Shown here: positions 1-10,458 of the stretch, in pieces | Position numbering within the stretch: position 1 is the first letter of the stretch | Layout: the number at the start of each line of letters is the position of its first letter | IMG/VR virus record: IMGVR_UViG_2585427789_000026 | DNA length: 10,458 nt | Direction: 5' to 3' (one strand) | Origin: a virus | Lineage: Duplodnaviria > Heunggongvirae > Uroviricota > Caudoviricetes | Program-made: the position numbers and the translations under genes | Notes under the pieces: generated by a model | Database searches by the model: none | What the model was told of the DNA's origin: nothing | What the model saw: the letters and a program-made list of their open reading frames with translations, nothing else

Positions 1-1167
1 TCAGGCCTTATGGTGGAAATAATCACTCAGGCGAGAAAACATGCTGCCTTCCCCGACAGATTCCAGGGTAACCAGCGGCCAGTGCGCCACCTGTTTATCA
101 CGGTCGTAAAGTTCAATTTCCCCTACCCGCTGATGGGCGCTAATTGGCGCGGTGAGCTCTTTACCATTAAGGGTATATTTGGCTTTGATATGTGGAATTT
201 CGGCTTTCGGTAGCACCATCCAGAACTCTTGTTCCGTTCCCAGGGCGATATTTTCTTTATCACCATACCAGATGCGTTCCGTACCGACCTTTTTCCTACG
301 GTGCAAAATTTGCACCGTAGTAAAGTTTTGTTGCCCCCAACGCAGTAATTTTTTTGCCTCTTCCTCACGACCTTTTGCGCTGTCAGCACCCATTACCACT
401 GCAATGAGGCGACGCTGCCCGTCTACAGCCGAAGCAATAAGATTAAACCCGGCACCAGAAGTATGGCCCGTTTTCAGGCCGTCAACATTCATGGTCTTAT
501 CCCACAATAACCCGTTACGGTTTTGCTGGGTGATACCGTTCCAGGTGAGGCTTTTCTCACTGTACATATGATAAAACTCGGGCTCGCCGTGGATGATAGC
601 GCGAGAAAGCACGGCTAAATCATAAGCCGAGCTATGCTGGCCAGGTGCATCCAGACCATGCACTGTTTCAAAATGCGTATCCTTGAGATGCAGCTTCTCG
701 GCATAGTTGTTCATCATTTCAACAAACTGCCGTTGCCCACCGGCAATATAGTCAGCCAGAGCAACACACGCGTCATTTCCGGAATCCACAATTAAACCTC
801 GGCTTAAATCACGTACCGATACGCGATCGCCCTCTTTCAAAAACATCAGTGAAGAACCGACAAACACCGGATTATCTTTCGCCCACGCATCACGCCCCAC
901 GGTGACAATATCGTCTGGCGTAATGCGATGACTATCGATAGCGCGATCCACGACATAGCCCGTCATCAGCTTTGTCAGGCTGGCGGGATTGCGCTGTTGA
1001 TGCTCATTACCCGCGGTGAGAATCTGACCGGTGGTGTAATCCATCAATACCCAGGACCCGGCATGAATCTCTGGAGGCTGAGGTGAAAAAGGAATGTTTT
1101 CCGCCGCAAAACCAGACGATAAATTAAAAACGAACAAAGAAGCAGCAATAATAAGACGGCGTTTCAA
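1..1167 (-). CDS. dacD: D-alanyl-D-alanine carboxypeptidase DacD (penicillin-binding protein 6b)
   Basis: Complement ORF with stop at 1-3; translation carries the serine-PBP motifs SLTK (SxxK), SGN and KTG and matches E. coli DacD as recalled. The ORF track extends to a TTG at 1171-1173; the recalled 388-aa protein (MKRRLIIAAS...) starts at the TTG at 1165-1167. Confidence 0.92.
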   Translation of the reverse strand: MKRRLIIAASLFVFNLSSGFAAENIPFSPQPPEIHAGSWVLMDYTTGQILTAGNEHQQRNPASLTKLMTGYVVDRAIDSHRITPDDIVTVGRDAWAKDNPVFVGSSLMFLKEGDRVSVRDLSRGLIVDSGNDACVALADYIAGGQRQFVEMMNNYAEKLHLKDTHFETVHGLDAPGQHSSAYDLAVLSRAIIHGEPEFYHMYSEKSLTWNGITQQNRNGLLWDKTMNVDGLKTGHTSGAGFNLIASAVDGQRRLIAVVMGADSAKGREEEAKKLLRWGQQNFTTVQILHRRKKVGTERIWYGDKENIALGTEQEFWMVLPKAEIPHIKAKYTLNGKELTAPISAHQRVGEIELYDRDKQVAHWPLVTLESVGEGSMFSRLSDYFHHKA

Positions 1168-1375
1168 CAGCAAACCCTCAGGTGTTTCAAATAGCTGTTC
1201 TTTTTACGGAAATACTTATGAACTGGCTGGAATAAAGTGCAAGAAAATGTGACTACTACCTCATTTTTATCTGACATGATCTGTTGCCACTCGCTGCCAA
1301 ATTGTCGCGCTAAAGCTGATTAGCACGGTGATATTTGATACTCTGGCAGACAGCAGAAATAACGGATTTAACCTA

Positions 1376-1438
1376 ATGATGAATGACGGTAAGCAACAAT
1401 CTACCTTTTTGTTTCACGATTACGCGCAACACCCCTGA
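1376..1438 (+). pseudogene. sbcB: Exonuclease I (sbcB) 5' remnant: first 16 codons, then divergent sequence and stop
   Basis: ATGATGAATGACGGTAAGCAACAATCTACCTTTTTGTTTCACGATTAC encodes MMNDGKQQSTFLFHDY, the recalled N-terminus of E. coli ExoI, at the expected distance and divergent orientation from dacD. After about nt 1424 the frame reads AQHP-stop instead of ETFGTHPALD. Confidence 0.6.
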
Positions 1439-1478
1439 GAACCGCCATGAACAAGGGTTTCATGATTTGTGATTTTAG

Positions 1479-1502
1479 TTTGGTACGCAATTTGGTACAC
1501 AA
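1479..1502. repeat. Tandem 12-bp direct repeat TTTGGTAC(G/A)CAA x2 in non-coding junction region
   Basis: Seen directly: tttggtacgcaa (1479-1490) followed immediately by tttggtacacaa (1491-1502), 11 of 12 identical. No credible ORF on either strand across 1439-1907. Confidence 0.5.
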
Positions 1503-1907
1503 CACAATTTTCACTTCAGCGGGTAGTCATCAAACTCACCATAACGAGCATCGTTGATGATGTATGTGATCACCACAAATATCACATCTGGACTAGTTCC
1601 GTCTTCATGCGCAGGTATCTGTTCACGCCTCCCTTTCTGCAAATCCTAAAGATGAGATTTTGGGGTTTTGGGATATCTTTTTATCCTCAGTTCTCTATCC
1701 ATTCTACAAAGCAGTAATGAACCATCACCGTGTGATAGTGAGGCATCCGCTACGTTAAGCGCAGAGAAATGATGCAGTGGTGGTCGGACTGGATTGATGA
1801 AAAGGTGTAGCAACCAACATTGCTATATCTCAGATAGCACAAAGCCTTGCAATCCAGTGCAAAGCTTTGTGTGTCTCAGTTTTGTCTCATAGGTAACTCT
1901 GTGTTAA

Positions 1908-2195
1908 CTACGATGCAAGAATCCATACCAATAAGCATCCGATAATTGGGAAAGAAAAATCCATCAGGCTTGCCACATCCCATGCACGCGGATCAAAACC
2001 GCCCCACCACGGCATGTTAATCCGCTTGCCATGCCCGAACATTTCAATCCAGCGATATTCTGCCTGGGTGTGTTCACGAGCAATGAAGAACGTACAACCG
2101 GCTATCGCACCGTAAGCCCAGTTTCCGGTAAAAAGACCAACCAGTACCTGTGCGACCACAGCGCAAAGTGCGTGATGAATTGGGGTTTTATCCAT
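1908..2195 (-). CDS. Hypothetical small membrane protein (95 aa, two hydrophobic segments), joined stop-to-start to tailspike
   Basis: ORF with ATG at 2193-2195 directly abutting the tailspike TAG stop (2196-2198), giving TAGATG on the coding strand. Two hydrophobic stretches (ALCAVVAQVLVGLFTGNWAYGAIAGCTFFIA and LMDFSFPIIGCLLVWILAS). No family recognised. Confidence 0.55.
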   Translation of the reverse strand: MDKTPIHHALCAVVAQVLVGLFTGNWAYGAIAGCTFFIAREHTQAEYRWIEMFGHGKRINMPWWGGFDPRAWDVASLMDFSFPIIGCLLVWILAS

Positions 2196-4781
2196 CTACT
2201 CTATCTCTTTTGCTTTTTTAATTATCAATTCAAGCTCTGTTAAACGAGACTCAATGCGTTCACACCTTCTTCGCTGGAATGCAGCCTCCAACCACAAACA
2301 TTCATCTGGACGCAATCCCCAACGCTCACCAGCATGTACAACCAGTTCCGTGTCACCAGTATCGTATTCTTCAAAGTATTCGTGAACGATGTCTTCTCCT
2401 TCAGGGGATTTAGCTATAAATGACACCTTGCGCTGTGCCATTACAGGTTGGTACTCATCATCCCATTTATCATGACATAGCAAGCCAAATCTTGTTCCAT
2501 CTATCCCCTTTGCAAGAAACGCATCTCTTACCTGCTGTGCAATTGCTCCGAAATGCCAACGAGCAGTATCCGAACCTTTAGCCTTAATATCGGACAACCA
2601 CTGGTAAACGATAATATTTACGTCACCCCATGCGTCAAGAATTGCATCCTGATCCACCTCCATGATTTCTGAAAGTTGCTCTACTGTCAGTGGCTTTGTT
2701 TTCAATGTCTGGTCTGAAGTATTTATTGCCCCATTAGTTGCATATACTTGCGTCCACCGTTTAGATGATGTCCCACATGATGACGTATTATCTTTATTAG
2801 CACTTATATAGCCATTAACCTCCGCTGACTGACCGATATACGAATATGAAGATGTTGATAAGGGAGATTTAAATATCCATTGAGCATTGGTAAAGTCATA
2901 AATACCGGTATCACCTTTTTCACTAACATGAAAAGTTACATTCCGTAACGTATTCTTTGCATCATAACGGGCGGCTTGTGTTGTTGCCCTCGAAACAGTG
3001 AATCCTTTGTCATCAAGGTTTGCCTGCTCTATGACTTCACCACCAGGCATAATTTTACCAAGGCTTAACAAACCAGAGTTAGTGACAATATCATGGGTTG
3101 AATCAATGATAATACCAGGCTGATTTCTTGATGTTGTTTTTACATGCATTACCTGTTGTGGCATTAATGTGTAAAATGTAGTTTCTCGCCCACTATCACC
3201 ATCTGGTATGCCATTTGTATTCCCCATTACAAGGTCATACCCACCTGCAATCATACGGAAAAACATTGCTTCTGGTTCATATGTAAGATTGCTAACATCT
3301 GGCGTTCCGGTATCATTTGGATCTGCTATTTCATAGGCTCTTCCTGCACCTGCCTGTATTTGCTGCACCCCAAGATAAACACCATCAAGTGTGTACTGAT
3401 GCAAATATTTTCTGGTTGAAGAATATGCAGATCCAGCCTGACAAAAATAAATAGCAGTACCGTCACACGCAACTGTTTGCATATCCCTCACAAAATCGGC
3501 AATTTCAAATTCAAAAGTTGCTTCATTACGATAATCGTAATTGTACGCCTGCGGGTTAATAAATTTGCTGGTATCAAATACTTTTACATAATAGCGAATT
3601 TGATCTGGTGTTGATGGGCTCTCACCAGGGCCAACATAACGTTTTGCTGTAGTAATCAGCCATCGACTCATAGGGTCGGTGCATAAAACATTTACCTGAT
3701 TCTCGTAACCATCTTCCCATATGAGAAAAAACTCTGGTTCAATTTCACCACCATCAGTAGGGGTGAATCTGGTGATATACTTTGCGCGATCCTCTCCTTT
3801 AGCTGTGCCAGCTAACCCCCATATCTGTAACTGGCCTCTTGTGTTACGAAAACCAACGCGCCCTATGGTTAAACCAAGACATTGATGTCCTAATTCTCTA
3901 CTACCTTTAGTCTCCCAAAGAGGAGTTAACTCTTCATTCCCAAACCAATTATAAGCAACAACTTTATTAACTTCGTCACCAGAACTAACGCTGCCACTCA
4001 CATTTACCAAGCAATAAAGAACACTGTCATAATAATCAAGAACAGCACCCTGTATGACAGTATTTTTAATTGTTGCCAGTCGCAACCCTGACTTAACATG
4101 ATTAGGAGTAGAAGGTCTGAAACCTGTATACATCCCCTTTTTTATAGTTTGTATTCTTTTTTCAGTAAAATCAGCATCTGGCAGTAATCGATTCTCTGTG
4201 CGAAAATAGCCATTTATATACTTATTTCCATCAAAAACTTGATCTGTTATATATGTATTACCCCTTAGATCAACAATCCTTCCTGTGATTTGTTTTTCTA
4301 ACTCTTGAAAAGATAATGTGTCATCGGTGATGCCATCACCTTTTGCTCCCCATCCGCGAGGGTCAGCGTCATCACGCCACCGAGACATCTGCAATTCATG
4401 ATATTTTTTAGCACCTTCCGGGTCTTCTAATTGTTGTCTTAATTGGTCAGGATCGTACTTAAGCACATTCGGAAAATAGAACTGCTGCGTACCATATGCA
4501 TCGTAAACAGCCATAGAATGGCCTTGCACGGTAACGAATTTGGAAATCTGTCCGTTGTATACCGGGTATCCAGCAGCATTGATAACGATTGGCTGTGGCA
4601 CCTGAACATAAGTACCATCTTCTCGTTCCAGATATACTGGAATCTGGTTTTCTGGATTTACCGGATCTGTGTCAATCTTACCGATATAAATTTTTCCATT
4701 TGCTACGGTTTTAAAAGAGCTAGCCATTGTGAAGAGTTGCGATGGCATCCCAATTACAACATTTGGGGTTATATCAGGCAT
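2196..4781 (-). CDS. Phage tailspike: P22-type N-terminal head-binding domain, pectate-lyase-like beta-helix central domain, C-terminal intramolecular chaperone (peptidase S74-like) domain
   Basis: N-terminus [17 protein letters not shown]...[27 protein letters not shown]...[15 protein letters not shown]...NVLKYDPDQ aligns closely with the P22 gp9 / HK620 head-binding domain as recalled. Central [12 protein letters not shown] motif is typical of pectate-lyase-superfamily depolymerases. C-terminal ~173 aa begins SDQTLK (Ser codon 2715-2717), fitting the S-x4-K self-cleavage signature of tail-fibre chaperone domains. Start chosen at ATG 4779-4781 (AGGA 8 nt upstream); the ORF-track start at 4874 has no ribosome-binding site. 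Confidence 0.85.
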
Positions 4782-5197
4782 ATTAGTCATCCTGTTTGAA
4801 GATTTAGATATTGAAGAAAACGGAATGACTGCAGACAAAGATGCAATTGTTTTGAAAAATAACCTTCTATTCATTTAAAAACCATGCAACATGAACAAAA
4901 CGATTATTTTACAATACTCAAGAATCTTGATCAACAGGCATATTATTTATGCGCTTAATGCGTCACTTACAAAAATAAAAACAAGTAATACCTTTATTCC
5001 TATCGTCCATGATTTTTATTTTCAAACATTATTAAATAACAATTCCTATTTATAATATCTGTCATTTAATTTGCTCCAGATACAAGGAATCGCCGCAGCA
5101 TGGCTACGGTGAGCATTTGTTACATACCGAAACGGTACGATTGTTGATTTGTACAGTAGGTTTTACGATGCCATTCCACCCATTTGGTGAGGCATTG

Positions 5198-5455
5198 ATG
5201 ATGTACAGCAAATACGATGAGGCGCAGTTCCACTTGAGGCTTACGCACGAGTTGCACGCTAAGATTAAGCAGCGTGCAAAAATGAATAACAGGTCTATCA
5301 ATTCCGAAATTGTGGCTACGATGGAAGAATCACTCTCCAAACCATCACCTGTAAGCGGGTATCGTGATGAAGAAGAGAGGCTGGACTCATTAATCTCGGA
5401 ACGAGTAAAAGAAGTTGCGGCTGATATCCTTAGAAAAGAAAAAACCCGCGATTAA
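5198..5455 (+). CDS. mnt: Mnt-like ribbon-helix-helix repressor
   Basis: Translation MMYSKYDEAQFHLRLTHELHAKIKQRAKMNNRSINSEIVATMEESLSKPSPVSGYRDEEERL... aligns along its length with P22 Mnt as recalled (…FNFRMP…GRSMNSE…SKPSPVTGYRNDAERL…). GGTGAGG lies 5 nt upstream of the ATG at 5198; a second ATG follows at 5201. Confidence 0.8.
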   Translation: MMYSKYDEAQFHLRLTHELHAKIKQRAKMNNRSINSEIVATMEESLSKPSPVSGYRDEEERLDSLISERVKEVAADILRKEKTRD

Positions 5456-5463
5456 GCGGGTTT
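5442..5463. terminator. Bidirectional intrinsic terminator between convergent mnt and the antirepressor operon
   Basis: Perfect 8-bp stem aaacccgc / gcgggttt with 6-nt loop gattaa, flanked by an A-run upstream (a U-tract for the minus-strand transcript) and ttt on the plus strand. It overlaps the mnt stop codon and lies 7 bp from the stop of the 73-aa ORF. Confidence 0.55.
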
Positions 5464-5469
5464 AGTTGG

Positions 5470-5691
5470 TTAGTTATCAAAAAGTCCGTACGTTTCTTCT
5501 TCTTCAGGTGTAAGGGGAAGAATCTCTACTCTATCTATAGATACCTTTTCAATGTACCCATGAGGCCTACTTAAAATTAAAGCTCTCTCATGCCACAGAA
5601 CTCCAAGAATGTGATACCTTCCAGCATCGCCTTTTACCCTGGCTCTTCCTTTGATTCTTGGCGGCATAATGCCATATTTTTTCTTTGCCAT
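5470..5691 (-). CDS. Hypothetical 73-aa protein (basic N-terminus, acidic C-terminus), translationally coupled to the upstream antirepressor
   Basis: Its ATG (5689-5691) overlaps the TAA stop of the upstream gene (5691-5693) as TAATG; it ends just before the bidirectional terminator. No family recognised. Confidence 0.5.
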   Translation of the reverse strand: MAKKKYGIMPPRIKGRARVKGDAGRYHILGVLWHERALILSRPHGYIEKVSIDRVEILPLTPEEEETYGLFDN

Positions 5692-6416
5692 TATGCAACA
5701 TTACTCCCATGAATAAGGTGTTGTAGTGCTTTAACACCTTCCTCATTGTAGCGGAACGCTTCCACCTGTTTGCTGGAATGCGCAGATTTATCCAGGAAGA
5801 ACTTCCCGTACTGCTCAGTTTTGAGGTTGTTTGCGTTAGCAATGCGACCAATCTTGTTGGCCGTTACTCCAAGCTGCTCTGCAACCTCCCCTGCTGAGTA
5901 GTAATGCTCTTCTATTGCCGGAAGAGGTATTGCATTAAAACCAACGAGCGGGTTGATTATACTTGCTGCCGCTGTCTGCTTTGCCTCCGGCGCAAGATTT
6001 GGCATCAGATCGAACAGATTGGTAACAGCTTCAACCGTCATTTTCAATGTTCGCGCTTGACGATACTCAACAAGTCCACTCGCTGATTTACCGCTTTTAA
6101 TGTGCGCTTCCTGCATACTTTCAAGTTTGTCTACAAGTGTTCGGCGAACTGCTTTAGATTCGCGAGCAGCAACACGAAGCGCCTGCTTGATAGTCATGGA
6201 GATAACATCAATGTCAGCCCCGTTTTTCCGACCTACACTTTTTGTGTAGGTCTCGCCTTCCAATTCATCCTCAATTTTCTCGATGAATTTGTTGTTACGT
6301 ACTGATGGCTCTCCACATAACTTGCGAGCTTCATTAACCATCATCAGAAGACTTTGGCTGTCAATGGTTTTATCCGTGACAACGGATCCGATGTTTGCTA
6401 CATTCTTAAAAGTCAT
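5691..6416 (-). CDS. Phage antirepressor / regulatory protein, Rha-like N-terminus with KilA-C (ANT) C-terminal domain
   Basis: C-terminal YYSAGEVAEQLGVTANKIGRIANANNLKTEQYGKFF...FRYNEEGVKAL fits the KilA-C antirepressor domain pattern; N-terminal ...DSQSLLMMVNEARKL...VRNNKFIEKIE resembles Rha/ORF6N. Start chosen at ATG 6414-6416 (MTFKN..., AAGGA about 7 nt upstream) rather than the ORF-track TTG at 6503. Confidence 0.65.
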   Translation of the reverse strand: MTFKNVANIGSVVTDKTIDSQSLLMMVNEARKLCGEPSVRNNKFIEKIEDELEGETYTKSVGRKNGADIDVISMTIKQALRVAARESKAVRRTLVDKLESMQEAHIKSGKSASGLVEYRQARTLKMTVEAVTNLFDLMPNLAPEAKQTAAASIINPLVGFNAIPLPAIEEHYYSAGEVAEQLGVTANKIGRIANANNLKTEQYGKFFLDKSAHSSKQVEAFRYNEEGVKALQHLIHGSNVA

Positions 6417-6485
6417 TAGGCATTCCTTATGTGGTAGTAAGGGTGTGACATAGGCCGCCAGCAGCACACTGGCGGTTTTCTTTTG
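6411..6485 (+). ncRNA. Putative sar-like antisense RNA covering the start codon and ribosome-binding site of the Rha/KilA-C antirepressor
   Basis: Candidate promoter GTGACA (6376-6381), 17-bp spacer, TACATT (6399-6404) would start transcription near 6411 and end at the terminator above, about 70 nt. The geometry mirrors the P22 sar antisense RNA in the arc-ant region. Confidence 0.35.
6454..6485 (+). terminator. Plus-strand intrinsic terminator in the intercistronic region between the two antirepressor genes
   Basis: Stem ccgccag (6455-6461) / ctggcgg (6469-6475), 7-nt loop, followed on the plus strand by ttttcttttg (6476-6485). The minus-strand side has no U-tract. Confidence 0.55.
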
Positions 6486-6503
6486 CGCAGTCCGGCGCAC
6501 CAA

Positions 6504-7142
6504 TCAATGAATCCATTCCTCGCCGCGAAGTTTTGCCAGCATTGGCTGAGCGTTCTTTACGACAAAATTGTTGGTATCAAGATTCTTCATTTCACGAAGA
6601 AGTGATTTCTTGGTTTCTTCTGACATGTAGCGAGTCTCATATGCAATATCGTAAATCCTTCCTGAAAGCTCAGAACCAATTTGCTTCATTCCTGGGTAGA
6701 TGTGTTTGCACATTTGTTGACTCTTCTCCATCCACAATTGTAAGTAGCAGAGATTAACCAGCTCTTCGTCAGTGAACTGTTTTGCAATCGGTGAGCATTC
6801 TGCCTGCCGATCCAAAATATCCAGCACCCAGCGGCGGAACTCTTTGGCCTTGGGCGTAGAAGCAAACATCGCCACCAAGTGAGCGCCTCGGAGTGAGTAA
6901 ACTCTGACCGATTTGTTACGTAAGCTATTGTTTATTCCGTTGACCTTCATATTGAGGGTCAATGACATTGAGTCGGAAAATTCGTCAGCATTACGGGCAT
7001 AAATTTGGCTGATGGCATCAGTTTTTTTATAGCCGAGAGCCTTAGCTAGTTCGGTGGAGGTAAACCAGATAGACCCGCCCTCTGTTACAGGGTTAAAAGT
7101 GAATCCTTGGAAGTTATAATCTGATTTTGCTACAATATTCAT
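6504..7142 (-). CDS. Phage antirepressor with Bro-N / AntA-type N-terminal domain
   Basis: N-terminal ...FQGFTFNPVTEGGSIWFTSTELAKALGY...VYSLRGAHLVAMFASTPKAKEFRRWVLDILD matches the Bro-N / antirepressor N-domain pattern. Start chosen at ATG 7140-7142 (MNIVAKSDYNFQ, AAGGAAA 6 nt upstream), downstream of the arc stop; the ORF-track start at 7247 overlaps arc. Confidence 0.65.
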   Translation of the reverse strand: MNIVAKSDYNFQGFTFNPVTEGGSIWFTSTELAKALGYKKTDAISQIYARNADEFSDSMSLTLNMKVNGINNSLRNKSVRVYSLRGAHLVAMFASTPKAKEFRRWVLDILDRQAECSPIAKQFTDEELVNLCYLQLWMEKSQQMCKHIYPGMKQIGSELSGRIYDIAYETRYMSEETKKSLLREMKNLDTNNFVVKNAQPMLAKLRGEEWIH

Positions 7143-7220
7143 GTTAGTTTCCTTGAGTACGGTTACTGACATAGAGGCCCGGTTTGTGTTCGCGCACTGC
7201 CGGGCTTCACTATTTTTATT
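7143..7220 (+). ncRNA. Putative second sar-like antisense RNA covering the ribosome-binding site of the Bro-N antirepressor
   Basis: Candidate promoter TTGGAA (7107-7112), 18-bp spacer, TACAAT (7131-7136) would start transcription at about 7143, beside the Bro-N start codon, and run about 70 nt to the hairpin and T-tract at 7174-7220. Same geometry as the 6411-6485 unit. Confidence 0.3.
7174..7220 (+). terminator. Plus-strand terminator-like hairpin with T-rich tail at the arc 3' end, upstream of the Bro-N gene
   Basis: GC stem gcccgg (7177-7182) / ccgggc (7200-7205) with extension, followed on the plus strand by ttcactatttttatt. The minus-strand side has no U-tract. Confidence 0.4.
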
Positions 7221-7389
7221 GGATGACAACATCGCCCTTTGCCTCAAGTTTCATTAATAACTCCATTCGATAAGCTATCTCTGCCTGAATTGACCTATGG
7301 CATCTTTTTGCTGATTCGCGGATATGTGAATCAACCTTTTCTGTAAAACGAACCTGACGCGGCTTGATGGAAGATATCTTTTCAGTCAT
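7216..7389 (-). CDS. arc: Arc-like ribbon-helix-helix repressor (57 aa; not in the supplied ORF track)
   Basis: Hand translation of the complement strand: MTEKISSIKPRQVRFTEKVDSHIRESAKRCHRSIQAEIAYRMELLMKLEAKGDVVIQ-stop. It aligns with P22 Arc as recalled (…PQFNLRWPREVLDLVRKVAEENGRSVNSEIYQRVMESF…). AGGAG lies 6 nt upstream of the ATG at 7387-7389. Confidence 0.7.
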   Translation of the reverse strand: MTEKISSIKPRQVRFTEKVDSHIRESAKRCHRSIQAEIAYRMELLMKLEAKGDVVIQ

Positions 7390-7435
7390 TATGCACTCCT
7401 GTTTTTGAAAAACTCATAATCTCACTTTTTGTAGT

Positions 7436-7467
7436 TTGATTATTCACTCACACTCAGTATGAGTCAA
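7436..7467. promoter_or_regulatory. Overlapping divergent promoters with candidate operator (palindrome ACTCA-gta-TGAGT plus ACTCA repeats) between arc and the CI-like gene
   Basis: Minus strand: TTGACT (complement of 7462-7467), 17 bp, AATAAT (complement of 7439-7444), reading into arc. Plus strand: TTGATT (7436-7441), about 16 bp, TATGAG, a weaker promoter reading into the CI-like gene. The 13-bp palindrome at 7452-7464 overlaps both; further ACTCA half-sites at 7412 and 7445. Confidence 0.4.
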
Positions 7468-7488
7468 TGAATTTTTTATGGTGAACTA

Positions 7489-8130
7489 ATGAATTTTGAC
7501 GATCAATTCCCATCAAGAGTATCTCTGGCAAGACAGTCCAGGGGTATGACGCAGGCGCAGTTGTCAAAATTAGCTGGTGTTGTTCAACGTCAAATAGCTG
7601 CATACGAGGGTGGTGAGGCTAAACCACGGCTTCGGGTATTGCAGGCATTAGCCAACGCATTAGGTACTACGGCTGAGTGGTTAGCTCTAGGTGAAGGTCA
7701 GGGTCCGGGAACAAAAAACGTCATGCCTGACGTTCTGGTAAAGCAAATACCAATTCTCAAACTAGATGAAGTTATGCATTACCTAAACACAGGTGAACAT
7801 TCATCGTCTAGATTTCATCCTGCAATATACAATGTTGGTGACTCTGCATTTGCATTGACTATTGAAGGTGAAGCTATGACTACAAGTTCAGGTATTAGCT
7901 TTCCCAGAGGATCGGTTGTCACGTTCAGCCCTCTAGTAAAAGCTAAAAGCAAAGATTATGTAATAGCATCATTGGATAAAGAGCAAATATTGAGCTTCAA
8001 ACAGGTTTACATTGGTGAAATAGAGACAAACCTAGTATCCCTAAACCCAATGTATCCTAATATTCTTGTTAGAAATGAAGATGTTAGTATTTTGGCAACC
8101 GCAGTTTACCTTGAAATCCCGTTGCTTTGA
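7489..8130 (+). CDS. CI-like repressor (XRE-type HTH plus LexA/S24-like C-terminal domain) with catalytic Ser and cleavage site replaced
   Basis: N-terminal HTH (…GMTQAQLSKLAGVVQRQIAAYEGG…); C-terminal GDSAFALTIEGEAM…SFPRG…LSFKQV…LNPMYP aligns with lambda CI GDSAFWLEVEGNSM…SFPDG…FTFKKL…LNPQYP. The G-x-S-M nucleophile position reads Ala (GCT 7873-7875) and the Ala-Gly scissile position reads Asp-Glu. Confidence 0.8.
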   Translation: MNFDDQFPSRVSLARQSRGMTQAQLSKLAGVVQRQIAAYEGGEAKPRLRVLQALANALGTTAEWLALGEGQGPGTKNVMPDVLVKQIPILKLDEVMHYLNTGEHSSSRFHPAIYNVGDSAFALTIEGEAMTTSSGISFPRGSVVTFSPLVKAKSKDYVIASLDKEQILSFKQVYIGEIETNLVSLNPMYPNILVRNEDVSILATAVYLEIPLL

Positions 8131-8190
8131 TATCCTTTAGGAGGCGACACATTATCATCTGGTATCCTGCTCAAAACTAAGGAGGTTGGT

Positions 8191-8379
8191 GTGAAGAAAA
8201 AATTTGTAAACGTTGCAAAGTGCGCAATTTTTATATTTTTTATGACCTTTTACGGATTTAGTGCCGGAGAAGGTTTCGATCGTGATGCCAATGCATTCAG
8301 TTTCTTTTGTCTGTCTATAGTGGTCATAATTGTATGGGTGGAATTAAAGCAAACATTGTTTCATGTGCTAAGGAAATAA
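8191..8379 (+). CDS. Hypothetical small membrane protein (62 aa) downstream of the CI-like repressor
   Basis: GTG start 5 nt after a strong TAAGGAGG (8178-8185). Lys-rich N-terminus followed by two hydrophobic segments. Same strand as the CI-like gene, 60 bp downstream. Confidence 0.5.
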   Translation: MKKKFVNVAKCAIFIFFMTFYGFSAGEGFDRDANAFSFFCLSIVVIIVWVELKQTLFHVLRK

Positions 8380-8396
8380 CCATCCATGGCATTTAG

Positions 8397-8931
8397 TCAC
8401 TGCTGTGTTGCCTCAGTGGCAAGCAGCGGTCTGATGGCATTTGCAGCGTTACTTAATGCTCTTTCATAGGCTGGCGTTCCTGCTTTGGTGTTTGCCAGAC
8501 GTAAGAGCGCATTCCTGGCCATAGGGCTTTCATAAACCCTCGACATAAGGCCAATCCCTGTTTCCCCAGCCAATAGCGCGCCTCCGGTTTTTAGGTTACC
8601 AATAACCCTTACCAAAGGCGCGAGTGTCATGCCAGTCTTCGTCACAACATTAGCCTCAGATGCTCTTTTGGTAGCATCGAGAATAGATAACATCCCCTCT
8701 ATCTCTTTTCCGTTCTTCCCACCAAATACAGTTTTAAACACCTGACCATTTGCTTGTTTTTGCAGCTTGCCAAGCTCGGTCATCATTTTCTGAGGGCTGT
8801 CACCTACCTTGTCAGCTATTTTGCTGATATATGCCGCCCTTAGCATGTCTTTACCTTTTTGATCGAGTTTCCCGTACAATCGAGCTATATCTGACCCATA
8901 TTGTCCATACACAATGGTATTTACAGCCTCG
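8397..8931 (-). pseudogene. 3' fragment of a phage late gene (putative DNA-ejection / internal virion protein, gp16-like by position), truncated by IS66 insertion
   Basis: The reading frame stays open upstream of the listed GTG (8912) straight into the IS66 end, with no convincing ribosome-binding site. The protein is low-complexity and Ala/Gly/Lys-rich. The gp16 assignment rests only on position relative to P22 gene order. Confidence 0.4.
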
Positions 8932-10458
8932 GTAAGCGGCTCGCCAGAACCGTATTGATATTTACTGAGAGGTCAGATCAACTTTCCAGGGCAACAGATC
9001 GCGTACCCGGTTTGCCGGCCAATCCTGGATATGCTCAATGACGTAACGCAGCCATTTTTCTGGTTCCACATTGTTCAGACGGCATGTGCCGATCAGCGAG
9101 TACAACACCGCCGCATGTTCGCCACCGCTGTCGGAACCCGCGAACAGCCAGTTTTTCCGGCCTACGGCCACTCCCCGTAAGGCGTTCTCTGCGATGTTGT
9201 TGTCGATTTCCACCCAGCCATTACTGCAGTACACGTTCAGGCCATCCCACTGTTTCAGCAGGTATGCGAACGCTTTTGCCGTATCCGAGTGACGCGACAG
9301 TGTTTTCATCTGAGTCTGTATCCAGTCATACAGTGACTGCATCAGTGGCGCGGCTCTGGCTTTTCTTGCCGCCAGACGCTGTTCTGCTGAACATCCCCGG
9401 ACTTCTGCCTCGATGGCATACAGTTCACCGATACGCTGCAGGGCTTCCGTGGTGATGTCGGTGGGCACTCTTGCATGCACATCGTGGATTTTTCTCCGGG
9501 CATGAGCCATACACGCGGCTTCCGTTATTCTGCCGGATTCGTATAACACCCGGTAACCACCGTAAGCATCGGCCTGAAGCACACCGCTGTAACCGGCCAG
9601 ATGATTTTGTGGATGGATACCTTTCCGGTCCGGTGAGTACGCGAACCAGACCGCCGGGGGCATTTCCGAACCGGCGTTACGGTCATCACGGACGTAGACC
9701 CACAGCCGGGCGGTCCGGGTTTTACCGCTGCCCGGCTCCTGGACCGGGACGGGGATATCATCAGCATGGACTTTACCGGGCATCAGCACATACTGGCGCA
9801 GGACGTCATACAGCGGCTCCAGCAGTTCAGCAACGGCACCTGTCCAGCGCCCCAGCGTGGCGCGGCTCAGCTCCACGCCCTGGCGACGGTATATTTCTGA
9901 CTGGCGGTATAACGGCAGATGGTCTGCATATTTCCCGGTAACAACATGGGCCAGAAGCCCCGCTCCGGCATAACTGCGTGCAATGGGTTTTGAAGGTACT
10001 GTTGCCTGCACGATATGGTCGCACCGACAACAGGCCAGTTTCGGACGTTGTGTTTCGATAACCTTAAAGGCGCTGCTGATAAGCTCCAGTTGCTCTGACA
10101 CATCACACCCCAGAGGACTGAGGTCACCACCACAGGCCGGGCAGCATTCCTCTTCCGGCCGGATGACCCGGGTTTCACGGGGAAGTGAGGCCGGTAACGG
10201 TTTACGGGCTGAAGACTGGCGCAGGGCGGATGGCAGTACCGGGTCATATTGCTCACCCAGCGTTTCCGCCATTTCTTCCTGAAGTGCGCTGATTCGCTCC
10301 TGTGCTTCCTGTATCTGCCGTTCGGTTTTAGCGCGAAGTTTTTCTGAGCTTTTACCGAACTGCATGCGCTGCAGTTTCGCAACCAGCGCCTTCAGCCGGT
10401 TGATTTCGGAAGCATAAGCCGCCACCCGCTGTGAGAGCAGGCGGTTGTATTTCGCCAT
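8932..10458 (-). mobile_element. IS66-family insertion sequence, right end, continuing beyond the window
   Basis: GC-rich block beginning GTAAGCGGC at 8932, consistent with the GTAA terminus typical of IS66-family inverted repeats as recalled, 30 bp from the transposase stop. Sharp composition change from the AT-rich phage sequence. Confidence 0.75.
8962..10458 (-). CDS. tnpC: IS66-family transposase (TnpC/orf3), N-terminally truncated by the window edge
   Basis: 498-aa ORF ending ...[11 protein letters not shown], with leucine-zipper-like N-region, CxxC...CxC zinc motif (CPACGG...CCRCDH) and a conserved catalytic core. The M at 10458 corresponds to an internal position in full-length IS66 TnpC as recalled, so the true start lies outside the window. 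Confidence 0.9.

Follow-up and report, generated by a model that had tools for sequence, protein, structure and literature searches.

Host-phage junction in sbcB

The window (the whole stretch of DNA analysed, 10,458 nucleotides of IMG/VR record IMGVR_UViG_2585427789_000026) begins in host DNA. The host gene flanking the junction, dacD (D-Ala-D-Ala carboxypeptidase; 1–1167, minus strand), is annotated in both Escherichia coli AST19 and K-12 over identical sequence, and is followed by the native dacD-sbcB intergenic region (208 bp; 1168–1375), which by alignment is identical to that of K-12. The native sbcB promoter presumably still lies within 1168–1375 and now drives a stub alone. The host-derived 5’ end of sbcB consists of 16 codons and one further nucleotide (1376–1424, plus strand), and its translation, MMNDGKQQSTFLFHDY, equals the N-terminus of K-12 SbcB.

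Alignment to the K-12 locus, which is unoccupied, shows identity from the intergenic region to nucleotide 1424, the first base of sbcB codon 17, and unrelated sequence from 1425 onward, where four phage codons (AQHP) carry the frame to a TGA at 1436–1438 and complete the stub ORF (1376–1438, plus strand). Among 5,426 complete E. coli genomes, those with an unoccupied locus match window positions 1300–1890 only as far as 1424 (query position 125; 99–100% identity), and the breakpoint is therefore exact and does not reflect a chance resemblance. The first-pass annotation, made from the letters of the window alone, had described a divergent dacD-sbcB arrangement, an sbcB gene cut after codon 16 at the prophage boundary and a frame that stops four codons later, and all of this agrees with the comparison to K-12. 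The alignment to an intact sbcB locus that it had proposed as a check places the break at 1424/1425, and the 16-codon match, which it had allowed might be mistaken, is genuine.

The next phage ORF, on the minus strand, ends at 1908, leaving ~480 bp between it and the stub. This interval had been described as non-coding, of which the length was accurate and the non-coding character was not, as two candidate arm-type repeats, the remains of a umuD-like gene and a hairpin lie within it. The two direct repeats, TTTGGTACGC (1479–1488, plus strand) and TTTGGTACAC (1491–1500, plus strand), belong to a repeat family in the attP of phage mEp234, where two of the five copies fall on the side that corresponds to the window and the other three on the side of int. 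The integrase carries an Arm-DNA-bind_3 domain, and the repeats are candidate binding sites for this arm-binding domain, with a layout that fits the predicted binding.

The umuD-like (S24 peptidase) remnant (~1532–1762, minus strand) lacks its N-terminal half and is broken by an in-frame stop at 1646–1648. The assignment was made because the remnant matches UmuD-like PHROG families (E = 6e-17 and 8e-13) and because PGAP annotates a HumD-family pseudogene at this position in AST19; a Pfam search of the remnant returned no match, and a BLASTP comparison with a UmuD sequence of E. coli showed no similarity. Between the remnant and the first phage ORF lies a conserved hairpin with a 14-bp stem (1832–1876), also present in mEp234, with predicted folding energies of −21.3 and −21.6 kcal/mol and z-scores of −3.8 and −4.3 on the two strands. 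The hairpin may be a terminator, though it has no canonical U-tract and was not called by a terminator scan of window 1100–2250, while an Rfam scan of window 1100–2300 returned no family.

A defective P22-like prophage

The phage ORF nearest the junction that is still intact (1908–2195, minus strand; 95 aa) matches phrog_1443 (E = 1e-54) and is annotated as a hypothetical protein. It adjoins a P22-type tailspike (2196–4781, minus strand; PGAP ‘phage tailspike protein’) with the Pfam domains Head_binding (E = 4.5e-61) and Peptidase_S74 (E = 4.5e-10). The C-terminal S74 domain of the tailspike is an intramolecular chaperone. The central, receptor-binding part of the protein had no Pfam match, and an endosialidase N-terminal extension scored 24.2 bits, just under the cut-off of 26.3 bits. 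The prophage also encodes an antirepressor (Bro-N and P22_AR_C), an Arc-family protein and annotated DNA transfer proteins, including an ejection protein with a Phage_P22_gp16 domain. The tailspike, the ant/arc-type region and the gp16-type protein follow the P22 gene order beside att, which places the prophage among the P22-like (Lederbergvirus-type) phages.

A repressor with HTH and S24-peptidase (LexA/CI-like) domains (7489–8130, plus strand) is flanked by the antirepressor region on one side and the gp16-like gene on the other, which we take to be the position of sieA/mnt in P22 gene order, and it might make control of the antirepressor SOS-cleavable. The gp16-type DNA-transfer gene is interrupted by an IS66-family element (window 8933–10458; transposase ORF 8962–10458, minus strand), leaving a truncated gp16-like ORF (8397–8912, minus strand).

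Eight complete E. coli genomes that are 100% identical to window positions 1–8932 were used as proxies for the remainder of the prophage, and its far end was read in two of them, AST19 and E100341. All eight lack the IS66 element at this site, which marks it as an insertion specific to this strain, made in a prophage that was already defective. The AST19 prophage is ~16.2 kb long (L001 20275–36448, corresponding to the window from 1425 onward), in the relatives it is ~16–17 kb and in E100341 it is ~1.3 kb longer than in AST19. In AST19 a DNA-transfer gene and a 3’-5’ exonuclease gene, both truncated, directly abut each other, and the head, lysis and replication genes are consequently gone, while int and a small HTH (Xis-like) gene are intact.

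Attachment core and phage arm

The 13 bp that end at the breakpoint, TTTCACGATTACG (1412–1424), have a single exact match in the window and lie inside sbcB codons 13–17, within the coding sequence of the FLFHDYETFG motif, encoding F-H-D-Y and the first base of E. The same 13 bp are annotated in the record of mEp234 as attP (“prophage attachment site (type 2851)”) and in the record of prophage 1717 as “duplication due to insertion of stx2c phage”. The attP core published for phages Sf101 and 2851, both of which integrate into sbcB, is CGTAATCGTGAAA, the reverse complement of TTTCACGATTACG (PMC4159516).

On the phage side of the core, positions 1425–1890 correspond by homology to the arm of a 2851-type att module that is distal to int, and window 1401–1890 is 91–95% identical to att-adjacent DNA of EC.P3, E212, mEp234, 1717, Sf101 and 2851. 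The attP of the free phage mEp234 reads ...ATGACAGACACAGATAAACAACCTACCTTCCTC-TTTCACGATTACG-CGCAATACCCCTGA..., in which a surrogate start (see below), the core and the arm seen in the window are contiguous. At the int-side junction, phage matches end exactly at the last base of the core. The cognate integrase adjoins the body of sbcB in AST19 and E100341, lies outside the window for this strain, and is in the proxy genome 99.5% identical to Sf101 Int and 98.5% identical to HK544 Int. With the core at the host-phage junction and a homologous phage-side flank, the junction is the already known attachment site of a known int/att module, and the reading of the break as a site-specific integration stands, its core being the published attP of 2851 and Sf101.

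[quoted passage not shown] This applies relative to the P22-like phages that target tRNA genes, but the arrangement as such has been documented: the P22-like Sf101 uses this core in sbcB (PMC4159516), and sbcB is a standard site of Stx2c phages and belongs to the four classical insertion sites of Stx prophages in O157, where it is occupied in 26.9% of 346 strains (PMC8309913). The 2851-type cassette is a mosaic module common to lambda-like, Stx-converting and P22-like phages, and because this int/att cassette is shared mosaically, a P22-like phage can be found in a protein-coding gene and not in a tRNA gene.

Reconstituted sbcB in near-identical genomes

The AST19 prophage has at its other end a tyrosine integrase, followed by a 181-bp spacer and then by a 1,425-nt sbcB that carries no annotation flag. 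The encoded protein is 474 aa long and starts with MTDTDKQPTFLFHDY followed by ETFGTHPALD..., and the far end of E100341 is the same, with int beside an intact 474-aa sbcB. The first 15 codons of this hybrid gene (MTDTDKQPTFLFHDY) come from the phage arm beside int, and in free mEp234 these 15 surrogate codons abut the core. An intact 474-aa hybrid ORF was present in all seven occupied genomes sampled, which included O157:H7 and ETEC strains, and the solved structures of E. coli ExoI align with the hybrid protein over its full length. The int-hybrid sbcB junction occurs in 582 of the 5,426 complete E. coli genomes (~10%) and the stub junction in 492, and RefSeq already annotates the hybrid gene as sbcB. 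The target gene thus receives from the element a start codon in frame and new first codons, and its old 5’ end stays behind as a stub at the far boundary.

From the window alone it had been predicted that the host lacks ExoI, unless the rest of sbcB were reconstituted at the other end of the prophage. The caveat matches the far ends of AST19 and E100341, and the inspection of the other prophage end that had been suggested, carried out in these two genomes, found the remaining sbcB together with the core. The prediction itself is very probably wrong, with an intact 474-aa sbcB beside the integrase in both genomes and a full-length coding sequence in these and in the seven sampled occupied genomes. 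The recBC-suppressor-like state that had been attached to the prediction is likewise not supported; established genetics distinguishes a null sbcB/xonA allele from sbcB15, the classical suppressor allele.

Taken together, the window most probably (at roughly 0.87) spans the int-distal boundary of a P22-like, defective prophage whose integration rebuilds sbcB at the far end. Under this explanation, the tyrosine integrase would have recombined the phage into the 13-bp core in sbcB codons 13–17, and the original promoter and first 16 codons would have stayed behind as the 20-codon stub. The int-side arm would have brought an in-frame ATG and the 15 surrogate codons, and as these abut the core, integration would fuse them to sbcB from codon 17 onward, restoring a full-length gene for a 474-aa exonuclease I next to int. 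The strain’s own far end is expected to be the same as in the near-identical genomes, and the hybrid gene would be transcribed from phage-supplied DNA. Judged from these sequences, the host most likely still makes exonuclease I.

When one junction is read alone, it suggests a lost DNA-repair gene, while the phage carries a replacement 5’ end, and sbcB-occupied genomes should therefore not be scored as ExoI-deficient. This concerns roughly a tenth of complete E. coli genomes, many Stx2c-positive O157 strains among them. In the literature searched, which did not extend to the original description of 2851, there was no account of sbcB reconstitution and there were no expression or activity data for hybrid sbcB, and the papers naming sbcB as an insertion site do not discuss rebuilding of the ORF.

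Expected tolerance of 5’ replacement, and surrogate starts in other lineages

The FLFHDYETFG motif is present in 76 of 79 Enterobacteriaceae species representatives, and the residues that precede it differ across the 79 in both sequence and length. Natural SbcB N-termini include MMNDGKQQS, MNDGKQQPG, MTDDKQQPT, VSDSAARPT and MQDSANQPG, a range within which the surrogate MTDTDKQPT falls, nearest to the Citrobacter and Salmonella types. The hybrid differs from the native protein only in the naturally hypervariable first ~9 residues, and the core-encoded FHDYE, which we take to be the first acidic catalytic motif of ExoI (a DEDDh exonuclease), is unchanged.

A second integrase lineage, 59–61% identical to the 2851-type Int, was found beside sbcB at the same codons in Kluyvera sichuanensis (L038), Kosakonia oryziphila (L073) and one mislabelled genome (L057), at ~1127–2530 of each locus. 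This lineage has arm repeats of its own (TGTACTC-like) and a surrogate that begins with GTG (MT[V/D]KN..IQ.TFLFHDY) and spans 17 codons in frame, as against 15, giving an intact SbcB ORF of 476 aa. In Intestinirhabdus alba (L083, 1441–2560), all that remains is a fragment of int and such a surrogate, located next to an unrelated gene, with an intact sbcB of 476 aa. When the int-side arms of the two lineages were aligned, the positions of the arm repeats matched, and no convincing shared promoter was found in the aligned arms.

A third type of surrogate was considered for one locus (L026) and rejected, as the DNA upstream retains the native 5’ end of E. coli, altered by small frame-shifting changes that were tentatively attributed to assembly errors. 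Separately, the native sbcB 5’ end of Shigella flexneri SFBU0723 (L014, ~2440–2560) appears to be frameshifted (NDE*REV...LLFHDY), either as a true pseudogene or through an assembly error.

Expression of the hybrid gene and alternative explanations

Whether the rebuilt ORF is expressed bears on the explanation that retains most weight among the alternatives, in which the hybrid is intact but silent or strongly mis-expressed and the host is functionally ExoI-deficient. The prophage does separate the native promoter region (1168–1375) from the body of the gene, and a scan of the 181-bp int-sbcB’ spacer detected no sigma-70 consensus promoter ahead of the surrogate start; however, the promoter scan was insensitive, since over window 1100–2250 it also missed the native sbcB promoter. 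Moreover, the frame and the start are maintained in two integrase lineages with only 59–61% identity, despite surrogates of 15 and 17 codons, and one species that has lost the prophage still has the surrogate start together with an intact ORF. Because diverged att modules all keep a start in frame and the surrogate outlasts the prophage, we infer that the rebuilt sbcB is under selection and hence expressed. In the comparable dusA-specific elements, putative promoters were found after integration (PMC4482086), and a silent hybrid is, on this evidence, unlikely.

Still less probable is a rearrangement associated with the IS66 element that removed or displaced the int-side junction in this strain, leaving sbcB truly truncated. 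The transposase from 8933 interrupts the gp16-like gene, the element is missing in all eight near-identical genomes, and a search for proteins exactly matching the truncated gp16-like ORF recovered only contigs of 3.5–4 kb that end at the IS66. Against this, a simple insertion is the commonest outcome for an IS, the window bears no sign of a deletion, and all of the relatives retain the junction. That integration simply inactivates sbcB and renders the host ExoI-null, as the lone 20-codon stub at this end of the prophage and the ‘disruption’ or occupancy of sbcB in the PCR-typing literature (PMC8309913) would have it, is highly improbable given the in-frame start and 15 codons on the phage arm, the preserved catalytic motif and the intact hybrid ORFs of the near-identical and the seven sampled occupied genomes.

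If sbcB is rebuilt and transcribed from phage-supplied DNA, a more speculative and, at present, doubtful extension is that ExoI in lysogens comes from a phage promoter in the 181-bp spacer, with the level of ExoI rewired and possibly coupled to the state of the prophage. The spacer is shared with the divergent int and lies beside candidate Int arm-type sites, and the occurrence of at least two lineages on the same ExoI catalytic-motif codons, each with an in-frame surrogate, would fit selection on such coupling. Were this true, the coupling of ExoI could affect processes that sense 3’ single-stranded DNA ends, recombination and some anti-phage reverse-transcriptase systems among them; the title of a 2026 bioRxiv preprint links SbcB to the activation of DRT10.

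Relationship to known integration systems

The element shares its 13-bp core and its breakpoint with the system of phage 2851, prophage 1717, mEp234, HK544 and HK140, to which its arm is 91–95% identical. Unlike the 2851-type carriers, which are lambda-like siphoviruses or Stx-converting phages, it is a defective P22-like prophage with no stx in the part seen. Similar in architecture is Sf101, likewise P22-like, with att by the tailspike end, the same core and an Int 99.5% identical to that of the proxy genome, but whereas Sf101 is intact, inducible and equipped with the O-antigen acetylase gene oacB, the element described here is a remnant with a different tailspike and an IS66 insertion.

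The attachment site resembles lambda attP in that a short core lies between repeat-bearing arms (three direct copies beside int, two opposite) and Int has an arm-binding domain, and differs from it in the repeat (TTTGGTAC[A/G]C), the core and the target, the arm sites here being candidates. Phage 21 and e14, which integrate into icd, keep that gene functional with a phage-borne, diverged copy of the gene end. In contrast to sbcB, icd is targeted at its 3’ end, so that neither a promoter nor a start codon is needed from the phage. The dusA-specific integrase islands and prophages (Farrugia et al. 2015, PMC4482086) differ from the sbcB element in target gene and core but are alike in that the element supplies a new 5’ end, the original 5’ end of the target being left as the outer boundary of the element. 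The parallel extends to the choice of site: the element integrates where the codons of its target gene are most conserved, and what it replaces is the variable start.

Follow-up and report, generated by a model that had tools for sequence, protein, structure and literature searches.

A predicted small membrane protein gene abutting the tailspike gene of a decayed P22-like prophage belongs to a conserved family that accompanies receptor-binding-protein genes

In phage P22, the slot between the tailspike gene and attP/int is occupied by gtrABC, three genes of recognised Pfam families that lie on the opposite strand, in convergent orientation, with a promoter and a terminator of their own. The same slot in Sf6, between the tailspike gene and attP/int, holds oac. 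Both are accessory and dispensable for virion formation. Oac-type O-antigen acetyltransferases carry an Acyltransferase_3 domain and have about 330 aa and about 10 transmembrane (TM) segments; very small membrane peptides such as Iap of phage D3 and OpvA of Salmonella can also affect O-antigen synthesis. Llp of T5 and Cor of phi80, N15 and HK022 are small envelope exclusion proteins that are encoded beside the gene for the receptor-binding protein (RBP) and co-inherited with it; both are lipoproteins of the outer membrane, vary together with the RBP and mask a single specific receptor, FhuA. Small helical proteins of the inner membrane that block DNA entry include P22 SieA, T4 Imm and HK97 gp15, the last of which is the product of a moron in the tail operon. 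The late region of T7 has gene 17.5 directly behind the tail fibre gene; it encodes a small membrane protein, a one-TM, class II-like holin of the lysis/packaging block. Class I holins have three TM segments, an N-out/C-in topology and a highly charged C-terminal tail, and their genes adjoin the endolysin gene.

The locus described here lies in a stretch of 10,458 nucleotides (the window) consisting of E. coli chromosome with a decayed P22-like prophage beside dacD, the host gene for a D-Ala-D-Ala carboxypeptidase (1-1173, minus strand). Most of the prophage genes are lost, and the remaining DNA includes an immI-like region, fragments of DNA-transfer genes and IS elements. Because prophage-free E. 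coli match the window over 1100-1424 and no further, the prophage-host junction was placed at approximately 1424/1425, in the dacD-sbcB intergenic region. The segment spanning the junction and the prophage end (1100-1950) is matched over at least 80% in 490 of 5426 complete E. coli genomes, at least some of which bear other tailspikes (e.g. ZH063).

The tailspike gene occupies 2196-4781 on the minus strand. The longest ORF reaches 4874, but the true start is likely at 4781, which PGAP annotates for the identical region and where the P22-type head-binding domain (4443-4781, E 4.5e-61) also starts. The central receptor-binding part carries an endosialidase N-terminal extension, and the core of a Peptidase_S74 intramolecular chaperone (2517-2717) forms part of the C-terminal region. 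Directly after the tailspike stop codon (TAG, 2196-2198), the ATG at 2193-2195 opens an intact frame of 95 codons on the same strand that ends at window position 1908 (ORF95, 1908-2195), so that zero intergenic bases separate the two genes at the TAG-ATG junction (2193-2198). The first-pass annotation had described a 95-aa ORF starting in this way, and its coordinates and junction are correct. Scanning the window revealed neither a terminator nor a promoter between the tailspike gene and ORF95, and upstream of the ORF95 ATG there is only a weak purine-rich stretch, AAAGAGATAGAG. As no such element separates them in the window, we infer that ORF95 is co-expressed with the tailspike.

ORF95 had also been proposed to be the last gene before the prophage-host junction. 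No intact prophage gene follows it, yet the junction lies about 480 bp further on, and the prophage DNA in between contains a decayed, prophage-derived umuD/humD-like (S24 peptidase) pseudogene (1511-1813, minus strand) and a hairpin (1838-1871). Intact umuDC-like genes are found downstream of a homologue of ORF95 in a Comamonas prophage (L007 8248-9795). The hairpin begins 36 nt past the ORF95 stop codon and has a 14-bp stem, perfect with one G.U pair, and a 6-nt loop; its fold z-score is -3.3 and it is without a U-run. It is common to prophages with and without ORF95, and similar copies occur near int/att in lambdoid loci. The hairpin may be the end of the late transcript or a sib/tI-like retroregulator. 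Weak RYYYAAC- and GTTRRRY-like motifs around it raised the idea of integron-cassette-like mobility, which was dropped because prophages without ORF95 share that hairpin.

Comparison with a P22-like prophage of the ST131 type (ZH063), inserted at the same dacD site, delimits the segment that varies. The two prophages share the flanks 1-1873 (96.7% identity) and 4352-5112 (84%) and differ in the segment 1874-4351 (minus strand), which contains the receptor-binding part of the tailspike, the S74 domain and ORF95; ORF95 is thus absent from an otherwise homologous prophage. The onset of nucleotide homology coincides with the ORF95 ATG (window 2192-2201) in 12 comparisons between phages. The GC content of ORF95 is 49.7% (GC3 0.49), compared to 39-43% (GC3 0.31) for the tailspike gene. 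Present or absent as a unit and unlike the tailspike gene in base composition, ORF95 behaves as mobile accessory cargo, a discrete module carried behind RBP genes. Decayed copies exist in HC6-like phages, as a remnant after an S74 fibre, and at another locus (L010), which has an internal stop; the gene is therefore dispensable. The HC6 fibre itself (Escherichia phage HC6, L163 2355-5093) has 859 aa and an S74 end that closely resembles that of the window tailspike, and the frameshifted remnant after it corresponds to the 46-aa family phrog_34165. In the window, ORF95 is intact, and the surrounding region 1200-5500 recurs at 100% identity in eight genomes. The gene is real and maintained by selection; it is no chance ORF.

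Profile searches assign ORF95 to phrog_1443, an already catalogued but uncharacterised family, with an E-value of 9.7e-55 and an alignment of residues 1-94 to positions 1-94 of the 97 in the profile. A set of 5.8 billion proteins contains 569 homologues, and the family has 440 representatives at 50% identity; each is about 90-110 aa long and stands alone. A comparison of 41 different alleles of the E. coli type gave a median dN/dS of 0.13 overall and 0.036 for the core codons 34-73, so that purifying selection on the family is strong. No variation was seen at E41, W72 or P83 among 69 diverse members, in more than 90% of which H8, R40, Q44, A45 and E46 are each conserved as well; the invariant residues are retained in four proteobacterial classes, and the window protein holds the full set (H8, R40, E41, Q44, A45, E46, W72 and P83). 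The sequence of helix 3 appeared to follow phage type, with mostly FSFPIIGC in P22-like copies and VPVVAC in lambdoid ones, a pattern compatible with simple lineage structure.

Searches for a relative of known function by sequence, profile or fold yielded none. Sequence and profile searches of Pfam, NCBIfam, PADLOC and the PDB with ORF95 gave zero matches, and the fold comparison returned nothing informative. When the 69 members were scanned against Pfam at lenient E-values, the only recurrent weak hits were to the N-terminal TM hairpin of PhoR (9 of 69 members, best E 0.0032), which we read as a generic hairpin resemblance rather than homology; one of the 69 members matched Phage_holin_8 (E 0.0036). 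The hhalign probabilities were 0.3% for P22 SieA, 0.15% for P22 GtrA and 0.14% for the P22 gp13 holin. A literature search by accession and family identifiers returned nothing relevant to the family, and the gene is unmentioned in the Tai tail-assembly-interference paper and in the LF82 CRISPRi preprint.

The hydropathy profile of ORF95 contains two hydrophobic stretches, at about residues 7-39 and 74-94, in agreement with the two-segment membrane protein described in the first-pass annotation. The AlphaFold2 model (mean pLDDT 90.6) resolves three helices, 4-23, 26-52 and 74-94, and since it splits the first hydrophobic stretch into helices 4-23 and 26-52, this stretch is modelled as a helical hairpin. 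Across the family, the mean number of K+R residues is 5.3 in loop 2, between helices 2 and 3, compared to 0.07 in loop 1, between helices 1 and 2, and 0.58 in the C-terminal tail. By the positive-inside rule, this charge bias places the N-terminus and the conserved loop in the cytoplasm and leaves hardly any part of the protein in the periplasm, with only a turn of 2-3 residues and a short tail predicted to be exposed there. The protein is thus predicted to be N-in and C-out with the invariant motif on the cytoplasmic side, a topology whose two bases are the positive-inside rule and the AlphaFold2 model. Helices 1 and 2 are short, with about 16 and 14 apolar residues, and the C-terminal tails of the family often contain one to three basic residues; given these features, the orientation in the membrane may be the reverse. 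ORF95 contains no lipobox and no charged C-terminal tail, and it has a long invariant loop.

The family is present in 2068 of 5426 complete E. coli genomes (38%), with a median of 2 copies. Phage copies lie on the same strand as RBP genes and directly 3' of them, irrespective of RBP type, in podo-, sipho- and myoviruses of Alpha-, Beta-, Gamma- and Deltaproteobacteria. At 16 loci, homologues that are 82-99% identical follow P22-like tailspikes of five unrelated receptor-binding types, with junctions that abut, overlap or leave a gap of 62 or 220 bp. At 73 loci, the upstream genes encode a lambdoid side tail fibre and a 92-aa acidic protein. Elsewhere the homologue is preceded by P2-like fibre genes, with its start overlapping or abutting (Aeromonas, Leclercia), by a tail-fibre assembly gene (Halomonas phage phiHAP-1), by the gene for a GpJ-like tip (Comamonas) or by that for an S74-ending tailspike that it abuts exactly as in the window (Desulfovibrio). 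It also lies beside a fibre gene in Aeromonas jumbo phages, whose copies are intact. Two DGR loci, of Comamonas nitrativorans and Pigmentiphaga humi (L121 and L122, 4785-8051), have the order mtd-like target gene, ORF95 homologue, avd, RT. Tight coupling to a virion gene, which the first-pass annotation had regarded as unusual, is the rule in this family and not an oddity. The annotation had further suggested a check of conservation beside homologous tailspikes, and ORF95 does accompany the same tailspike in other prophages. A specific tie to the S74 chaperone domain was considered, as the gene abuts S74-ending fibres in four unrelated phages, and was dropped as a general rule, since the RBPs of most carriers are of other types.

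Two further gene associations were seen at these loci. The 92-aa acidic, cytoplasmic protein belongs to phrog_1361 and is always encoded between the lambdoid side tail fibre and the homologue (L002 4710-4988, and throughout the 73 loci); the upstream fibre has a phrog_1419 C-terminal domain, and the phrog_1361 protein is a candidate fibre chaperone. In Comamonas prophages and an Aeromonas phage (L007 6300-7521, L109 6491-8036 and L005 2049-3496), genes for a phrog_3108 protein with a 'GLQESR' SLT-like motif, a holin-like protein and an Rz-like protein resemble an unannotated lysis cassette beside the homologue.

Members of the family in Sphingomonadales are chromosomal. They occur in the ligA operon in a conserved DLH-ligA-ORF arrangement, in which the ORF start overlaps the ligA stop or follows it within a few bases (L165-L167 and L171-L173), and no phage genes were found near these ligA-linked members. 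In other sphingomonads, the family member follows sdhA, pnp or the DAHP synthase gene.

Compared to the described systems, ORF95 shares with P22 gtrABC the slot between tailspike and att, as had been noted earlier, and with both gtrABC and Sf6 oac an accessory character, being dispensable for virion formation. The resemblance does not extend to gene content or arrangement. Whereas gtrABC is a set of three genes, convergent and self-promoted, ORF95 encodes a single 95-aa protein, is co-directional with the tailspike gene and abuts its stop codon; neither a GtrA-like four-TM protein nor a GtrB GT2 transferase nor a GtrC unit is found at ORF95, and its 95 aa, three helices and lack of a Pfam match differ from an Oac-type enzyme. 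The best positional analogy is with T5 Llp and Cor; however, ORF95 has no lipobox, is predicted to reside in the inner membrane and does not co-vary with RBP type. Receptor-independent action at the inner membrane, of the type of SieA, Imm and gp15, would fit this independence of RBP type, but the hhalign probability with SieA is negligible, PADLOC has no match and, unlike these proteins, the family has chromosomal members in a housekeeping operon. With lambdoid morons such as lom and bor (Juhala/Hendrix), ORF95 shares a deviating GC content and a present/absent polymorphism, and it resembles a moron in being an extra gene of deviating base composition in part of a group of homologous phages. 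In the window, where ORF95 starts directly after the tailspike stop codon, scans gave no promoter or terminator specific to it. T7 gene 17.5 shares its position after a fibre gene but belongs to the lysis/packaging block, whereas carriers of ORF95 have separate, complete lysis cassettes. ORF95 also differs from class I holins in its uncharged tail, its predicted N-in/C-out topology and its distance from the lysis cassette of E. coli phages, although homologues in Comamonas and Aeromonas phages do lie next to holin-like genes.

Expression data exist for three homologues in lysogens of E. coli LF82. Between the tailspike gene of the Gally prophage and the homologue, GALLYPH_17, lie a strong intrinsic terminator, a promoter-like site and a Shine-Dalgarno sequence (AAGGAG), an arrangement that is moron-like in its flanking terminator and own promoter-like site and in expression without the late operon. 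RNA-seq shows that the three homologues are at background in LB and that two are induced in macrophages (PMC9928086). GALLYPH_17 has a log2 value of about 4.1 in LB, the prophage background, and of 8.0-8.7 in macrophages, an induction of about 20-fold; in samples B1 and B6, taken to be bacteria grown without macrophages, its value is 6-7 (PMC9928086). In all conditions except LB it exceeds the tailspike gene, while the remaining late operon is silent (PMC9928086). PERCE_24 (Perceval) rises from about 3.5 in LB to about 6 in macrophages, whereas TRITO_22 (Tritos) is flat, at 2.8-3.8 in LB and 3.2-3.8 in macrophages, and is induced in no condition (PMC9928086). The authors listed no morons of Gally in LB (PMC9928086), and the homologues do not rise above the prophage background in that medium.

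At present, ORF95 ranks as an ordinary hypothetical gene, accessory and moron-like, at the end of a prophage where the tail fibre is encoded. The reading that we favour, with a probability of roughly 0.5, is that it encodes a phage-carried modulator of a conserved inner-membrane process, and we commit to its being neither a part of the virion nor an O-antigen-modifying enzyme. Here, the late operon would supply such a protein along with the tailspike, with a probable further contribution of read-through from the immI region. It would adopt an N-in topology with a short helical hairpin, a conserved amphipathic helix and loop facing the cytoplasm (REHTQAEYRWI...R.NMPWWGGF..R.W), a third helix and an outside C-terminus. 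The invariant polar set H8, R40/E41, Q44, E46 and W72, together with D79 and P83 in helix 3, may then form one site at the inner-leaflet interface. A single conserved site of this kind would imply a target conserved from Sphingomonas to E. coli and not a strain-specific surface receptor; candidates would be a protein of the inner membrane and a lipid or carrier of its inner leaflet. The modulator would condition the cell late in infection; copies with a promoter of their own, like that of Gally, would in addition condition the lysogen under host-associated conditions. Among the possible actions, we rank envelope physiology above exclusion at the DNA-entry step, and the latter above lysis timing. 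A factor of membrane or envelope physiology borrowed from cells is possible, if doubtful when taken by itself, prevention of phage DNA entry at the inner membrane is unlikely, and anything else within this reading is improbable. Silence in LB lysogens, unlike classical Sie genes, which are expressed in lysogens, and the SieA hhalign value speak against exclusion. For the modulator reading in general, a target unrelated to adsorption leaves the constant position at RBP genes unexplained, and the absence of TRITO_22 induction everywhere and the decay of some copies also count against it. This constant position would be accounted for if the family were a new, very small membrane-embedded enzyme or regulator, coupled to RBP genes for an unrecognised step of host recognition or exit, with one His/Arg/Glu/Gln/Glu/Trp inner-leaflet site used by cells and by phages of all three tailed morphotypes; examples would be a receptor-independent refractoriness to entry or a conditioning of the envelope for release. 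We regard this joint proposal as tentative and rather unlikely.

The remaining explanations were weighed against the same observations. The first-pass annotation had suggested a lysogenic-conversion or receptor-modifying factor, which would alter the O-antigen, the capsule or another receptor of this tailspike and thereby protect the lysogen or keep progeny off debris. The shared P22 gtrABC interval, the nature of ORF95 as cargo of differing GC, its conservation beside the same tailspike in other strains, and the macrophage-induced Gally homologue with its own promoter-like site all agree with this proposal, and Iap and OpvA are precedents of very small size. Against it, the family is independent of tailspike or fibre type, is without similarity to GtrA or any Pfam glycosyl- or acyl-transferase family, and has a predicted topology that offers the periplasm almost nothing; the chromosomal homologues next to ligA, the silence of the three LF82 homologues in LB lysogens (PMC9928086) and the co-directional fusion to the tailspike gene, opposed to the self-promoted gtrABC, point the same way. 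We therefore consider modification of the O-antigen or receptor highly improbable. What survives of the suggestion is that ORF95 is accessory cargo, with deviating GC and absence from ZH063, and it may have a broader conversion role as an accessory gene that alters the lysogen.

A late lysis-related membrane protein, either holin- or antiholin-like or a regulator of lysis timing at the end of the late operon, has more in its favour and is still distinctly unlikely. The T7 holin gene 17.5 likewise follows a tail fibre gene, and ORF95 resembles class I holins in size and three-helix layout. Genes for holin-like membrane proteins directly follow the homologue in Comamonas and Pantoea prophages, in Comamonas with genes for a phrog_3108 SLT-like protein and an Rz-like protein next in line, and the homologue of Aeromonas phage 62AhydR11PP is preceded by genes for a phrog_3108 protein and a two-TM protein; the single Phage_holin_8 match and the intact copies of Aeromonas jumbo phages can be added. 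Against this, Gally-type E. coli carriers have a complete canonical cassette of holin, endolysin and spanin elsewhere, and their homologue stays with the RBP gene. The long invariant loop and the missing charged tail are unlike holins, the hhalign value for P22 gp13 is minimal, a holin would hardly be expected as a stable chromosomal gene of the ligA operon, and the Gally copy is expressed in macrophages without lysis. The least credible explanation is a functionless remnant that hitch-hikes beside an often-exchanged RBP cassette. Such a remnant would suit a badly decayed prophage with an IS insertion, most genes lost and an adjoining pseudogene, as well as the decayed copies in HC6-like phages and L010 and the breakpoints at the ORF95 ATG, which fit a recombination flank. 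It is difficult to reconcile with a core dN/dS of 0.036, with residues invariant over four proteobacterial classes, with an ORF95 that is intact within a region identical in eight genomes, and with the regulated expression of some copies.

No surprising mechanism is demonstrated by these comparisons; a coupling to RBP genes that holds over phage morphotypes and bacterial classes, enzyme-like conservation and high prevalence make ORF95 a reasonable experimental target. RBP genes are the phage genes exchanged fastest, and few small genes next to them are as well conserved as this family. If ORF95 does affect entry, lysis or envelope physiology, it would bear on host-range engineering by swaps of tailspike or fibre cassettes, because it travels with these cassettes, and would likewise be relevant to prophage-mediated resistance and to the annotation of thousands of genomes.

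The immI-like region of the window (5117-8130) contains an Arc-family gene (5201-5455, plus strand), two antirepressor-like genes (5691-6503 and 6504-7247, minus strand) and a gene for a 213-aa protein (7489-8130, plus strand) annotated only as 'helix-turn-helix domain-containing protein', which may, in our impression, be a LexA/CI-like repressor with an S24 domain. Beyond it, a truncated DNA-transfer (P22 gp16-like) fragment (8397-8912, minus strand) adjoins an IS66-family transposase ORF (8962-10458, minus strand) that runs to the window end. In strain E100341, which is 100% identical over 1200-5500, the sole stretch compared, the DNA-transfer gene is intact and an IS3 element is present elsewhere.

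What the first reader, a model, noticed from the sequence alone, without database searches (positions are those of the whole stretch)
2196..4781. Modular tailspike: P22-type head-binding domain, pectate-lyase-like depolymerase, self-cleaving C-terminal chaperone
The first ~110 residues are nearly collinear with the P22/HK620 tailspike head-binding domain. The body then switches to a different module starting with a [12 protein letters not shown] motif, and the last ~173 residues carry an S-x4-K signature (SDQTLK, Ser codon at 2715-2717) typical of C-terminal intramolecular chaperone domains that cleave themselves off after trimerisation. The glycan specificity is unknown and would determine the host receptor of this prophage lineage.
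Basis: partly seen in the sequence, partly recalled or inferred. Interest (0 to 1): 0.6.

Follow-up and report, generated by a model that had tools for sequence, protein, structure and literature searches.

The report
Prophage tailspike with five-bladed propeller body

Summary
The ORF (2196-4781, minus strand, 861 aa) is real and matches a RefSeq 'phage tailspike protein'.

Two of the three module calls hold:
- Residues 1-113 are a P22-type head-binding domain (Pfam E 4e-61).
- Residues 689-861 are an endosialidase-type self-cleaving chaperone domain. It matches 3GW6 at E 3e-33, with S689 and K694 on the catalytic Ser/Lys.

The residues lining the proposed GlcNAc pocket of Gp45 are conserved here: Q244, H299-Q300, Q435, D440, E502 and E504.

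The module is rare: 52 clusters among 1.84 billion representatives, and 14 of 5426 complete E. coli genomes. It is swapped among P22-like, epsilon15-like and T7-like adaptors. It sits in lysogens of four O-serogroups (O7, O15, O16, O120), so no single O-antigen is implied.

Whether the propeller only binds or also cleaves glycan is unresolved.

The parts
2196..4781 (-). Complete tailspike ORF, 861 aa (96.8 kDa) plus stop codon
   Evidence: ORF list and translation. Identical to the RefSeq CDS WP_032229949.1.
4443..4781 (-). Residues 1-113: P22-type head-binding (tail-docking) domain
   Evidence: Pfam PF09008 at E 4.2e-61, covering 1-113 of 113 model positions. Matches Sf6 gp14 (7SG7) at E 2e-58 and P22 tailspike N-terminal structures at E 1e-41 to 3e-47.
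4347..4442 (-). Residues 114-145: linker (LRQQLED...[15 protein letters not shown]), a junction shared by many tailspikes
   Evidence: Nearly identical in the CUS-3 tailspike. Also present in P0004 and in PDB 9VVR residues 231-257.
4194..4346 (-). Residues 146-196: small endosialidase-type N-terminal domain. Together with W144-G145 of the linker it carries the [12 protein letters not shown] motif (4317-4352).
   Evidence: Pfam PF12218 End_N_terminal at 24.3 bits, just below its cut-off of 26.3. 16 of 30 family members hit it. Residues 1-196 as a whole are 69% identical to CUS-3. AF2 pLDDT 78-89.
3162..4193 (-). Residues 197-540: five-bladed beta-propeller, the putative glycan-recognition module. 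The blades span about 233-538.
3882..3890 (-). G298-H299-Q300 motif. H and Q are invariant in the 30-sequence family alignment.
   Evidence: Conservation. Aligns with Gp45 G208-H209-G210, next to the cavity residue Thr211.
3267..3281 (-). Y501-E502-P503-E504-A505 motif. Both Glu are present in every sequence that covers them.
   Evidence: Conservation. Aligns with the E-A-E of Gp45.
2718..3161 (-). Residues 541-688: trimeric stalk. It includes a roughly 60-residue module (about 590-650) that recurs in tandem in other phage fibres, and a terminal stretch resembling the end of the endosialidase stalk.
   Evidence: Local hmmsearch shows profile positions 460-520 repeated 2-3 times in P0030, P0035, P0042 and others. 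Weak PF12219 End_tail_spike match at 658-688 (12.9 bits). The monomer model is low-confidence after residue 650.
2199..2717 (-). Residues 689-861: C-terminal intramolecular chaperone / self-cleaving domain (Peptidase S74), 20 kDa
   Evidence: Pfam PF13884 at E 4.2e-10. Matches 3GW6 at E 2.8e-33 over 204 residues, GA-1 3GUD at E 1.6e-14 and T5 pb1 4UW8. 35% identical to the CUS-3 chaperone domain.
2700..2717 (-). S689-D-Q-T-L-K694: predicted catalytic Ser/Lys dyad and scissile site (after S689)
   Evidence: Codons verified. S689 and K694 align with positions 911 and 916 of the K1F endosialidase. Cleavage after the conserved Ser was shown by mass spectrometry for another S74 fibre (PMC8217332).
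1908..2195 (-). 95-aa hydrophobic ORF starting directly after the tailspike stop codon; travels with the tailspike
   Evidence: Translation. phrog_1443 at E 1e-54, function unknown. Two hydrophobic segments. The same ORF lies downstream of the tailspike in 4 prophage contexts; the protein is identical in 3 of them and has a different accession in SW070919.

Best explanation
The gene encodes the trimeric tailspike of a P22-like temperate podophage, built on the plan of the CUS-3 endosialidase tailspike.

1. Residues 1-113 dock the spike onto the tail.
2. A conserved linker and a small endosialidase-type N-terminal domain follow.
3. Where CUS-3 has a six-bladed sialidase propeller, this protein has a five-bladed propeller of the phi11 Gp45 / P68 / 80alpha 'receptor-binding platform' lineage.
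4. The propeller engages a host surface sugar in its central pocket, lined by Q244, H299, Q300, Q435, D440, E502 and E504.
5. A short trimeric stalk is folded with the help of the C-terminal chaperone domain. That domain then cuts itself off after S689 through the S689/K694 dyad, giving a 77 kDa mature spike and a 20 kDa fragment.

I think it most likely (about 55%) that the propeller acts as a lectin-like binder of a common sugar such as an N-acetylhexosamine, and not as an O-serotype-specific depolymerase.

Shown here: domain homologies, predicted fold, conserved pocket residues, distribution. Inferred: trimer formation, self-cleavage, ligand, and binding versus cleavage.
For: Architecture:
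- Pfam and PDB sequence matches for both ends.
- BLASTP against CUS-3: residues 1-196 are 69% identical and 656-851 are 35% identical, while the middle is unrelated.

Fold:
- AF2 model has pLDDT 85-93 in the core.
- Foldseek top 8 are Staphylococcus phage receptor-binding proteins.

Homology, not just shared fold:
- 11 of 30 relatives reach Pfam PF21311.
- hhalign to Gp45 gives probability 86%, E 4.9e-6.

Pocket:
- The family-wide conserved Q244, H299/Q300 and Q435 align with Gp45 Gln165, the H209-Thr211 stretch and Gln330. These line the cavity modelled to hold GlcNAc.

Binding role:
- The platform domain is described only as a WTA/GlcNAc binder in phi11 and 80alpha.

Not O-type specific:
- Identical or near-identical spikes lie in lysogens with O7, O120, O16 and O15 gene clusters, at three integration sites.
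- Klebsiella phages with propeller-type receptor-binding proteins hit more capsule types (PMC12491483).
Against: - All functionally characterised tailspikes with a P22 head-binding domain that I know of are enzymes (P22, Sf6, HK620, CUS-3; established knowledge). A short-tailed phage needs a way through the O-antigen.
- Pocket residues conserved across very distant relatives, including three to four carboxylates, fit a catalytic or metal site as well as they fit a binding site.
- The window protein itself does not reach the PF21311 threshold, and identity to Gp45 is only 11-16%.
- The model is a monomer built from 30 sequences. I could not inspect its coordinates, so pocket placement rests on alignment to Gp45, not on geometry.
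- GlcNAc binding in the Gp45 cavity was modelled, not observed.
- In this window the prophage is defective, so this copy probably makes no virions.
Confidence: 0.55

Rival explanations
1. Same architecture, but the five-bladed propeller is a true receptor-destroying enzyme, a new glycosidase or lyase family. It would use the conserved carboxylates (D416, D440, E502, E504) to cleave a surface polysaccharide, as the sialidase propeller does in CUS-3.
For: - The module sits exactly where the catalytic propeller sits in CUS-3.
- It replaces enzymatic modules on P22-like, epsilon15-like and T7-like adaptors.
- H299, Q300, E502 and E504 are invariant or nearly so down to about 21% identity.
- Propeller folds are counted as depolymerase folds in Klebsiella prophages.
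- A common target such as colanic acid or ECA would also explain the mixed O-types.
Against: - The nearest relatives by sequence and structure are binders with no reported activity.
- The GH clans score lower than YjiK, glutaminyl cyclase and olfactomedin.
- The same E-x-E, D and Q residues occur in Gp45.
- There is no match to any CAZy-type Pfam family.
Confidence: 0.35
2. One reading: the body after [12 protein letters not shown] is a pectate-lyase-like right-handed beta-helix depolymerase.
For: The GAKGDG(I/V)TDDT motif does open many PF12708-type beta-helix spikes. The same linker and motif precede different bodies in PDB 9VVR and Dpo31/36. One distant relative hits PF12708 over its N-terminal part.
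Against: - No PF12708 or PF13229 hit at E<=1 on this protein.
- The motif region matches End_N_terminal and CUS-3.
- The AF2 core is a propeller.
- There is profile homology to the Gp45 propeller.
Confidence: 0.02
3. In this particular genome the gene is an inert leftover of a decayed prophage and does nothing for the cell. The ORF is intact only because the decay is recent.
For: - The window's prophage is cut by an IS66 element, with a truncated DNA-transfer gene.
- The matching locus in strain E100341 lacks head, portal and terminase genes and has several pseudogenes.
Against: - The 2586-base ORF has no defect.
- Its protein has the same RefSeq accession in three genomes inspected, including prophages with a full P22-type structural gene set (A3, though its capsid gene is marked frameshifted, and SW070919). 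The 1401-base core is at least 99.5% identical in all 14 genomes.
- This reading concerns the state of the locus, not what the protein is, so it can hold together with either explanation above.
Confidence: 0.5

Closest known systems
CUS-3 endosialidase tailspike (siaK1, ABQ88383; P22-like K1 prophage of E. coli RS218)
   Same: P22-type head-binding domain, the same linker and a small N-terminal domain with the GAxGDG motif (69% identity over residues 1-196). A propeller placed between that domain and a stalk. An S74 chaperone domain (35% identity over 656-851). The gene sits at the prophage end next to the antirepressor region.
   Different: The CUS-3 body is a six-bladed GH58 sialidase propeller with an inserted beta-barrel. 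Here residues 197-655 show no sequence similarity to it, there are no PF12217 or PF12195 hits, and the fold is five-bladed.
Receptor-binding 'platform' propeller of Staphylococcus phages (phi11 Gp45 5EFV, 80alpha gp61 6V8I, P68 tail fibre 6IAB, NF5 Gp17 9M7X; Pfam PF21311)
   Different: Those proteins belong to Gram-positive phages. They have a coiled-coil stem and C-terminal tower domains, with no head-binding domain and no S74 chaperone. Identity is 11-16%. The window protein itself does not reach the Pfam threshold.
P22, Sf6 and HK620 tailspikes
   Same: N-terminal head-binding domain (E 1e-41 to 2e-58) and role as the six spikes of a P22-type tail.
   Different: Their bodies are right-handed beta-helix endoglycosidases and they carry no detachable S74 domain.
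K1F endosialidase chaperone domain (3GW6) and other S74 fibres (GA-1 neck appendage, T5 pb1)
   Same: Full-length match to the chaperone domain with the Ser/Lys dyad in register. The predicted structure of the GA-1 neck appendage is the best viral structural match to the modelled region as a whole (BFVD E 3.8e-20 over 523 columns).
   Different: Different receptor modules and different phage types. No biochemical data exist for the GA-1 body.
Pectate-lyase-3 type beta-helix tailspikes (e.g. PDB 9VVR, Klebsiella Dpo31/Dpo36)
   Same: Only the linker and the WGAKGDG motif region (27-65 residues). For 9VVR, also the S74 domain.
   Different: The body fold differs: a beta-helix there, a propeller here.

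Membership tests
P22-type tailspike head-binding domain (PF09008) | Full-length sequence match above the curated cut-off at the N-terminus | tested here: met
   204.6 bits against a cut-off of 24, residues 1-113 on 1-113 of 113 model positions. Matches PDB Sf6 and P22 N-terminal domains.
P22-type tailspike head-binding domain (PF09008) | Encoded in a phage with a P22-type tail (gp4, gp10, needle, ejection proteins) | tested here: met
   Prophages in A3 and SW070919 that carry the identical spike encode gp4, gp10, portal, P22 capsid family and DNA-transfer proteins. The MLI121 prophage, with a near-identical spike, also encodes a tail needle knob protein. The window itself keeps only a DNA-transfer gene fragment.
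Peptidase S74 / C-terminal intramolecular chaperone domain | Sequence match above the curated cut-off at the C-terminus | tested here: met
   PF13884 at 40.2 bits against a cut-off of 22. 3GW6 at E 2.8e-33 over 204 residues.
Peptidase S74 / C-terminal intramolecular chaperone domain | Catalytic Ser and Lys five residues apart, in register with S911/K916 of endoNF | tested here: met
   S689 aligns with position 911 (Ala in the 3GW6 mutant) and K694 with K916. Codons verified.
Peptidase S74 / C-terminal intramolecular chaperone domain | Preceded by a trimeric beta-helical stalk whose folding it assists | tested here: inconclusive
   Only a weak End_tail_spike match at 658-688 (12.9 bits against a cut-off of 25). 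The monomer model is unreliable there.
Peptidase S74 / C-terminal intramolecular chaperone domain | Autoproteolytic release of the domain after trimerisation | not testable with these tools
   Needs expression. Predicted products are 76.9 kDa and 19.9 kDa.
Pectate-lyase-like right-handed beta-helix depolymerase (PF12708 / PF13229) | Profile match to a beta-helix family over the body | tested here: not met
   No such hit at E<=1 on the whole protein or at E<=0.1 on residues 131-688.
Pectate-lyase-like right-handed beta-helix depolymerase (PF12708 / PF13229) | Parallel beta-helix fold | tested here: not met
Endosialidase (GH58) tailspike | End_N_terminal domain | tested here: inconclusive
   24.3 bits against a cut-off of 26.3. 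However, residues 1-196 as a whole are 69% identical to CUS-3.
Endosialidase (GH58) tailspike | Six-bladed sialidase propeller (PF12217) with beta-barrel insertion (PF12195) | tested here: not met
Phage five-bladed propeller receptor-binding platform (PF21311) | Profile match above the curated cut-off | tested here: inconclusive
   No hit for the window protein. At E<=0.1, 11 of 30 relatives hit it, the best at E 3.8e-9, and at least P0024 and P0025 exceed the cut-off. hhalign of the family against Gp45 gives probability 86%, E 4.9e-6.
Phage five-bladed propeller receptor-binding platform (PF21311) | Five-bladed propeller fold closest to Gp45-type proteins | tested here: met
Phage five-bladed propeller receptor-binding platform (PF21311) | Polar central cavity (Gp45 Gln165, Thr211, Gln330) | tested here: met
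   Q244 and Q435 align with Gln165 and Gln330, and H299-Q300-C301 with H209-G210-Thr211. This rests on alignment only.
Phage five-bladed propeller receptor-binding platform (PF21311) | Binds a cell-wall sugar | not testable with these tools
   Needs binding assays.

The most novel reading that the evidence does not exclude
The propeller defines an uncharacterised family of receptor modules of Gram-negative podophages. It would either be a new glycan-cleaving enzyme family, or a lectin for a sugar common to many E. coli surfaces. Either would allow adsorption that does not depend on O-serogroup. That would be unusual for P22-like phages, whose spikes are the textbook case of serotype-specific O-antigen enzymes.
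Probability: 0.3. Interest if true: 0.65.

Novelty: new variant of a known kind. Interest (0 to 1): 0.42.

Why it matters
Tailspikes decide which bacteria a phage can attack, and they are used as typing and anti-virulence reagents. This spike shows that the receptor-binding propeller known from Staphylococcus phages has been grafted onto the endosialidase-type scaffold of E. coli podophages, and that it moves between at least four kinds of tail adaptor.

Near-identical copies sit in lysogens of four O-serogroups. The spike may therefore recognise something other than a single O-antigen. That would bear on host-range prediction from sequence and on the design of broad-range phages.

The practical correction is simple. 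The GAKGDG motif is a junction shared by beta-helix and propeller spikes, and it should not be read as a marker of a pectate-lyase fold.

Tried and rejected
1. Full-length AF2 with only 8 close homologs gave an unusable model (mean pLDDT 41.6). It was replaced by a model of residues 131-688 with 30 sequences.
2. Sequence searches of the body against PDB, with a single sequence and with a profile, found only chance-level hits to antibodies and a ribosomal protein.
3. tblastn against 50,697 phage records found no isolate that shares the body. The best records cover only the two ends.
4. A scan of one genome per species (GTDB) with conserved peptide patterns found nothing. This was expected, because the module occurs in only 14 of 5426 E. 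coli genomes.
5. I tested the idea that the spike targets the O7 antigen. The first host examined is O7, and 9 of 14 records are O7. Other hosts are O120, O16 (with its rfb cluster disrupted by IS1) and O15. A single O-type is therefore rejected as the explanation.
6. The AlphaFold-database fold library was not available.
7. Model coordinates are not exposed to scripts. Pocket residues could therefore not be mapped in 3D.
8. Literature searches for five-bladed or propeller tailspikes in P22-like or E. coli phages found no description of this type.
Full report
OBSERVATION

The minus strand carries an ORF whose stop codon is at 2196-2198. It can start at ATG 4781 (861 aa) or at ATG 4874 (892 aa). 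ATG 4781 is the real start for three reasons. From that Met the protein aligns residue for residue with the Sf6 and P22 tailspike N-termini. An AGGA lies 9 nt upstream. RefSeq annotates exactly this CDS as WP_032229949.1, 'phage tailspike protein'.

The motif [12 protein letters not shown] is at 4317-4352. The SDQTLK serine codon is at 2715-2717 and the lysine codon at 2700-2702. The part from S689 is 173 residues, 20.0 kDa.

THE TWO ENDS

Residues 1-113 match Pfam Head_binding over the whole model (E 4e-61). They also match solved head-binding domains of Sf6 gp14 (E 2e-58) and P22.

Residues 689-861 match Peptidase_S74 (E 4e-10). They match the crystallised chaperone domain of the K1F endosialidase, 3GW6, over 204 residues at E 2.8e-33. 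S689 lies on position 911 (Ala in the crystallised mutant) and K694 on K916. The chaperone domains of GA-1 and T5 pb1 also match.

In another S74 fibre, mass spectrometry placed the cut after the conserved Ser (PMC8217332). Here that predicts products of 76.9 kDa and 19.9 kDa. Self-cleavage itself is inferred, not shown.

THE BODY IS NOT A BETA-HELIX

There is no pectate-lyase or beta-helix Pfam hit even at E<=1. The GAKGDG motif falls in a stretch that matches End_N_terminal, the small N-terminal domain of endosialidases (24.3 bits against a cut-off of 26.3).

BLASTP against the endosialidase tailspike of the P22-like K1 prophage CUS-3 gives:
- 69% identity over residues 1-196 (head-binding domain, linker and this small domain);
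- 35% identity over 656-851 (end of the stalk and the chaperone domain);
- nothing in between.

The same linker and motif also precede other bodies in PDB entries 9VVR and Dpo31/36. The motif therefore marks a recombination junction, not a fold.

Residues 197-655 have no sequence match in Pfam, in PDB or in 50,697 phage records.

FINDING THE FOLD

A word-indexed search of 5.8 billion proteins found only eight clusters sharing the body (61-69% identity). A full HMMER profile search of 1.84 billion representatives found 52 clusters at E<=1e-3.

Some distant relatives exceed the curated threshold of Pfam PF21311, 'phage 5-bladed beta-propeller receptor-binding platform'. In total, 11 of 30 aligned relatives hit it at E<=0.1, the best at 3.8e-9.

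With this 30-sequence alignment, AlphaFold2 gave a usable model of residues 131-688. Mean pLDDT is 78, and 85-93 across 230-540. The model shows 20 strands in five groups of four. An earlier full-length attempt with eight sequences had failed.

- Foldseek against PDB: the top eight are the P68 tail fibre, the 80alpha receptor-binding protein, phi11 Gp45 and NF5, followed by endosialidase NF.
- Among predicted viral structures, the GA-1 neck appendage is best (E 3.8e-20).
- hhalign of the family against Gp45 aligns residues 239-520 with Gp45 159-423, at probability 86% and E 4.9e-6.

THE POCKET

Across the 30-39 sequences, which go down to about 21% identity, the conserved positions are Q244, G298-H299-Q300, W321, D416, Q435, D440, Y445, E502 and E504.

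In the alignment to Gp45:
- Q244 and Q435 fall on Gln165 and Gln330;
- H299-Q300-C301 fall on H209-G210-Thr211;
- I243 and M434 fall on Met164 and Met329.

These are the residues that the phi11 structure paper lists as lining the cavity modelled to hold GlcNAc (PMC4901313). E502 and E504 align with an E-A-E in Gp45, and D440 with an Asp.

This supports a functional central pocket.

STALK

Residues about 590-650 form a module that recurs two or three times in other fibres. Residues 658-688 weakly resemble the end of the endosialidase stalk.

DISTRIBUTION AND MOBILITY

The body's DNA occurs in 14 of 5426 complete E. coli genomes, always at 99.5% identity or more. It occurs in six IMG/VR contigs and in none of the GTDB species representatives.

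Homologs at 61-73% identity carry other N-terminal adaptors. These are an epsilon15-type N-terminus, a T7 tail-fibre N-terminal domain (PF03906), and a tail-spike N-terminal domain (PF18668). One relative carries two copies of the propeller module.

The identical spike, followed directly by a 95-aa membrane ORF (phrog_1443), lies in P22-like prophages at three sites: dacD-sbcB, ybhB-bioA and torT. The prophages in A3 and SW070919 carry a full set of P22-type structural genes, although the A3 capsid gene is marked frameshifted.

The window's copy belongs to the decayed dacD-sbcB prophage and is further cut by an IS66 element.

HOSTS

The first host examined is O7. A chimeric query of spike plus O7 wzy showed that 9 of the 14 records are O7. 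The others are:
- A3: O120;
- SW070919: O16, with the rfb cluster broken by IS1;
- MLI121: O15, which has no rhamnose genes.

Four O-antigen clusters for an essentially identical spike argue against a single O-serogroup receptor. A paper on Klebsiella prophages reports that propeller-type modules are the second commonest predicted depolymerase fold. It also reports that their activity in phages is unclear and that they go with broader host range (PMC12491483).

MECHANISM

Most likely this is a CUS-3-style spike in which the sialidase propeller has been exchanged for a phi11-type propeller. The propeller would recognise a surface sugar in its central pocket. The chaperone domain would fold the stalk and then cut itself off.

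On whether the propeller only binds or also cleaves:
- For binding only: the nearest relatives by sequence and structure are described only as binders of wall teichoic acid GlcNAc. They share the very pocket residues conserved here. GlcNAc-type sugars are common on E. coli surfaces.
- For cleavage: the known tailspikes of P22-like phages are enzymes. The module replaces enzymes on several adaptors. Conserved carboxylates in a propeller centre are typical of hydrolases.

I put binding only at about 55% and an enzyme at about 35%. The beta-helix reading is rejected (about 2%).

NOVELTY

The kinds of parts are all known, and mosaic spikes are the rule. RefSeq calls the gene only 'phage tailspike protein'. 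I found no paper describing a five-bladed, Gp45-type propeller in a tailspike of a P22-like or other E. coli phage. It is best filed as a new variant of a known kind, of moderate interest. Interest would be higher if the receptor proves independent of O-serogroup or if the propeller proves to be a new enzyme family.

Noticed in passing
window 1908-2195 (-): A 95-aa ORF starts one base after the tailspike stop codon (TAG then ATG). It has two hydrophobic segments and belongs to phrog_1443 (function unknown). The same ORF follows the same tailspike in prophages at three different integration sites, so the two genes travel as a cassette. Possibly a lysogenic-conversion or exclusion membrane protein.
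   Followed up: partly
window 8397-8912 (-) and 8962-10458 (-): An IS66-family transposase ORF (498 aa, running off the window) lies next to a 171-aa C-terminal fragment of a P22-type DNA-transfer (ejection) protein. Identity with related E. coli genomes stops at 8932. This suggests an IS66 insertion specific to this strain.
   Followed up: partly
window 5201-8130: A P22 immI-like region lies next to the tailspike. It holds an Arc-family repressor (5201-5455, +), two antirepressor-like genes (5691-6416, phrog_1726; 6504-7142, Bro-N plus P22AR_C), and a LexA-like HTH plus S24 repressor (7489-8130, +).
   Followed up: partly
window 1174-1900: Between dacD (1-1173, -) and the cassette, RefSeq annotates an S24 peptidase pseudogene with an internal stop (about 1511-1762 in window coordinates). 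This looks like the decayed junction of the prophage with the chromosome.
   Followed up: no
L001/L002 (E. coli E100341), relative to the window: In the O7 lineage the prophage sits between dacD and sbcB, and sbcB lies about 17-30 kb from the O-antigen gene cluster. Recombination that swaps the O-antigen could therefore carry the prophage along.
   Followed up: no
window 2830-3010 (residues about 590-650); proteins P0030, P0035, P0042, P0059 and others: A stalk module of about 60 residues (consensus N.LR.V...VS..G..G.YD.T...W) occurs once here. It occurs two or three times in tandem in other phage fibres that lack the propeller. It appears to be an independent building block with no Pfam family.
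   Followed up: partly
protein P0022 (1678 aa): One distant relative carries two copies of the N-terminal-domain-plus-propeller unit in a single polypeptide (residues 138-450 and 712-1237).
   Followed up: no
window 2700-4350 and 4650-5100: GC content falls to 35-42% across the small N-terminal domain, propeller and stalk, against 44-47% in the chaperone domain. It falls to 29-33% in the region upstream of the gene. This is consistent with modules of different origin.
   Followed up: no
L009 (E. coli SW070919) 35084-38286: The O16 O-antigen cluster of this lysogen is broken by IS1 copies: rfbA is truncated and rfbB/rfbD are not annotated. This host of an apparently complete prophage with the identical spike may be rough.
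   Followed up: no

Follow-up and report, generated by a model that had tools for sequence, protein, structure and literature searches.

In phage P22, gene 9, ant and arc are read leftward, mnt, orf59a and sieA rightward, and gene 16 again leftward, in this order. The Mnt protein of P22 is a ribbon-helix-helix (RHH) tetramer that contacts its operator, Omnt, through Arg2, His6, Asn8 and Arg10, and Omnt is a single 17-bp palindrome abutting the -35 hexamer of the mnt promoter, Pmnt. Omnt also overlaps Pant, the strong divergent promoter of arc-ant, which Mnt represses so that lysogeny is maintained. Tetramers of Mnt form through a C-terminal helical extension that sets the protein apart from Arc. 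Vershon et al. are said to have found in 1987 that the effect of P22 Mnt on Pmnt is indirect, an activation that goes via Pant. The region is hypervariable among P22-like phages, and Villafane et al. 2008 named it the ‘ant moron’ (PMC2629481). ST64T and ST104 retain mnt only within the ant moron, and for the HS-1 type, also drawn in that work, the antirepressor must be regulated in a way unlike that of P22 (PMC2629481).

Here, we analyse a Mnt homolog, Mnt_w, encoded in a window of 10,458 nt (the whole stretch of DNA under study). The window contains, in this order, dacD, a small ORF, a tailspike gene, mnt, a hairpin, four minus-strand genes, a CI-like gene and the 3' end of a gene 16 homolog. 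The kind of gene, the layout and the hypervariable module are already known. What we add is modest: a predicted third specificity class of Mnt, paired with an operator, and the finding that orphan Mnt units with no known target show conservation and constraint.

A Mnt homolog under purifying selection

A previous sequence-only reading of this DNA had recognised a clear Mnt homolog, and the matches bear it out. Mnt_w aligns with the Pfam family Arc (PF03869) over residues 8-53 (E = 3.8e-15), with the PDB structure 1MNT over residues 7-79 (2.3e-15) and with the PHROGs family phrog_795 (3e-31). The first two alignments cover an N-terminal RHH domain, whose recognition strand reads QFHLRL. The alignment to 1MNT extends to residue 79 of 85 and spans ERLxxxxSExVKxxxxDxL, which includes the Mnt-like C-terminal helix region. 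Given this span, we regard the protein as a Mnt and not as an Arc; its size of 85 aa is also Mnt-like, Arc having 53 aa. By analogy with P22 Mnt, Mnt_w should be an RHH tetramer.

The coding sequence can start at either of two ATG codons, at 5198 (85 aa) or at 5201 (84 aa). The second is the start kept in relatives, and the PGAP CDS also begins there. Longer coding sequences from 5117 or from the ATG at 5168 were discarded, as 1-nt indels in the relatives break the frame; the latter codon also overlaps the predicted -10 hexamer described below. Position 5463, where the previous reading ended the feature, is the end of the downstream hairpin, and the coding sequence ends at 5455.

The gene is under strong purifying selection. 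In comparison with VSe13-type alleles it shows 6 non-synonymous and 31 synonymous differences, with a dN of 0.031 versus a dS of 1.13 (dN/dS ~0.03), and the ORF is intact in ~80 loci, with dN/dS values ranging from 0.02 to 0.17. Such constraint points to a functional mnt/operator unit, even though there is no antirepressor for it to guard in cis. The allele of the window is carried by ~102 of 5426 complete Escherichia coli genomes (~2%).

Position of mnt relative to P22

Positions 4700-8200 of the window are 100% identical to Escherichia phage JEP4 (genus Lederbergvirus). The wider context is a degraded P22-like prophage in the dacD/sbcB interval, as in E. coli strain E100341, and only the 3' end of the gene 16 homolog is present, interrupted by an IS66-family transposase gene. 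The features that frame the locus are the following.

1-1173, minus strand: dacD
2196-4790, minus strand: tailspike gene, with a P22 head-binding domain, an endosialidase-type N-terminal extension and a chaperone domain
5198-5455 (or from 5201), plus strand: mnt homolog, encoding Mnt_w
5442-5463: hairpin AAACCCGCGATTAAGCGGGTTT, common to mnt and the convergent antirepressor operon (terminator scan and folding)
5470-7389, minus strand: antirepressor operon

mnt is convergent with the four minus-strand genes (orf73, a 241-aa antirepressor, Ant and an RHH gene) and shares with them the hairpin at 5442-5463, both as previously described. This hairpin and the stop codon of mnt overlap. Folding gives -12.4 kcal/mol (z -4.5) for the minus strand, where UUUUUUCUUUU follows, and -14.6 kcal/mol (z -3.9) for the plus strand. 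As an intrinsic terminator the hairpin is good for minus-strand and weaker for plus-strand transcripts, and it is kept in VSe13, where the downstream gene is different.

The sequence-only reading had described mnt as displaced, with a rearrangement of the module as one of two options. Synteny with P22 speaks against a displacement. In the window, the leftward gene 9 homolog is followed by the rightward mnt, the leftward orf73, antirepressor, ant and RHH genes, the rightward CI-like gene and the leftward gene 16. Comparing both orders, the strand of mnt and its neighbourhood to the tailspike leader are unchanged, and what is missing is the arc-ant pair that in P22 lies between mnt and the tailspike gene. 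As in P22, mnt stands in the ant moron between genes 16 and 9, antisense to the late operon. Its upstream region aligns with Omnt/Pmnt of P22 (-35 ATTGAG/ATTGTT, -10 TAnGAT), and beyond the palindrome the sequence passes directly into the conserved tailspike leader and start codon. The antirepressor operon, on its part, stands at the side of P22's orf59a-sieA, toward gene 16.

Scanning the IMG/VR proteins with Mnt_w yielded 220 relatives, and the loci of 80 of them were analysed. In 79 of these 80 loci, the immediate left neighbour of mnt is the N-terminus of a tailspike, with a median of ~133 bp from mnt to the tailspike start. The right side is variable: the same operon with the RHH/CI-like pair was found in 20 loci, the same operon headed by an Arc homolog of its own and a second, different Mnt in 25 (type B), other antirepressor arrangements in 9, and no antirepressor was detected in 22, with nothing before gene 16. 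A tailspike-mnt junction without intervening arc or ant is also present in ST64T, SE1, Gally and Sf101. In VSe13, this junction and the same class of Mnt are followed by just one short antirepressor gene. The layout of the E. coli HS prophage is that of the window plus an IS3 insertion.

According to these results, the layout is a known and frequent form of the hypervariable ant moron, not a rearrangement. The possibility, raised earlier, that it is a common arrangement in a described subgroup of P22-like phages with a mapped Mnt operator holds in its first half (ST64T/ST104 and HS-1; PMC2629481) and not in its second, the operator being predicted here. The sequences compared are best explained by a P22-type immI unit that lost arc-ant and kept its resident mnt, which would make this gene an ‘orphan’ in the normal mnt position.

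A predicted operator upstream of mnt

The earlier observation that a P22 Omnt-like palindrome (GTCCAC/GTGGAC) is absent extends to the entire locus, as a search for GTCCAC-N-GTGGAC over the whole window found none. We attribute this to a specificity of Mnt_w that differs from that of P22 Mnt. The elements predicted between the tailspike leader and mnt are the following.

5123-5139: predicted operator of Mnt_w, CATACCGAAACGGTACG, 17 bp and nearly palindromic around its centre at 5131, with TACCG-AAA-CGGTA as the core
5141-5169, plus strand: predicted Pmnt, with -35 TTGTTG (5141-5146), a 17-nt spacer and -10 TACGAT (5164-5169)
5146-5174, minus strand: decayed equivalent of P22 Pant, with ATGGCA (5174-5169), a 17-nt spacer and CAAATC (5151-5146)
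5186-5192, plus strand: Shine-Dalgarno sequence GGTGAGG of mnt

The predicted operator stands at the position of Omnt in P22, 1-2 bp before the -35 of Pmnt. It is the sole exact copy in the window, and none of 200 shuffles reached the observed match count; a search of the 39-kb JEP4 genome at up to 3 mismatches gave no second copy. A match with 1 mismatch at 8922-8934 in the window, beside the IS66 junction, was regarded as chance. The site occurs once per locus in all loci analysed. In each of the ~97 phage loci among the matches listed, it precedes the start of mnt by about 73 bp, and no arc, RHH or ant promoter has the site next to it. Comparison of 14 diverged upstream regions shows three invariant blocks: the TACC/GGTA core, the ATTG of the -35, and TTACGATGC around the -10. 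To the left of the palindrome the sequence varies. The invariance of operator core and promoter hexamers persists even where synonymous sites are saturated.

The operator also changes together with the recognition strand of the protein. Proteins with QFHLRL are paired with ATACC(G/T)AAA(C/T)GGTA, those with QFNLRL or QFNLRM with AGACCACnGTGGTCT, and those with HFNFRM with GGTCCACCGTGGACC. As complete sites, the operator is AAGACCACnGTGGTCTT for QFNLRL (ST64T, SE1 and Gally) and QFNLRM (the canonical loci L091, L144 and L155), and AGGTCCACCGTGGACCT for HFNFRM (P22). For the QFNLR class, the pairing holds in orphan and canonical layouts alike. The strand positions that align with His6, Asn8 and Arg10 of P22 Mnt are reportedly those that contact the operator, from the work of Knight and Sauer.

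The predicted Pmnt is homologous to that of P22 (TTGAGA-17-TATCAT), and this rightward promoter retains TTGnnn-17-TAnGAT. It matches the consensus weakly (7/12) and is absent from the output of the promoter scan. On the other strand, Pant is intact in P22 (TTGACA-17-TATATT) and in the three canonical loci (TTGACA-17-CATTAT). The -10 hexamers of its equivalents in orphan layouts all lack the T at position 6 (CAAATC, TAAATC, TATATC and TGCATC); in ST64T the equivalent reads TCGGCA-17-TATATC. The promoter scan gave no promoter-like site at 5146-5174, and a conserved leftward promoter near the operator was sought by eye and not found. Judging from these hexamers, the Pant equivalent of the window is decayed. 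With neither arc nor ant on the operator side and with Pant decayed, the locus encodes a Mnt homolog but is not a working P22-type mnt/arc/ant switch.

The tailspike leader

The tailspike gene encodes a protein with the Pfam domains Head_binding (4.5e-61), Peptidase_S74 and End_N_terminal, and PGAP places its start at 4781. Between this gene and the predicted operator we found three further features.

4791-5053: AT-rich spacer (27% GC) that separates the present start of the tailspike gene from the relic one
5000-5065, minus strand: relic of the ancestral tailspike start, 21 codons, translated as MTDIINRNCYLIMFENKNHGR and then a stop
5093-5109, minus strand: tailspike-leader hairpin CCGUAGC-CAU-GCUGCGG, the ‘boundary sequence’ bsq1 of CUS-3

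At the leader hairpin, the mnt/operator unit borders on the gene 9 leader, and ~60 bp of sequence are conserved here (92-100%) among many P22-like phages. The minus-strand fold of the hairpin has -12.4 kcal/mol (z -3.0); compensatory changes (AGC/GCU to AUC/GAU) and G.U pairs on the minus strand only are observed in its stem. The relic start is preceded by the conserved RBS and leader (5066-5112), and tailspike start and leader are identical in P22, VSe13 and ST64T. The large distance between mnt and the tailspike gene in the window is explained by this succession of relic start, AT-rich spacer and new tailspike start. The spacer, which is missing from most relatives, contains a minus-strand promoter-like sequence in the promoter scan (TTGATC-17-TAAAAT, 4934-4906).

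The neighbouring antirepressor cassette

The operon that converges with mnt and the gene divergent from it comprise the following.

5470-5691, minus strand: orf73
5691-6416, minus strand: second antirepressor, 241 aa (phrog_1726 anti-repressor, 2e-102)
6504-7142, minus strand: Ant, with Bro-N and P22_AR_C domains (Pfam; phrog_245 Ant, 4e-50)
7140-7215, plus strand: candidate sar-like antisense RNA, covering the RBS and start codon of ant
7216-7389, minus strand: RHH protein, 57 aa, with a weak ParD_like match below the Pfam cutoff
7489-8130, plus strand: CI/C2-like repressor, with HTH_3 and Peptidase_S24 domains, divergent from the RHH gene

The region between the divergent RHH and CI-like genes (7390-7488) contains nested inverted repeats and a promoter-like site for the operon, the minus-strand TTGACT-17-AATAAT at 7467-7439, which is a strong match. 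The CI-like gene occupies the mnt position of this cassette, next to the arc-like RHH gene, as the sequence-only reading had noted. Its product aligns with the C-terminal domain of lambda CI (1e-7) with an Ala at the catalytic Ser149, so the repressor is probably not cleaved in the SOS response; it is likely the maintenance repressor of the antirepressor operon. The candidate sar-like RNA follows a plus-strand promoter-like sequence (TTGGAA-18-TACAAT, 7107-7136) and folds into two hairpins and a U-run (-35.1 kcal/mol, z -6.2). No Rfam family matched it at gathering thresholds, and weak matches to SymR and a Trp leader fell below threshold and were disregarded.

Set against the immI-type module of P22, the cassette (5470-8130) thus presents an RHH gene (weak match), Ant, a CI-like gene in the mnt position and a sar-like candidate (by folding only). 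In the 25 type B loci, a second Mnt and an Arc homolog (Mnt2 and Arc2) replace the CI-like and RHH genes before the same ant genes, with a different palindrome, ATGACATCACCATGATGTCAT, between them. The antirepressor operon is best explained as a separate cassette on the gene 16 side of the ant moron, with its own regulators.

Possible function of the Mnt/operator unit

We propose, with a probability of roughly 60%, that Mnt_w is an autoregulated orphan immunity repressor that sits in the normal mnt position and does not control the adjacent operon. It would bind one 17-bp operator, at 5123-5139, abutting the -35 of its own weak promoter, in a geometry that would be that of Omnt/Pmnt in P22; the DNA binding and the autoregulation are what we infer from this arrangement. 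With Pant decayed, Mnt_w could act in cis only on Pmnt and on any transcription that enters the tailspike leader. Control of the adjacent operon would fall to the RHH protein and the CI-like repressor of that cassette and probably to the sar-like antisense RNA. Our best guess for the selective role of Mnt_w is immI immunity in trans: expressed from the prophage, it would repress Pant-type promoters with the same operator in incoming or co-resident phages. Of the two options offered by the sequence-only reading, the second, an orphan with a different target, fits this evidence.

For the ST64T class, phages with the same operator at an intact Pant do exist, and 3 of the 31 loci among the matches listed have the canonical Mnt-operator-Arc-Ant arrangement. 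For the operator class of the window, we found none in the ~97 loci among the matches listed (IMG/VR, one genome per species); the genome scan of this search returned mostly chance matches to the 14 specified bases. The trans-immunity role is hence left without an identified target among these loci. The mnt homolog of the E. coli P22-like prophage Kapi1 showed no detectable transcription in lysogens (PMC12922286), and expression of Mnt_w is therefore not to be assumed.

The nearly invariable vicinity of the tailspike suggests another role, in which Mnt_w gates tailspike expression. The predicted operator precedes the ancestral start of gene 9 by ~58 bp; bound there, Mnt_w would shut off a residual leftward promoter or hinder late or antirepressor readthrough into the tailspike gene, and the unit would be kept for tailspike dosage and not for immunity. 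Adjacency to the leader is near-invariant whatever the other flank (79/80 loci), and there is a single operator per phage genome, in the path of late transcription into gene 9. Besides, the ant moron of P22 affects the tailspike level, with Mnt and Arc as possible participants (PMC2629481), and prophage BTP1 is heavily transcribed at this junction, both sense and antisense (PMC7067206). By eye, Sf101 has a somewhat better leftward candidate, ATGGCA-17-AATACT. Nevertheless, a tailspike gate seems unlikely to us. The hexamers of the Pant equivalents are decayed, none of the -10s having a T at position 6, and from the operator to the leader hairpin the sequence lacks conservation. Insertions of 260-660 bp, moreover, separate the operator from the working tailspike start in the window and in HNH-bearing loci, yet mnt and operator are intact there. 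Common descent and recombination at the boundary sequence can account for the adjacency itself.

We give far less weight to the idea of a rearranged module in which Mnt_w continues to act in trans on the arc-like/antirepressor promoter and represses it, the first option of the sequence-only reading. It is true that mnt and the operon adjoin each other with a common terminator and that the first gene of the operon encodes an Arc-like RHH protein, as in P22. However, neither an operator-like site nor a TACC/GGTA half-site pair was found in 7390-7488 at up to 2 mismatches, and the operon has its own divergent CI-like repressor. Mnt_w is present in the 22 loci in which no antirepressor was detected, and also in the 25 type B loci, where Mnt2/Arc2 and their different palindrome precede the same operon. 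As these type B loci hold a complete immI unit in addition to Mnt_w, they are the clearest sign that Mnt_w does not regulate the adjacent operon. It is just as hard to believe that gene and palindrome are a non-functional relic of a degraded immI in a defective prophage. The prophage is indeed a remnant, with gene 16 cut by the IS66-family element, Pant decayed, and the head and immC regions missing in a closely related strain. Yet the identical module is found in JEP4, deposited as a complete 39-kb genome, and the ORF conserved in ~80 loci at dN/dS values of 0.02-0.17, the core and hexamers that are invariant despite saturated synonymous sites, and the covariation of operator and recognition strand all argue against decay.

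Implications

Annotation should neither assign to this mnt the control of the adjacent antirepressor operon nor present the layout as rearranged. Many P22-like prophages retain an intact and strongly constrained mnt with its operator after the loss of arc-ant, and the pairs of operator and recognition strand offer a cheap experimental handle on Mnt specificity and on the protection that orphan Mnt may give against foreign antirepressors. We also entertain, as a tentative and rather doubtful generalisation, that orphan Mnt/operator units are kept as a distinct device, for anti-antirepressor immunity or as a tailspike gate, whose specificity diversifies by an arms race. If this were true, HFNFRM-GGTCCAC, QFNLR-AGACCAC and QFHLRL-ATACCG would form a natural allelic series for the recognition code of the RHH beta-strand.

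Comparison with known systems

With P22 immI, the locus shares the RHH domain of Mnt and, by alignment, its C-terminal oligomerisation region (1MNT, E = 2e-15). Also shared are the place of the gene, which runs antisense to the late operon in the interval from gene 16 to gene 9, and one palindrome of 17 bp, predicted in the window, that abuts the -35 of the gene's own promoter. It differs in that Mnt_w is only 45% identical to P22 Mnt and has the recognition strand QFHLRL instead of HFNFRM, and in an operator of the type CATACCG-A-CGGTACG, whereas that of P22 is AGGTCCAC-C-GTGGACCT. Unlike in P22, there is no arc, sar or ant downstream of the operator, and the Pant hexamers are decayed.

The mnt-only morons of ST64T, ST104, SE1 and the E. 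coli phage Gally (PMC2629481) resemble the window in the succession of leader, boundary hairpin, operator, Pmnt and mnt, but their Mnts belong to the QFNLRL class, with the operator AAGACCACnGTGGTCTT, which is also found in canonical loci.

The same Mnt class as in the window is present in the HS-1 type (E. coli HS prophage), JEP4, VSe13, Sf101 and IME10, the last of which is known from its Mnt match alone (64% identity). HS and JEP4 also have the same cassette of RHH, Ant and CI-like genes, and the accessions of the HS RHH and CI-like proteins are identical to those of strain E100341. Unlike in the window, the second antirepressor of HS is interrupted by an IS3 element, Sf101 has no antirepressor, and VSe13 has one short antirepressor gene in place of the operon. 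The window, for its part, has an extra AT-rich spacer and a different tailspike.

Finally, the neighbouring cassette resembles both the LexA-controlled antirepressors of the Gifsy prophages (PMC3121763) and P22 immI, with a repressor divergent from a small RHH gene that is followed by Ant-family genes; it departs from the Gifsy-type modules in its CI-like repressor, which has an Ala at the catalytic Ser position.

Tailspike leader hairpin and the operator-tailspike interval

The stretch between the predicted Mnt operator and the tailspike gene of the window contains the following features:

5093-5109, minus strand: tailspike mRNA leader hairpin, CCGUAGC-CAU-GCUGCGG
5000-5065, minus strand: ancestral start of the tailspike gene, surviving as a 21-codon relic (MTDI...)
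4791-5053: spacer of 27% GC with its own promoter-like site, placed after the relic of the ancestral start

The hairpin is conserved across the loci compared, with compensatory changes between them, and its G.U pairs are possible on the tailspike sense strand only. Its position is that of the element which the CUS-3 annotation calls 'boundary sequence', and module-swap junctions fall at it. P22 carries two copies, at 2583-2599 and about 2698-2713 of L004. Downstream of the old tailspike start, the window's current tailspike cassette was spliced in; it has chaperone domains and an N-terminal extension of endosialidase type.

In other prophages, insertions of HNH/AP2-type endonuclease genes occupy the same spot as this spacer, and these loci, too, retain a short remnant of the former start. 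One such gene is listed here; loci L355, L380 and L398 resemble it.

L387, 4147-4689: HNH/AP2-type endonuclease gene in the interval that separates the Mnt operator from the start of the tailspike gene

Regarding the state of the prophage, the homolog of gene 16 (DNA transfer protein), in the region 8397-10458, is cut short by an IS66-family transposase gene, and the head, lysis and immC regions are missing in a near-identical strain. With these losses, the prophage is a non-viable remnant.

Probable regulators within the antirepressor cassette

7489-8130, plus strand: CI-like repressor
7140-7215, plus strand: candidate sar-like antisense RNA of ~70 nt, with a promoter-like site at 7107-7136

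When the CI-like repressor was aligned to the C-terminal domain of lambda CI, the equivalent of Lys192 was found in both proteins, whereas the catalytic Ser149 of lambda is replaced by Ala (EGEAMT versus EGNSMT in lambda). This substitution makes autocleavage unlikely; a repressor that is probably not autocleavable would fit a maintenance role rather than that of an SOS sensor.

The candidate RNA would pair with the Ant gene's RBS and start codon, to which its sequence is complementary. It folds into two hairpins (-35.1 kcal/mol, z -6.2) and has a U-run at its 3' end; the Rfam search returned 0 families at threshold.

Related Mnt loci and comparison with P22

L008 (type B), 6213-6320: region with the perfect palindrome ATGACATCACCATGATGTCAT, between the second Mnt-like gene and the Arc-like gene
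L270 (Serratia marcescens), 4505-6723: convergent RHH, Bro-type Ant and second Ant-like gene facing Mnt
L004 (P22), about 2650-2703: 18-residue relic of the second antirepressor, NELEGETYKKIVGRK, in the spacer between ant and gene 9

In type B loci, such as L008, a second Mnt-like protein of 83 aa is encoded along with an Arc-like one of 63 aa, and the palindrome is predicted to be a fourth operator class. Mnt homologs widely bear the wrong names 'partition protein ATPase' or 'chromosome segregation ATPase', both in PHROGs (phrog_795) and in RefSeq records of P22-like phages, for example those of Sf101, ST64T, SE1 and epsilon34.

The convergent antirepressor/Mnt arrangement of the Serratia marcescens contig matches that of the window. 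Its Mnt is 69% identical to the window's, with an operator of the same class, and a P22-type tailspike N-terminus is absent from the 700 bp past the operator.

In a two-sequence search, the P22 relic matched the second antirepressor of the window at 12/18 residues (E 1e-5), so that an ancestor of the P22 immI region probably carried ant with a second-antirepressor gene after it. This gene is intact in the window (5691-6416), while in P22 it is reduced to the relic.

Follow-up and report, generated by a model that had tools for sequence, protein, structure and literature searches.

The window analysed here, a 10,458-nt stretch of DNA, begins with a chromosomal penicillin-binding-protein gene (positions 1–1173, − strand), and the remaining sequence belongs to a P22-like E. 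coli prophage, of which it is the right end. Positions 5100–7500 match Escherichia phage JEP4 (MT740315, Lederbergvirus) at 100% identity. The subject of this study, a 73-codon open reading frame on the − strand (5470..5691), is the last cistron of an immI-type operon that comprises a promoter-like site, an Arc-like gene, a Bro-N antirepressor gene, a gene of family phrog_1726, the 73-aa gene, and a terminator. The candidate equivalent of P_ant is a sigma-70-like promoter on the − strand (7439..7467; TTGACT-17-AATAAT, matching the consensus at 10 of 12 positions) located 5' of the Arc-like gene. Six sigma-70-like sites were found against 6.5 expected in shuffled sequences, and the call at 7439..7467 is therefore based on position rather than on score.

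All cistrons of the operon are on the − strand. The first (7216..7389; phrog_10182) encodes a 57-aa Arc-like ribbon-helix-helix protein, which matches Arc/ParD_like below the cut-off, is labeled “Arc family DNA-binding protein” in RefSeq, and is presumed to be the operon's autoregulator. The second (6504..7142; phrog_245) encodes the antirepressor Ant, with Bro-N (PF02498) and P22_AR_C (PF10548) domains. The third (5691..6416; phrog_1726) encodes an antirepressor-like protein of 241 aa, annotated in JEP4 as “KilA protein” (JEP4_17); its ATG is at 6416, and the longest open reading frame begins at a TTG at 6503. Six nucleotides past the stop codon of the 73-aa gene begins an intrinsic terminator (5442..5463, − strand; AAACCCGC-ttaatc-GCGGGTTT followed by a T-run), which closes the operon. 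In other backbones, a terminator of unrelated sequence, AAACCCAGC-ttcg-GCTGGGTTTTT, is found at the same place; across the related loci, the hairpin always lies within ~6–13 nt 3' of the 73-aa gene and has one of these two sequences depending on the backbone. Two unrelated terminators at the same place speak for a transcription unit that is organized so as to contain the 73-aa gene.

Divergent from the operon lies a gene for an HTH and peptidase S24 (C2/LexA-like) repressor (7489..8130, + strand), which is likely the controller of the antirepressor operon. In about half of the related loci, as in this one, the divergent slot is taken by an HTH–S24 repressor that is potentially RecA-cleavable; in other relatives, such as E. 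coli 55989, it is taken by an Arc/Mnt-family repressor (compare L062 5592–5912 and L004/L014 ~3033–3143). The two are alternative repressor cassettes, and with the S24 version the antirepressor operon would be SOS-inducible. Convergent with the operon is a Mnt/Arc-family gene (5198..5455, + strand; JEP4_19, “regulatory protein mnt”), whose stop codon lies inside the operon's terminator hairpin. The tailspike gene (2196–4874, − strand) is located 3' of the operon. Only tailspike residues 1–149, the head-binding domain, match JEP4 (99%), and the receptor-binding part is different, which indicates that phages otherwise identical have exchanged a tailspike module. In this gene, the longest open reading frame carries an N-terminal extension of ~28 codons before the P22-like start. 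The gene-16-type DNA transfer protein is represented only by its C-terminal 171 aa (8397–8912, − strand), the intact JEP4 gene encoding ~621 aa (L001 9298–11163), and an IS66-family transposase ORF of 498 aa (8962–10458, − strand) starts ~50 nt beyond the truncated gene and runs off the window end. The ejection-protein gene has thus apparently been disrupted by an insertion sequence, which would leave the prophage defective for infection. Searches for Rfam RNA families and for tRNAs anywhere in the window gave no hits.

The 73-aa open reading frame reads from 5691 to 5470 and is the single open frame across these 222 nt; its translation is MAKKKYGIMPPRIKGRARVKGDAGRYHILGVLWHERALILSRPHGYIEKVSIDRVEILPLTPEEEETYGLFDN. 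Its coordinates, its translation, and its overlap with the preceding gene are exactly as given in the initial annotation. The overlap is a TAATG stop/start junction (5689..5693, − strand) in which the TAA of the phrog_1726 gene (5693–5691) and the ATG of the 73-aa gene (5691–5689) have one base in common. The nearest Shine–Dalgarno-like motif, GGGAG, is 12 nt 5' of this ATG. Because this spacing is long, translation of the 73-aa gene likely proceeds by termination–reinitiation at TAATG. All 42 IMG/VR loci share this junction and the GGGAG(T/C)AATGTTGCATA before it without change, and in the E. coli/Salmonella clade the gene is always found directly 3' of a phrog_1726 gene. Coupling to the upstream gene is confined to this clade. 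The earlier proposal that the protein is coexpressed with the antirepressors agrees with the gene's place as last cistron and with the preserved overlap, the translational coupling itself being what the junction suggests. That the ATG at 5691 is the true start follows from the homologues, which start at the same N terminus behind their own well-spaced Shine–Dalgarno motifs. An internal start, to which the frameshifted N termini of some database proteins might point, was considered and rejected, as the N-terminal KYGxMPP segment is the most conserved part of the family.

The upstream 241-aa protein, previously described as a KilA-C antirepressor, matches phrog_1726 “anti-repressor” with an E value of 3e-102, but Pfam contains no KilAC/ANT match for it, even at E ≤ 10. 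The antirepressor assignment thus comes only from PHROG and GenBank annotation, and so does the “KilA-C” label. The N-terminal part of the phrog_1726 protein is related to ORF6N-type antirepressors, as a Serratia ORF6N protein cross-matches phrog_1726.

The 73-aa open reading frame is a genuine, conserved protein-coding gene. It is intact in all 42 IMG/VR loci, with 97–100% amino-acid identity. Among 17 distinct DNA alleles, 15 of the 23 variable sites are at third codon positions. In the annotated frame, 18 changes are synonymous and six are nonsynonymous (expected synonymous fraction 0.22; p = 4e-8), corresponding to a dN/dS of ~0.09, and the six nonsynonymous changes are conservative (K>R, P>S, R>M, A>S, and V>I twice). 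When the other five frames were examined for a synonymous excess in these alleles, none was seen in the two other sense frames or in two of the antisense frames; the antisense frame with the same wobble position has a weaker excess (12:11, p = 0.005), yet it contains three stops.

The alternative that the open reading frame is spurious, an untranslated 3' UTR of the antirepressor operon that is open by chance, could appeal to the poor spacing of the Shine–Dalgarno-like motif, to the frameshifted N termini of a few database copies of the protein, most of which come from read-assembled contigs, and to a single E. coli genome, A10, in which a one-base deletion (GGAAGG>GGAGG) at codon 24/25 frameshifts the gene (L066 ~1557–1790). 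RefSeq annotates no CDS at the A10 copy, which is either a pseudogene or an assembly error. Purifying selection that is specific to the annotated frame, the intact frame in every IMG/VR locus, some 110 homologous clusters that keep the protein sequence at 30–50% identity behind their own Shine–Dalgarno motifs, and a high-confidence fold predicted from covariation together effectively refute this explanation. Selection on that frame and the homologues in other genera show that it is not open by chance alone.

The initial annotation had recognized no family for this protein. It does belong to one, phrog_4977 (PHROGs v4, function unannotated), which it matches with an E value of 5.5e-54 (181 bits), residues 1–73 aligning to positions 1–73 of the 73-position profile. 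The same profile is matched by 74 of 75 collected homologues. An exhaustive HMMER search combined with two profile searches yielded ~110 homologous protein clusters, with 30–50% identity, in Pseudomonas, Stutzerimonas, Serratia, Klebsiella, Burkholderia, Vibrio, Aeromonas, Citrobacter, Cedecea, and Salmonella. Phrog_4977 is a self-contained, horizontally mobile family whose carriers in Gamma- and Betaproteobacteria are phages, plasmids, and genomic islands. What does hold is that no functionally annotated family covers the protein: phrog_4977 carries no functional label, and neither Pfam nor NCBIfam has a model for it. GenBank and RefSeq label the product as “hypothetical protein,” and literature searches returned no mention of the gene, of phrog_4977, or of the RefSeq accession.

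The exact 73-aa protein is present on at least 1000 E. coli contigs, and the gene occurs in about 53 of 5426 complete E. coli genomes. No copy was found among GTDB species representatives, and JEP4 is the only close copy in INPHARED. Residues M1, Y6, G7, M9, P10, A17, G21, G30, W33, R42, E48, and I52 are conserved across the family. The combination of a basic N-terminal part and an acidic tail, which had been noted at the outset, is clear from the net charges of +8 for residues 1–58 and −5 for residues 59–73. This charge pattern is a property of the whole family, with a mean of +3.4 for the core (96% of members net positive) and −3.2 for the tail (93% net negative).

Scans of the 73-aa protein against Pfam, NCBIfam, and the defence proteins of PADLOC gave no match. 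Among the Pfam, NCBIfam, and PHROG models, none of the antirepressor domains Bro-N (PF02498), P22_AR_C (PF10548), ANT/KilAC (PF03374), and ORF6N (PF10543) was found in it. An identity as an Arc/Mnt ribbon-helix-helix protein was rejected, there being no match to PF03869 and the protein being predicted to be all-β with one terminal helix. A few relatives are fusions, carrying either an unannotated C-terminal extension of ~90 aa (YTVWGG...; P0011, P0017, and P0153–P0158) or an N-terminal phrog_9154 domain (P0014 and P0171), and these fused domains gave no functional hint.

Structure prediction, one of the checks suggested earlier, gave a confident model. The AlphaFold (AF2) model of the 73-aa protein has a pLDDT of 90.3 and describes, with high confidence, a five-stranded SH3/Tudor-like β-barrel. 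The predicted barrel is antiparallel, strongly bent, and ~50–60 residues long. The N-terminal K-Y-G-x-M-P-P segment is modeled at a pLDDT of ~80, and this arm presumably lies against the barrel. Compared with known SH3-like barrels (Tudor, the retroviral integrase C-terminal domain, NusG/Spt5 KOW, and Sm-like), sequence identity is 4–19%, and the matches are as strong as would be expected for any pair of such barrels, with no family-specific motifs detected. Foldseek searches of BFVD and the PDB gave no fold match for the model below an E value of 1e-3, and the Pfam KOW, Tudor, and SH3 models did not match the sequence.

A tentative relationship to the YopX proteins was found through one natural intermediate, P0176. 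The first 46 residues of this protein match the phrog_4977 family profile (E value of 3e-9), with residues 9–46 being typical of the family, and its first eight residues together with residues 27–132 are those of a regular YopX protein (PF09643, E value of 2.4e-17). In tblastn searches, P0176 matched many phage YopX genes from residue 1 onward, and it also matched PDB entries 2qyz, 2ox7, and 2p84. P0176 is, over its full length by tblastn and Pfam, a YopX protein, with a phrog_4977-type N-terminal subdomain. For an independent comparison, a YopX profile was built from an alignment of eight independent YopX proteins from which P0176 was left out. Profile–profile alignment of the family core with the N-terminal 50 residues of YopX (~4–50) gave a probability of 78% (P value of 1.8e-5), in the register predicted by P0176; the full-length comparison gave 49%, and reversed and C-terminal controls gave 0.1–0.5%. 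The pattern in this alignment is A-[KW]-x-K...Y-x-V-x-x-I-D-[WF]...V. The phrog_4977 protein is thus probably akin to the N-terminal subdomain of YopX. Direct searches with the 73-aa protein gave no match to PF09643 (gathering score 22.4 bits) at E ≤ 10, and a profile search of all PDB chains, YopX-family entries included, with the 73-aa family gave no matches at E ≤ 10. The motifs of the YopX C-terminal core, LMQYTGLxDKNGxxIYEGD and VIGNIxENPELL, are (near-)invariant in the eight YopX proteins and absent from the 73-aa protein, which ends after the barrel and the acidic tail. Because this defining core is absent, the 73-aa protein is not itself a YopX protein. YopX (PF09643; solved members 2qyz, 2ox7, and 2p84) resembles phrog_4977 in that its function is unassigned, and the literature that was found on YopX consists of annotation mentions only.

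Klebsiella phage phiKp_30, E. coli OZ040950, and a further dozen or so complete genomes have the antirepressor gene but lack the 73-aa gene. In this empty-site allele, the TAA of the antirepressor gene is followed by 20 nt (CATTTTATAATGAAAACTAA...) and then by the same terminator (L045 5057–5082 for OZ040950; L002 4199–4224 for phiKp_30). At 99% identity, the empty-site antirepressors each match one of the two main types of allele with the gene. The presence of the 73-aa gene is therefore independent of the antirepressor allele, which marks it as an add-on to the antirepressor and not one of its subunits. FDAARGOS_1288 combines a truncated antirepressor with an intact 73-aa gene. The cassette consisting of an Arc-family gene, Ant, the phrog_1726 gene, the 73-aa gene, and a terminator also occurs in a myovirus-type prophage (L026 2620–5222; L067 4040–6451), where it sits between the gene for an SLT/lytic tail protein and baseplate hub/wedge genes and ends in a terminator of different sequence.

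More distant relatives are found in a variety of settings. Those in Klebsiella and Serratia podophage prophages lie between the ejection-protein genes and the tailspike gene, and in Serratia an ORF6N or Bro-N antirepressor gene is nearby, in another order or orientation. On the Salmonella plasmid, the copy is part of a cargo region that also contains TIR/SLATT defence genes, a toxin–antitoxin pair, Hha, and ProQ; a siting of plasmid copies in conjugative leading regions was considered and dropped in view of this location. Relatives on Pseudomonas, Burkholderia, Stutzerimonas, and Vibrio elements lie in arrays of small unknown genes, and the Stutzerimonas copy adjoins orphan methyltransferase genes. 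Phage NCTB (LT598654), a 258-kb jumbo phage, carries an unannotated 60-aa open reading frame with a GTG start (L077 2950–3132, + strand; MSRNKSKMPPLPESWQYAKVSGDAGTYRVWALDWLNHRVALDRAGEIDWVHISRITFVNK) that is a clear family member and overlaps the 3' end of a QueD-like DNA-modification gene (1899–2963) by 14 nt. An all-against-all BLASTP of the neighbors from nine contexts, run to find a common partner gene, showed that only the gene itself was common to them, and PHROG and Pfam scans of the relatives' immediate neighbors were mostly blank. Given the alleles with and without the gene, the lack of a common neighbor, and the restriction of coupling to one clade, the 73-aa gene behaves as a single-gene cassette, sufficient in itself, that has been added to the end of the antirepressor operon, and not as an antirepressor subunit or a dedicated regulator.

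As to function, we favor, with a probability of roughly 40%, a composite reading in which the protein would be a small, stoichiometric binder of nucleic acid or of a nucleic-acid-handling protein, used for host takeover or conflict rather than for control of its own antirepressors. Its synthesis would accompany that of the antirepressors at every opening of the operon: a burst once the DNA has entered, until the promoter is shut by the Arc-like protein, and again on derepression; late read-through, as in P22, may add to this. The basic barrel would provide the binding surface, its ligand being nucleic acid or a nucleic-acid-handling protein of the host or of a co-resident element, and the acidic tail might act as a modulator or as a hook for a partner. 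The purpose would be takeover of the host, or conflict with its defences or with co-resident elements.

The suggestion that the protein regulates the antirepressor is disfavored by these data. In its most specific form, this suggestion would have the 73-aa protein bind the phrog_1726 protein as a chaperone, inhibitor, or specificity factor, produced at a 1:1 ratio through the TAATG coupling. The junction is indeed invariant across two phage backbones (42 of 42 loci), the 73-aa protein (97–100%) is more conserved than the antirepressor (86–100%), and the relatives in Serratia have ORF6N or Bro-N antirepressor genes nearby. However, antirepressors 99% identical to both allele types do without the gene in E. 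coli and phiKp_30, and neither an antirepressor nor a common neighbor accompanies the relatives in a Klebsiella phage, on the Salmonella plasmid, and on the Pseudomonas, Burkholderia, Stutzerimonas, and Vibrio islands. Moreover, gene order and orientation relative to the antirepressors differ in Serratia, and the immI-like slot hosts podophage antirepressors anyway, so that the proximity may be positional. We therefore regard a dedicated modulator as unlikely. A protein that directly inhibits one particular bacterial immune system is a somewhat better, if still doubtful, candidate. The gene is small, is polymorphic for presence at a fixed site, moves between phages, plasmids, and islands, and, should its promoter resemble P_ant of P22 in behavior, would be among the first phage genes transcribed; the orphan methyltransferases beside the Stutzerimonas copy and the QueD-like gene beside the NCTB copy point the same way. 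Such a role is not reflected in the PADLOC scan, which covers defence proteins only, in the searched supplements of a phage accessory-gene screen, from which the gene is absent, or in the literature, where nothing on the gene was found, and the heterogeneous neighborhoods show no recurrent signature of an anti-defence island.

Small unrelated antirepressors are known, for example Coi of P1 and Tum of 186, and the 73-aa protein could by this precedent be a third, small effector of the antirepressor type, one that binds a repressor, or some other regulator that binds DNA, of a resident prophage or element and inactivates it; the acidic tail would then be a competitor of DNA. Membership in one operon with two antirepressors, the family-wide retention of the acidic tail, and the occurrence of the gene on a range of mutually competing mobile elements are consistent with such an effector. 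It is nevertheless quite improbable, as the protein has no similarity to any of the antirepressor families of Pfam, PHROGs, or NCBIfam, its core is basic, unlike that of DNA-mimic proteins, and no target could be identified. A bolder reading, unlikely as it stands, is that phrog_4977, with its stand-alone YopX-N-like mini-barrels and acidic tails, is a new class of inter-element conflict effector, a plug-in cassette of phages, plasmids, and islands that in P22-like phages would be fired together with the two antirepressors to disarm host defences or to awaken or neutralize co-resident elements. If true, this would provide the first functional handle on the large YopX family, YopX being a protein that is very common in phages and has solved structures but no assigned role.

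Should a defined target be confirmed, phrog_4977, a family rare in sequence diversity, would gain a function, perhaps along with the N-terminal module of YopX, and immI-type antirepressor operons would be seen to carry extra payloads. As things stand, the gene is one more well-supported, uncharacterized small phage accessory gene. It is also a clean candidate for screens of anti-defence or prophage conflict, with natural alleles that have and lack it and an isolated phage, JEP4, that carries it. Previously, it was known as a “hypothetical protein” in GenBank and RefSeq and as a member of the phrog_4977 cluster; the evidence for coding, the operon anatomy, the presence/absence polymorphism, the delineation of the family, the fold, the charge dipole, and the tentative link to YopX are added here.

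The arrangement can be compared with the immI regions of phages P1 and P22. In P1 immI, a small open reading frame, icd, precedes the antirepressor gene ant and is translationally coupled with it. The 73-aa gene, by contrast, is 3' of the antirepressor gene, and P1 serves as an analogy. With P22 immI (mnt, arc–ant), the operon described here has several features in common: both have an Arc-like first gene, antirepressor genes, and a terminator before the tailspike gene, and both regions lie between the gene-16-type ejection gene and the tailspike gene (PMC12111858). In P22, arc and ant are transcribed from P_ANT, which is repressed by Arc, and are also read from P_LATE (PMC12111858). The two regions differ in that P22 has one Ant and no distal small gene, whereas the operon described here has two antirepressor-type genes and the 73-aa gene. 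The divergent repressor here is of the HTH–S24 type, in contrast to Mnt in P22, and the mnt-like gene here is downstream of and convergent with the operon, whereas mnt of P22 is upstream and divergent.

Follow-up and report, generated by a model that had tools for sequence, protein, structure and literature searches.

The sar RNA of phage P22 is a textbook antisense RNA that has been treated as a peculiarity of one phage, present in single copy. This cis-antisense RNA (~70 nt; Rfam RF00262) covers the ribosome-binding site and is made up of a 5' stem-loop and an intrinsic terminator. According to the P22 annotation, sar has its promoter in ant codons 2-12, its start at the base adjoining the ATG, and its 3' end at the arc stop codon. 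For the mechanism of sar (Liao et al. 1987; Wu et al. 1987), we rely on the passages of PMC2629481 that cite both papers and on the summary in PMC12197685.

The c4 RNA (P1/P7, immI, icd-ant) is likewise a small RNA that pairs around a ribosome-binding site and blocks antirepressor synthesis. It is produced by processing of the transcript that also contains its target, and its pairing is through short loops of complementarity, unlike that of a fully complementary convergent transcript. Sequence variants of c4 RNA define heteroimmunity (PMC12197685). OOP of lambda and P22 (antisense to cII/c1), P22 sas, and anti-Q are likewise short RNAs, transcribed convergently from promoters of their own up to an intrinsic terminator, with a role in tuning lysis-lysogeny genes. 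These RNAs cover the 3' end or an interior part of each target, whereas the two units described below overlap the translation-initiation regions of antirepressor genes. No Rfam match to OOP, sas, or anti-Q was found in the window, by which we mean the whole stretch of DNA that was analyzed (10,458 nt; IMG/VR record IMGVR_UViG_2585427789_000026, Caudoviricetes). The plasmid countertranscript ctRNA_pGA1 and the type I antitoxin RNA SymR are cis-antisense RNAs of 70-80 nt with two hairpins over a ribosome-binding site, as predicted here, but their genetic context differs. SymR (RF01809) matched 7140-7211 with 21 bits (E = 0.56), below its gathering score of 61 bits, and ctRNA_pGA1 matched P22 sar with 24 bits, below its gathering threshold of 45 bits. 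The likeness of these two RNAs to our units is architectural only. Searches of the Rfam-listed RNA families at the gathering threshold and at E <= 10 gave nothing credible for either unit.

The putative antirepressor operon

The window comes from a P22-like E. coli prophage and appears to carry two small antisense RNA genes, each facing the start of one antirepressor gene. We consider it probable that the minus-strand operon of an arc-like gene, ant1, and ant2 carries two independent plus-strand cis-antisense RNA genes, and that each of these gates its own antirepressor. They are called unit 1, which faces ant2, and unit 2, which faces ant1. P22 has one such antisense RNA unit, compared to two in this operon.

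The first gene of the operon (7216-7389, minus strand) encodes a putative ribbon-helix-helix protein of 57 aa. Its Pfam match to ParD_like is weak (E = 8e-4, below the cut-off), the sole match in a PDB search was AmrZ, also weak (E = 0.8), and BLASTP aligned it neither to P22 Arc nor to the Arc-like protein of SPN3UB. The second gene, ant1 (6504-7142, minus strand; ATG 7142-7140), is the predicted target of the sar homolog and encodes an antirepressor-like protein of 212 aa with Bro-N and P22_AR_C domains by Pfam, assigned to PHROG 245 ("anti-repressor Ant"). The ant gene of the Salmonella phage SPN3UB has 95.5% DNA identity to ant1 across 6454-7144. The third gene, ant2 (5691-6416, minus strand; ATG 6416-6414), is the predicted target of the second antisense RNA and encodes an antirepressor-like protein of 241 aa assigned to PHROG 1726 ("anti-repressor"; E = 2e-102). 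A Pfam scan of ant2 gave no match. The C-terminal half of ant2 was found again in related cassettes, joined to Rha or Bro-N N-terminal domains. We call the products of ant1 and ant2 putative antirepressors after the names of these protein families. A preliminary description of the locus had labeled the three genes arc, Bro-N, and KilA-C. The Bro-N label fits ant1; the KilA-C label has no counterpart among the Pfam matches, and the arc label is reduced to a weak ribbon-helix-helix resemblance with no similarity to Arc.

The top promoter-like match of the region (10/12) is a candidate operon promoter on the minus strand at 7439-7467 (TTGACT-17-AATAAT). It is placed analogously to P22 Pant and is convergent with both predicted antisense promoters. 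An mnt-like gene on the plus strand (5198-5455) is convergent with the operon and ends in a hairpin (5442-5463) with a T-run on the minus strand only. A small GC hairpin (6485-6500) lies 3' of the ant1 stop codon. A tRNA scan for an attachment site found none. The E. coli strains E100341 and AST19 carry an exact copy of the region.

The unit facing ant1 and its relation to sar

Unit 2 is a predicted plus-strand antisense RNA of ~73-76 nt (7143-7218) of the sar family. Its predicted promoter (7107-7136) lies within ant1 codons 2-12 and has an extended -10, with a -35 element TTGGAA (7107-7112), an 18-nt spacer, TG at 7128-7129, and a -10 element TACAAT (7131-7136). The predicted start, G7143, is directly beside the ant1 ATG. 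Stem I is formed by pairing of 7143-7148 with 7165-7170, and the loop holds the anti-Shine-Dalgarno UUCC. The terminator consists of a stem with an internal loop (7174-7208) and a T-run (7211-7217) that overlaps the stop codon of the arc-like gene (7216-7218), whose protein is weakly ribbon-helix-helix-like and unlike Arc. This hairpin was missed by a simple terminator scan and was recovered by folding the 80-nt unit. The fold has an energy of -33.3 kcal/mol (z = -5.7), and none of 200 shuffled sequences folded as well. It had been described as the weaker of the two hairpins in the operon, but it is thermodynamically the stronger (-33.3 kcal/mol for unit 2 vs -26.6 kcal/mol for unit 1).

Rfam's own sar model (gathering score 43 bits) found no sar match in the window, even at E <= 10. 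As a control, the same model gave P22 sar 97.8 bits, so it works but is very narrow; it recognizes essentially P22 alone. A leave-out covariance model, R2, was seeded on P22 sar and ten relatives, with sequences of the window's type left out. R2 matched unit 2 at full length and exactly at 7143-7218, with 34.6 bits (E ~1e-4), and its next match had 10.2 bits. The -10 element of unit 2 is 4 nt before CAT, an offset equal to that of the annotated P22 Psar -10, and TAnnnT is found at this position in all 27 distinct relatives despite differing encoded residues. Each base of this -10 is at the same time under the coding constraint of ant1 codons 2-4. Covariation was present in 18 distinct relatives and in 61 distinct relatives. 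Among the latter, 93.6% of the cells pair, compared to at most 61.5% when the pairing was slid, and there were 106 double-change cells vs 36 in shuffles. Since it has the same position, the same overlap of T-run and stop codon, the same place of the -10, and this score with the leave-out model, unit 2 is, judged by its sequence, a true but diverged relative of sar.

Unit 2 and P22 sar share recognizable sequence. Unit 2 differs from P22 sar in its target, which is of the Bro-N/P22_AR_C type, in the small gene upstream, which is not Arc, and in the internal loop of its terminator.

The unit facing ant2

Unit 1 is a predicted plus-strand antisense RNA of ~72-75 nt (6411-6485) that is complementary to the start codon and Shine-Dalgarno sequence of ant2. 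Its predicted promoter (6376-6404) lies within ant2 codons 5-14 and also has an extended -10, with a -35 element GTGACA (6376-6381), a 17-nt spacer, TG at 6396-6397, and a -10 element TACATT (6399-6404). The predicted start, A6411, is 3 nt inside the ant2 coding region. In stem I, GUC (6412-6414) pairs with GAC (6447-6449) and encloses an inner helix. The terminator has a stem at 6452-6478 and a T-run at 6476-6485, reported by the scan on the plus strand only, and the whole segment 6452-6485 reads AGGCCGCCAG-CAGCACA-CTGGCGGTTTTCTTTT. The fold of unit 1 has a z-score of -2.0. Both units have the two-hairpin structure that the Rfam consensus gives for P22 sar, as obtained from folds of the units and of their relatives and from covariation.

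The sequence of unit 1 is not that of sar, since the sar-family model R1 gave it 8.3 bits (E = 3.5) and R2 gave no match. The preliminary description had proposed that the P22 sar arrangement is duplicated in this operon. This is borne out for the anatomy, as both units have a predicted promoter that falls within the opening codons of the target gene, a 5' stem-loop, a terminator on the antisense strand, and coverage of the ribosome-binding site and start codon, and it is also borne out for unit 2 as a sar homolog. It does not extend to unit 1, which belongs to a separate sequence family. Unit 1 is unlike P22 sar in its terminator sequence, in its start inside the coding region, and in having ant1 upstream instead of arc. 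We therefore use "sar-like" for unit 1 by analogy of architecture, not by homology.

The promoter of unit 1 was assessed through its conservation among ant2 homologs. GTGACA, TG, T-A-x-A-x-T, and the +1 A showed no variation in 14 and in 20 homologs, and the 17-nt spacing was invariant. In the set of 20 (60-100% amino-acid identity), 14 of 238 third-codon positions were invariant, and 7 of these are in the first 15 ant2 codons, namely the ATG and codons 2, 5, 6, 7, 12, and 13. The six within codons 2-15 correspond to the +1, positions 4 and 1 of the -10, the T of TG, and positions 6 and 3 of the -35. Invariance was therefore found at 6/6 third positions in promoter elements, 0/6 in spacers, and 7/223 elsewhere in the gene. 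At five of the six codons (2, 5, 6, 7, and 12), the encoded residue itself varies.

Another possible explanation is that the bases kept invariant over ant2 codons 1-14 are not a promoter but form a protein-binding operator or serve a conserved leader peptide or mRNA feature. A leader of the form M-T-x-x-N-[VLI]-A-x3-S-V-V-T does occur on unrelated domains, and V13 and T14 are invariant residues. However, third positions are fixed at codons where the residue varies, and the bases fit a sigma-70 arrangement of -35, 17-nt spacer, TGn, -10, and +1, down to which -10 positions may vary. The motif is also not palindromic and is always at a fixed distance from the antisense terminator. We find this explanation highly improbable and favor a promoter.

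Covariation of the unit 1 terminator was measured in an unbiased set of 18-20 protein-anchored sequences, which are phylogenetically related. In 18 variants, 98.8% of the cells were paired, compared to at most 54% when slid, with 12 double-change cells vs 2.5 in shuffles and compensatory changes at 4 pairs. Taken together, the conservation of the promoter at synonymous sites, the compensatory changes and strand-specific G-U pairs of the terminator, and a 5' stem that begins from the predicted start support unit 1 as a predicted antisense RNA gene.

Which strand the helices belong to bears on whether they act in an antisense RNA at all. In unit 1, there were 17 G-U cells and no A-C cells, and in the sar family 126 G-U cells and one A-C cell. 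This excess of G-U over A-C, in unit 1 and in the sar family alike, places the helices in a plus-strand RNA, since the mRNA would be mismatched at these positions. The hairpins could instead have a role in the sense mRNA, whether in its processing, in stabilizing the 3' end of the upstream cistron, or in modulating translational coupling between cistrons. Both are intercistronic in a polycistronic mRNA, their Watson-Crick cores form in the mRNA too (minus-strand folds of -19.5 kcal/mol), and a second, small GC hairpin is found after the ant1 stop codon. Apart from the G-U bias, what speaks against a role in the mRNA is that the T-run is on the antisense strand in every relative and context examined, that folding is less favorable on the minus strand (z = -1.4 and -2.3, compared to -2.0 and -5.7 on the plus strand), and that the homologous hairpin of P22 is the annotated sar terminator. 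We regard a sense-strand function as very unlikely and assign the helices to plus-strand RNAs.

Neither of the two unit hairpins is followed by a T-run on the minus strand. The earlier observation of a hairpin followed by a T-run on the plus strand only was thus reproduced in both intercistronic regions, and so were the two promoters, GTGACA-17-TACATT and TTGGAA-18-TACAAT, both of which were reported by our scan. The predicted start sites, placed earlier at the antirepressor start codons, also map there in our analysis, with A6411 just inside ant2 and G7143 adjoining the ant1 ATG. These signals could in principle be chance matches to consensus sequences. Each -35 hexamer agrees with the consensus at only 4/6 positions, and counts in this sequence alone were not above chance, with 6 promoter-like sites vs 6.3 expected from shuffles and 5 terminator-like sites vs 2.5 expected. 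Therefore, the scan confirms coordinates only, and significance comes from the comparative analysis only. The conservation and covariation data effectively refute the chance explanation, to which we give a negligible probability.

The cassette family and its possible role

Unit 1 belongs to a family defined in this analysis, the "GCCGCCAG-hairpin" antisense cassette family. The family terminator has the form (A/G)GCCGCCAG, 5-9 nt, CTGGCGG(T/C)T, and a T-run, and it is antisense to the 5' end of an antirepressor-like gene. The family promoter has the form -35 (G/T)(T/C)GACA, a 17-nt spacer, TGnTAnnnT, and a purine at +1, and it ends 39-56 nt before the terminator. Unit 1 has both, its promoter being GTGACA-17-TGCTACATT with A6411 as the +1. 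A correctly spaced promoter was found in 78 of the 84 distinct phage contexts of the unit 1 hairpin. In 73 of these contexts it was the -35/17/TGnTAnnnT motif ending 39-56 nt upstream, which was present in only 2.0% of 1168 control windows, and five more had TTGACT-16-GATAAT. The hairpin-anchored loci were chosen by hairpin sequence and are thus unusable for covariation of that stem or for a non-circular model. MAFFT alignments of the 5' domain were too poor for column-wise covariation, and stem I of the family was tested by folding each sequence and comparing it to shuffles. Stem I has its base at the predicted 5' end in 87% of the 55 members folded vs 23% of shuffles, and this coincidence persists where the promoter is 24 nt instead of 9 nt from the start codon.

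These data bear on the possibility that unit 2 is genuinely homologous to sar, whereas the hairpin at 6452-6485 is a passive plus-strand terminator or insulator against antisense read-through, with no small RNA made from 6411. The mnt-like gene is upstream on the plus strand and its own hairpin has no plus-strand T-run, which would leave a use for such a terminator, and the -35 of unit 1 matches the consensus at just four of six positions. A passive terminator does not account for promoter elements 50-75 nt before the hairpin that are kept at synonymous sites with an invariant spacing, nor for the occurrence of the motif in most contexts, including phages such as SPN3UB that lack the convergent gene. 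It also leaves the coincidence of the predicted 5' end with the base of a conserved stem unexplained. A passive terminator is thus an unlikely reading of unit 1, and we prefer an antisense RNA gene with its own promoter.

The genes targeted by the family are of the ant2, ORF6N, Rha (with the domain starting from residue 15), and Bro-N types. The types were assigned by Pfam scans of representatives; single-linkage clustering had merged all target proteins, owing to the shuffling of domains among them. The N-termini of these unrelated domains share the leader M-T-x-x-N-[VLI]-A-x3-S-V-V-T. Homology between ant2 and gp22 of SPN3UB was sought and none was found; therefore, the promoter motif that they have in common is not due to protein homology. 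In 77 of 100 hairpin-anchored loci, a sar-family match was present in the same orientation at a distance of 469-957 nt. The tandem pair had been noted earlier as an arrangement not known from P22. That is correct in that P22 has one RNA, but members of the unit 1 family usually occur in such a tandem, and the layout is not peculiar to this window. The unit 1 family is separate from sar by sequence and is a widespread, apparently undescribed sister family, as no description of it was found in Rfam, RefSeq annotation, or the searchable literature. That literature was also searched for another RNA resembling sar, for transcriptomes that cover P22-like immI regions, and for BTP1/STnc6030 and JEP4, and gave nothing relevant.

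In the mechanism that we propose, each RNA of ~75 nt would be transcribed from a sigma-70 promoter of the extended -10 type within the first codons of the cistron that it faces. It would start at or beside the start codon, run across the Shine-Dalgarno sequence, and end shortly beyond the stop codon that closes the preceding gene. Transcription of both RNAs is inferred from their sequence signals. By analogy with P22, each RNA would repress translation by annealing to the polycistronic mRNA where translation of its own cistron begins, which would keep ribosomes from binding, and the two antirepressors would thereby be gated separately. Interference from the convergent operon promoter and cleavage of the duplex by RNase III are further guesses drawn from the P22 literature. 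In the unit 1 family, the promoter-bearing leader of ~14 codons travels as a cassette with the start codon, ribosome-binding site, 5' stem, and terminator, and the antirepressor N-terminal domains to which this cassette is joined are of at least four unrelated kinds.

A broader extension of this model is put forward tentatively, and we would not yet count on it. Antirepressors of enterobacterial temperate phages may commonly reside in a portable, self-regulating cassette that is stacked behind a sar-type cassette, such that every cistron of an operon with several antirepressors is gated by its own RNA. The conserved hairpin would then also serve as a recombination joint at which cassettes are exchanged, and divergence of the RNAs could lead to cassette-specific, immunity-like specificity between co-resident prophages.

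These findings suggest that the relatives of sar are far more diverse than annotated. They also suggest that a second, unannotated family with the logic of sar is widespread in E. coli, Salmonella, Klebsiella, Serratia, Erwinia, and other prophages, and that operons with multiple antirepressors have one RNA gate per cistron. Unit 1 is a clear case of overlapping coding, with synonymous sites of the leader frozen since they spell a promoter on the opposite strand. RNAs of the unit 1 and unit 2 types escape current genome annotation. They are candidates for a hidden control of induction in pathogenic E. coli and Salmonella, since prophage induction, like the cross-talk among prophages, is decided by antirepressors.

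The ant operon and its antisense signals

The window covers a portion of a P22-like (Lederbergvirus-type) prophage that adjoins dacD in an E. coli chromosome; positions 5400-8200 showed 100% identity to Escherichia phage JEP4 and to several complete genomes of E. coli. A four-gene operon lies on the minus strand, comprising a 57-aa gene with a weak ribbon-helix-helix signal (7389-7216), ant1 (7142-6504; Bro-N and P22_AR_C), ant2 (6416-5691; without a Pfam match, PHROG 1726 'anti-repressor') and a 73-aa gene (5691-5470). On the same strand, the promoter scan gave a good match upstream of the operon (TTGACT-17-AATAAT, 7467-7439) and the terminator scan a terminator at its end (5463-5442). Judging from their family names, ant1 and ant2 are probably antirepressor-like. 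A C2/LexA-like repressor gene (HTH and peptidase S24; 7489-8130, plus strand) is divergent from this arc-like operon, whereas P22 immI has mnt at that position. An mnt-like ribbon-helix-helix gene (5198-5455, plus strand) is convergent at the operon's far end; the hairpin at 5442-5463, which has its T-run on the minus strand, overlaps the stop codon of this gene.

Elsewhere in the prophage (window 8397-10458), an IS66-family transposase gene (8962-10458, minus strand) abuts a 171-aa ORF that matches the C-terminal end only of a gene-16-like DNA-transfer protein (profile positions 481-663 of 668). This gene is intact in JEP4 (1866 nt), and the prophage here is probably disrupted by an IS insertion. 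The tailspike (2196-4874) has a P22 head-binding domain, an endosialidase N-terminal extension and an S74 chaperone domain, a set that would suit a polysialic-acid (K1) capsule. No tRNA or integrase was found between the tailspike and the host flank dacD (window 1-4874).

The preliminary description had proposed two sar-like antisense units on the plus strand, one per antirepressor gene, and each of their signals was found where it had been placed. For unit 1 (predicted RNA about 6411-6485, facing ant2), the scan returned a promoter-like site, GTGACA-17-TACATT (6376-6404), and a hairpin with its stem at 6452-6478 and a T-run to 6485. For unit 2 (about 7143-7218, facing ant1), it found TTGGAA-18-TACAAT (7107-7136); both sites have a TG extended -10. 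The simple scan missed the unit 2 hairpin (7174-7208, T-run 7211-7217), whose stem is interrupted by an internal loop. The T-runs were on the plus strand only, and the minus-strand versions of both units lacked a U-run and folded more poorly than the plus-strand ones (unit 1, -26.6 kcal/mol, z = -2.0; unit 2, 80 nt, -33.3 kcal/mol, z = -5.7). Promoter and terminator consensus matches in the region were not commoner than in shuffled sequence and, thus, the window by itself proves nothing.

Two other hairpins were seen. A small GC hairpin, TGCGC-agtccg-GCGCA (6485-6500), lies between the unit 1 T-run and the ant1 stop codon, and a 'GCGC, 6-8 nt, GCGC' element recurs at the same spot behind many ant1-type genes. 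Immediately beyond the ant2 stop codon, a weak hairpin and T-run occur on the plus strand (5659-5684), within the opening codons of the 73-aa gene; no matching promoter was seen for this hairpin, which may be either a chance occurrence or a third antisense terminator.

Unit 2 and P22 sar

The P22 record has annotated features for sar (70 nt), its terminator and its promoter. Oriented alike, P22 and the window have in common TTGCTA(T/C)A(C/A)TATTCATG, a string made up of the -10, then four bases, the ant start codon in complement, and +1. The 5' stem is GUUGGU/ACUGAC in P22 and GUUAGU/ACUGAC in unit 2, and both terminators read GA(A/G)GCCC...GGGCTTC, then a T-run that runs as far as the preceding small gene's stop codon. 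The Rfam sar model is too narrow: it gave P22 97.8 bits but had no match in the window with E allowed to reach 10. We gathered 27 distinct relatives, using loci retrieved by way of ant2 homologs together with P22 and SPN3UB, and built a leave-out covariance model from 11 of them, excluding every sequence with the window-type hairpin. It recovered 7143-7218 at full length with 34.6 bits (E ~1e-4, such E-values being rough), and the next-best window match had 10.2 bits. The sar-family helices covary: 88.7% of cells were paired in 18 related sequences and 93.6% in 61 distinct, related sequences, compared to at most 55% and 61.5%, respectively, with the partner slid. The 61 sequences had 106 double-change cells versus 36 in shuffles.

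By sequence comparison, unit 2 is a sar homolog. Unit 1 was not detectably sar with two sar models (8.3 bits, at a rough E of 3.5, or no match). Unit 2 also gave a sub-threshold Rfam match to the SymR antitoxin RNA (7140-7211, plus strand; 21 bits, E = 0.56), and P22 sar gave a similarly weak one to ctRNA_pGA1. These matches probably reflect a common two-hairpin antisense architecture.

A G-U pair can form on one strand only, the complement having an A-C mismatch. The robust sar-family pairs had 126 G-U cells and 1 A-C cell, the unit 1 terminator had 17 and 0, and the T-run was on the antisense strand in every locus compared. The G-U excess and the antisense T-run argue that the conserved structures belong to the plus-strand transcripts, not to the ant mRNA.

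Unit 1 and its family

Comparison among relatives indicates that unit 1, which is built as sar is, is selected as a promoter and terminator. Its layout was kept in all 80 viral contigs and 10 species-level genomes with full-length ant2 homologs, and the gene upstream of the hairpin varied (Bro-N with or without P22_AR_C, ORF6N or DUF551). When 20 mutually related ant2 homologs (60-100% amino-acid identity) were aligned by codon, 14 of 238 third positions were invariant, seven of them within the first 15 codons (the ATG and codons 2, 5, 6, 7, 12 and 13). Read on the opposite strand, the six besides the ATG fall on +1 (an A), on -10 positions 4 and 1, on the T in the TG of the extended -10, and on positions 6 and 3 of the -35. 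Codons 2, 5, 6, 7 and 12 encode variable residues (e.g. N/T, V/L, A/T/S), and all six spacer third positions (codons 3, 4 and 8-11) vary too. Fixed third positions under varying residues are the reverse of what constraint on the protein would leave, and they match a sigma-70 promoter whose spacer is held at 17 nt. The stem of the terminator was 98.8% paired in 18 variants found via ant2 homologs (at most 54% with the partner slid), and four pairs showed compensatory change, for example GCCGCCAG/CTGGCGGC to GCCGATAG/CTATCGGC, GCCAGCAG/CTGTTGGC or ACCAGCAG/CTGCTGGT.

A search of viral contigs for the hairpin and T-run (GCCGCCAG, 5-9 nt, CTGGCGGTTTTT) gave at least 120 stretches, a set biased for stem sequence. 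Among the matches listed, 73 of 84 distinct contexts had a motif that consists of a -35 (at least 4/6), a 17-nt spacer and TGnTAnnnT and whose end lies 39-56 nt upstream of the hairpin; of 1168 control windows taken from these loci, 2.0% had it. Five further contexts had TTGACT-16-GATAAT, and the remaining six were unrelated terminators. The genes faced, among these matches, formed four groups: ant2-type, ORF6N-type (e.g. Salmonella phage SPN3UB gp22, unrelated to ant2), Rha-type and Bro-N-type. The promoter lies within a short leader, outside recognisable domains; in Rha-type targets, the Pfam domain begins at residue 15. In ORF6N cassettes, 24 nt rather than 9 nt separate the -10 from the start codon. 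Among 55 distinct members, 87% have a predicted 5' end that pairs with the stretch immediately preceding the terminator, versus 23% of shuffles; so do 16 of 20 members found via ant2 homologs. Since this pairing is kept while the promoter distance differs, promoter position and RNA fold shift together, which independently supports the predicted start sites.

Tandem layout and proposed mechanism

A sar-family match (E < 0.001) was found in 77 of 100 hairpin-anchored loci (the first 100 of at least 120), on the same strand, 469-957 nt past the T-run and one gene away from the unit 1-type hairpin. Twenty-two loci had no sar match, including 11 whose contig ends within 760 nt on that side and five unrelated terminators, and one had a match on the opposite strand. 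As judged from these loci, the tandem arrangement is normal for the unit 1 family. In one locus (L114), a Rha-type cassette of the family (hairpin 5040-5065) directly follows a 59-aa ribbon-helix-helix gene, so the family can also fill the first (sar) operon position. The SPN3UB match (95.5%) takes in everything between the hairpin and the ant1 start codon, both included (6454-7144), and other loci have the junction right after the T-run; the conserved hairpin is thus located at mosaic boundaries.

P22 sar base-pairs with the ribosome-binding region of ant and prevents translation (PMC12197685; primary papers cited in PMC2629481), and it is required besides the protein repressors (PMC12197685). 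From position and full complementarity, the 7143 RNA would act on ant1 as sar does on ant, and the 6411 RNA would likewise block ant2 translation. If there were only one sar, the independent ribosome-binding site of the second cistron would escape control, which would be a reason for one RNA per cistron. In P22 in vitro work, convergent transcription from the operon promoter reportedly occludes the antisense promoter until repression. By analogy, both antisense promoters here would be occluded until the operon promoter is repressed.

No ncRNA is annotated at either site in JEP4 or RefSeq E. coli genomes (the region matched 98 of 5426 complete genomes), and Rfam has no family for unit 1. Our literature search found P22 sar itself only and nothing on a second sar-like RNA; a comparative paper on the P22-like 'ant moron' mentions sar for P22 and epsilon34 only. 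Two Pseudomonas loci (L228 and L233, ~1380-1500) have an antisense-oriented hairpin and T-run directly upstream of the start codon of distant relatives of the ant2 N-terminal region, and an Erwinia tracheiphila locus (L226, ~1380-1500) has a gene with a sar-type hairpin. The layout of an antisense terminator before an antirepressor gene may reach well beyond enterobacterial phages. Unit 2 would be a further member of the known sar kind, and unit 1 with its relatives, like the tandem stacking, would be a new variation on a known kind.

Follow-up and report, generated by a model that had tools for sequence, protein, structure and literature searches.

A variant immunity-I region in a P22-like Escherichia coli prophage carries two antirepressor-class genes

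Whether a resident prophage remains silent is decided by antirepressors, through which the induction of unrelated prophages in the same cell can be coupled. In P22-like phages, the slot between the DNA-transfer genes and the tailspike gene is known as the 'ant moron' or immunity I (immI) region and is highly variable (PMC2629481). In P22 and epsilon34, it holds mnt, arc, sar and ant. The role of Ant is incompletely understood even in P22 (PMC3121763); in phage PhiB24, an Ant with the P22 C-domain accelerates derepression (PMC3064807). The immI region of phage P1 is made up of the c4 antisense RNA, icd and ant1/ant2, and the P1 record states that the ant products antagonise C1 repression through an Ant1/Ant2/C1 complex. 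The Gifsy and Fels prophages encode LexA-controlled antirepressors outside the immunity region, which can act on the repressors of co-resident prophages (PMC3121763).

Here we describe a stretch of 10,458 nucleotides (IMG/VR record IMGVR_UViG_2585427789_000026), referred to in full as the window. An earlier note on this DNA had proposed that two antirepressors of different families, one of Bro-N type and one of Rha/KilA-C type, stand in tandem in an Arc-controlled operon and have different targets. The region is the immI region of a P22-like (Lederbergvirus) E. coli prophage in a variant form. The locus is a variant of a well-known system that follows the known immI logic, and is a refinement more than a surprise. 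It departs from the P22 immI region in three respects: a second antirepressor-class gene, almost invariably coupled to ant; a putative second sar-like unit; and a non-cleavable CI-like repressor at the place of Mnt.

Gene order and repressors of the region

The left end of the window is the host gene dacD and the remainder is the right end of the prophage. Across positions 4900-8400, the window is 100% identical to JEP4, an Escherichia phage (Lederbergvirus) with a genome deposited as complete. JEP4 carries these genes in the slot that separates the DNA-transfer genes from the tailspike gene, in the order DNA-transfer gene, repressor, small ribbon-helix-helix gene, two 'Rha/KilA' genes, mnt and tailspike. 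The locus is thus already annotated within a sequenced phage. The closest complete genome is identical to the window across positions 1-8932. There, the element is flanked by sbcB and dacD and retains int, part of the early-left genes, the DNA-transfer genes and the immI region; immC and the replication, lysis and head genes are gone, and the prophage is a remnant. As a result, the cassette could act only in trans on other prophages in such hosts. The main immunity repressor elsewhere in the same prophage, which had been suggested as a target, does not exist in this genome.

The features of the region are collected in Table 1. The operon runs from the Arc-like gene (arc57) through the Bro-N gene (gene 1) and the gene for a 241-residue protein (p241) to orf73, the start codon of which overlaps the p241 stop codon (TAATG). 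The terminator at the operon end overlaps the 3' end of the convergent mnt-like gene, which adjoins the tailspike gene. A search of NCBIfam gave nothing useful for any gene of the region and no match for p241. For comparison between loci, we used a viral set of 80 IMG/VR loci with a p241 homologue (69-100% identity), in 38 of which orf73 is found.

Table 1. Features of the immI-type region and its surroundings in the window
Feature	Position	Strand	Basis and remarks
Mnt homologue (Arc family)	5201-5455	plus	Pfam Arc E 9e-15; 45% identity to epsilon34 Mnt, E 3e-23
Intrinsic terminator, operon end	5442-5463	minus	8-bp stem, then T-run
orf73	5470-5691	minus	PHROG 4977, E 5e-54, no known function
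Antirepressor-class gene 2, p241 (241 aa)	5691-6416	minus	P1-Ant-type N-domain (about 14-105), long helices, un-named C-half with MerR-like winged-helix domain
Second antisense promoter, GTGACA-17-TACATT with TG	6376-6404	plus	Promoter scan; inside p241 codons 5-14
Putative second sar-like antisense RNA, about 75 nt	6411-6488	plus	Complementary to p241 start codon and ribosome-binding site; ends at hairpin 6452-6478, then T-run
Antirepressor gene 1 (212 aa)	6504-7142	minus	Bro-N N-domain and P22_AR_C C-domain
Psar-type antisense promoter, TTGGAA-18-TACAAT with TG	7107-7136	plus	Promoter scan; inside first codons of Bro-N gene
sar homologue, predicted antisense RNA of about 70 nt	7144-7216	plus	Over Bro-N gene ribosome-binding site; two hairpins and terminator
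Probable Arc-like ribbon-helix-helix protein, arc57 (57 aa), first operon gene	7216-7389	minus	Sub-threshold Pfam; hhalign; position
Candidate operator, imperfect inverted repeat ATAATCTCACT / AGTTTGATTAT	7416-7443		Repeat scan; overlaps -10 hexamer
Pant-like sigma-70 promoter, TTGACT-17-AATAAT	7439-7467	minus	Reads into arc-like gene; best promoter-like site in region, 10/12 matches
CI-like repressor (HTH_3 and Peptidase_S24 fold)	7489-8130	plus	Divergent, at P22 Mnt position; Pfam HTH_3 E 9e-13, Peptidase_S24 E 1.3e-12
62-aa ORF	Between cut DNA-transfer gene and CI-like repressor	plus	
DNA-transfer gene, C-terminal part	Upstream of CI-like gene in late-operon direction	minus	Cut by IS66 transposase in window

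The assignment of arc57 combines several signals. Its Pfam scores are sub-threshold (Arc 16.0 bits, cut-off 20.4; ParD_like E 8e-4), and a BLASTP comparison with epsilon34 Arc gave no match. When its positional orthologues were compared with P22/epsilon34-type Arc by hhalign, they matched at 93% probability (E 3e-7, 42 columns). It also shares a BLAST-linked cluster with epsilon34 Arc, and every inspected locus has the gene at the Arc position. Inspection of 17 loci showed a divergent repressor upstream, usually of Mnt type, and, with few exceptions, a small Arc-like gene ahead of the Ant-type gene.

In a consensus scan, the total of promoter-like sites in the region was not above that in shuffles. 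The Pant assignment therefore rests mainly on position, and promoter calls gain weight only from conservation across loci. No LexA box was found in the Pant region, and the total of LexA-box matches (6 against 3.6 expected) was not above chance; direct SOS control of the operon was dropped for lack of a box at Pant.

The divergent repressor differs in its active site from cleavable relatives. Its GEAM motif aligns to GNSM (Ser149) of lambda CI chains, such that Ser is replaced by Ala while Lys192 is kept. Aligned with C2, the canonical cleavable repressor of JEP4 immC, it shows GEAM opposite GDSM and ILKLDEV opposite WVSAGCW. The Ala-Gly cleavage site is absent from the CI-like protein at the aligned site in the comparisons with both lambda CI and JEP4 C2. 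We rejected an SOS-cleavable CI-like repressor on the basis of the Ser-to-Ala change: with the catalytic serine lost, RecA-stimulated self-cleavage should not remove this protein. Distant CI-like relatives at the same position in loci L078 and L082 keep the Ser.

The earlier note had also named the local CI-like repressor as a possible target. Only 21 of the 80 viral loci have the identical CI-like/arc57 pair along with the cassette, four more have distant CI-like relatives, and the divergent repressor of inspected loci without the CI-like gene is a Mnt-type ribbon-helix-helix protein. For this reason, a dedicated action on the CI-like repressor is unlikely.

Two unrelated antirepressor-class proteins and their antisense units

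Both open reading frames described in the earlier note are present on the minus strand. The product of gene 1 was correctly recognized as a Bro-N protein: Bro-N (PF02498) covers residues 19-109 at E 1.3e-10, with 42.2 bits against a gathering cut-off of 25.6. A P22_AR_C domain at residues 121-188, which had been missed, also passes its gathering cut-off (Pfam, E 2e-13, 50.7 bits against 22.4). This C-domain, which shares 29% identity with residues 177-274 of the P22-type Ant from epsilon34 (E 1e-10), ties the protein to P22 Ant. The ORF matches PHROG 245, 'anti-repressor Ant', at E 4e-50. The P22_AR_N domain has no Pfam match in the ORF, which has Bro-N instead; epsilon34 Ant scores 153.6 bits for P22_AR_N with the same library. 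Sequence searches of solved structures with the Bro-N protein gave spurious matches only.

The label 'Rha/KilA-C' given to p241 is not confirmed. In Pfam, p241 has no match at E<=0.01, and its sole match at E<=10 is a sub-threshold HTH_31; it thus lacks Phage_pRha, ANT/KilAC, Bro-N and P22_AR_N/C alike. Comparing profiles with hhalign led to the same result. Set against alignments of pRha, Bro-N, ANT and P22_AR_C, the halves of p241 reached probabilities of 0.2-1.4%, compared with 97-98% for controls; the values were 0.2-0.3% for pRha (control 98.5%) and 0.2% for the C-half with ANT (PF03374). Comparison of p241 with the full N-terminal part of the upstream proteins gave 12% probability and E 0.0024, which is not significant. 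A match of 92.9% between the p241 N-half and the Ant C-domain was rejected as an artefact, given that the same proteins supply overlapping residues to both alignments. Likewise, the two proteins of the window share no detectable similarity (BLASTP E 0.24). The proposal of different families hence holds under other names than those first given, and two antirepressor-class genes of unrelated architecture do share an operon that begins with a probable Arc-like gene, one tied to P22 Ant and the other to P1 Ant.

The tie to P1 lies in the N-domain. Residues 14-105 of p241 are 73% identical (69 of 95 residues, E 2e-43; tblastn of phage records) to residues 112-206 of P1 Ant1, which are the N-domain of Ant2. 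P1 Ant1 carries a C-terminal ANT/KilAC at residues 234-336, and p241 is without ANT. In addition, p241 is a full-length match to PHROG 1726, 'anti-repressor' (E 2e-102). The name 'anti-repressor' reaches PHROGs and GenBank entries by propagation of annotation, and p241 homologues are variously annotated as KilA, Roi or transcriptional regulator. A literature search found no experimental test of any full-length p241 homologue.

A profile search of 1.84 billion representative proteins recovered 1185 relatives of p241, many of which share one half only. Among 47 relatives that share the C-half only, the N-termini are KilA-N (12), Bro-N (11), ORF6N (8), Phage_pRha (7), AntA (3) and P22_AR_N (2), while ANT occurs in none. 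Four of 17 relatives that share the N-half only end in ANT/KilAC. Since its halves are fused elsewhere to other domains, p241 consists of two un-named modules of the known antirepressor/Bro/KilA domain-shuffling network. The N-domains of this network are reportedly regarded, in general, as DNA-binding (Iyer, Koonin and Aravind 2002). An AlphaFold2 model of p241 is of moderate confidence (pLDDT 71.5, pTM 0.36), and the structures closest to it are MerR-like winged helices that bind DNA. These predicted matches would fit a DNA-binding regulator as well as an antirepressor. Solved structures searched by sequence with the p241 profile gave spurious matches only.

Each of the two genes is overlapped at its start by a predicted antisense unit. 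The upstream unit (7107-7216) is, by alignment, a true sar homologue. Its promoter aligns to the annotated Psar of epsilon34 and is conserved in 48 of 50 distinct loci; the RNA aligns to the annotated sar of epsilon34 and is predicted to fold at -33.3 kcal/mol (z -5.6) into the same two-hairpin shape. By eye, some loci in the alignment retain the second sar hairpin with a different sequence. An Rfam scan of 4800-8500 gave no match at E<=1, so there is no curated family for sar.

A putative second unit at p241 appears to be analogous to sar. Its promoter motif (GTGACA-17-TAnAnT with TG) recurs in 57 of 60 distinct loci, where offset artefacts account for the other three, and ends 9 nt before the start-codon complement of p241 (8 nt in one locus). 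The N-terminus of p241 is variable and low-confidence or disordered except for an invariant V13-T14, which is constant because the promoter lies there. Downstream, the terminator hairpin at 6452-6478 has nine pairs (RNAalifold, 26 loci), of which five show compensatory double changes; the seven core pairs are never broken and the T-run is conserved. Sequence similarity between the unit (6376-6488) and sar is patchy only. Such a second unit would be a simple extension of the classic P22 sar paradigm.

Conservation and exchange of the pair

The tandem arrangement is conserved far beyond chance. In all 80 viral loci, a same-strand ORF ends 66-118 nt upstream of the p241 homologue, and in 72 of them there is a tblastn match to the Bro-N protein of the window directly upstream. 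Pfam analysis of 20 representatives identified the upstream partner as Bro-N with P22_AR_C, P22_AR_N with P22_AR_C, Bro-N alone or ORF6N, with one exception (DUF551). The exceptions L041, L042, L043 and L045 are Stx-phage-type contexts with an Ant-like gene downstream. In other genera represented in GTDB, among them Serratia, Citrobacter, Proteus, Erwinia and Kluyvera, where p241 is 42-78% identical, a Bro-N gene lies directly upstream in all 10 cases tested. Among 5426 complete E. coli genomes, 48 (about 1%) have one place that covers at least 80% of 5470-7400 at the nucleotide level, a span that comprises arc57, both effector genes and orf73. No publication on this pair came up in literature searches for tandem or second antirepressors.

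The dependence within the pair is one-sided: p241 hardly ever occurs apart from an Ant-type neighbour, whereas epsilon34 and the Salmonella phage SPN3UB have ant without p241. Copies of p241 at 91-99% identity follow Ant genes that have an N-domain of a different family and a C-domain only 29-31% identical to that of the window. Co-evolution of p241 with its upstream partner was dropped as an explanation because near-identical p241 copies stand beside such divergent Ant genes. This lack of co-variation favours two co-regulated, separate effectors over one complex. Independent recombination of the genes and an apparent antisense unit for each would fit two separate effectors, and the independent exchange is also compatible with the earlier idea of two targets.

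Function of the pair and comparison with known systems

On balance, and with modest confidence, we favour a reading in which the variant immI region encodes two separate antirepressor-class effectors, each with its own antisense RNA. Pant would drive four genes, namely those for the Arc-like autoregulator, antirepressor 1, p241 and orf73. In the lysogen, this promoter is probably held off by the divergent CI-like repressor, and Arc would limit expression once the operon is derepressed. Each effector gene would be held down in translation by its own antisense RNA, transcribed from a promoter in its first codons. On expression, from a superinfecting genome for instance, the products of gene 1 and p241 would most likely be separate effectors that inactivate prophage repressors by non-covalent binding. 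Two effectors would widen the range of repressors neutralised, both of the phage itself and of co-resident prophages.

A bolder version appears decidedly unlikely. It would make the pair an obligate two-effector cassette, with each gene gated by antisense RNA, that hits different repressor classes: the CI/C2 type through the P22_AR_C protein and another, such as the P1 C1 type, through the P1-Ant-like protein. If this were true, a P22-like prophage could set off unrelated co-resident or plasmid prophages even as a degraded remnant. More generally, if the paired genes truly have different targets, the cassette would be a compact cross-induction device. It is spread across Enterobacterales prophages, and relatives in more than 100 Stx2a-phage records raise a possible link to toxin-phage induction.

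The constancy of the pair in nearly every examined locus would also suit a single antirepressor, in which the two products are subunits of a heteromer like P1 Ant1/Ant2 and neither has a target of its own. The shared N-domain with P1 Ant2, the complex given in the P1 record and the rarity of p241 without an Ant-type neighbour, while Ant occurs without p241, all point in this direction. Against it stand the exchanges described above, in which conserved p241 is joined to Ant proteins of another N-domain family with a divergent C-domain. In SPN3UB, moreover, an ORF6N protein replaces p241 beside the same Ant; in Stx2a phages, the two genes are reversed in order and far apart; and each gene of the window seems to have an antisense unit of its own. 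We consider a heteromer unlikely. It is possible, though doubtful, that p241 is no antirepressor at all and that a DNA-binding regulator or a host-directed, possibly toxic protein of the KilA/Roi/Rha class merely shares a tightly controlled ant operon. The labels attached to its homologues and the reported view of the N-domains in its network agree with this, and a toxic product would suit tight antisense control equally well. The alternative has to contend with the 73% identity of p241 to the N-domain of an experimentally defined antirepressor, its constant position right behind ant in immI-type operons and a regulatory unit built like that of ant. It is very improbable that the tandem arose as a chance mosaic joint while the prophage decayed and that the second gene has no function there. 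The prophage is indeed degraded, with the IS66 cut in the DNA-transfer gene and with immC, replication, lysis and head genes missing from the nearest complete genome; even so, both ORFs are intact, the region is identical in the complete genome of JEP4 and the pair is kept across genera down to 42% protein identity.

Two separate effectors, the reading favoured here, can be set beside the described systems. The window shares most of its plan with the immI region of P22 and epsilon34 (mnt, arc, sar, ant). Both occupy the same late-operon place from the DNA-transfer genes to the tailspike gene, and both have a divergent maintenance repressor, an Arc-like first gene (a probable one in the window), homologous Psar/sar, an Ant with P22_AR_C and a terminator before the tailspike side. 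They differ in the N-domain of Ant, which is Bro-N in the window and P22_AR_N in P22 and epsilon34, and in the divergent repressor, a CI-like HTH/S24 protein with Ser replaced by Ala in the window and Mnt in the phages. Unlike P22 and epsilon34, the window also has a Mnt homologue downstream, convergent with the operon, and p241, orf73 and a predicted second antisense unit after ant.

The immI-like operon of SPN3UB has a Mnt-like repressor, an Arc-like gene and the same Bro-N/P22_AR_C Ant at 95.5% nucleotide identity. About 80 nt past Ant, it carries a second gene of the same domain-shuffling class, which encodes an ORF6N protein unrelated to p241 (BLASTP E 1.0); the homology to the window ends at 6454, within the intergenic hairpin. 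In Stx2a phages, a full-length p241 homologue (60-63% identity) likewise lies near an Ant with P22_AR_C. These genes are located near int in the early-left region rather than in immI, in reversed order and about 850 nt apart, and the partner of the p241 homologue has an AntA N-domain. In the alignment of viral loci, those of Stx type (L041, L042 and L045) lack the GTGACA antisense promoter motif.

The P1 immI region (c4 antisense RNA, icd, ant1/ant2) resembles p241 in the Ant2 N-domain and in antisense control, which for p241 is a prediction. The C-terminus of P1 Ant is ANT/KilAC, whereas the C-half of p241 is unrelated and un-named (hhalign 0.2%), and the window has neither icd nor a c4-type RNA. 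With the antirepressors of the Gifsy and Fels prophages, the window would share the concept of action in trans on co-resident prophages. Those are small proteins under direct LexA control, whereas the window has no LexA box at Pant and encodes proteins of other families.

The CI-like repressor and a predicted unit antisense to p241

As listed in the table below, the Mnt position is taken by a CI-like repressor. The catalytic serine of the S24 family is replaced by alanine in this protein (GEAM vs GNSM/GDSM) and no Ala-Gly site is present in it. On these residues, RecA cleavage of the repressor should not be expected. Distant relatives of the repressor that also occupy the Mnt position (loci L078 and L082) retain this serine.

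A conserved antisense promoter lies within the first codons of p241, the 241-aa antirepressor-class protein, and the intergenic spacer upstream contains a covarying antisense terminator. Together, these elements look like a second, predicted RNA resembling sar, the antisense RNA over the ant ribosome-binding site. The V13-T14 codons of p241 appear to be fixed by the overlapping promoter. At its other end, the p241 stop codon is overlapped by the start codon of orf73 (TAATG), a gene found at 97-100% identity in 38 of the 80 viral loci with a p241 homologue and missing from the others.

Features of the window other than the antirepressor genes
Feature	Position	Strand	Remark
S24-family peptidase pseudogene	1511-1762	-	RefSeq annotation, strain E100341
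Tailspike gene	2196-4874	-	Differs from JEP4 tailspike
Mnt homologue	5201-5455	+	45% identical to epsilon34 Mnt
orf73	5470-5691	-	PHROG 4977
Antisense promoter and terminator of p241	6376-6488	+	Conserved promoter; covarying terminator
CI-like repressor	7489-8130	+	Occupies Mnt position
Hydrophobic 62-aa ORF	8191-8379	+	PHROG 21338
DNA-transfer (gp16-like) protein remnant	8397-8912	-	C-terminal 171 aa only
IS66-family transposase	8962-10458	-	After DNA-transfer gene remnant

Flanks and state of the prophage

The prophage is a remnant, since its closest complete genome carries IS3 and large deletions in place of the IS66 element. Identity of related genomes to the window ends at 8932. Between dacD and the 95-aa ORF that follows the tailspike gene, the peptidase pseudogene has an internal stop and lacks its N-terminus (RefSeq, identical region of the strain tabulated). 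The DNA-transfer gene and the CI-like repressor flank the 62-aa ORF, which occurs in only seven of the 80 loci (98-100% identity); P22 has sieA at roughly this place.

Comparison with known phages

While the tailspike differs from that of the Lederbergvirus JEP4, the adjoining immunity I (immI) region is identical. The Mnt homologue is convergent to the ant operon, adjoins the tailspike gene, and is placed like the mnt of phages with mnt alone in the immI slot. The entire CI-like/arc/ant/p241 block looks to have been inserted upstream of mnt. Window positions 4782-5200 are listed together with the Mnt homologue.

Salmonella phage SPN3UB (L142, 1684-3874) shares the window's Bro-N/P22_AR_C Ant, at 95.5% nucleotide identity; Mnt-like and Arc-like genes precede it, and an ORF6N protein comes next, in the slot of p241. 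Homology with the window stops at 6454, within the intergenic hairpin, which suggests this hairpin as a candidate recombination joint.

More than 100 Stx2a-phage records have a p241 homologue (60-63% identical) near int. In phage F451 (L139, 3492-5705), an antirepressor pseudogene fragment lies downstream of it, together with an AntA+P22_AR_C ‘Ant’. Thus, p241-type and Ant-type genes also associate outside immI, in reversed order in the Stx2a phages.

Follow-up and report, generated by a model that had tools for sequence, protein, structure and literature searches.

In phage P22, immI is the region flanked by gene 16 and the tailspike gene. Within it, the Arc operator Oarc lies between the -35 and -10 hexamers of Pant, and Mnt binds downstream of the transcription start. 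Arc, like CopG, is a ribbon-helix-helix (RHH) protein encoded by the first gene of its operon, and both are classical autorepressors; the spacing of the half-sites occupied by tandem RHH dimers is established from MetJ and omega. Other temperate phages place antirepressor modules under SOS control, for instance the LexA-repressed antirepressors of the Gifsy phages, Tum of phage 186 and Ant of SPC32H. The gene 16-tailspike slot has been described as a hyper-variable 'ant moron' or immI region, and the ant moron named 'HS-1' was reported to carry antirepressor genes and apparently no arc, with a control that must differ from that of P22 (Villafane et al., 2008; PMC2629481).

The DNA analyzed here, a stretch of 10,458 nt that we call the window, belongs to a P22-like (Lederbergvirus) prophage adjoining dacD. 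Its positions 5000-8400 have 100% identity with Escherichia phage JEP4 as well as with several E. coli chromosomes, and the E. coli HS prophage matches positions 7216-7700 at 99.2% identity. The locus sits between a homologue of gene 16 (8397-8912, encoding a DNA-transfer protein and cut by an IS66 element) and the tailspike gene (2196-4874, with the P22 head-binding domain). We consider it fairly likely that a variant immI, or ant moron, of JEP4/E. coli HS-type P22-like prophages is controlled from region 7216-7488. There, a conserved promoter would drive an operon composed of the gene for a 57-aa RHH protein, RHH57, and of antirepressor genes, with RHH57 in the role of Arc, a divergently encoded CI-like protein in that of Mnt, a sar-like antisense RNA, and operators as assigned below.

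A preliminary description of this region had likened its layout to that of P22 immI, and the resemblance is closer than was claimed, extending to the genomic slot, to sar homology and to the presence of arc and mnt at the same junction in a sister prophage. As in P22 and epsilon34, a small RHH gene is followed by ant in one operon, a divergent repressor gene lies about 100 bp away, a strong promoter is overlapped by a dyad, and a homologous Psar/sar spans the ant ribosome-binding site. Where P22 and epsilon34 have Mnt, itself an RHH protein, the divergent gene here encodes a CI-like protein with HTH and S24 domains; Arc is replaced by a family that remains under the Pfam threshold and can be aligned to Arc only remotely, with 26-28% identity by hhalign; the operators bear no sequence relation to the P22 ones; two antirepressor genes and a gene for a 73-aa protein are present; and an extra mnt homologue adjoins the tailspike gene.

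Downstream of RHH57, on the minus strand, lie antirepressor 1 (6504-7142; Bro-N and P22AR_C domains in Pfam, anti-repressor Ant in PHROG), antirepressor 2 (5691-6416; phrog_1726, E=2e-102) and the last gene of the operon, coding for the 73-aa protein (5470-5691; phrog_4977). The operon is closed by an intrinsic terminator detected by scanning (5442-5463, minus strand), which is probably bidirectional, since it also follows the mnt homologue (5198-5455). The plus strand of 7085-7225 aligns with the annotated Psar/sar of epsilon34. The Psar-like antisense promoter (TTGGAA-18-TGnTACAAT, 7107-7136, plus strand) is located inside the first codons of ant, and its extended -10 element, which falls within codons 2-5, is kept across different Ant families. 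The sar-like RNA (7143-7217, plus strand) runs across the ant ribosome-binding site and consists of two hairpins, at 7143-7170 and 7174-7208, followed by a T-run that overlaps the stop codon of RHH57. Its fold has a z-score of -5.7, and its terminator helix shows compensatory changes in 6 of 11 pairs, with G-U pairs that are valid on the antisense strand only. An Rfam scan of the whole window (E<=1) gave no match, so the identity of this RNA rests on the epsilon34 alignment.

A related O111 prophage (L003) contains the same block of sar, ant, ant2, p73 and mnt2, preceded by a genuine 57-aa Pfam-Arc gene and a divergent mnt pseudogene; its homology with the window stops at about 7222. Since arc and mnt precede the same sar/ant block in that prophage, RHH57 and the CI-like gene are, by synteny, a cassette in the exact place of arc and mnt. 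L003 is one of about 90 E. coli genomes that match the window at 7150-7222 only; in those listed, the annotation at this place is an 'Arc family' gene. The cassette is rare, being found in 28 of 5,426 complete E. coli genomes and in one of 50,697 phage records, and our literature search found no paper describing it. CUS-3, which is named together with HS-1 in the 2008 paper, was considered and set aside: its ant moron is a different one, comprising ant, a 480-bp unannotated stretch and two mnt genes, with no RHH57 homologue.

The gene order of the cassette is well conserved. In all 52 close loci with an RHH57 homologue a divergent CI-like gene is found about 100 bp upstream, and in all loci examined an antirepressor-family gene follows about 75 bp downstream, of the Bro-N/P22AR_C or P22_AR_N families, with KilA-N/ANT as a second downstream gene. 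The succession of an HTH(-S24) repressor gene, a small RHH gene and antirepressor genes is still seen in four relatives that are only 35-43% identical. The cassette also occurs outside P22-like phages, adjoining tape-measure, lambda-like tail and baseplate genes; a search for related loci with P0033 returned a single uninformative high-GC locus. The control regions belong to three types, A in E. coli and Salmonella (TTGACTCAtacTGAGTgtgagtgAATAAT), B in Klebsiella and Pantoea (TTGACATATGAAwAATTCATATTAATAT) and C in Yersinia (TTGACTCATaaaatataATGAccAATACT).

The 57-codon open reading frame with a good ribosome-binding site, proposed earlier on the complementary strand, is a real gene as judged from its sequence conservation. 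It spans 7216-7389 on the minus strand, starts with ATG and encodes 57 aa. A Shine-Dalgarno sequence, AGGAG (7396-7400, minus strand), can be read 6 nt 5' of the ATG, and (G)AGGAG is kept upstream in all diverged relatives and types. The gene is under strong purifying selection (dN/dS of 0.02-0.12 where measurable), and in relatives at 68-82% nucleotide identity the differences fall largely at third codon positions (30 of 41 in L004, 33 of 51 in L005). It was indeed missing from the track of open reading frames on which the preliminary description relied, but it is annotated both in RefSeq (WP_021518013.1) and in phage JEP4 (JEP4_15), each time as a 'hypothetical protein'. The family to which it belongs, phrog_10182, is of 'unknown function', and an exhaustive profile search recovered only ten clusters among 1.8 billion representatives.

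What kind of protein RHH57 is can be addressed by several methods. Single-sequence matches are weak and all point to RHH families. The score against Pfam Arc (PF03869) is 16.0 bits (E=0.011) for a cut-off of 20.4, below the gathering threshold, so that membership of Pfam Arc does not hold; the best single Pfam match, also sub-threshold, is to ParD_like (19.8 bits for a cut-off of 23, E=8e-4), and further weak matches are to NCBIfam TprA and to the Mnt-like and Arc-like families of PHROG. A profile enlarged with distant clusters (A4) matches in the PDB AmrZ (E=7.6e-6), pArc (1.3e-3) and Arc (0.05), and in hhalign the RHH57 profile aligns with epsilon34 Arc at 73% probability and E=3e-5, columns 7-54 facing residues 5-50. 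Homology to solved proteins of the Arc family thus extends over the whole domain. An AlphaFold model based on a broad alignment (pLDDT 84.5; our predictions are of the monomer only) has residues 1-16 extended, a helix at 17-29, a loop formed by C30-H31-R32-S33 and a second helix at 34-51. This is the strand-helix-loop-helix topology with the (G)-x-S/T N-cap before helix B, R32 being invariant and S/T33 conserved in the loop, with the Gly replaced by His. The 23 top PDB matches to this model in Foldseek are all RHH chains, with AmrZ and Arc in the lead. An initial AlphaFold run with 24 near-identical sequences gave one long helix, which we rejected as an artefact of the shallow alignment or of monomer prediction once the broader alignment had produced the RHH topology. 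Across types RHH57 is 81-100% conserved with an invariant strand K-P-R-Q-V-R-F; the type-B' copies (L006 and L041, 63% identity) have K-S-R-Q-V-R-F.

As profile searches, hhalign, AlphaFold and Foldseek agree, RHH57 is supported as a distant RHH protein of the Arc/AmrZ type. Its earlier designation as an Arc-like RHH protein is therefore upheld as remote homology, yet under the Pfam Arc threshold. The closest solved relative, both by profile and by fold (probability 0.99, TM 0.66-0.77), is AmrZ (PDB 3qoq), an Arc-family RHH regulator of Pseudomonas that shares with RHH57 the pattern VR(F/L)xE...HRS(I/M)xxEI. AmrZ differs, however, in being a chromosomal global regulator with a C-terminal oligomerization domain and a genomic context unrelated to that of RHH57.

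The divergent gene (7489-8130, plus strand) encodes a 213-aa CI/LexA-like repressor, our proposed Mnt analogue, with Pfam HTH_3 and Peptidase_S24 domains; the former is of the 434 type and the latter resembles that of lambda CI. Autocleaving S24 repressors have a Ser nucleophile and a Lys general base. In the window's protein the alignment to lambda CI reads EGEAMT against EGNSMT, with Ala129 at the position of lambda CI Ser149, while the Lys is kept (FKQ). Given that Ala stands in place of the nucleophile, self-cleavage is not expected in this type. In the type B and type C proteins the corresponding motifs are GESM and GDSM, respectively, and the Lys is kept; by sequence these proteins may be SOS-responsive. 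Between types the CI-like proteins are only 45-46% identical (about 65% in the N-terminal domain, 35-39% in the C-terminal one), yet their recognition helix does not vary from one type to another.

We found a candidate Pant analogue on the minus strand, at 7439-7467, as the preliminary description had proposed. It is a predicted sigma-70 promoter, TTGACT-17-AATAAT, with the -35 hexamer at 7467-7462 and the -10 at 7444-7439, and would start transcription near 7432, leaving a 5' UTR of about 43 nt. With 10 of 12 consensus positions it is the best match in a 3.7-kb scan; in total, the scan detected seven promoter-like matches against 7.2 expected, which equals chance, so the reality of this promoter rests on conservation. 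Indeed, every diverged type (A, B, B' and C) has a promoter matching at 9-10 of 12 positions at the same place, its -10 hexamer ending 49-51 nt before the RHH57 ATG, so that three versions of the region that have diverged strongly share its position. Of the overlapping divergent pair Pant and Pmnt, it is the Pant-like member that is conserved. The weaker divergent promoter previously suggested for the CI-like gene, TTGATT (7436-7441)-16/17-TATGAG (7459-7464), matches at 8 of 12 positions with a -10 that lacks the final T; it is further damaged in the near-identical relatives L027 and L030 and has no positional counterpart in other types, and we treat it as unconfirmed. The analysis revealed no convincing promoter for the CI-like gene. 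A possible leader peptide starting at ATGAGTTTT was discarded: its frame agrees with that of the gene in type B, whereas in type A it opens an 11-codon ORF in another frame, which gives no support to a conserved coding feature.

The minus-strand promoter is overlapped by the palindrome ACTCA-gta-TGAGT (ACTCAgtaTGAGT, 7452-7464), which covers part of the -35 hexamer and the spacer, and of which ACTCAGTATGAGT has no other exact match in the window or in the 39-kb JEP4 genome. This confirms what had been noticed at first reading, as does the count of ACTCA repeats: ACTCA/TGAGT occurs four times in the 99 nt between 7390 and 7488 (at 7412, 7446, 7452 and 7460), a count reached by only 0.02% of dinucleotide shuffles (p=2e-4), with the caveat that the motif was chosen post hoc. 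The direct copy at 7446-7450 (plus strand) forms CACTCA CACTCA together with 7452-7456 and a 19-bp near-dyad together with 7460-7464. The fourth copy is held by another dyad, ATGA-GTTTT-TCAA (ATGAGTTTTTCAA, 7405-7417, minus strand), situated in the 5' UTR at about +16 to +28. Finally, the box ATGAATTTT abuts the -35 hexamer (7467-7475, plus strand) and recurs at the start codon of the CI-like gene (7489-7497); all three ATGARTTTT copies of the 10.4-kb window lie inside 7409-7497, where 0.45 would be expected for the whole window, and three of the four boxes of the JEP4 genome are in this control region.

Comparison between types provides a way to distribute these elements among the two regulators. 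Each type has its own promoter-spacer dyad, differing completely between A, B and C, and variation within a type concentrates at the dyad center. Type-A relatives vary at no more than five positions of the 99-nt intergenic region (-86, -69, -68, -67 and -18), with -69, -68 and -67 clustered at the center of the palindrome; this makes it better conserved than the flanking genes, which differ by 4-7%. The element ATGA-N4/5-TCA, represented in the window by the 5' UTR dyad, is instead found once per control region in types A, B, B' and C, against a background of 0.036 per 105 nt; types A and C carry it in the 5' UTR, type B in the spacer. The P0031 locus, whose RHH strand is also RQVRF and whose CI-like recognition helix is different, has two of them, and the element is absent from three loci in which the RHH strand differs. 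The element thus tracks the RQVRF strand, in a correlation that comprises two independent RQVRF lineages only; its strict form TCA-N2/3-TGA is absent in type C and in variant L027. On this ground we assign, with moderate confidence, the ATGA-N5-TCA dyad at 7405-7417 to RHH57 as its probable operator and the spacer palindrome ACTCAnnnTGAGT to the CI-like protein as its probable site. Because the recognition helix of the latter, G[VI]VQRQIAAYE, stays the same across types whose spacer dyads differ, operators could not be assigned by covariation with this helix, and the second assignment rests on other parts of the N-terminal domain.

The opposite distribution would follow the P22 geometry, the spacer palindrome and the adjacent TGAGT repeats serving as the RHH57 operator and the CI-like protein, like Mnt, occupying a site beyond the start of transcription. 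We find it rather unlikely, although several observations argue for it. The palindrome sits where Oarc sits in P22, and epsilon34 annotates arcO within its Pant/Pmnt promoter stretch. Its half-sites are 8 bp apart from center to center, which would be a better fit for tandem RHH dimers than for an HTH dimer of the classical kind. Type A is enriched in TGAR units (nine observed versus 3.7 expected, p about 7e-4). Also, in L027 and L030 a change in a palindrome arm co-occurs with the substitutions T2A, T16A and K18N in RHH57, and the N-terminal domain of the CI-like protein is unchanged or one residue off (L13M in L027). Against this, types A, B and C have entirely different spacer dyads although the beta-strand of RHH57 does not vary, and the element that accompanies the RQVRF strand is ATGA-N4/5-TCA. 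Moreover, neither type B nor type C shows a significant excess of TGAR, and we have abandoned a general 'TGAR array' operator for that reason.

It is improbable that RHH57 binds DNA without autorepression at this site, acting instead as an activator of the CI-like gene, as a repressor of Psar or at another phage promoter. As no good promoter was found for the CI-like gene, an activator may be needed, and the far stronger conservation of RHH57 than of the CI-like protein across types hints at a conserved partner or target. But the uniqueness of the palindrome in the JEP4 genome and the concentration of ATGARTTTT boxes in this control region argue against it. Besides, the three further ATGA-N4/5-TCAW matches of JEP4 bear no sign of regulatory sites, no convincing other target of these operators was found in that genome, and RHH proteins encoded first in such operons are classically autorepressors. 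That RHH57 would be the antitoxin of a toxin-antitoxin pair is extremely improbable, and we dismissed this and defense-system readings, as the ParD_like match reflects the fold only (the N-terminal domain of ParD is itself RHH), the genes downstream in every examined locus are of antirepressor type (Bro-N, P22AR_C, P22_AR_N, KilA-N/ANT, pRha) with no toxin among them, and PADLOC finds only generic HTH matches.

Under the variant immI that we favor, the conserved sigma-70 promoter would drive RHH57, antirepressor 1, antirepressor 2 and the 73-aa gene, up to the terminator. By analogy with P22, the CI-like protein, in the position of Mnt, would most likely hold this promoter off in the lysogen. 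Upon infection, or upon loss of the CI-like repressor, the operon would fire; RHH57 would then accumulate and, following an initial burst, most likely silence the operon that encodes it, while the sar-like antisense RNA would limit the translation of ant.

The distribution of the cassette allows for a broader reading, which we put forward only tentatively. The HTH-S24 repressor, the RHH57-family protein and the sar-like RNA with its antirepressor gene or genes could form a portable three-layer cassette of unrelated temperate phages of Enterobacterales, either P22-like or with lambda-like tail or Mu/P2-like baseplate proteins. Most lineages keep the Ser-Lys dyad, and in them RecA-stimulated self-cleavage might directly release the antirepressor. 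The P22-like lineage of E. coli and Salmonella would have fixed the Ser-to-Ala change and become an SOS-blind, Mnt-like maintenance switch, and the two operator classes would have been swapped between spacer and 5' UTR from one lineage to another. Such a cassette has in common with the SOS-controlled modules of other temperate phages an antirepressor silenced by LexA or a LexA-like repressor, types B and C having kept the dyad. It departs from them in that the repressor is phage-encoded, dedicated to the cassette and accompanied by both an antisense RNA and a protein of the RHH class, and, in the window's type, has Ala in place of the nucleophile Ser.

This locus is most likely a variant of the well-known arc/mnt switch and involves no new principle or new kind of system. 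It does offer an answer to how the HS-1 ant moron may be controlled: an Arc analogue would exist that is too diverged for recognition, and Mnt would be replaced by a CI-like protein. A likely function can thereby be proposed for the small protein family phrog_10182, and the candidate operators are testable in a prophage, phiHS4, whose activity and inducibility have been reported (bioRxiv 10.64898/2026.05.19.726188). More generally, the comparison shows that a single immI junction can exchange regulators of one fold for those of another while the sar/ant part is kept.

The CI-like repressor encoded at 7489-8130 on the plus strand, divergent from the gene of the Arc-like protein RHH57, has retained the Lys of S24 proteins and carries an Ala at residue 129 (GEAM), where it replaces the catalytic Ser. 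At the corresponding motif we found GESM and GDSM in the cassettes of types B (Klebsiella/Pantoea) and C (Yersinia), and GDSM in the primary C2 repressor of phage JEP4, whose identity to the CI-like protein is only 26%. Judged from the sequence, the substitution of this Ser by Ala predicts that the secondary repressor of this P22-like lineage would be non-cleavable and SOS-blind. The start of its gene is annotated differently in the two sources, at 7489 by PGAP versus an internal Met at 7561 in the JEP4 record. The later start would remove the first helix of the HTH; the longer form is supported instead, because the N-terminus that it includes, M(N/S)FD..F..RV, is conserved across the diverged cassette types.

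The plus strand at 7107-7217 carries a sar-like antisense RNA and the promoter that serves it, as judged by homology to the annotated Psar/sar of the P22-like phage epsilon34. Its promoter sits within the first codons of ant, and its terminator helix is covarying and strand-specific; a search of Rfam gave no family match for this RNA.

Near the tailspike gene, the product of 5198-5455 (plus strand) is clearly a homologue of Mnt (Pfam Arc, 9e-15) whose C-terminal tail resembles that of P22 Mnt. This mnt homologue adjoins the tailspike gene and is transcribed towards the ant operon, the two having the terminator at 5442-5463 in common; it has no adjacent arc-ant pair. A promoter predicted at 4934-4906 on the minus strand (9/12) faces the tailspike gene (2196-4874, minus strand; start at 4781 according to PGAP), which encodes P22 head-binding, endosialidase N-terminal extension and C-terminal S74 chaperone domains. 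It is followed by a 95-residue ORF without family match (1908-2195, minus strand).

On the other side of the locus, a 62-residue hydrophobic ORF (8191-8379, plus strand; phrog_21338, of unknown function) separates the CI-like gene from gene 16, and it may be the counterpart of the 'orf62' noted in the ant moron, the variable immI slot, of phage L. The homologue of gene 16 (DNA transfer), which has a length of 1866 nt in both JEP4 and strain E100341, is here disrupted by an IS66-family transposase gene (8913-10458; Pfam, E=1e-103), so that this copy of the prophage is probably defective.

Both kinds of cassette can be adjacent in one genome: in the related locus L066 (699-4395), a classical module of mnt/mnt and arc-ant lies beside a module of HTH and RHH57-family genes, the latter followed by pRha and ORF6N/P22AR_C genes. 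Cassettes of types B and C are hosted by non-P22-like phages, as seen in the flanks of four loci (L004, L005, L038 and L039), where tape-measure-like, lambda-like tail and baseplate-like proteins are among those encoded nearby. The cassette thus moves from one type of phage to another.

Follow-up and report, generated by a model that had tools for sequence, protein, structure and literature searches.

The window analysed here is a 10,458-nt stretch of DNA from a tailed virus (Caudoviricetes; IMG/VR record IMGVR_UViG_2585427789_000026). It encodes a CI-like protein that is probably the maintenance repressor guarding a self-contained, mobile antirepressor cassette; this guard would be a functional analogue of Mnt that is blind to the SOS response. 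We observed the two-domain architecture of the protein and the states of its catalytic residues, purifying selection on the gene, conserved synteny of the cassette, a co-resident C2 repressor and covariation between the helix–turn–helix (HTH) domain and a DNA site. The cassette is widespread in Enterobacterales and previously uncharacterized, with its own CI/LexA-like guard in place of Mnt or host LexA.

The CI-like gene and the codons discussed below are as follows.

7489..8130, + strand: CI/434-like repressor, 213 aa, with an S24-fold C-terminal domain lacking the nucleophile (identical to RefSeq WP_001008290.1)
7771..7776, + strand: Val95-Met96 (GTT ATG), aligned with the scissile Ala-Gly (MAFFT, hhalign)
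7873..7875, + strand: Ala129 (GCT), aligned with the catalytic Ser of lambda CI, Ser149 (sequence, phmmer, hhalign)
7999..8001, + strand: Lys171 (AAA), the retained general base, lambda Lys192 (sequence, phmmer, hhalign)

WP_001008290.1 is the accession found at the CI-like gene in both strain E100341 and E. coli HS. The protein matches HTH_3 with 48.4 bits, above the Pfam cut-off, and Peptidase_S24 (PF00717) with 47.9 bits (cut-off 23.3; residues 108–206). In a phmmer search against the PDB, residues 108–206 matched the C-terminal domain of lambda CI (E 1e-7), while the N-terminal domain was closest to the 434 repressor (E 4e-6; Cro/C1-type HTH). Comparison of the family profile with lambda CI by hhalign gave a probability of 99.6% (E 2.4e-24) in the same register as phmmer, where ‘LTIEGEAMTT’ pairs with lambda ‘LEVEGNSMTA’ and ‘SFKQV’ with ‘TFKKL’. 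The AlphaFold model (pLDDT 86) had lambda repressor structures as its top Foldseek matches, and its C-terminal domain superposed on 1f39 with a TM-score of 0.84 and an rmsd of 1.8 Å. Pfam, phmmer, hhalign and Foldseek agree on the lambda CI/LexA-type S24 domain that a sequence-only reading of this DNA had assigned to the C-terminal half.

That reading had also described a Ser to Ala replacement at 7873–7875 and named a profile alignment of the G-x-S-M register as the way to check it. In a single register, phmmer, MAFFT and hhalign all place Ala129 (of GEAM) opposite lambda Ser149; the nucleophilic Ser of the G-[DN]-S-M motif is absent. The general base is retained, as first described, with Lys171 aligned to lambda Lys192, and the remainder of the active-site cleft is conserved as well. 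The scissile site was read correctly as lacking Ala-Gly, but its register was off by two: MAFFT and hhalign pair lambda Ala111-Gly112 with Val95-Met96 and not with Asp93-Glu94, and neither Ala-Gly nor Cys-Gly is found there. The AlphaFold model predicts a helix across the cleavage-site region (residues 92–101; pLDDT ∼90), not a strand-loop. Self-cleavage of S24 proteins needs an Ala/Cys-Gly bond together with a Ser-Lys dyad (PMC8565304). Since the CI-like protein has neither, RecA-stimulated autocleavage is, judged by the alignments, very unlikely, in accord with the initial proposal that RecA does not inactivate this repressor. Judged by sequence, the loss of the protease site is real and lasting.

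The protein resembles lambda CI, P22 C2 and the 434 repressor in its two-domain architecture, retained Lys and C-terminal superposition (TM 0.84). It differs from them in the Ala at the nucleophile position, the Val-Met at the scissile bond and the helical predicted cleavage region, as well as in the location of its gene, which is off immC, has no cro partner and coexists with a genuine C2. Replacement of Ser by Ala and loss of the P1′ Gly are also known from the engineered mutants LexA S119A, lambda CI S149A and LexA G85D (1jhh, 1jhf); here, unlike in those mutants, the substitutions are natural, selected and combined in one protein.

Between the window gene and its 99.5% identical copy in L027, we counted 24 synonymous changes and one non-synonymous change (dN/dS = 0.011), with 12 synonymous and no non-synonymous changes in the C-terminal domain; dN/dS was computable against L027 only, as dS to L004 or L006 is saturated. 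Ala is retained in L006, P0004 and P0002, all with intact ORFs, at 72–91% identity and with saturated synonymous sites. The Ala allele is present in 26 viral contigs and was matched in 110 of 5426 complete E. coli genomes; the isolated, plaque-forming phage JEP4 carries the cassette at 100% identity. Because synonymous changes outnumber non-synonymous ones 24:1, Ala is kept down to 72% identity and the allele is identical in JEP4, the Ala allele is not a product of decay and is under purifying selection. The initial view that this is no random lesion is thus upheld. An inactivating lesion in a decaying, defective prophage, with the gene turning into a pseudogene, would require a single nucleotide change, TCT to GCT (Ser to Ala), and TCT is the nucleophile codon in the L004 homologue (81% identical to the window protein). 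The window prophage is indeed defective, with a gene-16 homologue truncated by an IS66 transposase, and the related prophage in strain E100341 has lost its head and immC genes. We give this explanation almost no credence, given the substitution pattern, the occurrence of the allele in viral contigs and in a plaque-forming phage, the persistence of Ala in intact homologues and the intact predicted fold (AlphaFold).

The gene is divergent from an operon of antirepressor genes, whose parts and neighbours are the following.

5198..5455, + strand: true mnt homologue (Arc-family ribbon-helix-helix; Pfam Arc 54.6 bits; mnt in the JEP4 annotation)
5442..5463, − strand: terminator-like hairpin and T-run closing the ant operon; overlaps the stop codon of mnt
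5470..5691, − strand: orf73, last gene of the operon (phrog_4977)
5691..6416, − strand: antirepressor 2 (phrog_1726 ‘anti-repressor’, E 2e-102; no Pfam match)
6504..7142, − strand: antirepressor 1, with Bro-N and P22AR_C (Pfam; phrog_245 ‘anti-repressor Ant’, E 4e-50)
7093..7120, + strand: promoter-like TTAAAA-16-TATAAT inside the 5′ end of ant1 (scan in the window sequence alone)
7174..7218, + strand: conserved hairpin and T-run on the strand opposite to the ant genes; may terminate a sar-like antisense RNA
7216..7389, − strand: 57-aa ribbon-helix-helix (RHH) protein, encoded by the leading gene of the ant operon (analogue of Arc; phrog_10182)
8191..8379, + strand: orf62, small hydrophobic ORF following the CI-like gene (also past the mnt operon in UPF_BP1)

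A divergent homologue of the 57-aa Arc-like RHH gene lies ∼99 bp from the CI-like gene in 86 of 89 related loci, and in most of these loci one or two antirepressor homologues follow it. The cassette was found in a lambda-like tail region (L004), beside an integrase (L007-9), in another tailspike phage (L006) and as a P22-like ‘ant moron’; the CI-like gene moves with the ant operon into these unrelated backbones and not with cro, cII or replication genes. Relatives occur in Salmonella, Klebsiella, Yersinia, Providencia, Morganella, Xenorhabdus and Tatumella.

The antirepressors had been called Arc-controlled. The 57-aa RHH protein scores 16.0 bits against Pfam Arc (E 0.011; cut-off 20.4), and BLASTP gives no alignment to P22 Arc or SPN3UB gp20, so that the similarity is confined to the profile level. 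There the RHH family profile matches Arc, AmrZ, Mnt and CopG structures in the PDB (E 3e-4 to 2e-2; Arc 3e-4 to 9e-3), and 13 of 21 family members match Pfam Arc at E ≤ 1 (best 2.6e-5). For the window protein itself, the label is weakly grounded.

On the strand opposite to the operon, the hairpin at 7174–7218 can be recognized in 49 of 50 distinct cassette sequences; 8 of its 10 pairs show compensatory changes, and in the + orientation there are many G-U pairs and few A-C. The fold of 7127–7222 has an energy of −35.8 kcal/mol (z = −4.7). A scan of 4700–8500 with Rfam, P22 sar included, returned nothing at E ≤ 1. The promoter-like site at 7093–7120 could give rise to an antisense RNA of ∼90 nt over the ant1 start codon.

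The CI-like gene and the ant operon are separated by a short control region.

7390..7488, no strand: divergent control region from the RHH gene to the CI-like gene (99 bp; 97–101 bp in most related loci)
7439..7467, − strand: predicted ant-operon promoter, TTGACT (7467–7462), 17-nt spacer, AATAAT (7444–7439)
7460..7467, no strand: candidate operator core TGAGTCAA, overlapping the ant −35 (covariation with HTH residue 33)

The predicted ant promoter agrees with the sigma-70 consensus at 10 of 12 positions and has the joint-best promoter-like score within 4780–8450; its −35 and −10 columns are conserved family-wide. For the CI-like gene, neither a scan nor inspection by eye gave a convincing sigma-70 match. 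No LexA box (CTGT-N8-ACAG, one mismatch allowed) was found in 7390–7488; LexA control of the ant promoter was rejected, and host LexA is thus not the guard.

The residue at HTH position 33 varies together with a TG[A/T]GTCAA site that overlies the −35 of the predicted promoter. Arg33 pairs with TGTGTCAA in nine of nine distinct sequences with a scorable site (a raw count, kinship being ignored), while other residues at this position occur mostly with TGAGTCAA, or with TATGTCAA or other variants. The contrast recurs within one close clade (L063/L069 versus L062/L066/L068). In the window, the TGAGTCAA core sits inside a 13-bp palindrome, ACTCAgtaTGAGT (7452–7464), and an inverted copy, ACTCAT, is located at 7412–7417. 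The arms are 3 bp apart here and have other spacings in distant members; a dyad operator of fixed spacing was rejected, as relatives do not share the palindrome ACTCA-N3-TGAGT, and what we keep is the TG[A/T]GTCAA core with its covariation.

The ant promoter might in reality be repressed by the 57-aa RHH protein, alone or together with Mnt; the CI-like protein would then have another role, as an activator of its own or orf62 transcription or as a decoy for antirepressors of rival phages. P22 Arc alone strongly represses Pant, the repeated intergenic CTCA motifs may be bound by an RHH protein, and orf62 lies directly downstream of the CI-like gene in the same orientation. Still, covariation of a recognition-helix residue with the −35 site points to binding of the CI-like protein there, and the strict gene pairing and spacing suit a shared divergent control region; we judge the RHH protein a distinctly improbable candidate for the main repressor.

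The CI-like gene lies between homologues of gene 16 and gene 9 (tailspike), and the antirepressor genes are flanked by those for a DNA-transfer protein and the tailspike. Salmonella phage UPF_BP1 has mnt in this very slot, upstream of the same orf62 and gene 16, which bears out the proposal that the gene occupies the Mnt position opposite an RHH-antirepressor operon. The ant1 gene of SPN3UB is 95.5% identical at the DNA level but is paired with classical Mnt-like and Arc-like genes. Because of these two arrangements we presume that the CI-like gene has replaced mnt. UPF_BP1 is a better comparison for the mnt/orf62 region than phage L; a derivation of JEP4 from the phage L ‘mnt + orf62’ region by insertion of the cassette was rejected, as orf62 has no tblastn match in phage L or ST64T.

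Similarity to the P22 immI region (mnt/arc/sar/ant) extends to the location between genes 16 and 9, a divergent maintenance repressor, an operon that starts with an RHH gene followed by antirepressor(s), the P22AR_C domain in ant1 and a conserved candidate terminator on the antisense strand between the RHH and ant genes, at P22's sar position. Unlike in immI, the divergent repressor combines an HTH with an S24 fold instead of being an RHH tetramer as Mnt is; there are two antirepressors and one additional orf, BLASTP shows no similarity of the RHH protein to Arc, Rfam finds no sar, the mnt homologue has moved to the tailspike side and the cassette also occurs outside P22-like phages. This mnt homologue (5198–5455) is convergent with the ant operon and adjoins the tailspike gene; situated 2 kb off, it could act on the cassette too. 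The P22-type Mnt operator, which we take to be GGTCCAC-N-GTGGACC, has no match in the window with up to three mismatches.

Both JEP4 and the E. coli HS prophage phiHS4 encode the identical CI-like protein and have, in addition, an immC module of cro, c1 and a canonical C2 whose motifs are Ala-Gly, GDSM and FKK. Prophage phiHS4 is inducible by mitomycin C (bioRxiv 10.64898/2026.05.19.726188). With a canonical C2 co-resident in both phages, induction need not use the antirepressors, and the earlier claim that it would have to go through them is not sustained. The co-residence also makes the CI-like protein a second, cassette-borne repressor and not the master of lysogeny; its gene is neither at the immunity region nor divergent from cro or early operons.

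One could nevertheless take it for an uncleavable lysogeny repressor inactivated solely by the neighbouring antirepressors, as in Gifsy and SPC32H. Repressors of this kind, induced through antirepressors, are well documented (PMC3121763), and the protein is full-length, has a dead protease and adjoins two antirepressor genes. This reading is largely refuted by the co-resident C2 and appears highly improbable: JEP4 and phiHS4 pair the identical protein with a canonical immC (C2, cro, c1), and across backbones the gene accompanies the ant operon rather than cro, cII and replication genes. Furthermore, the antirepressors would have no trigger, because the ant promoter has neither a LexA box nor another evident SOS input.

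We infer from these data how the cassette may work: that the guard represses and oligomerizes, that it would not be cleaved in vitro, when ant is expressed and what the antirepressors target. The CI-like guard would perform Mnt's job in P22 immI with a CI/434-type HTH and an S24-fold oligomerization domain. As a dimer or higher oligomer held together by the S24 fold, it most likely binds a TGAGTCAA-containing site over the ant −35 and, when bound, would silence the whole operon (the Arc-like RHH gene, antirepressors 1 and 2 and orf73) in the lysogen. With Ala as nucleophile and Val-Met as scissile bond, it should resist RecA*-stimulated self-cleavage, so that DNA damage would not free the antirepressors; the host phage would be SOS-induced via its separate canonical C2. 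The antirepressors would be made mainly on infection, before the guard builds up, as with P22 Ant, with later shut-off by the RHH protein and a probable antisense RNA.

Such an arrangement would answer the remark of Villafane et al. (2008) that the HS-1 ant moron of E. coli HS must control ant in a way unlike P22 (PMC2629481). The cassette is also comparable with LexA-controlled modules (Gifsy GfoA/GfhA, 186 Tum, N15 AntC; PMC3121763), where antirepressor units guarded by a LexA-fold repressor sit outside the immunity region, in many cases among late or tail genes. In contrast to these modules, the phage supplies the guard itself, no LexA box is found and this allele is predicted to be SOS-blind; Gifsy shows the reverse situation, since here it is the master repressor of the host phage that can be cleaved. 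By means of antirepressors, a prophage can induce or override other prophages, with consequences for prophage competition and release of phage-borne virulence genes. For annotation, the names ‘repressor protein C2’ and ‘LexA family’ are misleading for the CI-like gene, and its presence is not evidence of SOS inducibility. The proposed role predicts a specificity swap for Q33R combined with TGAGTCAA to TGTGTCAA, and reversion by A129S with V95A/M96G.

The family constitutes a natural pseudo-protease series, with S24 catalysis lost repeatedly and the fold kept under purifying selection. The Ser-Lys dyad is kept in 48 of 76 distinct family proteins; the other 28 have lost Ser and/or Lys, the dead members having Ala or Gly at the nucleophile and Arg, Met or Val at the base. 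A crude NJ tree suggests at least four separate losses of Ser. The repeated loss of Ser and Lys argues that catalysis is dispensable across the family. Ala-Gly is present in one protein of the 76, P0016, which is canonical (Ala-Gly, Ser and Lys).

The repressor might still respond to a signal by a non-canonical route, be it cleavage or degradation by another protease (a co-resident S24 protein in trans, Lon or ClpXP), sequestration by one of its own antirepressors or a neighbouring nucleophile among T131, T132, S133 and S134. UmuD-type intermolecular cleavage is established for the S24 fold, Lys171 and the rest of the cleft are conserved, and the many members with Ser-Lys and no Ala-Gly hint at a function of the dyad beyond canonical self-cleavage. 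Trans-cleavage would, however, need a cleavable bond where the window protein has Val-Met in a predicted helix (92–101), and Ser and Lys are lost repeatedly across the family; we consider a signal-responsive repressor unlikely.

For the SOS-blind guard that we favour, a tentative extension, less likely than not, is that the members of the cassette family line up as a natural series, the phage-borne LexA-like guard switching antirepressor release from SOS-coupled to SOS-blind or back. P0016 would stand at the canonical end, members with Ser-Lys and no Ala-Gly in the middle and the dead members at the far end; close relatives can differ by a single-nucleotide flip, as between TCT in L004 and GCT in the window. 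On this view, a mobile module would set whether a prophage pulls co-resident prophages into induction by DNA damage. Ser-Lys dyads without the P1′ Gly could have acquired a new cleavage specificity or a trans-acting S24 role. If the domain serves oligomerization alone, it is odd that 48 of 76 proteins keep Ser-Lys although Ala-Gly survives in a single member.

The CI-like gene (7489-8130, plus strand) encodes a 213-aa product above the Pfam cut-offs for both HTH_3 and Peptidase_S24. Three independent alignments, phmmer against PDB chains, MAFFT and hhalign of the family profile (probability 99.6%, E 2.4e-24), were used to set its register to lambda CI. In all three, Ala129 (GEAM, codon GCT at 7873-7875) sits under the nucleophile Ser149 (GNSM) and Lys171 (SFKQV) under Lys192, as the sequence-only reading had proposed in calling the serine lost and the general-base lysine kept; the G-x-S-M register holds in the profile alignment too. 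The same reading gave Asp-Glu as the scissile bond. Ala-Gly is indeed missing, but that register was two residues off, and the position of lambda Ala111-Gly112 is occupied by Val95-Met96 (7771-7776). S24 self-cleavage is accepted to depend on an Ala/Cys-Gly bond and a Ser-Lys dyad (PMC8565304); therefore, the protein lacks two of the three elements, and the observation of a dead S24 site is real. The predicted fold is that of a repressor: an AlphaFold model built with the family alignment as input (mean pLDDT 86) has lambda repressor structures as its best Foldseek matches (C-terminal domain TM-score 0.84, rmsd 1.8 A). Residues 92-101, equivalent to the cleavage loop, are predicted as a helix.

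The view that the substitution is not a random lesion is well supported. Between the gene and that of locus L027 (99.5% identical protein) there are 24 synonymous differences and one non-synonymous (dN/dS 0.011), with 12 and none, respectively, in the C-terminal domain. Alanine is also found at the nucleophile position in homologues with 91% (P0002), 76% (P0004) and 72% (L006) identity, where synonymous sites are saturated. The allele of the window was present in 26 IMG/VR contigs, and 110 of 5426 complete E. coli genomes had a match (28 of the 110 with at least 80% query coverage). The 81% identical protein of locus L004 has Ser, TCT differing from GCT by one nucleotide.

Among the 76 distinct proteins of the family, 48 have Ser and Lys, nine share the Ala and Lys of the window, 11 have Ala and Arg, six Ser and Arg, two Ser and Met, and one each Gly and Val or Gly and Arg. 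The neighbour-joining tree suggests Ser losses in at least four places. Given this repeated loss of Ser or Lys under a conserved fold, catalysis looks dispensable in the family. Ala-Gly is found only in P0016; long-form members read IPVLTHVQA-R/A/S/K/I versus YPVFSHVQA-G in lambda. Where the dyad is retained without Ala-Gly, either it has a different function or cleavage in this family can proceed with a P1' residue other than Gly. P0016, with its canonical residues, is encoded in the same kind of cassette; the ancestral cassette was probably SOS-responsive and the window allele an SOS-blind derivative. At 265-290 aa, the long forms (P0012-P0021, L012-L079) are extended at the C-terminus by ~60 residues that look like a coiled coil; the window protein has no such extension.

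The window contains one end of a P22-like (Lederbergvirus) prophage next to a host gene:

1-1173, minus strand, dacD of E. coli, followed by one end of the prophage
1908-2195, 95-aa ORF (phrog_1443) following the tailspike gene
2196-4781, minus strand, tailspike gene (P22 Head_binding domain, endosialidase-type N-terminal extension, C-terminal Peptidase_S74 intramolecular chaperone domain)
5198-5455, plus strand, mnt homologue
5470-7389, minus strand, operon of orf73, antirepressor 2 (ant2), antirepressor 1 (ant1) and a 57-aa ribbon-helix-helix (RHH) gene
7489-8130, plus strand, CI-like gene
8191-8379, plus strand, orf62
8397-8912, minus strand, 3' part of the gene-16 (DNA transfer) homologue, cut by the IS66 transposase
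8962-10458, minus strand, IS66-family transposase (498 aa up to the window edge)

Since the IS66 insertion leaves only the C-terminal 171 codons of the gene-16 homologue, this prophage copy is defective. Other IS insertions were seen in related prophages: E. coli HS has IS3 within ant2, and strain E100341 has IS3 within its ejection genes. The isolated phage JEP4 (MT740315) is 100% identical to the window over 4875-8400.

We gathered 89 related loci from viral, genomic and metagenomic collections. In 86 of them, the CI-like gene and a homologue of the 57-aa gene are transcribed away from each other, with a spacing that hardly varies (~99 bp), and in most of these loci the 57-aa gene is followed by one or two antirepressor homologues. 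In P22-like phages the pair forms part of the 16-9 'ant moron', and in a lambda-like phage (L004) it is flanked by tape-measure and minor-tail genes. Salmonella prophages (L007-9) have it adjacent to an integrase, L006 has it adjacent to a tailspike of another kind, and in L097 it marks the end of a prophage with its own Phage_CI_repr repressor. Such different backbones indicate a mobile cassette. It is kept in defective remnants where immC is absent (the window, E100341). An identical protein, WP_001008290.1, is encoded by the E. coli HS prophage (HS-1, now phiHS4), whose moron was described as having antirepressor genes, apparently without arc, so that control of ant must differ from that of P22 (Villafane et al. 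2008, PMC2629481). By its family profile, which matches Arc, AmrZ, Mnt and CopG structures (E 3e-4 to 2e-2), the 57-aa protein is assigned to the RHH class. Of 21 members, 13 match Pfam Arc at E <= 1; the window copy falls below the cut-off and has no BLASTP similarity to Arc, and 'Arc-controlled' is a tentative description of the antirepressors.

A predicted promoter, TTGACT (7467-7462) and AATAAT (7444-7439) with a 17-nt spacer, lies on the minus strand of the intergenic region and points toward the RHH-ant operon. It is the joint-best sigma-70-like match in 4780-8450, and conservation in the intergenic alignment is highest at its two hexamers. The HTH region is almost invariant family-wide (GVVQRQIAAYEGGEAKPR) except for residue 33, which covaries with the sequence over the -35. 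All 9 distinct Arg33 sequences with a scorable site have TGTGTCAA. Where residue 33 is Gln, His, Thr, Ala, Lys, Pro or Ser, the site mostly reads TGAGTCAA, one subgroup having TATGTCAA; the contrast recurs within one close clade (L063/L069 versus L062/L066/L068). An inverted half-site copy, ACTCAT (7412-7417), changes in parallel. We take this covariation as evidence that the protein probably binds over the -35 of the predicted ant promoter, where it would take the role of Mnt as its functional analogue. No LexA box was found in the control region. In three loci (L061, L071, L014) short inverted repeats flank the left ACTCAT half-site, ~66-68 bp upstream of the CI-like start; their sequences vary with complementarity kept (CCGCA...TGCGG, CGCAT...ATGCG, CACA...TGTG), and they could form a leader-RNA stem or be a site of the RHH protein.

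Comparison with P22-type modules supports non-orthologous replacement of Mnt. In SPN3UB, an ant1 homologue (95.5% DNA identity) is paired with a classical Mnt-like/Arc-like couple. In UPF_BP1, mnt itself occupies the slot of the CI-like gene upstream of orf62 and gene 16, which bears out the placement of the CI-like gene in mnt's position, divergent from an RHH-antirepressor operon. The probable role of the gene is that of a protease-dead guard for a mobile antirepressor cassette, as a predicted CI-fold replacement for Mnt. CI-like repressors that cannot be cleaved are a known kind, as are antirepressor modules; as far as our literature searches show, no description exists of a dead guard combined with an ant cassette, of how far this combination has spread or of the graded loss in the S24 machinery. 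In the window, a genuine mnt homologue separates the tailspike gene from the end of the ant operon and is convergent with that operon; no P22-type Omnt was found for it.

A role as uncleavable master repressor was considered and rejected. The immC module of JEP4 is complete (C2, cro and c1 at 28014-29335), its C2 retaining Ala-Gly (VSAG|C), GDSM and FKK, and phiHS4 has a C2 of the same kind. As both carry this canonical C2 and phiHS4 is induced by mitomycin C (bioRxiv 10.64898/2026.05.19.726188), the earlier proposal that induction would have to go through the antirepressors does not follow.

Read on the plus strand, antisense to ant transcription, the RHH-ant1 intercistronic region has a hairpin with a T-run at 7174-7218, directly 3' of the RHH stop codon. 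It is present in 49 of 50 distinct cassette sequences, with compensatory changes in 8/10 pairs (RNAalifold); G-U pairs are frequent and A-C cells rare in the plus orientation, which assigns the structure to plus-strand RNA. From a promoter-like site at 7093-7120 (plus strand, 10/12 matches) an RNA of ~90 nt is predicted over the ant1 start codon and folds well (z = -4.7). The hairpin is a candidate terminator of an antisense RNA resembling P22 sar in position and logic; Rfam gave no match for this putative RNA.

Between dacD and the prophage end, 1511-1762 (minus strand) corresponds to an S24-family peptidase pseudogene annotated by RefSeq at the equivalent position in E100341. With an internal stop and a missing N-terminus, this second S24 sequence of the window is a truly decayed remnant.

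Follow-up and report, generated by a model that had tools for sequence, protein, structure and literature searches.

A conserved 62-codon gene in the sieA slot of P22-like prophages: a candidate superinfection exclusion protein

Is the 62-codon open reading frame that follows a CI-like repressor gene in this stretch of DNA a real gene and, if it is, could its small membrane protein protect a lysogen from incoming phages? The initial annotation of the stretch, which is 10,458 nucleotides long and is referred to here as the window, had described a 62-residue protein with two hydrophobic segments, encoded on the same strand after the CI-like gene and behind a strong Shine-Dalgarno sequence. That description is borne out. 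The frame, which we call orf62, lies at 8191-8379 on the plus strand with a GTG start and a TAA stop. Its hydrophobic segments span approximately residues 5-25 and 35-50 (Kyte-Doolittle means over 15 residues reach 1.9 and 2.8), and the Shine-Dalgarno sequence TAAGGAGG stands at 8178-8185, 5 nt before the GTG. The repressor gene (7489-8130) is on this strand too and ends 60 nt before the frame.

The prophage and the gene upstream of orf62

The window is a piece of the E. coli chromosome at the dacD locus together with a degraded P22-like (Lederbergvirus) prophage. The chromosomal gene dacD occupies positions 1-1173 on the minus strand. On that strand the prophage carries a tailspike gene (2196-4874) and, directly downstream of it, an ORF for a 95-aa hydrophobic (membrane) protein of phrog_1443, a family of unknown function (1908-2195); related genomes label this ORF only as a hypothetical protein. 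An Arc/Mnt-like gene adjoins the tailspike gene on the plus strand (5117-5455), and a 73-aa ORF lies between it and two tandem antirepressor-type genes on the minus strand (5691-6503 and 6504-7247), which differ from one another (phrog_1726; Bro-N and P22AR_C). Upstream of the antirepressor-type genes is a 57-aa RHH gene (7216-7389, minus strand), whose end overlaps the second of them at its longest-ORF start (TTG, 7247). With its antirepressor pair, RHH gene and separate Arc/Mnt-like gene, the immI region of the window is more complex than that of P22.

On its other side, orf62 faces a gene for a gene 16-type ejection (DNA transfer) protein (8397-8912, minus strand; phrog_770 'DNA transfer protein', E = 5e-61), and a 17-nt spacer, CCATCCATGGCATTTAG (8380-8396), separates the two convergent stops. 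The prophage is defective because an IS66-family element, whose transposase gene (8962-10458, minus strand) runs off the window, cuts gene 16 and leaves only its last 171 codons. The C-terminus of gp16 that is preserved in the window is 100% identical to that of the isolated phage JEP4 and 56% identical to that of P22, and the DNA at 7400-8400 is 100% identical in JEP4 and in several E. coli chromosomes. Despite the IS66 damage, the repressor gene, the antirepressor genes and orf62 show no difference from this viable phage (100% identity).

The repressor gene upstream of orf62 (7489-8130, plus strand) has Pfam matches to HTH_3 and Peptidase_S24, and had been described in the initial annotation as CI-like. 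It is not the main repressor of the prophage: JEP4 has an ordinary, separate immC region with c2/cro/c1 at 28.0-29.3 kb, and the repressor in the window is therefore a second one, not that of immC. Its place is in the ant moron (immI), at the position of mnt in P22, and it is divergent from the RHH and antirepressor genes. Villafane et al. (2008, PMC2629481) gave the name 'ant moron' to the region between genes 16 and 9 and described its genes as a fast-changing set that is not involved in assembly and whose functions are not identical. The same repressor (accession WP_001008290.1) is common to the relatives of the window and to E. coli HS, where it precedes SieA type B. In an alignment with lambda CI the catalytic Ser ('EGNSMT') is replaced by Ala ('EGEAMT') and the catalytic Lys is kept ('FKK' / 'FKQ'); with the Ser lost, the repressor may be unable to self-cleave on RecA activation.

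There is no terminator-like site between the repressor gene and orf62, and read-through may therefore add to the expression of orf62 in the window. To that extent the co-transcription with the repressor that the initial annotation had proposed is possible, but it is not a defining property of the gene, as other phages have a different 5' gene or none. In the window and in JEP4 the 5' neighbour is the HTH-S24 repressor, while in Salmonella it is a 161-aa lipoprotein with an LAGC lipobox (phrog_6067; L011 5483-5968) and in Serratia a Rap1a-domain protein of the T6SS immunity-like kind (L007 5644-5991). Genes on the opposite strand precede orf62 in phiv205-1 and in E. coli YY76-1. A 95-aa lipoprotein is encoded next to orf62 at another locus (L053 252-539), and a 77-aa protein with two transmembrane (TM) helices immediately upstream of it at a further one (L056 4741-4974). 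All of these small envelope-protein neighbours, the 161-aa, Rap1a-domain, 95-aa and 77-aa proteins, are uncharacterised. The 161-aa Salmonella ORF was considered as a possible SieA and rejected, since it has no similarity to SieA and is a lipoprotein.

The 3' side of the gene is far more constant. Here the neighbour is gene 16, save in one lineage where a lipoprotein gene intervenes, and even the remote relatives of orf62 (32-44% identity) all adjoin the 3' end of gene 16. In three metagenomic lineages of such remote relatives, orf62 is the sole gene between gene 16 and the tailspike gene, and a repressor operon is therefore not required.

The orf62 family and its predicted protein

The DNA of the window is AT-rich and holds 103 ORFs of at least 30 aa. 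A 62-codon ORF is not beyond chance in such DNA, and so the case for a gene rests on comparison. Each of the 53 copies collected from the loci retrieved is intact. The close relatives, which come from Salmonella enterica and Serratia fonticola (77-81% identity), are all exactly 62 aa long, with no indels, and pairwise dN/dS is 0.14-0.42, with 12, 6 and 15 variable sites at codon positions 1, 2 and 3. The E. coli and Salmonella copies start with GTG and those of Serratia with ATG, and a Shine-Dalgarno sequence stands 5-9 nt upstream of the start in every lineage. Between E. coli and either Salmonella or Serratia the gene is 87-88% identical at the DNA level, whereas identity in the same comparison is 32-48% over the 60 nt upstream and 27-64% towards gene 16; being better conserved than both of its flanks, orf62 is a discrete conserved module.

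More distant members extend this picture. A profile search of 1.84 billion cluster representatives returned only 12 orf62 clusters, 7 of which were absent from the first search, and the proteins of these 7 new clusters are 61-66 aa long after the trimming of one over-called N-terminus. Identity among the remote relatives falls to 32%, with those at 32-52% differing by 1-4 residues in length, and the pattern of charge and hydrophobicity is kept even though the DNA has diverged beyond recognition. Judged by these comparisons of sequence, orf62 is a real gene under purifying selection.

The gene is found in 89 of 5,426 complete E. coli genomes and also in Salmonella and Serratia, and a scan of 185,579 species-representative genomes gave one locus only, in Serratia fonticola. 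All the genomes in which the family has been seen are those of P22-like phages, with the gene always adjacent to ejection gene 16, and orf62 is a horizontally mobile gene of P22-like (Lederbergvirus) prophages. Its GC content of 34%, against 40-47% in the neighbouring genes, is a moron-like composition. It is almost never called by NCBI's PGAP or by those who deposit phage genomes: the three isolated phages that carry it (JEP4, phiv205-1 and UPF_BP1) all lack an annotation for it, as do 37 of the 40 E. coli genome rows among the matches listed.

Database searches assign orf62 to a family, phrog_21338, which is of unknown function; the match is full-length (residues 1-62 on a 62-position profile, E = 5.3e-45). 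A Pfam search with all 13 family members found no match at a threshold as loose as E = 10, and no PADLOC defence model matched orf62 at E = 0.1. A literature search on the orf62 peptide, JEP4 and hkcB returned no functional data and no paper that names the family.

AlphaFold2, run on an alignment of 13 sequences, models the protein as a helical hairpin of residues 2-25 and 30-61 (pLDDT 86 for the best model and 68-72 for the remaining four). A Foldseek search of PDB with this model gave only helical-hairpin matches, none of them significant (all E > 2). K10, F14, M18 and W49 are invariant across the family, and in all 13 members the net charge runs from +2 to +4 at the N-terminus, through -1 to -3 in the loop, to +1 to +3 at the C-terminus. 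By the positive-inside rule, this conserved charge pattern would place both ends of the predicted hairpin in the cytoplasm (N-in/C-in) and its short acidic loop in the periplasm, and the models suggest that the protein resides in the membrane.

The sieA slot and its shared leader

In P22 the gene order is gene 16, sieA with its own promoter PsieA, orf59a, mnt, arc, ant and gene 9. There sieA is convergent with gene 16 and ends 22 nt from the gene 16 stop; orf62 is likewise convergent with gene 16 and ends 17 nt from its stop. By gene order and alignment, orf62 occupies the P22 sieA slot. The spacing is 17-18 nt in most of the loci examined, the exceptions being 10 nt in L051, a 4-nt overlap in L056 and an extra gene in between in L053-L055. 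No intrinsic terminator was found between the convergent orf62 and gene 16. The orf62 stop is followed in E. coli and Salmonella by a spacer motif, (TAA/TAG)CCATCCATGGC (window 8380-8396), which also follows the unrelated 77-aa two-TM gene that lies upstream of an orf62 relative in metagenomic locus L056 (4974-4990); the motif CCATCCATGGC may be a module-boundary sequence.

The likeness to sieA extends to the DNA in front of the gene. A sieA-type 5' leader, which includes the Shine-Dalgarno sequence, covers 8160-8190 on the plus strand, and window positions 8160-8193 match the P22 sieA leader, Shine-Dalgarno sequence and GTG at 33 of 34 nucleotides (97%; blastn). In alignments the similarity between orf62 and P22 sieA ends at the start codon. 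The leader of approximately 31 nt and the GTG are in fact nearly invariant before six unrelated ORFs, orf62 among them, with divergence setting in right after the GTG. The leader motif, TGGTATCCTGC..AAAACTAAGGAGGTTGGTGTG, is present at 8160-8193 in the window and at loci L004, L016, L057, L060, L062 and L063. Besides orf62, the leader fronts SieA type A in P22, an HkcB-like 107-aa protein with one TM helix (phrog_5962; gene 14 of epsilon34), a 106-aa protein with one TM helix (phrog_10450; E. coli HB37), a 75-aa protein with two TM helices (phrog_7294; E. coli 13TMH22) and SieA type B of prophage HS1 in E. coli HS, where the 3' end of the leader is slightly altered and the start is ATG.

These leader-fronted ORFs fall in separate PHROG families, and hhalign finds the 75-aa protein unrelated to orf62. 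The cassettes of phrog_5962, phrog_10450 and phrog_7294 have the same leader, GTG and place beside gene 16 as orf62 and, like it, encode small membrane proteins, but their sequences are unrelated to it. The shared leader and GTG look like a recombination or cassette junction, as far as alignments can tell; we found no earlier description of an invariant leader and start codon as such a junction in the part of the literature covered. No significant RNA structure was predicted in the leader (z = 0.7), and the Shine-Dalgarno sequence is free of significant sequestering structure. A second Shine-Dalgarno-like sequence, TAGGAGG (8139-8145), is followed by a mini-ORF of 9 codons that starts with ATT and whose TAA runs into the real Shine-Dalgarno sequence. 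This arrangement (8139-8175) was rejected as a gene and is probably due to chance, the Shine-Dalgarno-like sequence reading TAGGAAG in E. coli HS (HS1).

A consensus scan places a promoter-like site at 8127-8158 on the plus strand, with TTGATA (8127-8132) and CATTAT (8150-8155) 17 nt apart, 9 of 12 matches to consensus and an overlapping TATCAT at 8153-8158. It overlaps the repressor stop codon and corresponds in position to PsieA as annotated in P22 (31-61 nt upstream of the GTG), and 8127-8155 may serve as a promoter. Window positions 8085-8159 are identical at 74 of 75 nucleotides to the DNA upstream of HS1 sieA in E. coli, and SieA type B of HS1 is itself 28% identical to P22 SieA (E = 8e-25). 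In single copy and together with the DNA just upstream, both sieA genes give full exclusion: that of P22, with 85 bp, acts against P22 itself, and that of HS1, with 106 bp, against P22 and four Salmonella phages of the P22-like group (Leavitt et al., 2024, PMC10883804). The same study proved that SieA types A and B block DNA injection and that SieA interacts genetically with gp16 and gp20; among the results reported there, escape mutations lie in the C-terminal parts of these two proteins (Leavitt et al., 2024, PMC10883804).

The initial annotation had called this a classical position for an exclusion gene. The position stands, through the P22 sieA slot, leader and GTG, but the analogy with lambda cI-rexAB on which it was partly based does not, as the repressor is not that of immC. 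SieA (PF26849, phrog_7745) and orf62 share the slot between genes 16 and 9, convergent with gene 16 and approximately 20 nt from its stop, as well as the leader, Shine-Dalgarno sequence and GTG, and SieA type B in E. coli HS even has the same upstream repressor. Both are inner-membrane proteins, by prediction in the case of orf62, which is likely to be expressed from the prophage promoter just upstream. They differ in that SieA has 164-212 aa and several TM helices and orf62 has 62 aa and two; the earlier remark that orf62 is far smaller than SieA or Rex is correct.

Nor does any search relate the two proteins. BLASTP against P22 SieA gives E = 0.27, orf62 has no PF26849 match and its PHROG is not phrog_7745, and hhalign against an alignment of 10 SieA sequences, type B included, returns a probability of 0.5%. 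[quoted passage not shown] A reduced form of SieA was considered, as BLASTP had aligned orf62 residues 11-32 to residues 132-158 of P22 SieA, the region of the motif, and was rejected on the hhalign probability of 0.5%.

None of the orf62 loci tested, which represent approximately 8 independent contexts, has SieA type A or B within 5 kb. This agrees with the two genes being alternative occupants of one slot, from which such mutual exclusivity would also follow trivially. The gp16 C-termini encoded beside orf62 are 100%, 58% or 55% identical to that of the window, or unalignable. With these types so varied, orf62 is not tightly co-inherited with one target allele, and a tie to a single gp16 C-terminal type was rejected.

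Candidate functions of orf62

The reading that we put forward is that orf62 is a prophage exclusion protein acting at DNA entry from the sieA slot. It is argued by analogy with the occupants of that slot, and we give it a probability of roughly 40%. The slot would be the first gene leftward from the sieA-type promoter and leader, beside the 3' end of gene 16, and orf62 would be one of several interchangeable, unrelated membrane-protein cassettes that can fill it. We infer that orf62 is expressed in the lysogen, probably at a low and constitutive level from its own promoter, with read-through from the ant-moron repressor gene possibly adding to this in the window. The protein would insert N-in/C-in, with an acidic periplasmic loop of approximately 10 residues, and, like the unrelated SieA, would hinder the insertion or opening in the inner membrane of the gp16/gp20 conduit of incoming P22-like phages, thereby keeping their DNA from the cytoplasm. 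During lytic growth, the late transcript that runs from gene 16 to the tailspike gene would be antisense to orf62. Counting against exclusion, a 62-aa hairpin with a periplasmic loop of approximately 10 residues offers little surface for contacting a periplasmic conduit. A more specific proposal is that the orf62 hairpin alone is a new minimal superinfection exclusion protein unrelated to SieA, which would block P22-like podoviruses where their DNA passes the inner membrane, with the leader and GTG forming a cassette site at which at least six unrelated small membrane proteins are swapped; this we hold still more tentatively.

Among known systems, the closest in size is Imm of phage T4 (83 aa), which is also very small with two hydrophobic stretches and is annotated as leaving superinfecting DNA in the periplasm; a protein of such size and architecture can therefore block DNA entry. 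T4 is a lytic myovirus, however, and Imm acts early in infection on T-even phages, whereas orf62 is carried by prophages; hhalign detects no homology between the two (probability 0.3%). HK97 gp15 is a prophage moron product and predicted inner-membrane protein that blocks the DNA entry of related phages, according to the passages of Leavitt et al. (2024) in which it is cited. Like gp15, orf62 is a prophage moron gene for a predicted inner-membrane protein, and the two are likened here by description. Gp15 is said to have been described as a moron-encoded exclusion protein by Cumby et al. in 2012. Lambda RexAB and P22 SieB are also expressed from the prophage and protect the lysogen, but their genes belong to immC or adjoin it, while orf62 has its place in the ant moron, next to a second repressor gene. 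RexAB is moreover a two-component system of much larger proteins, and no PADLOC or Pfam match connects RexA, RexB or SieB with orf62. The arrangement is not of the cI-rexA-rexB type either, as orf62 is not downstream of the immC repressor and has family members with no upstream repressor at all.

Position in the slot alone fixes no function, because the ant moron also holds genes with other likely roles, among them those for the Rap1a-domain protein, lipoproteins and HkcB. The strongest rival to exclusion is an envelope moron with another role in lysogenic conversion, whether as an orphan immunity protein against a membrane-targeting toxin (a bacteriocin or T6SS effector) or, in the manner of other small membrane proteins of bacteria, as a small modulator of a transporter, a sensor kinase or some other host membrane protein. 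The Rap1a domain is that of a T6SS immunity family, and the Serratia orf62 directly follows the Rap1a-domain protein; a lipoprotein precedes orf62 in Salmonella and another lies beside it in L053; and such a role would suit the absence of homology between orf62 and known exclusion proteins, as well as the non-identical functions of ant-moron genes (Villafane et al., 2008, PMC2629481). We nevertheless consider it somewhat less likely than exclusion, as a gene that benefits the host would be expected in other mobile contexts and orf62 is found only in P22-like phages beside gene 16, no toxin partner lies near it, and the only functionally characterised occupants of the same slot are exclusion proteins.

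Damage to the membrane by the peptide itself, as an abortive-infection effector or a type I toxin-like or holin-like protein that kills or arrests the cell when de-repressed or infected, takes up the second option of the initial annotation (abortive infection); it is less plausible again, and we think it improbable. The product is small and very hydrophobic, its gene is AT-rich with a strong Shine-Dalgarno sequence, and convergent transcription of gene 16 could supply an antisense RNA in lytic growth. Type I toxins have a single TM helix, however, and orf62 has two, together with a conserved acidic loop and polar ends. Among the features looked for in a type I toxin-antitoxin system, no minus-strand promoter-like site was reported within or beside orf62, an Rfam scan of window positions 5000-9000 gave no match, the leader is unstructured, and neither an antisense RNA gene nor a sensor partner was found. 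A toxic product also fits poorly with the intactness of all 53 copies behind an unsequestered Shine-Dalgarno sequence, and SieA, in the same slot, affects growth little. That orf62 is a chance ORF, its DNA conserved because it flanks gene 16 on the 3' side, marks a recombination boundary or regulates the late operon, is scarcely credible: similar-sized chance ORFs are common in the window and PGAP and depositors almost never call this one, but its dN/dS, the freedom of close relatives from indels, the switch between GTG and ATG, the Shine-Dalgarno sequence in every lineage, conservation above that of the flanks, and charge and hydrophobicity that outlast DNA similarity all speak for a gene.

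Some of what bears on exclusion by orf62 is already known, namely that a prophage moron with an inner-membrane protein occupies the sieA locus, and the rapid flux of the region was described in 2008. The orf62 family itself is uncharacterised, far smaller than SieA and unrelated to it, and represents a conserved small gene overlooked by annotation. Should orf62 have no exclusion phenotype, it would be one more uncharacterised moron, of local interest only. The shared leader suggests a defined and tractable cassette site for envelope functions of prophages. The channel that the ejected proteins of podoviruses form through the inner membrane is poorly understood, as is the way in which SieA blocks it (Leavitt et al., 2024, PMC10883804). 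If the exclusion reading is true, a protein of 62 residues would allow that step to be probed with a far simpler tool than SieA, and, on the broader proposal of swapped cassettes, the slot would be a hotspot of diversity that arises from an arms race for control of the ejection-protein conduit.
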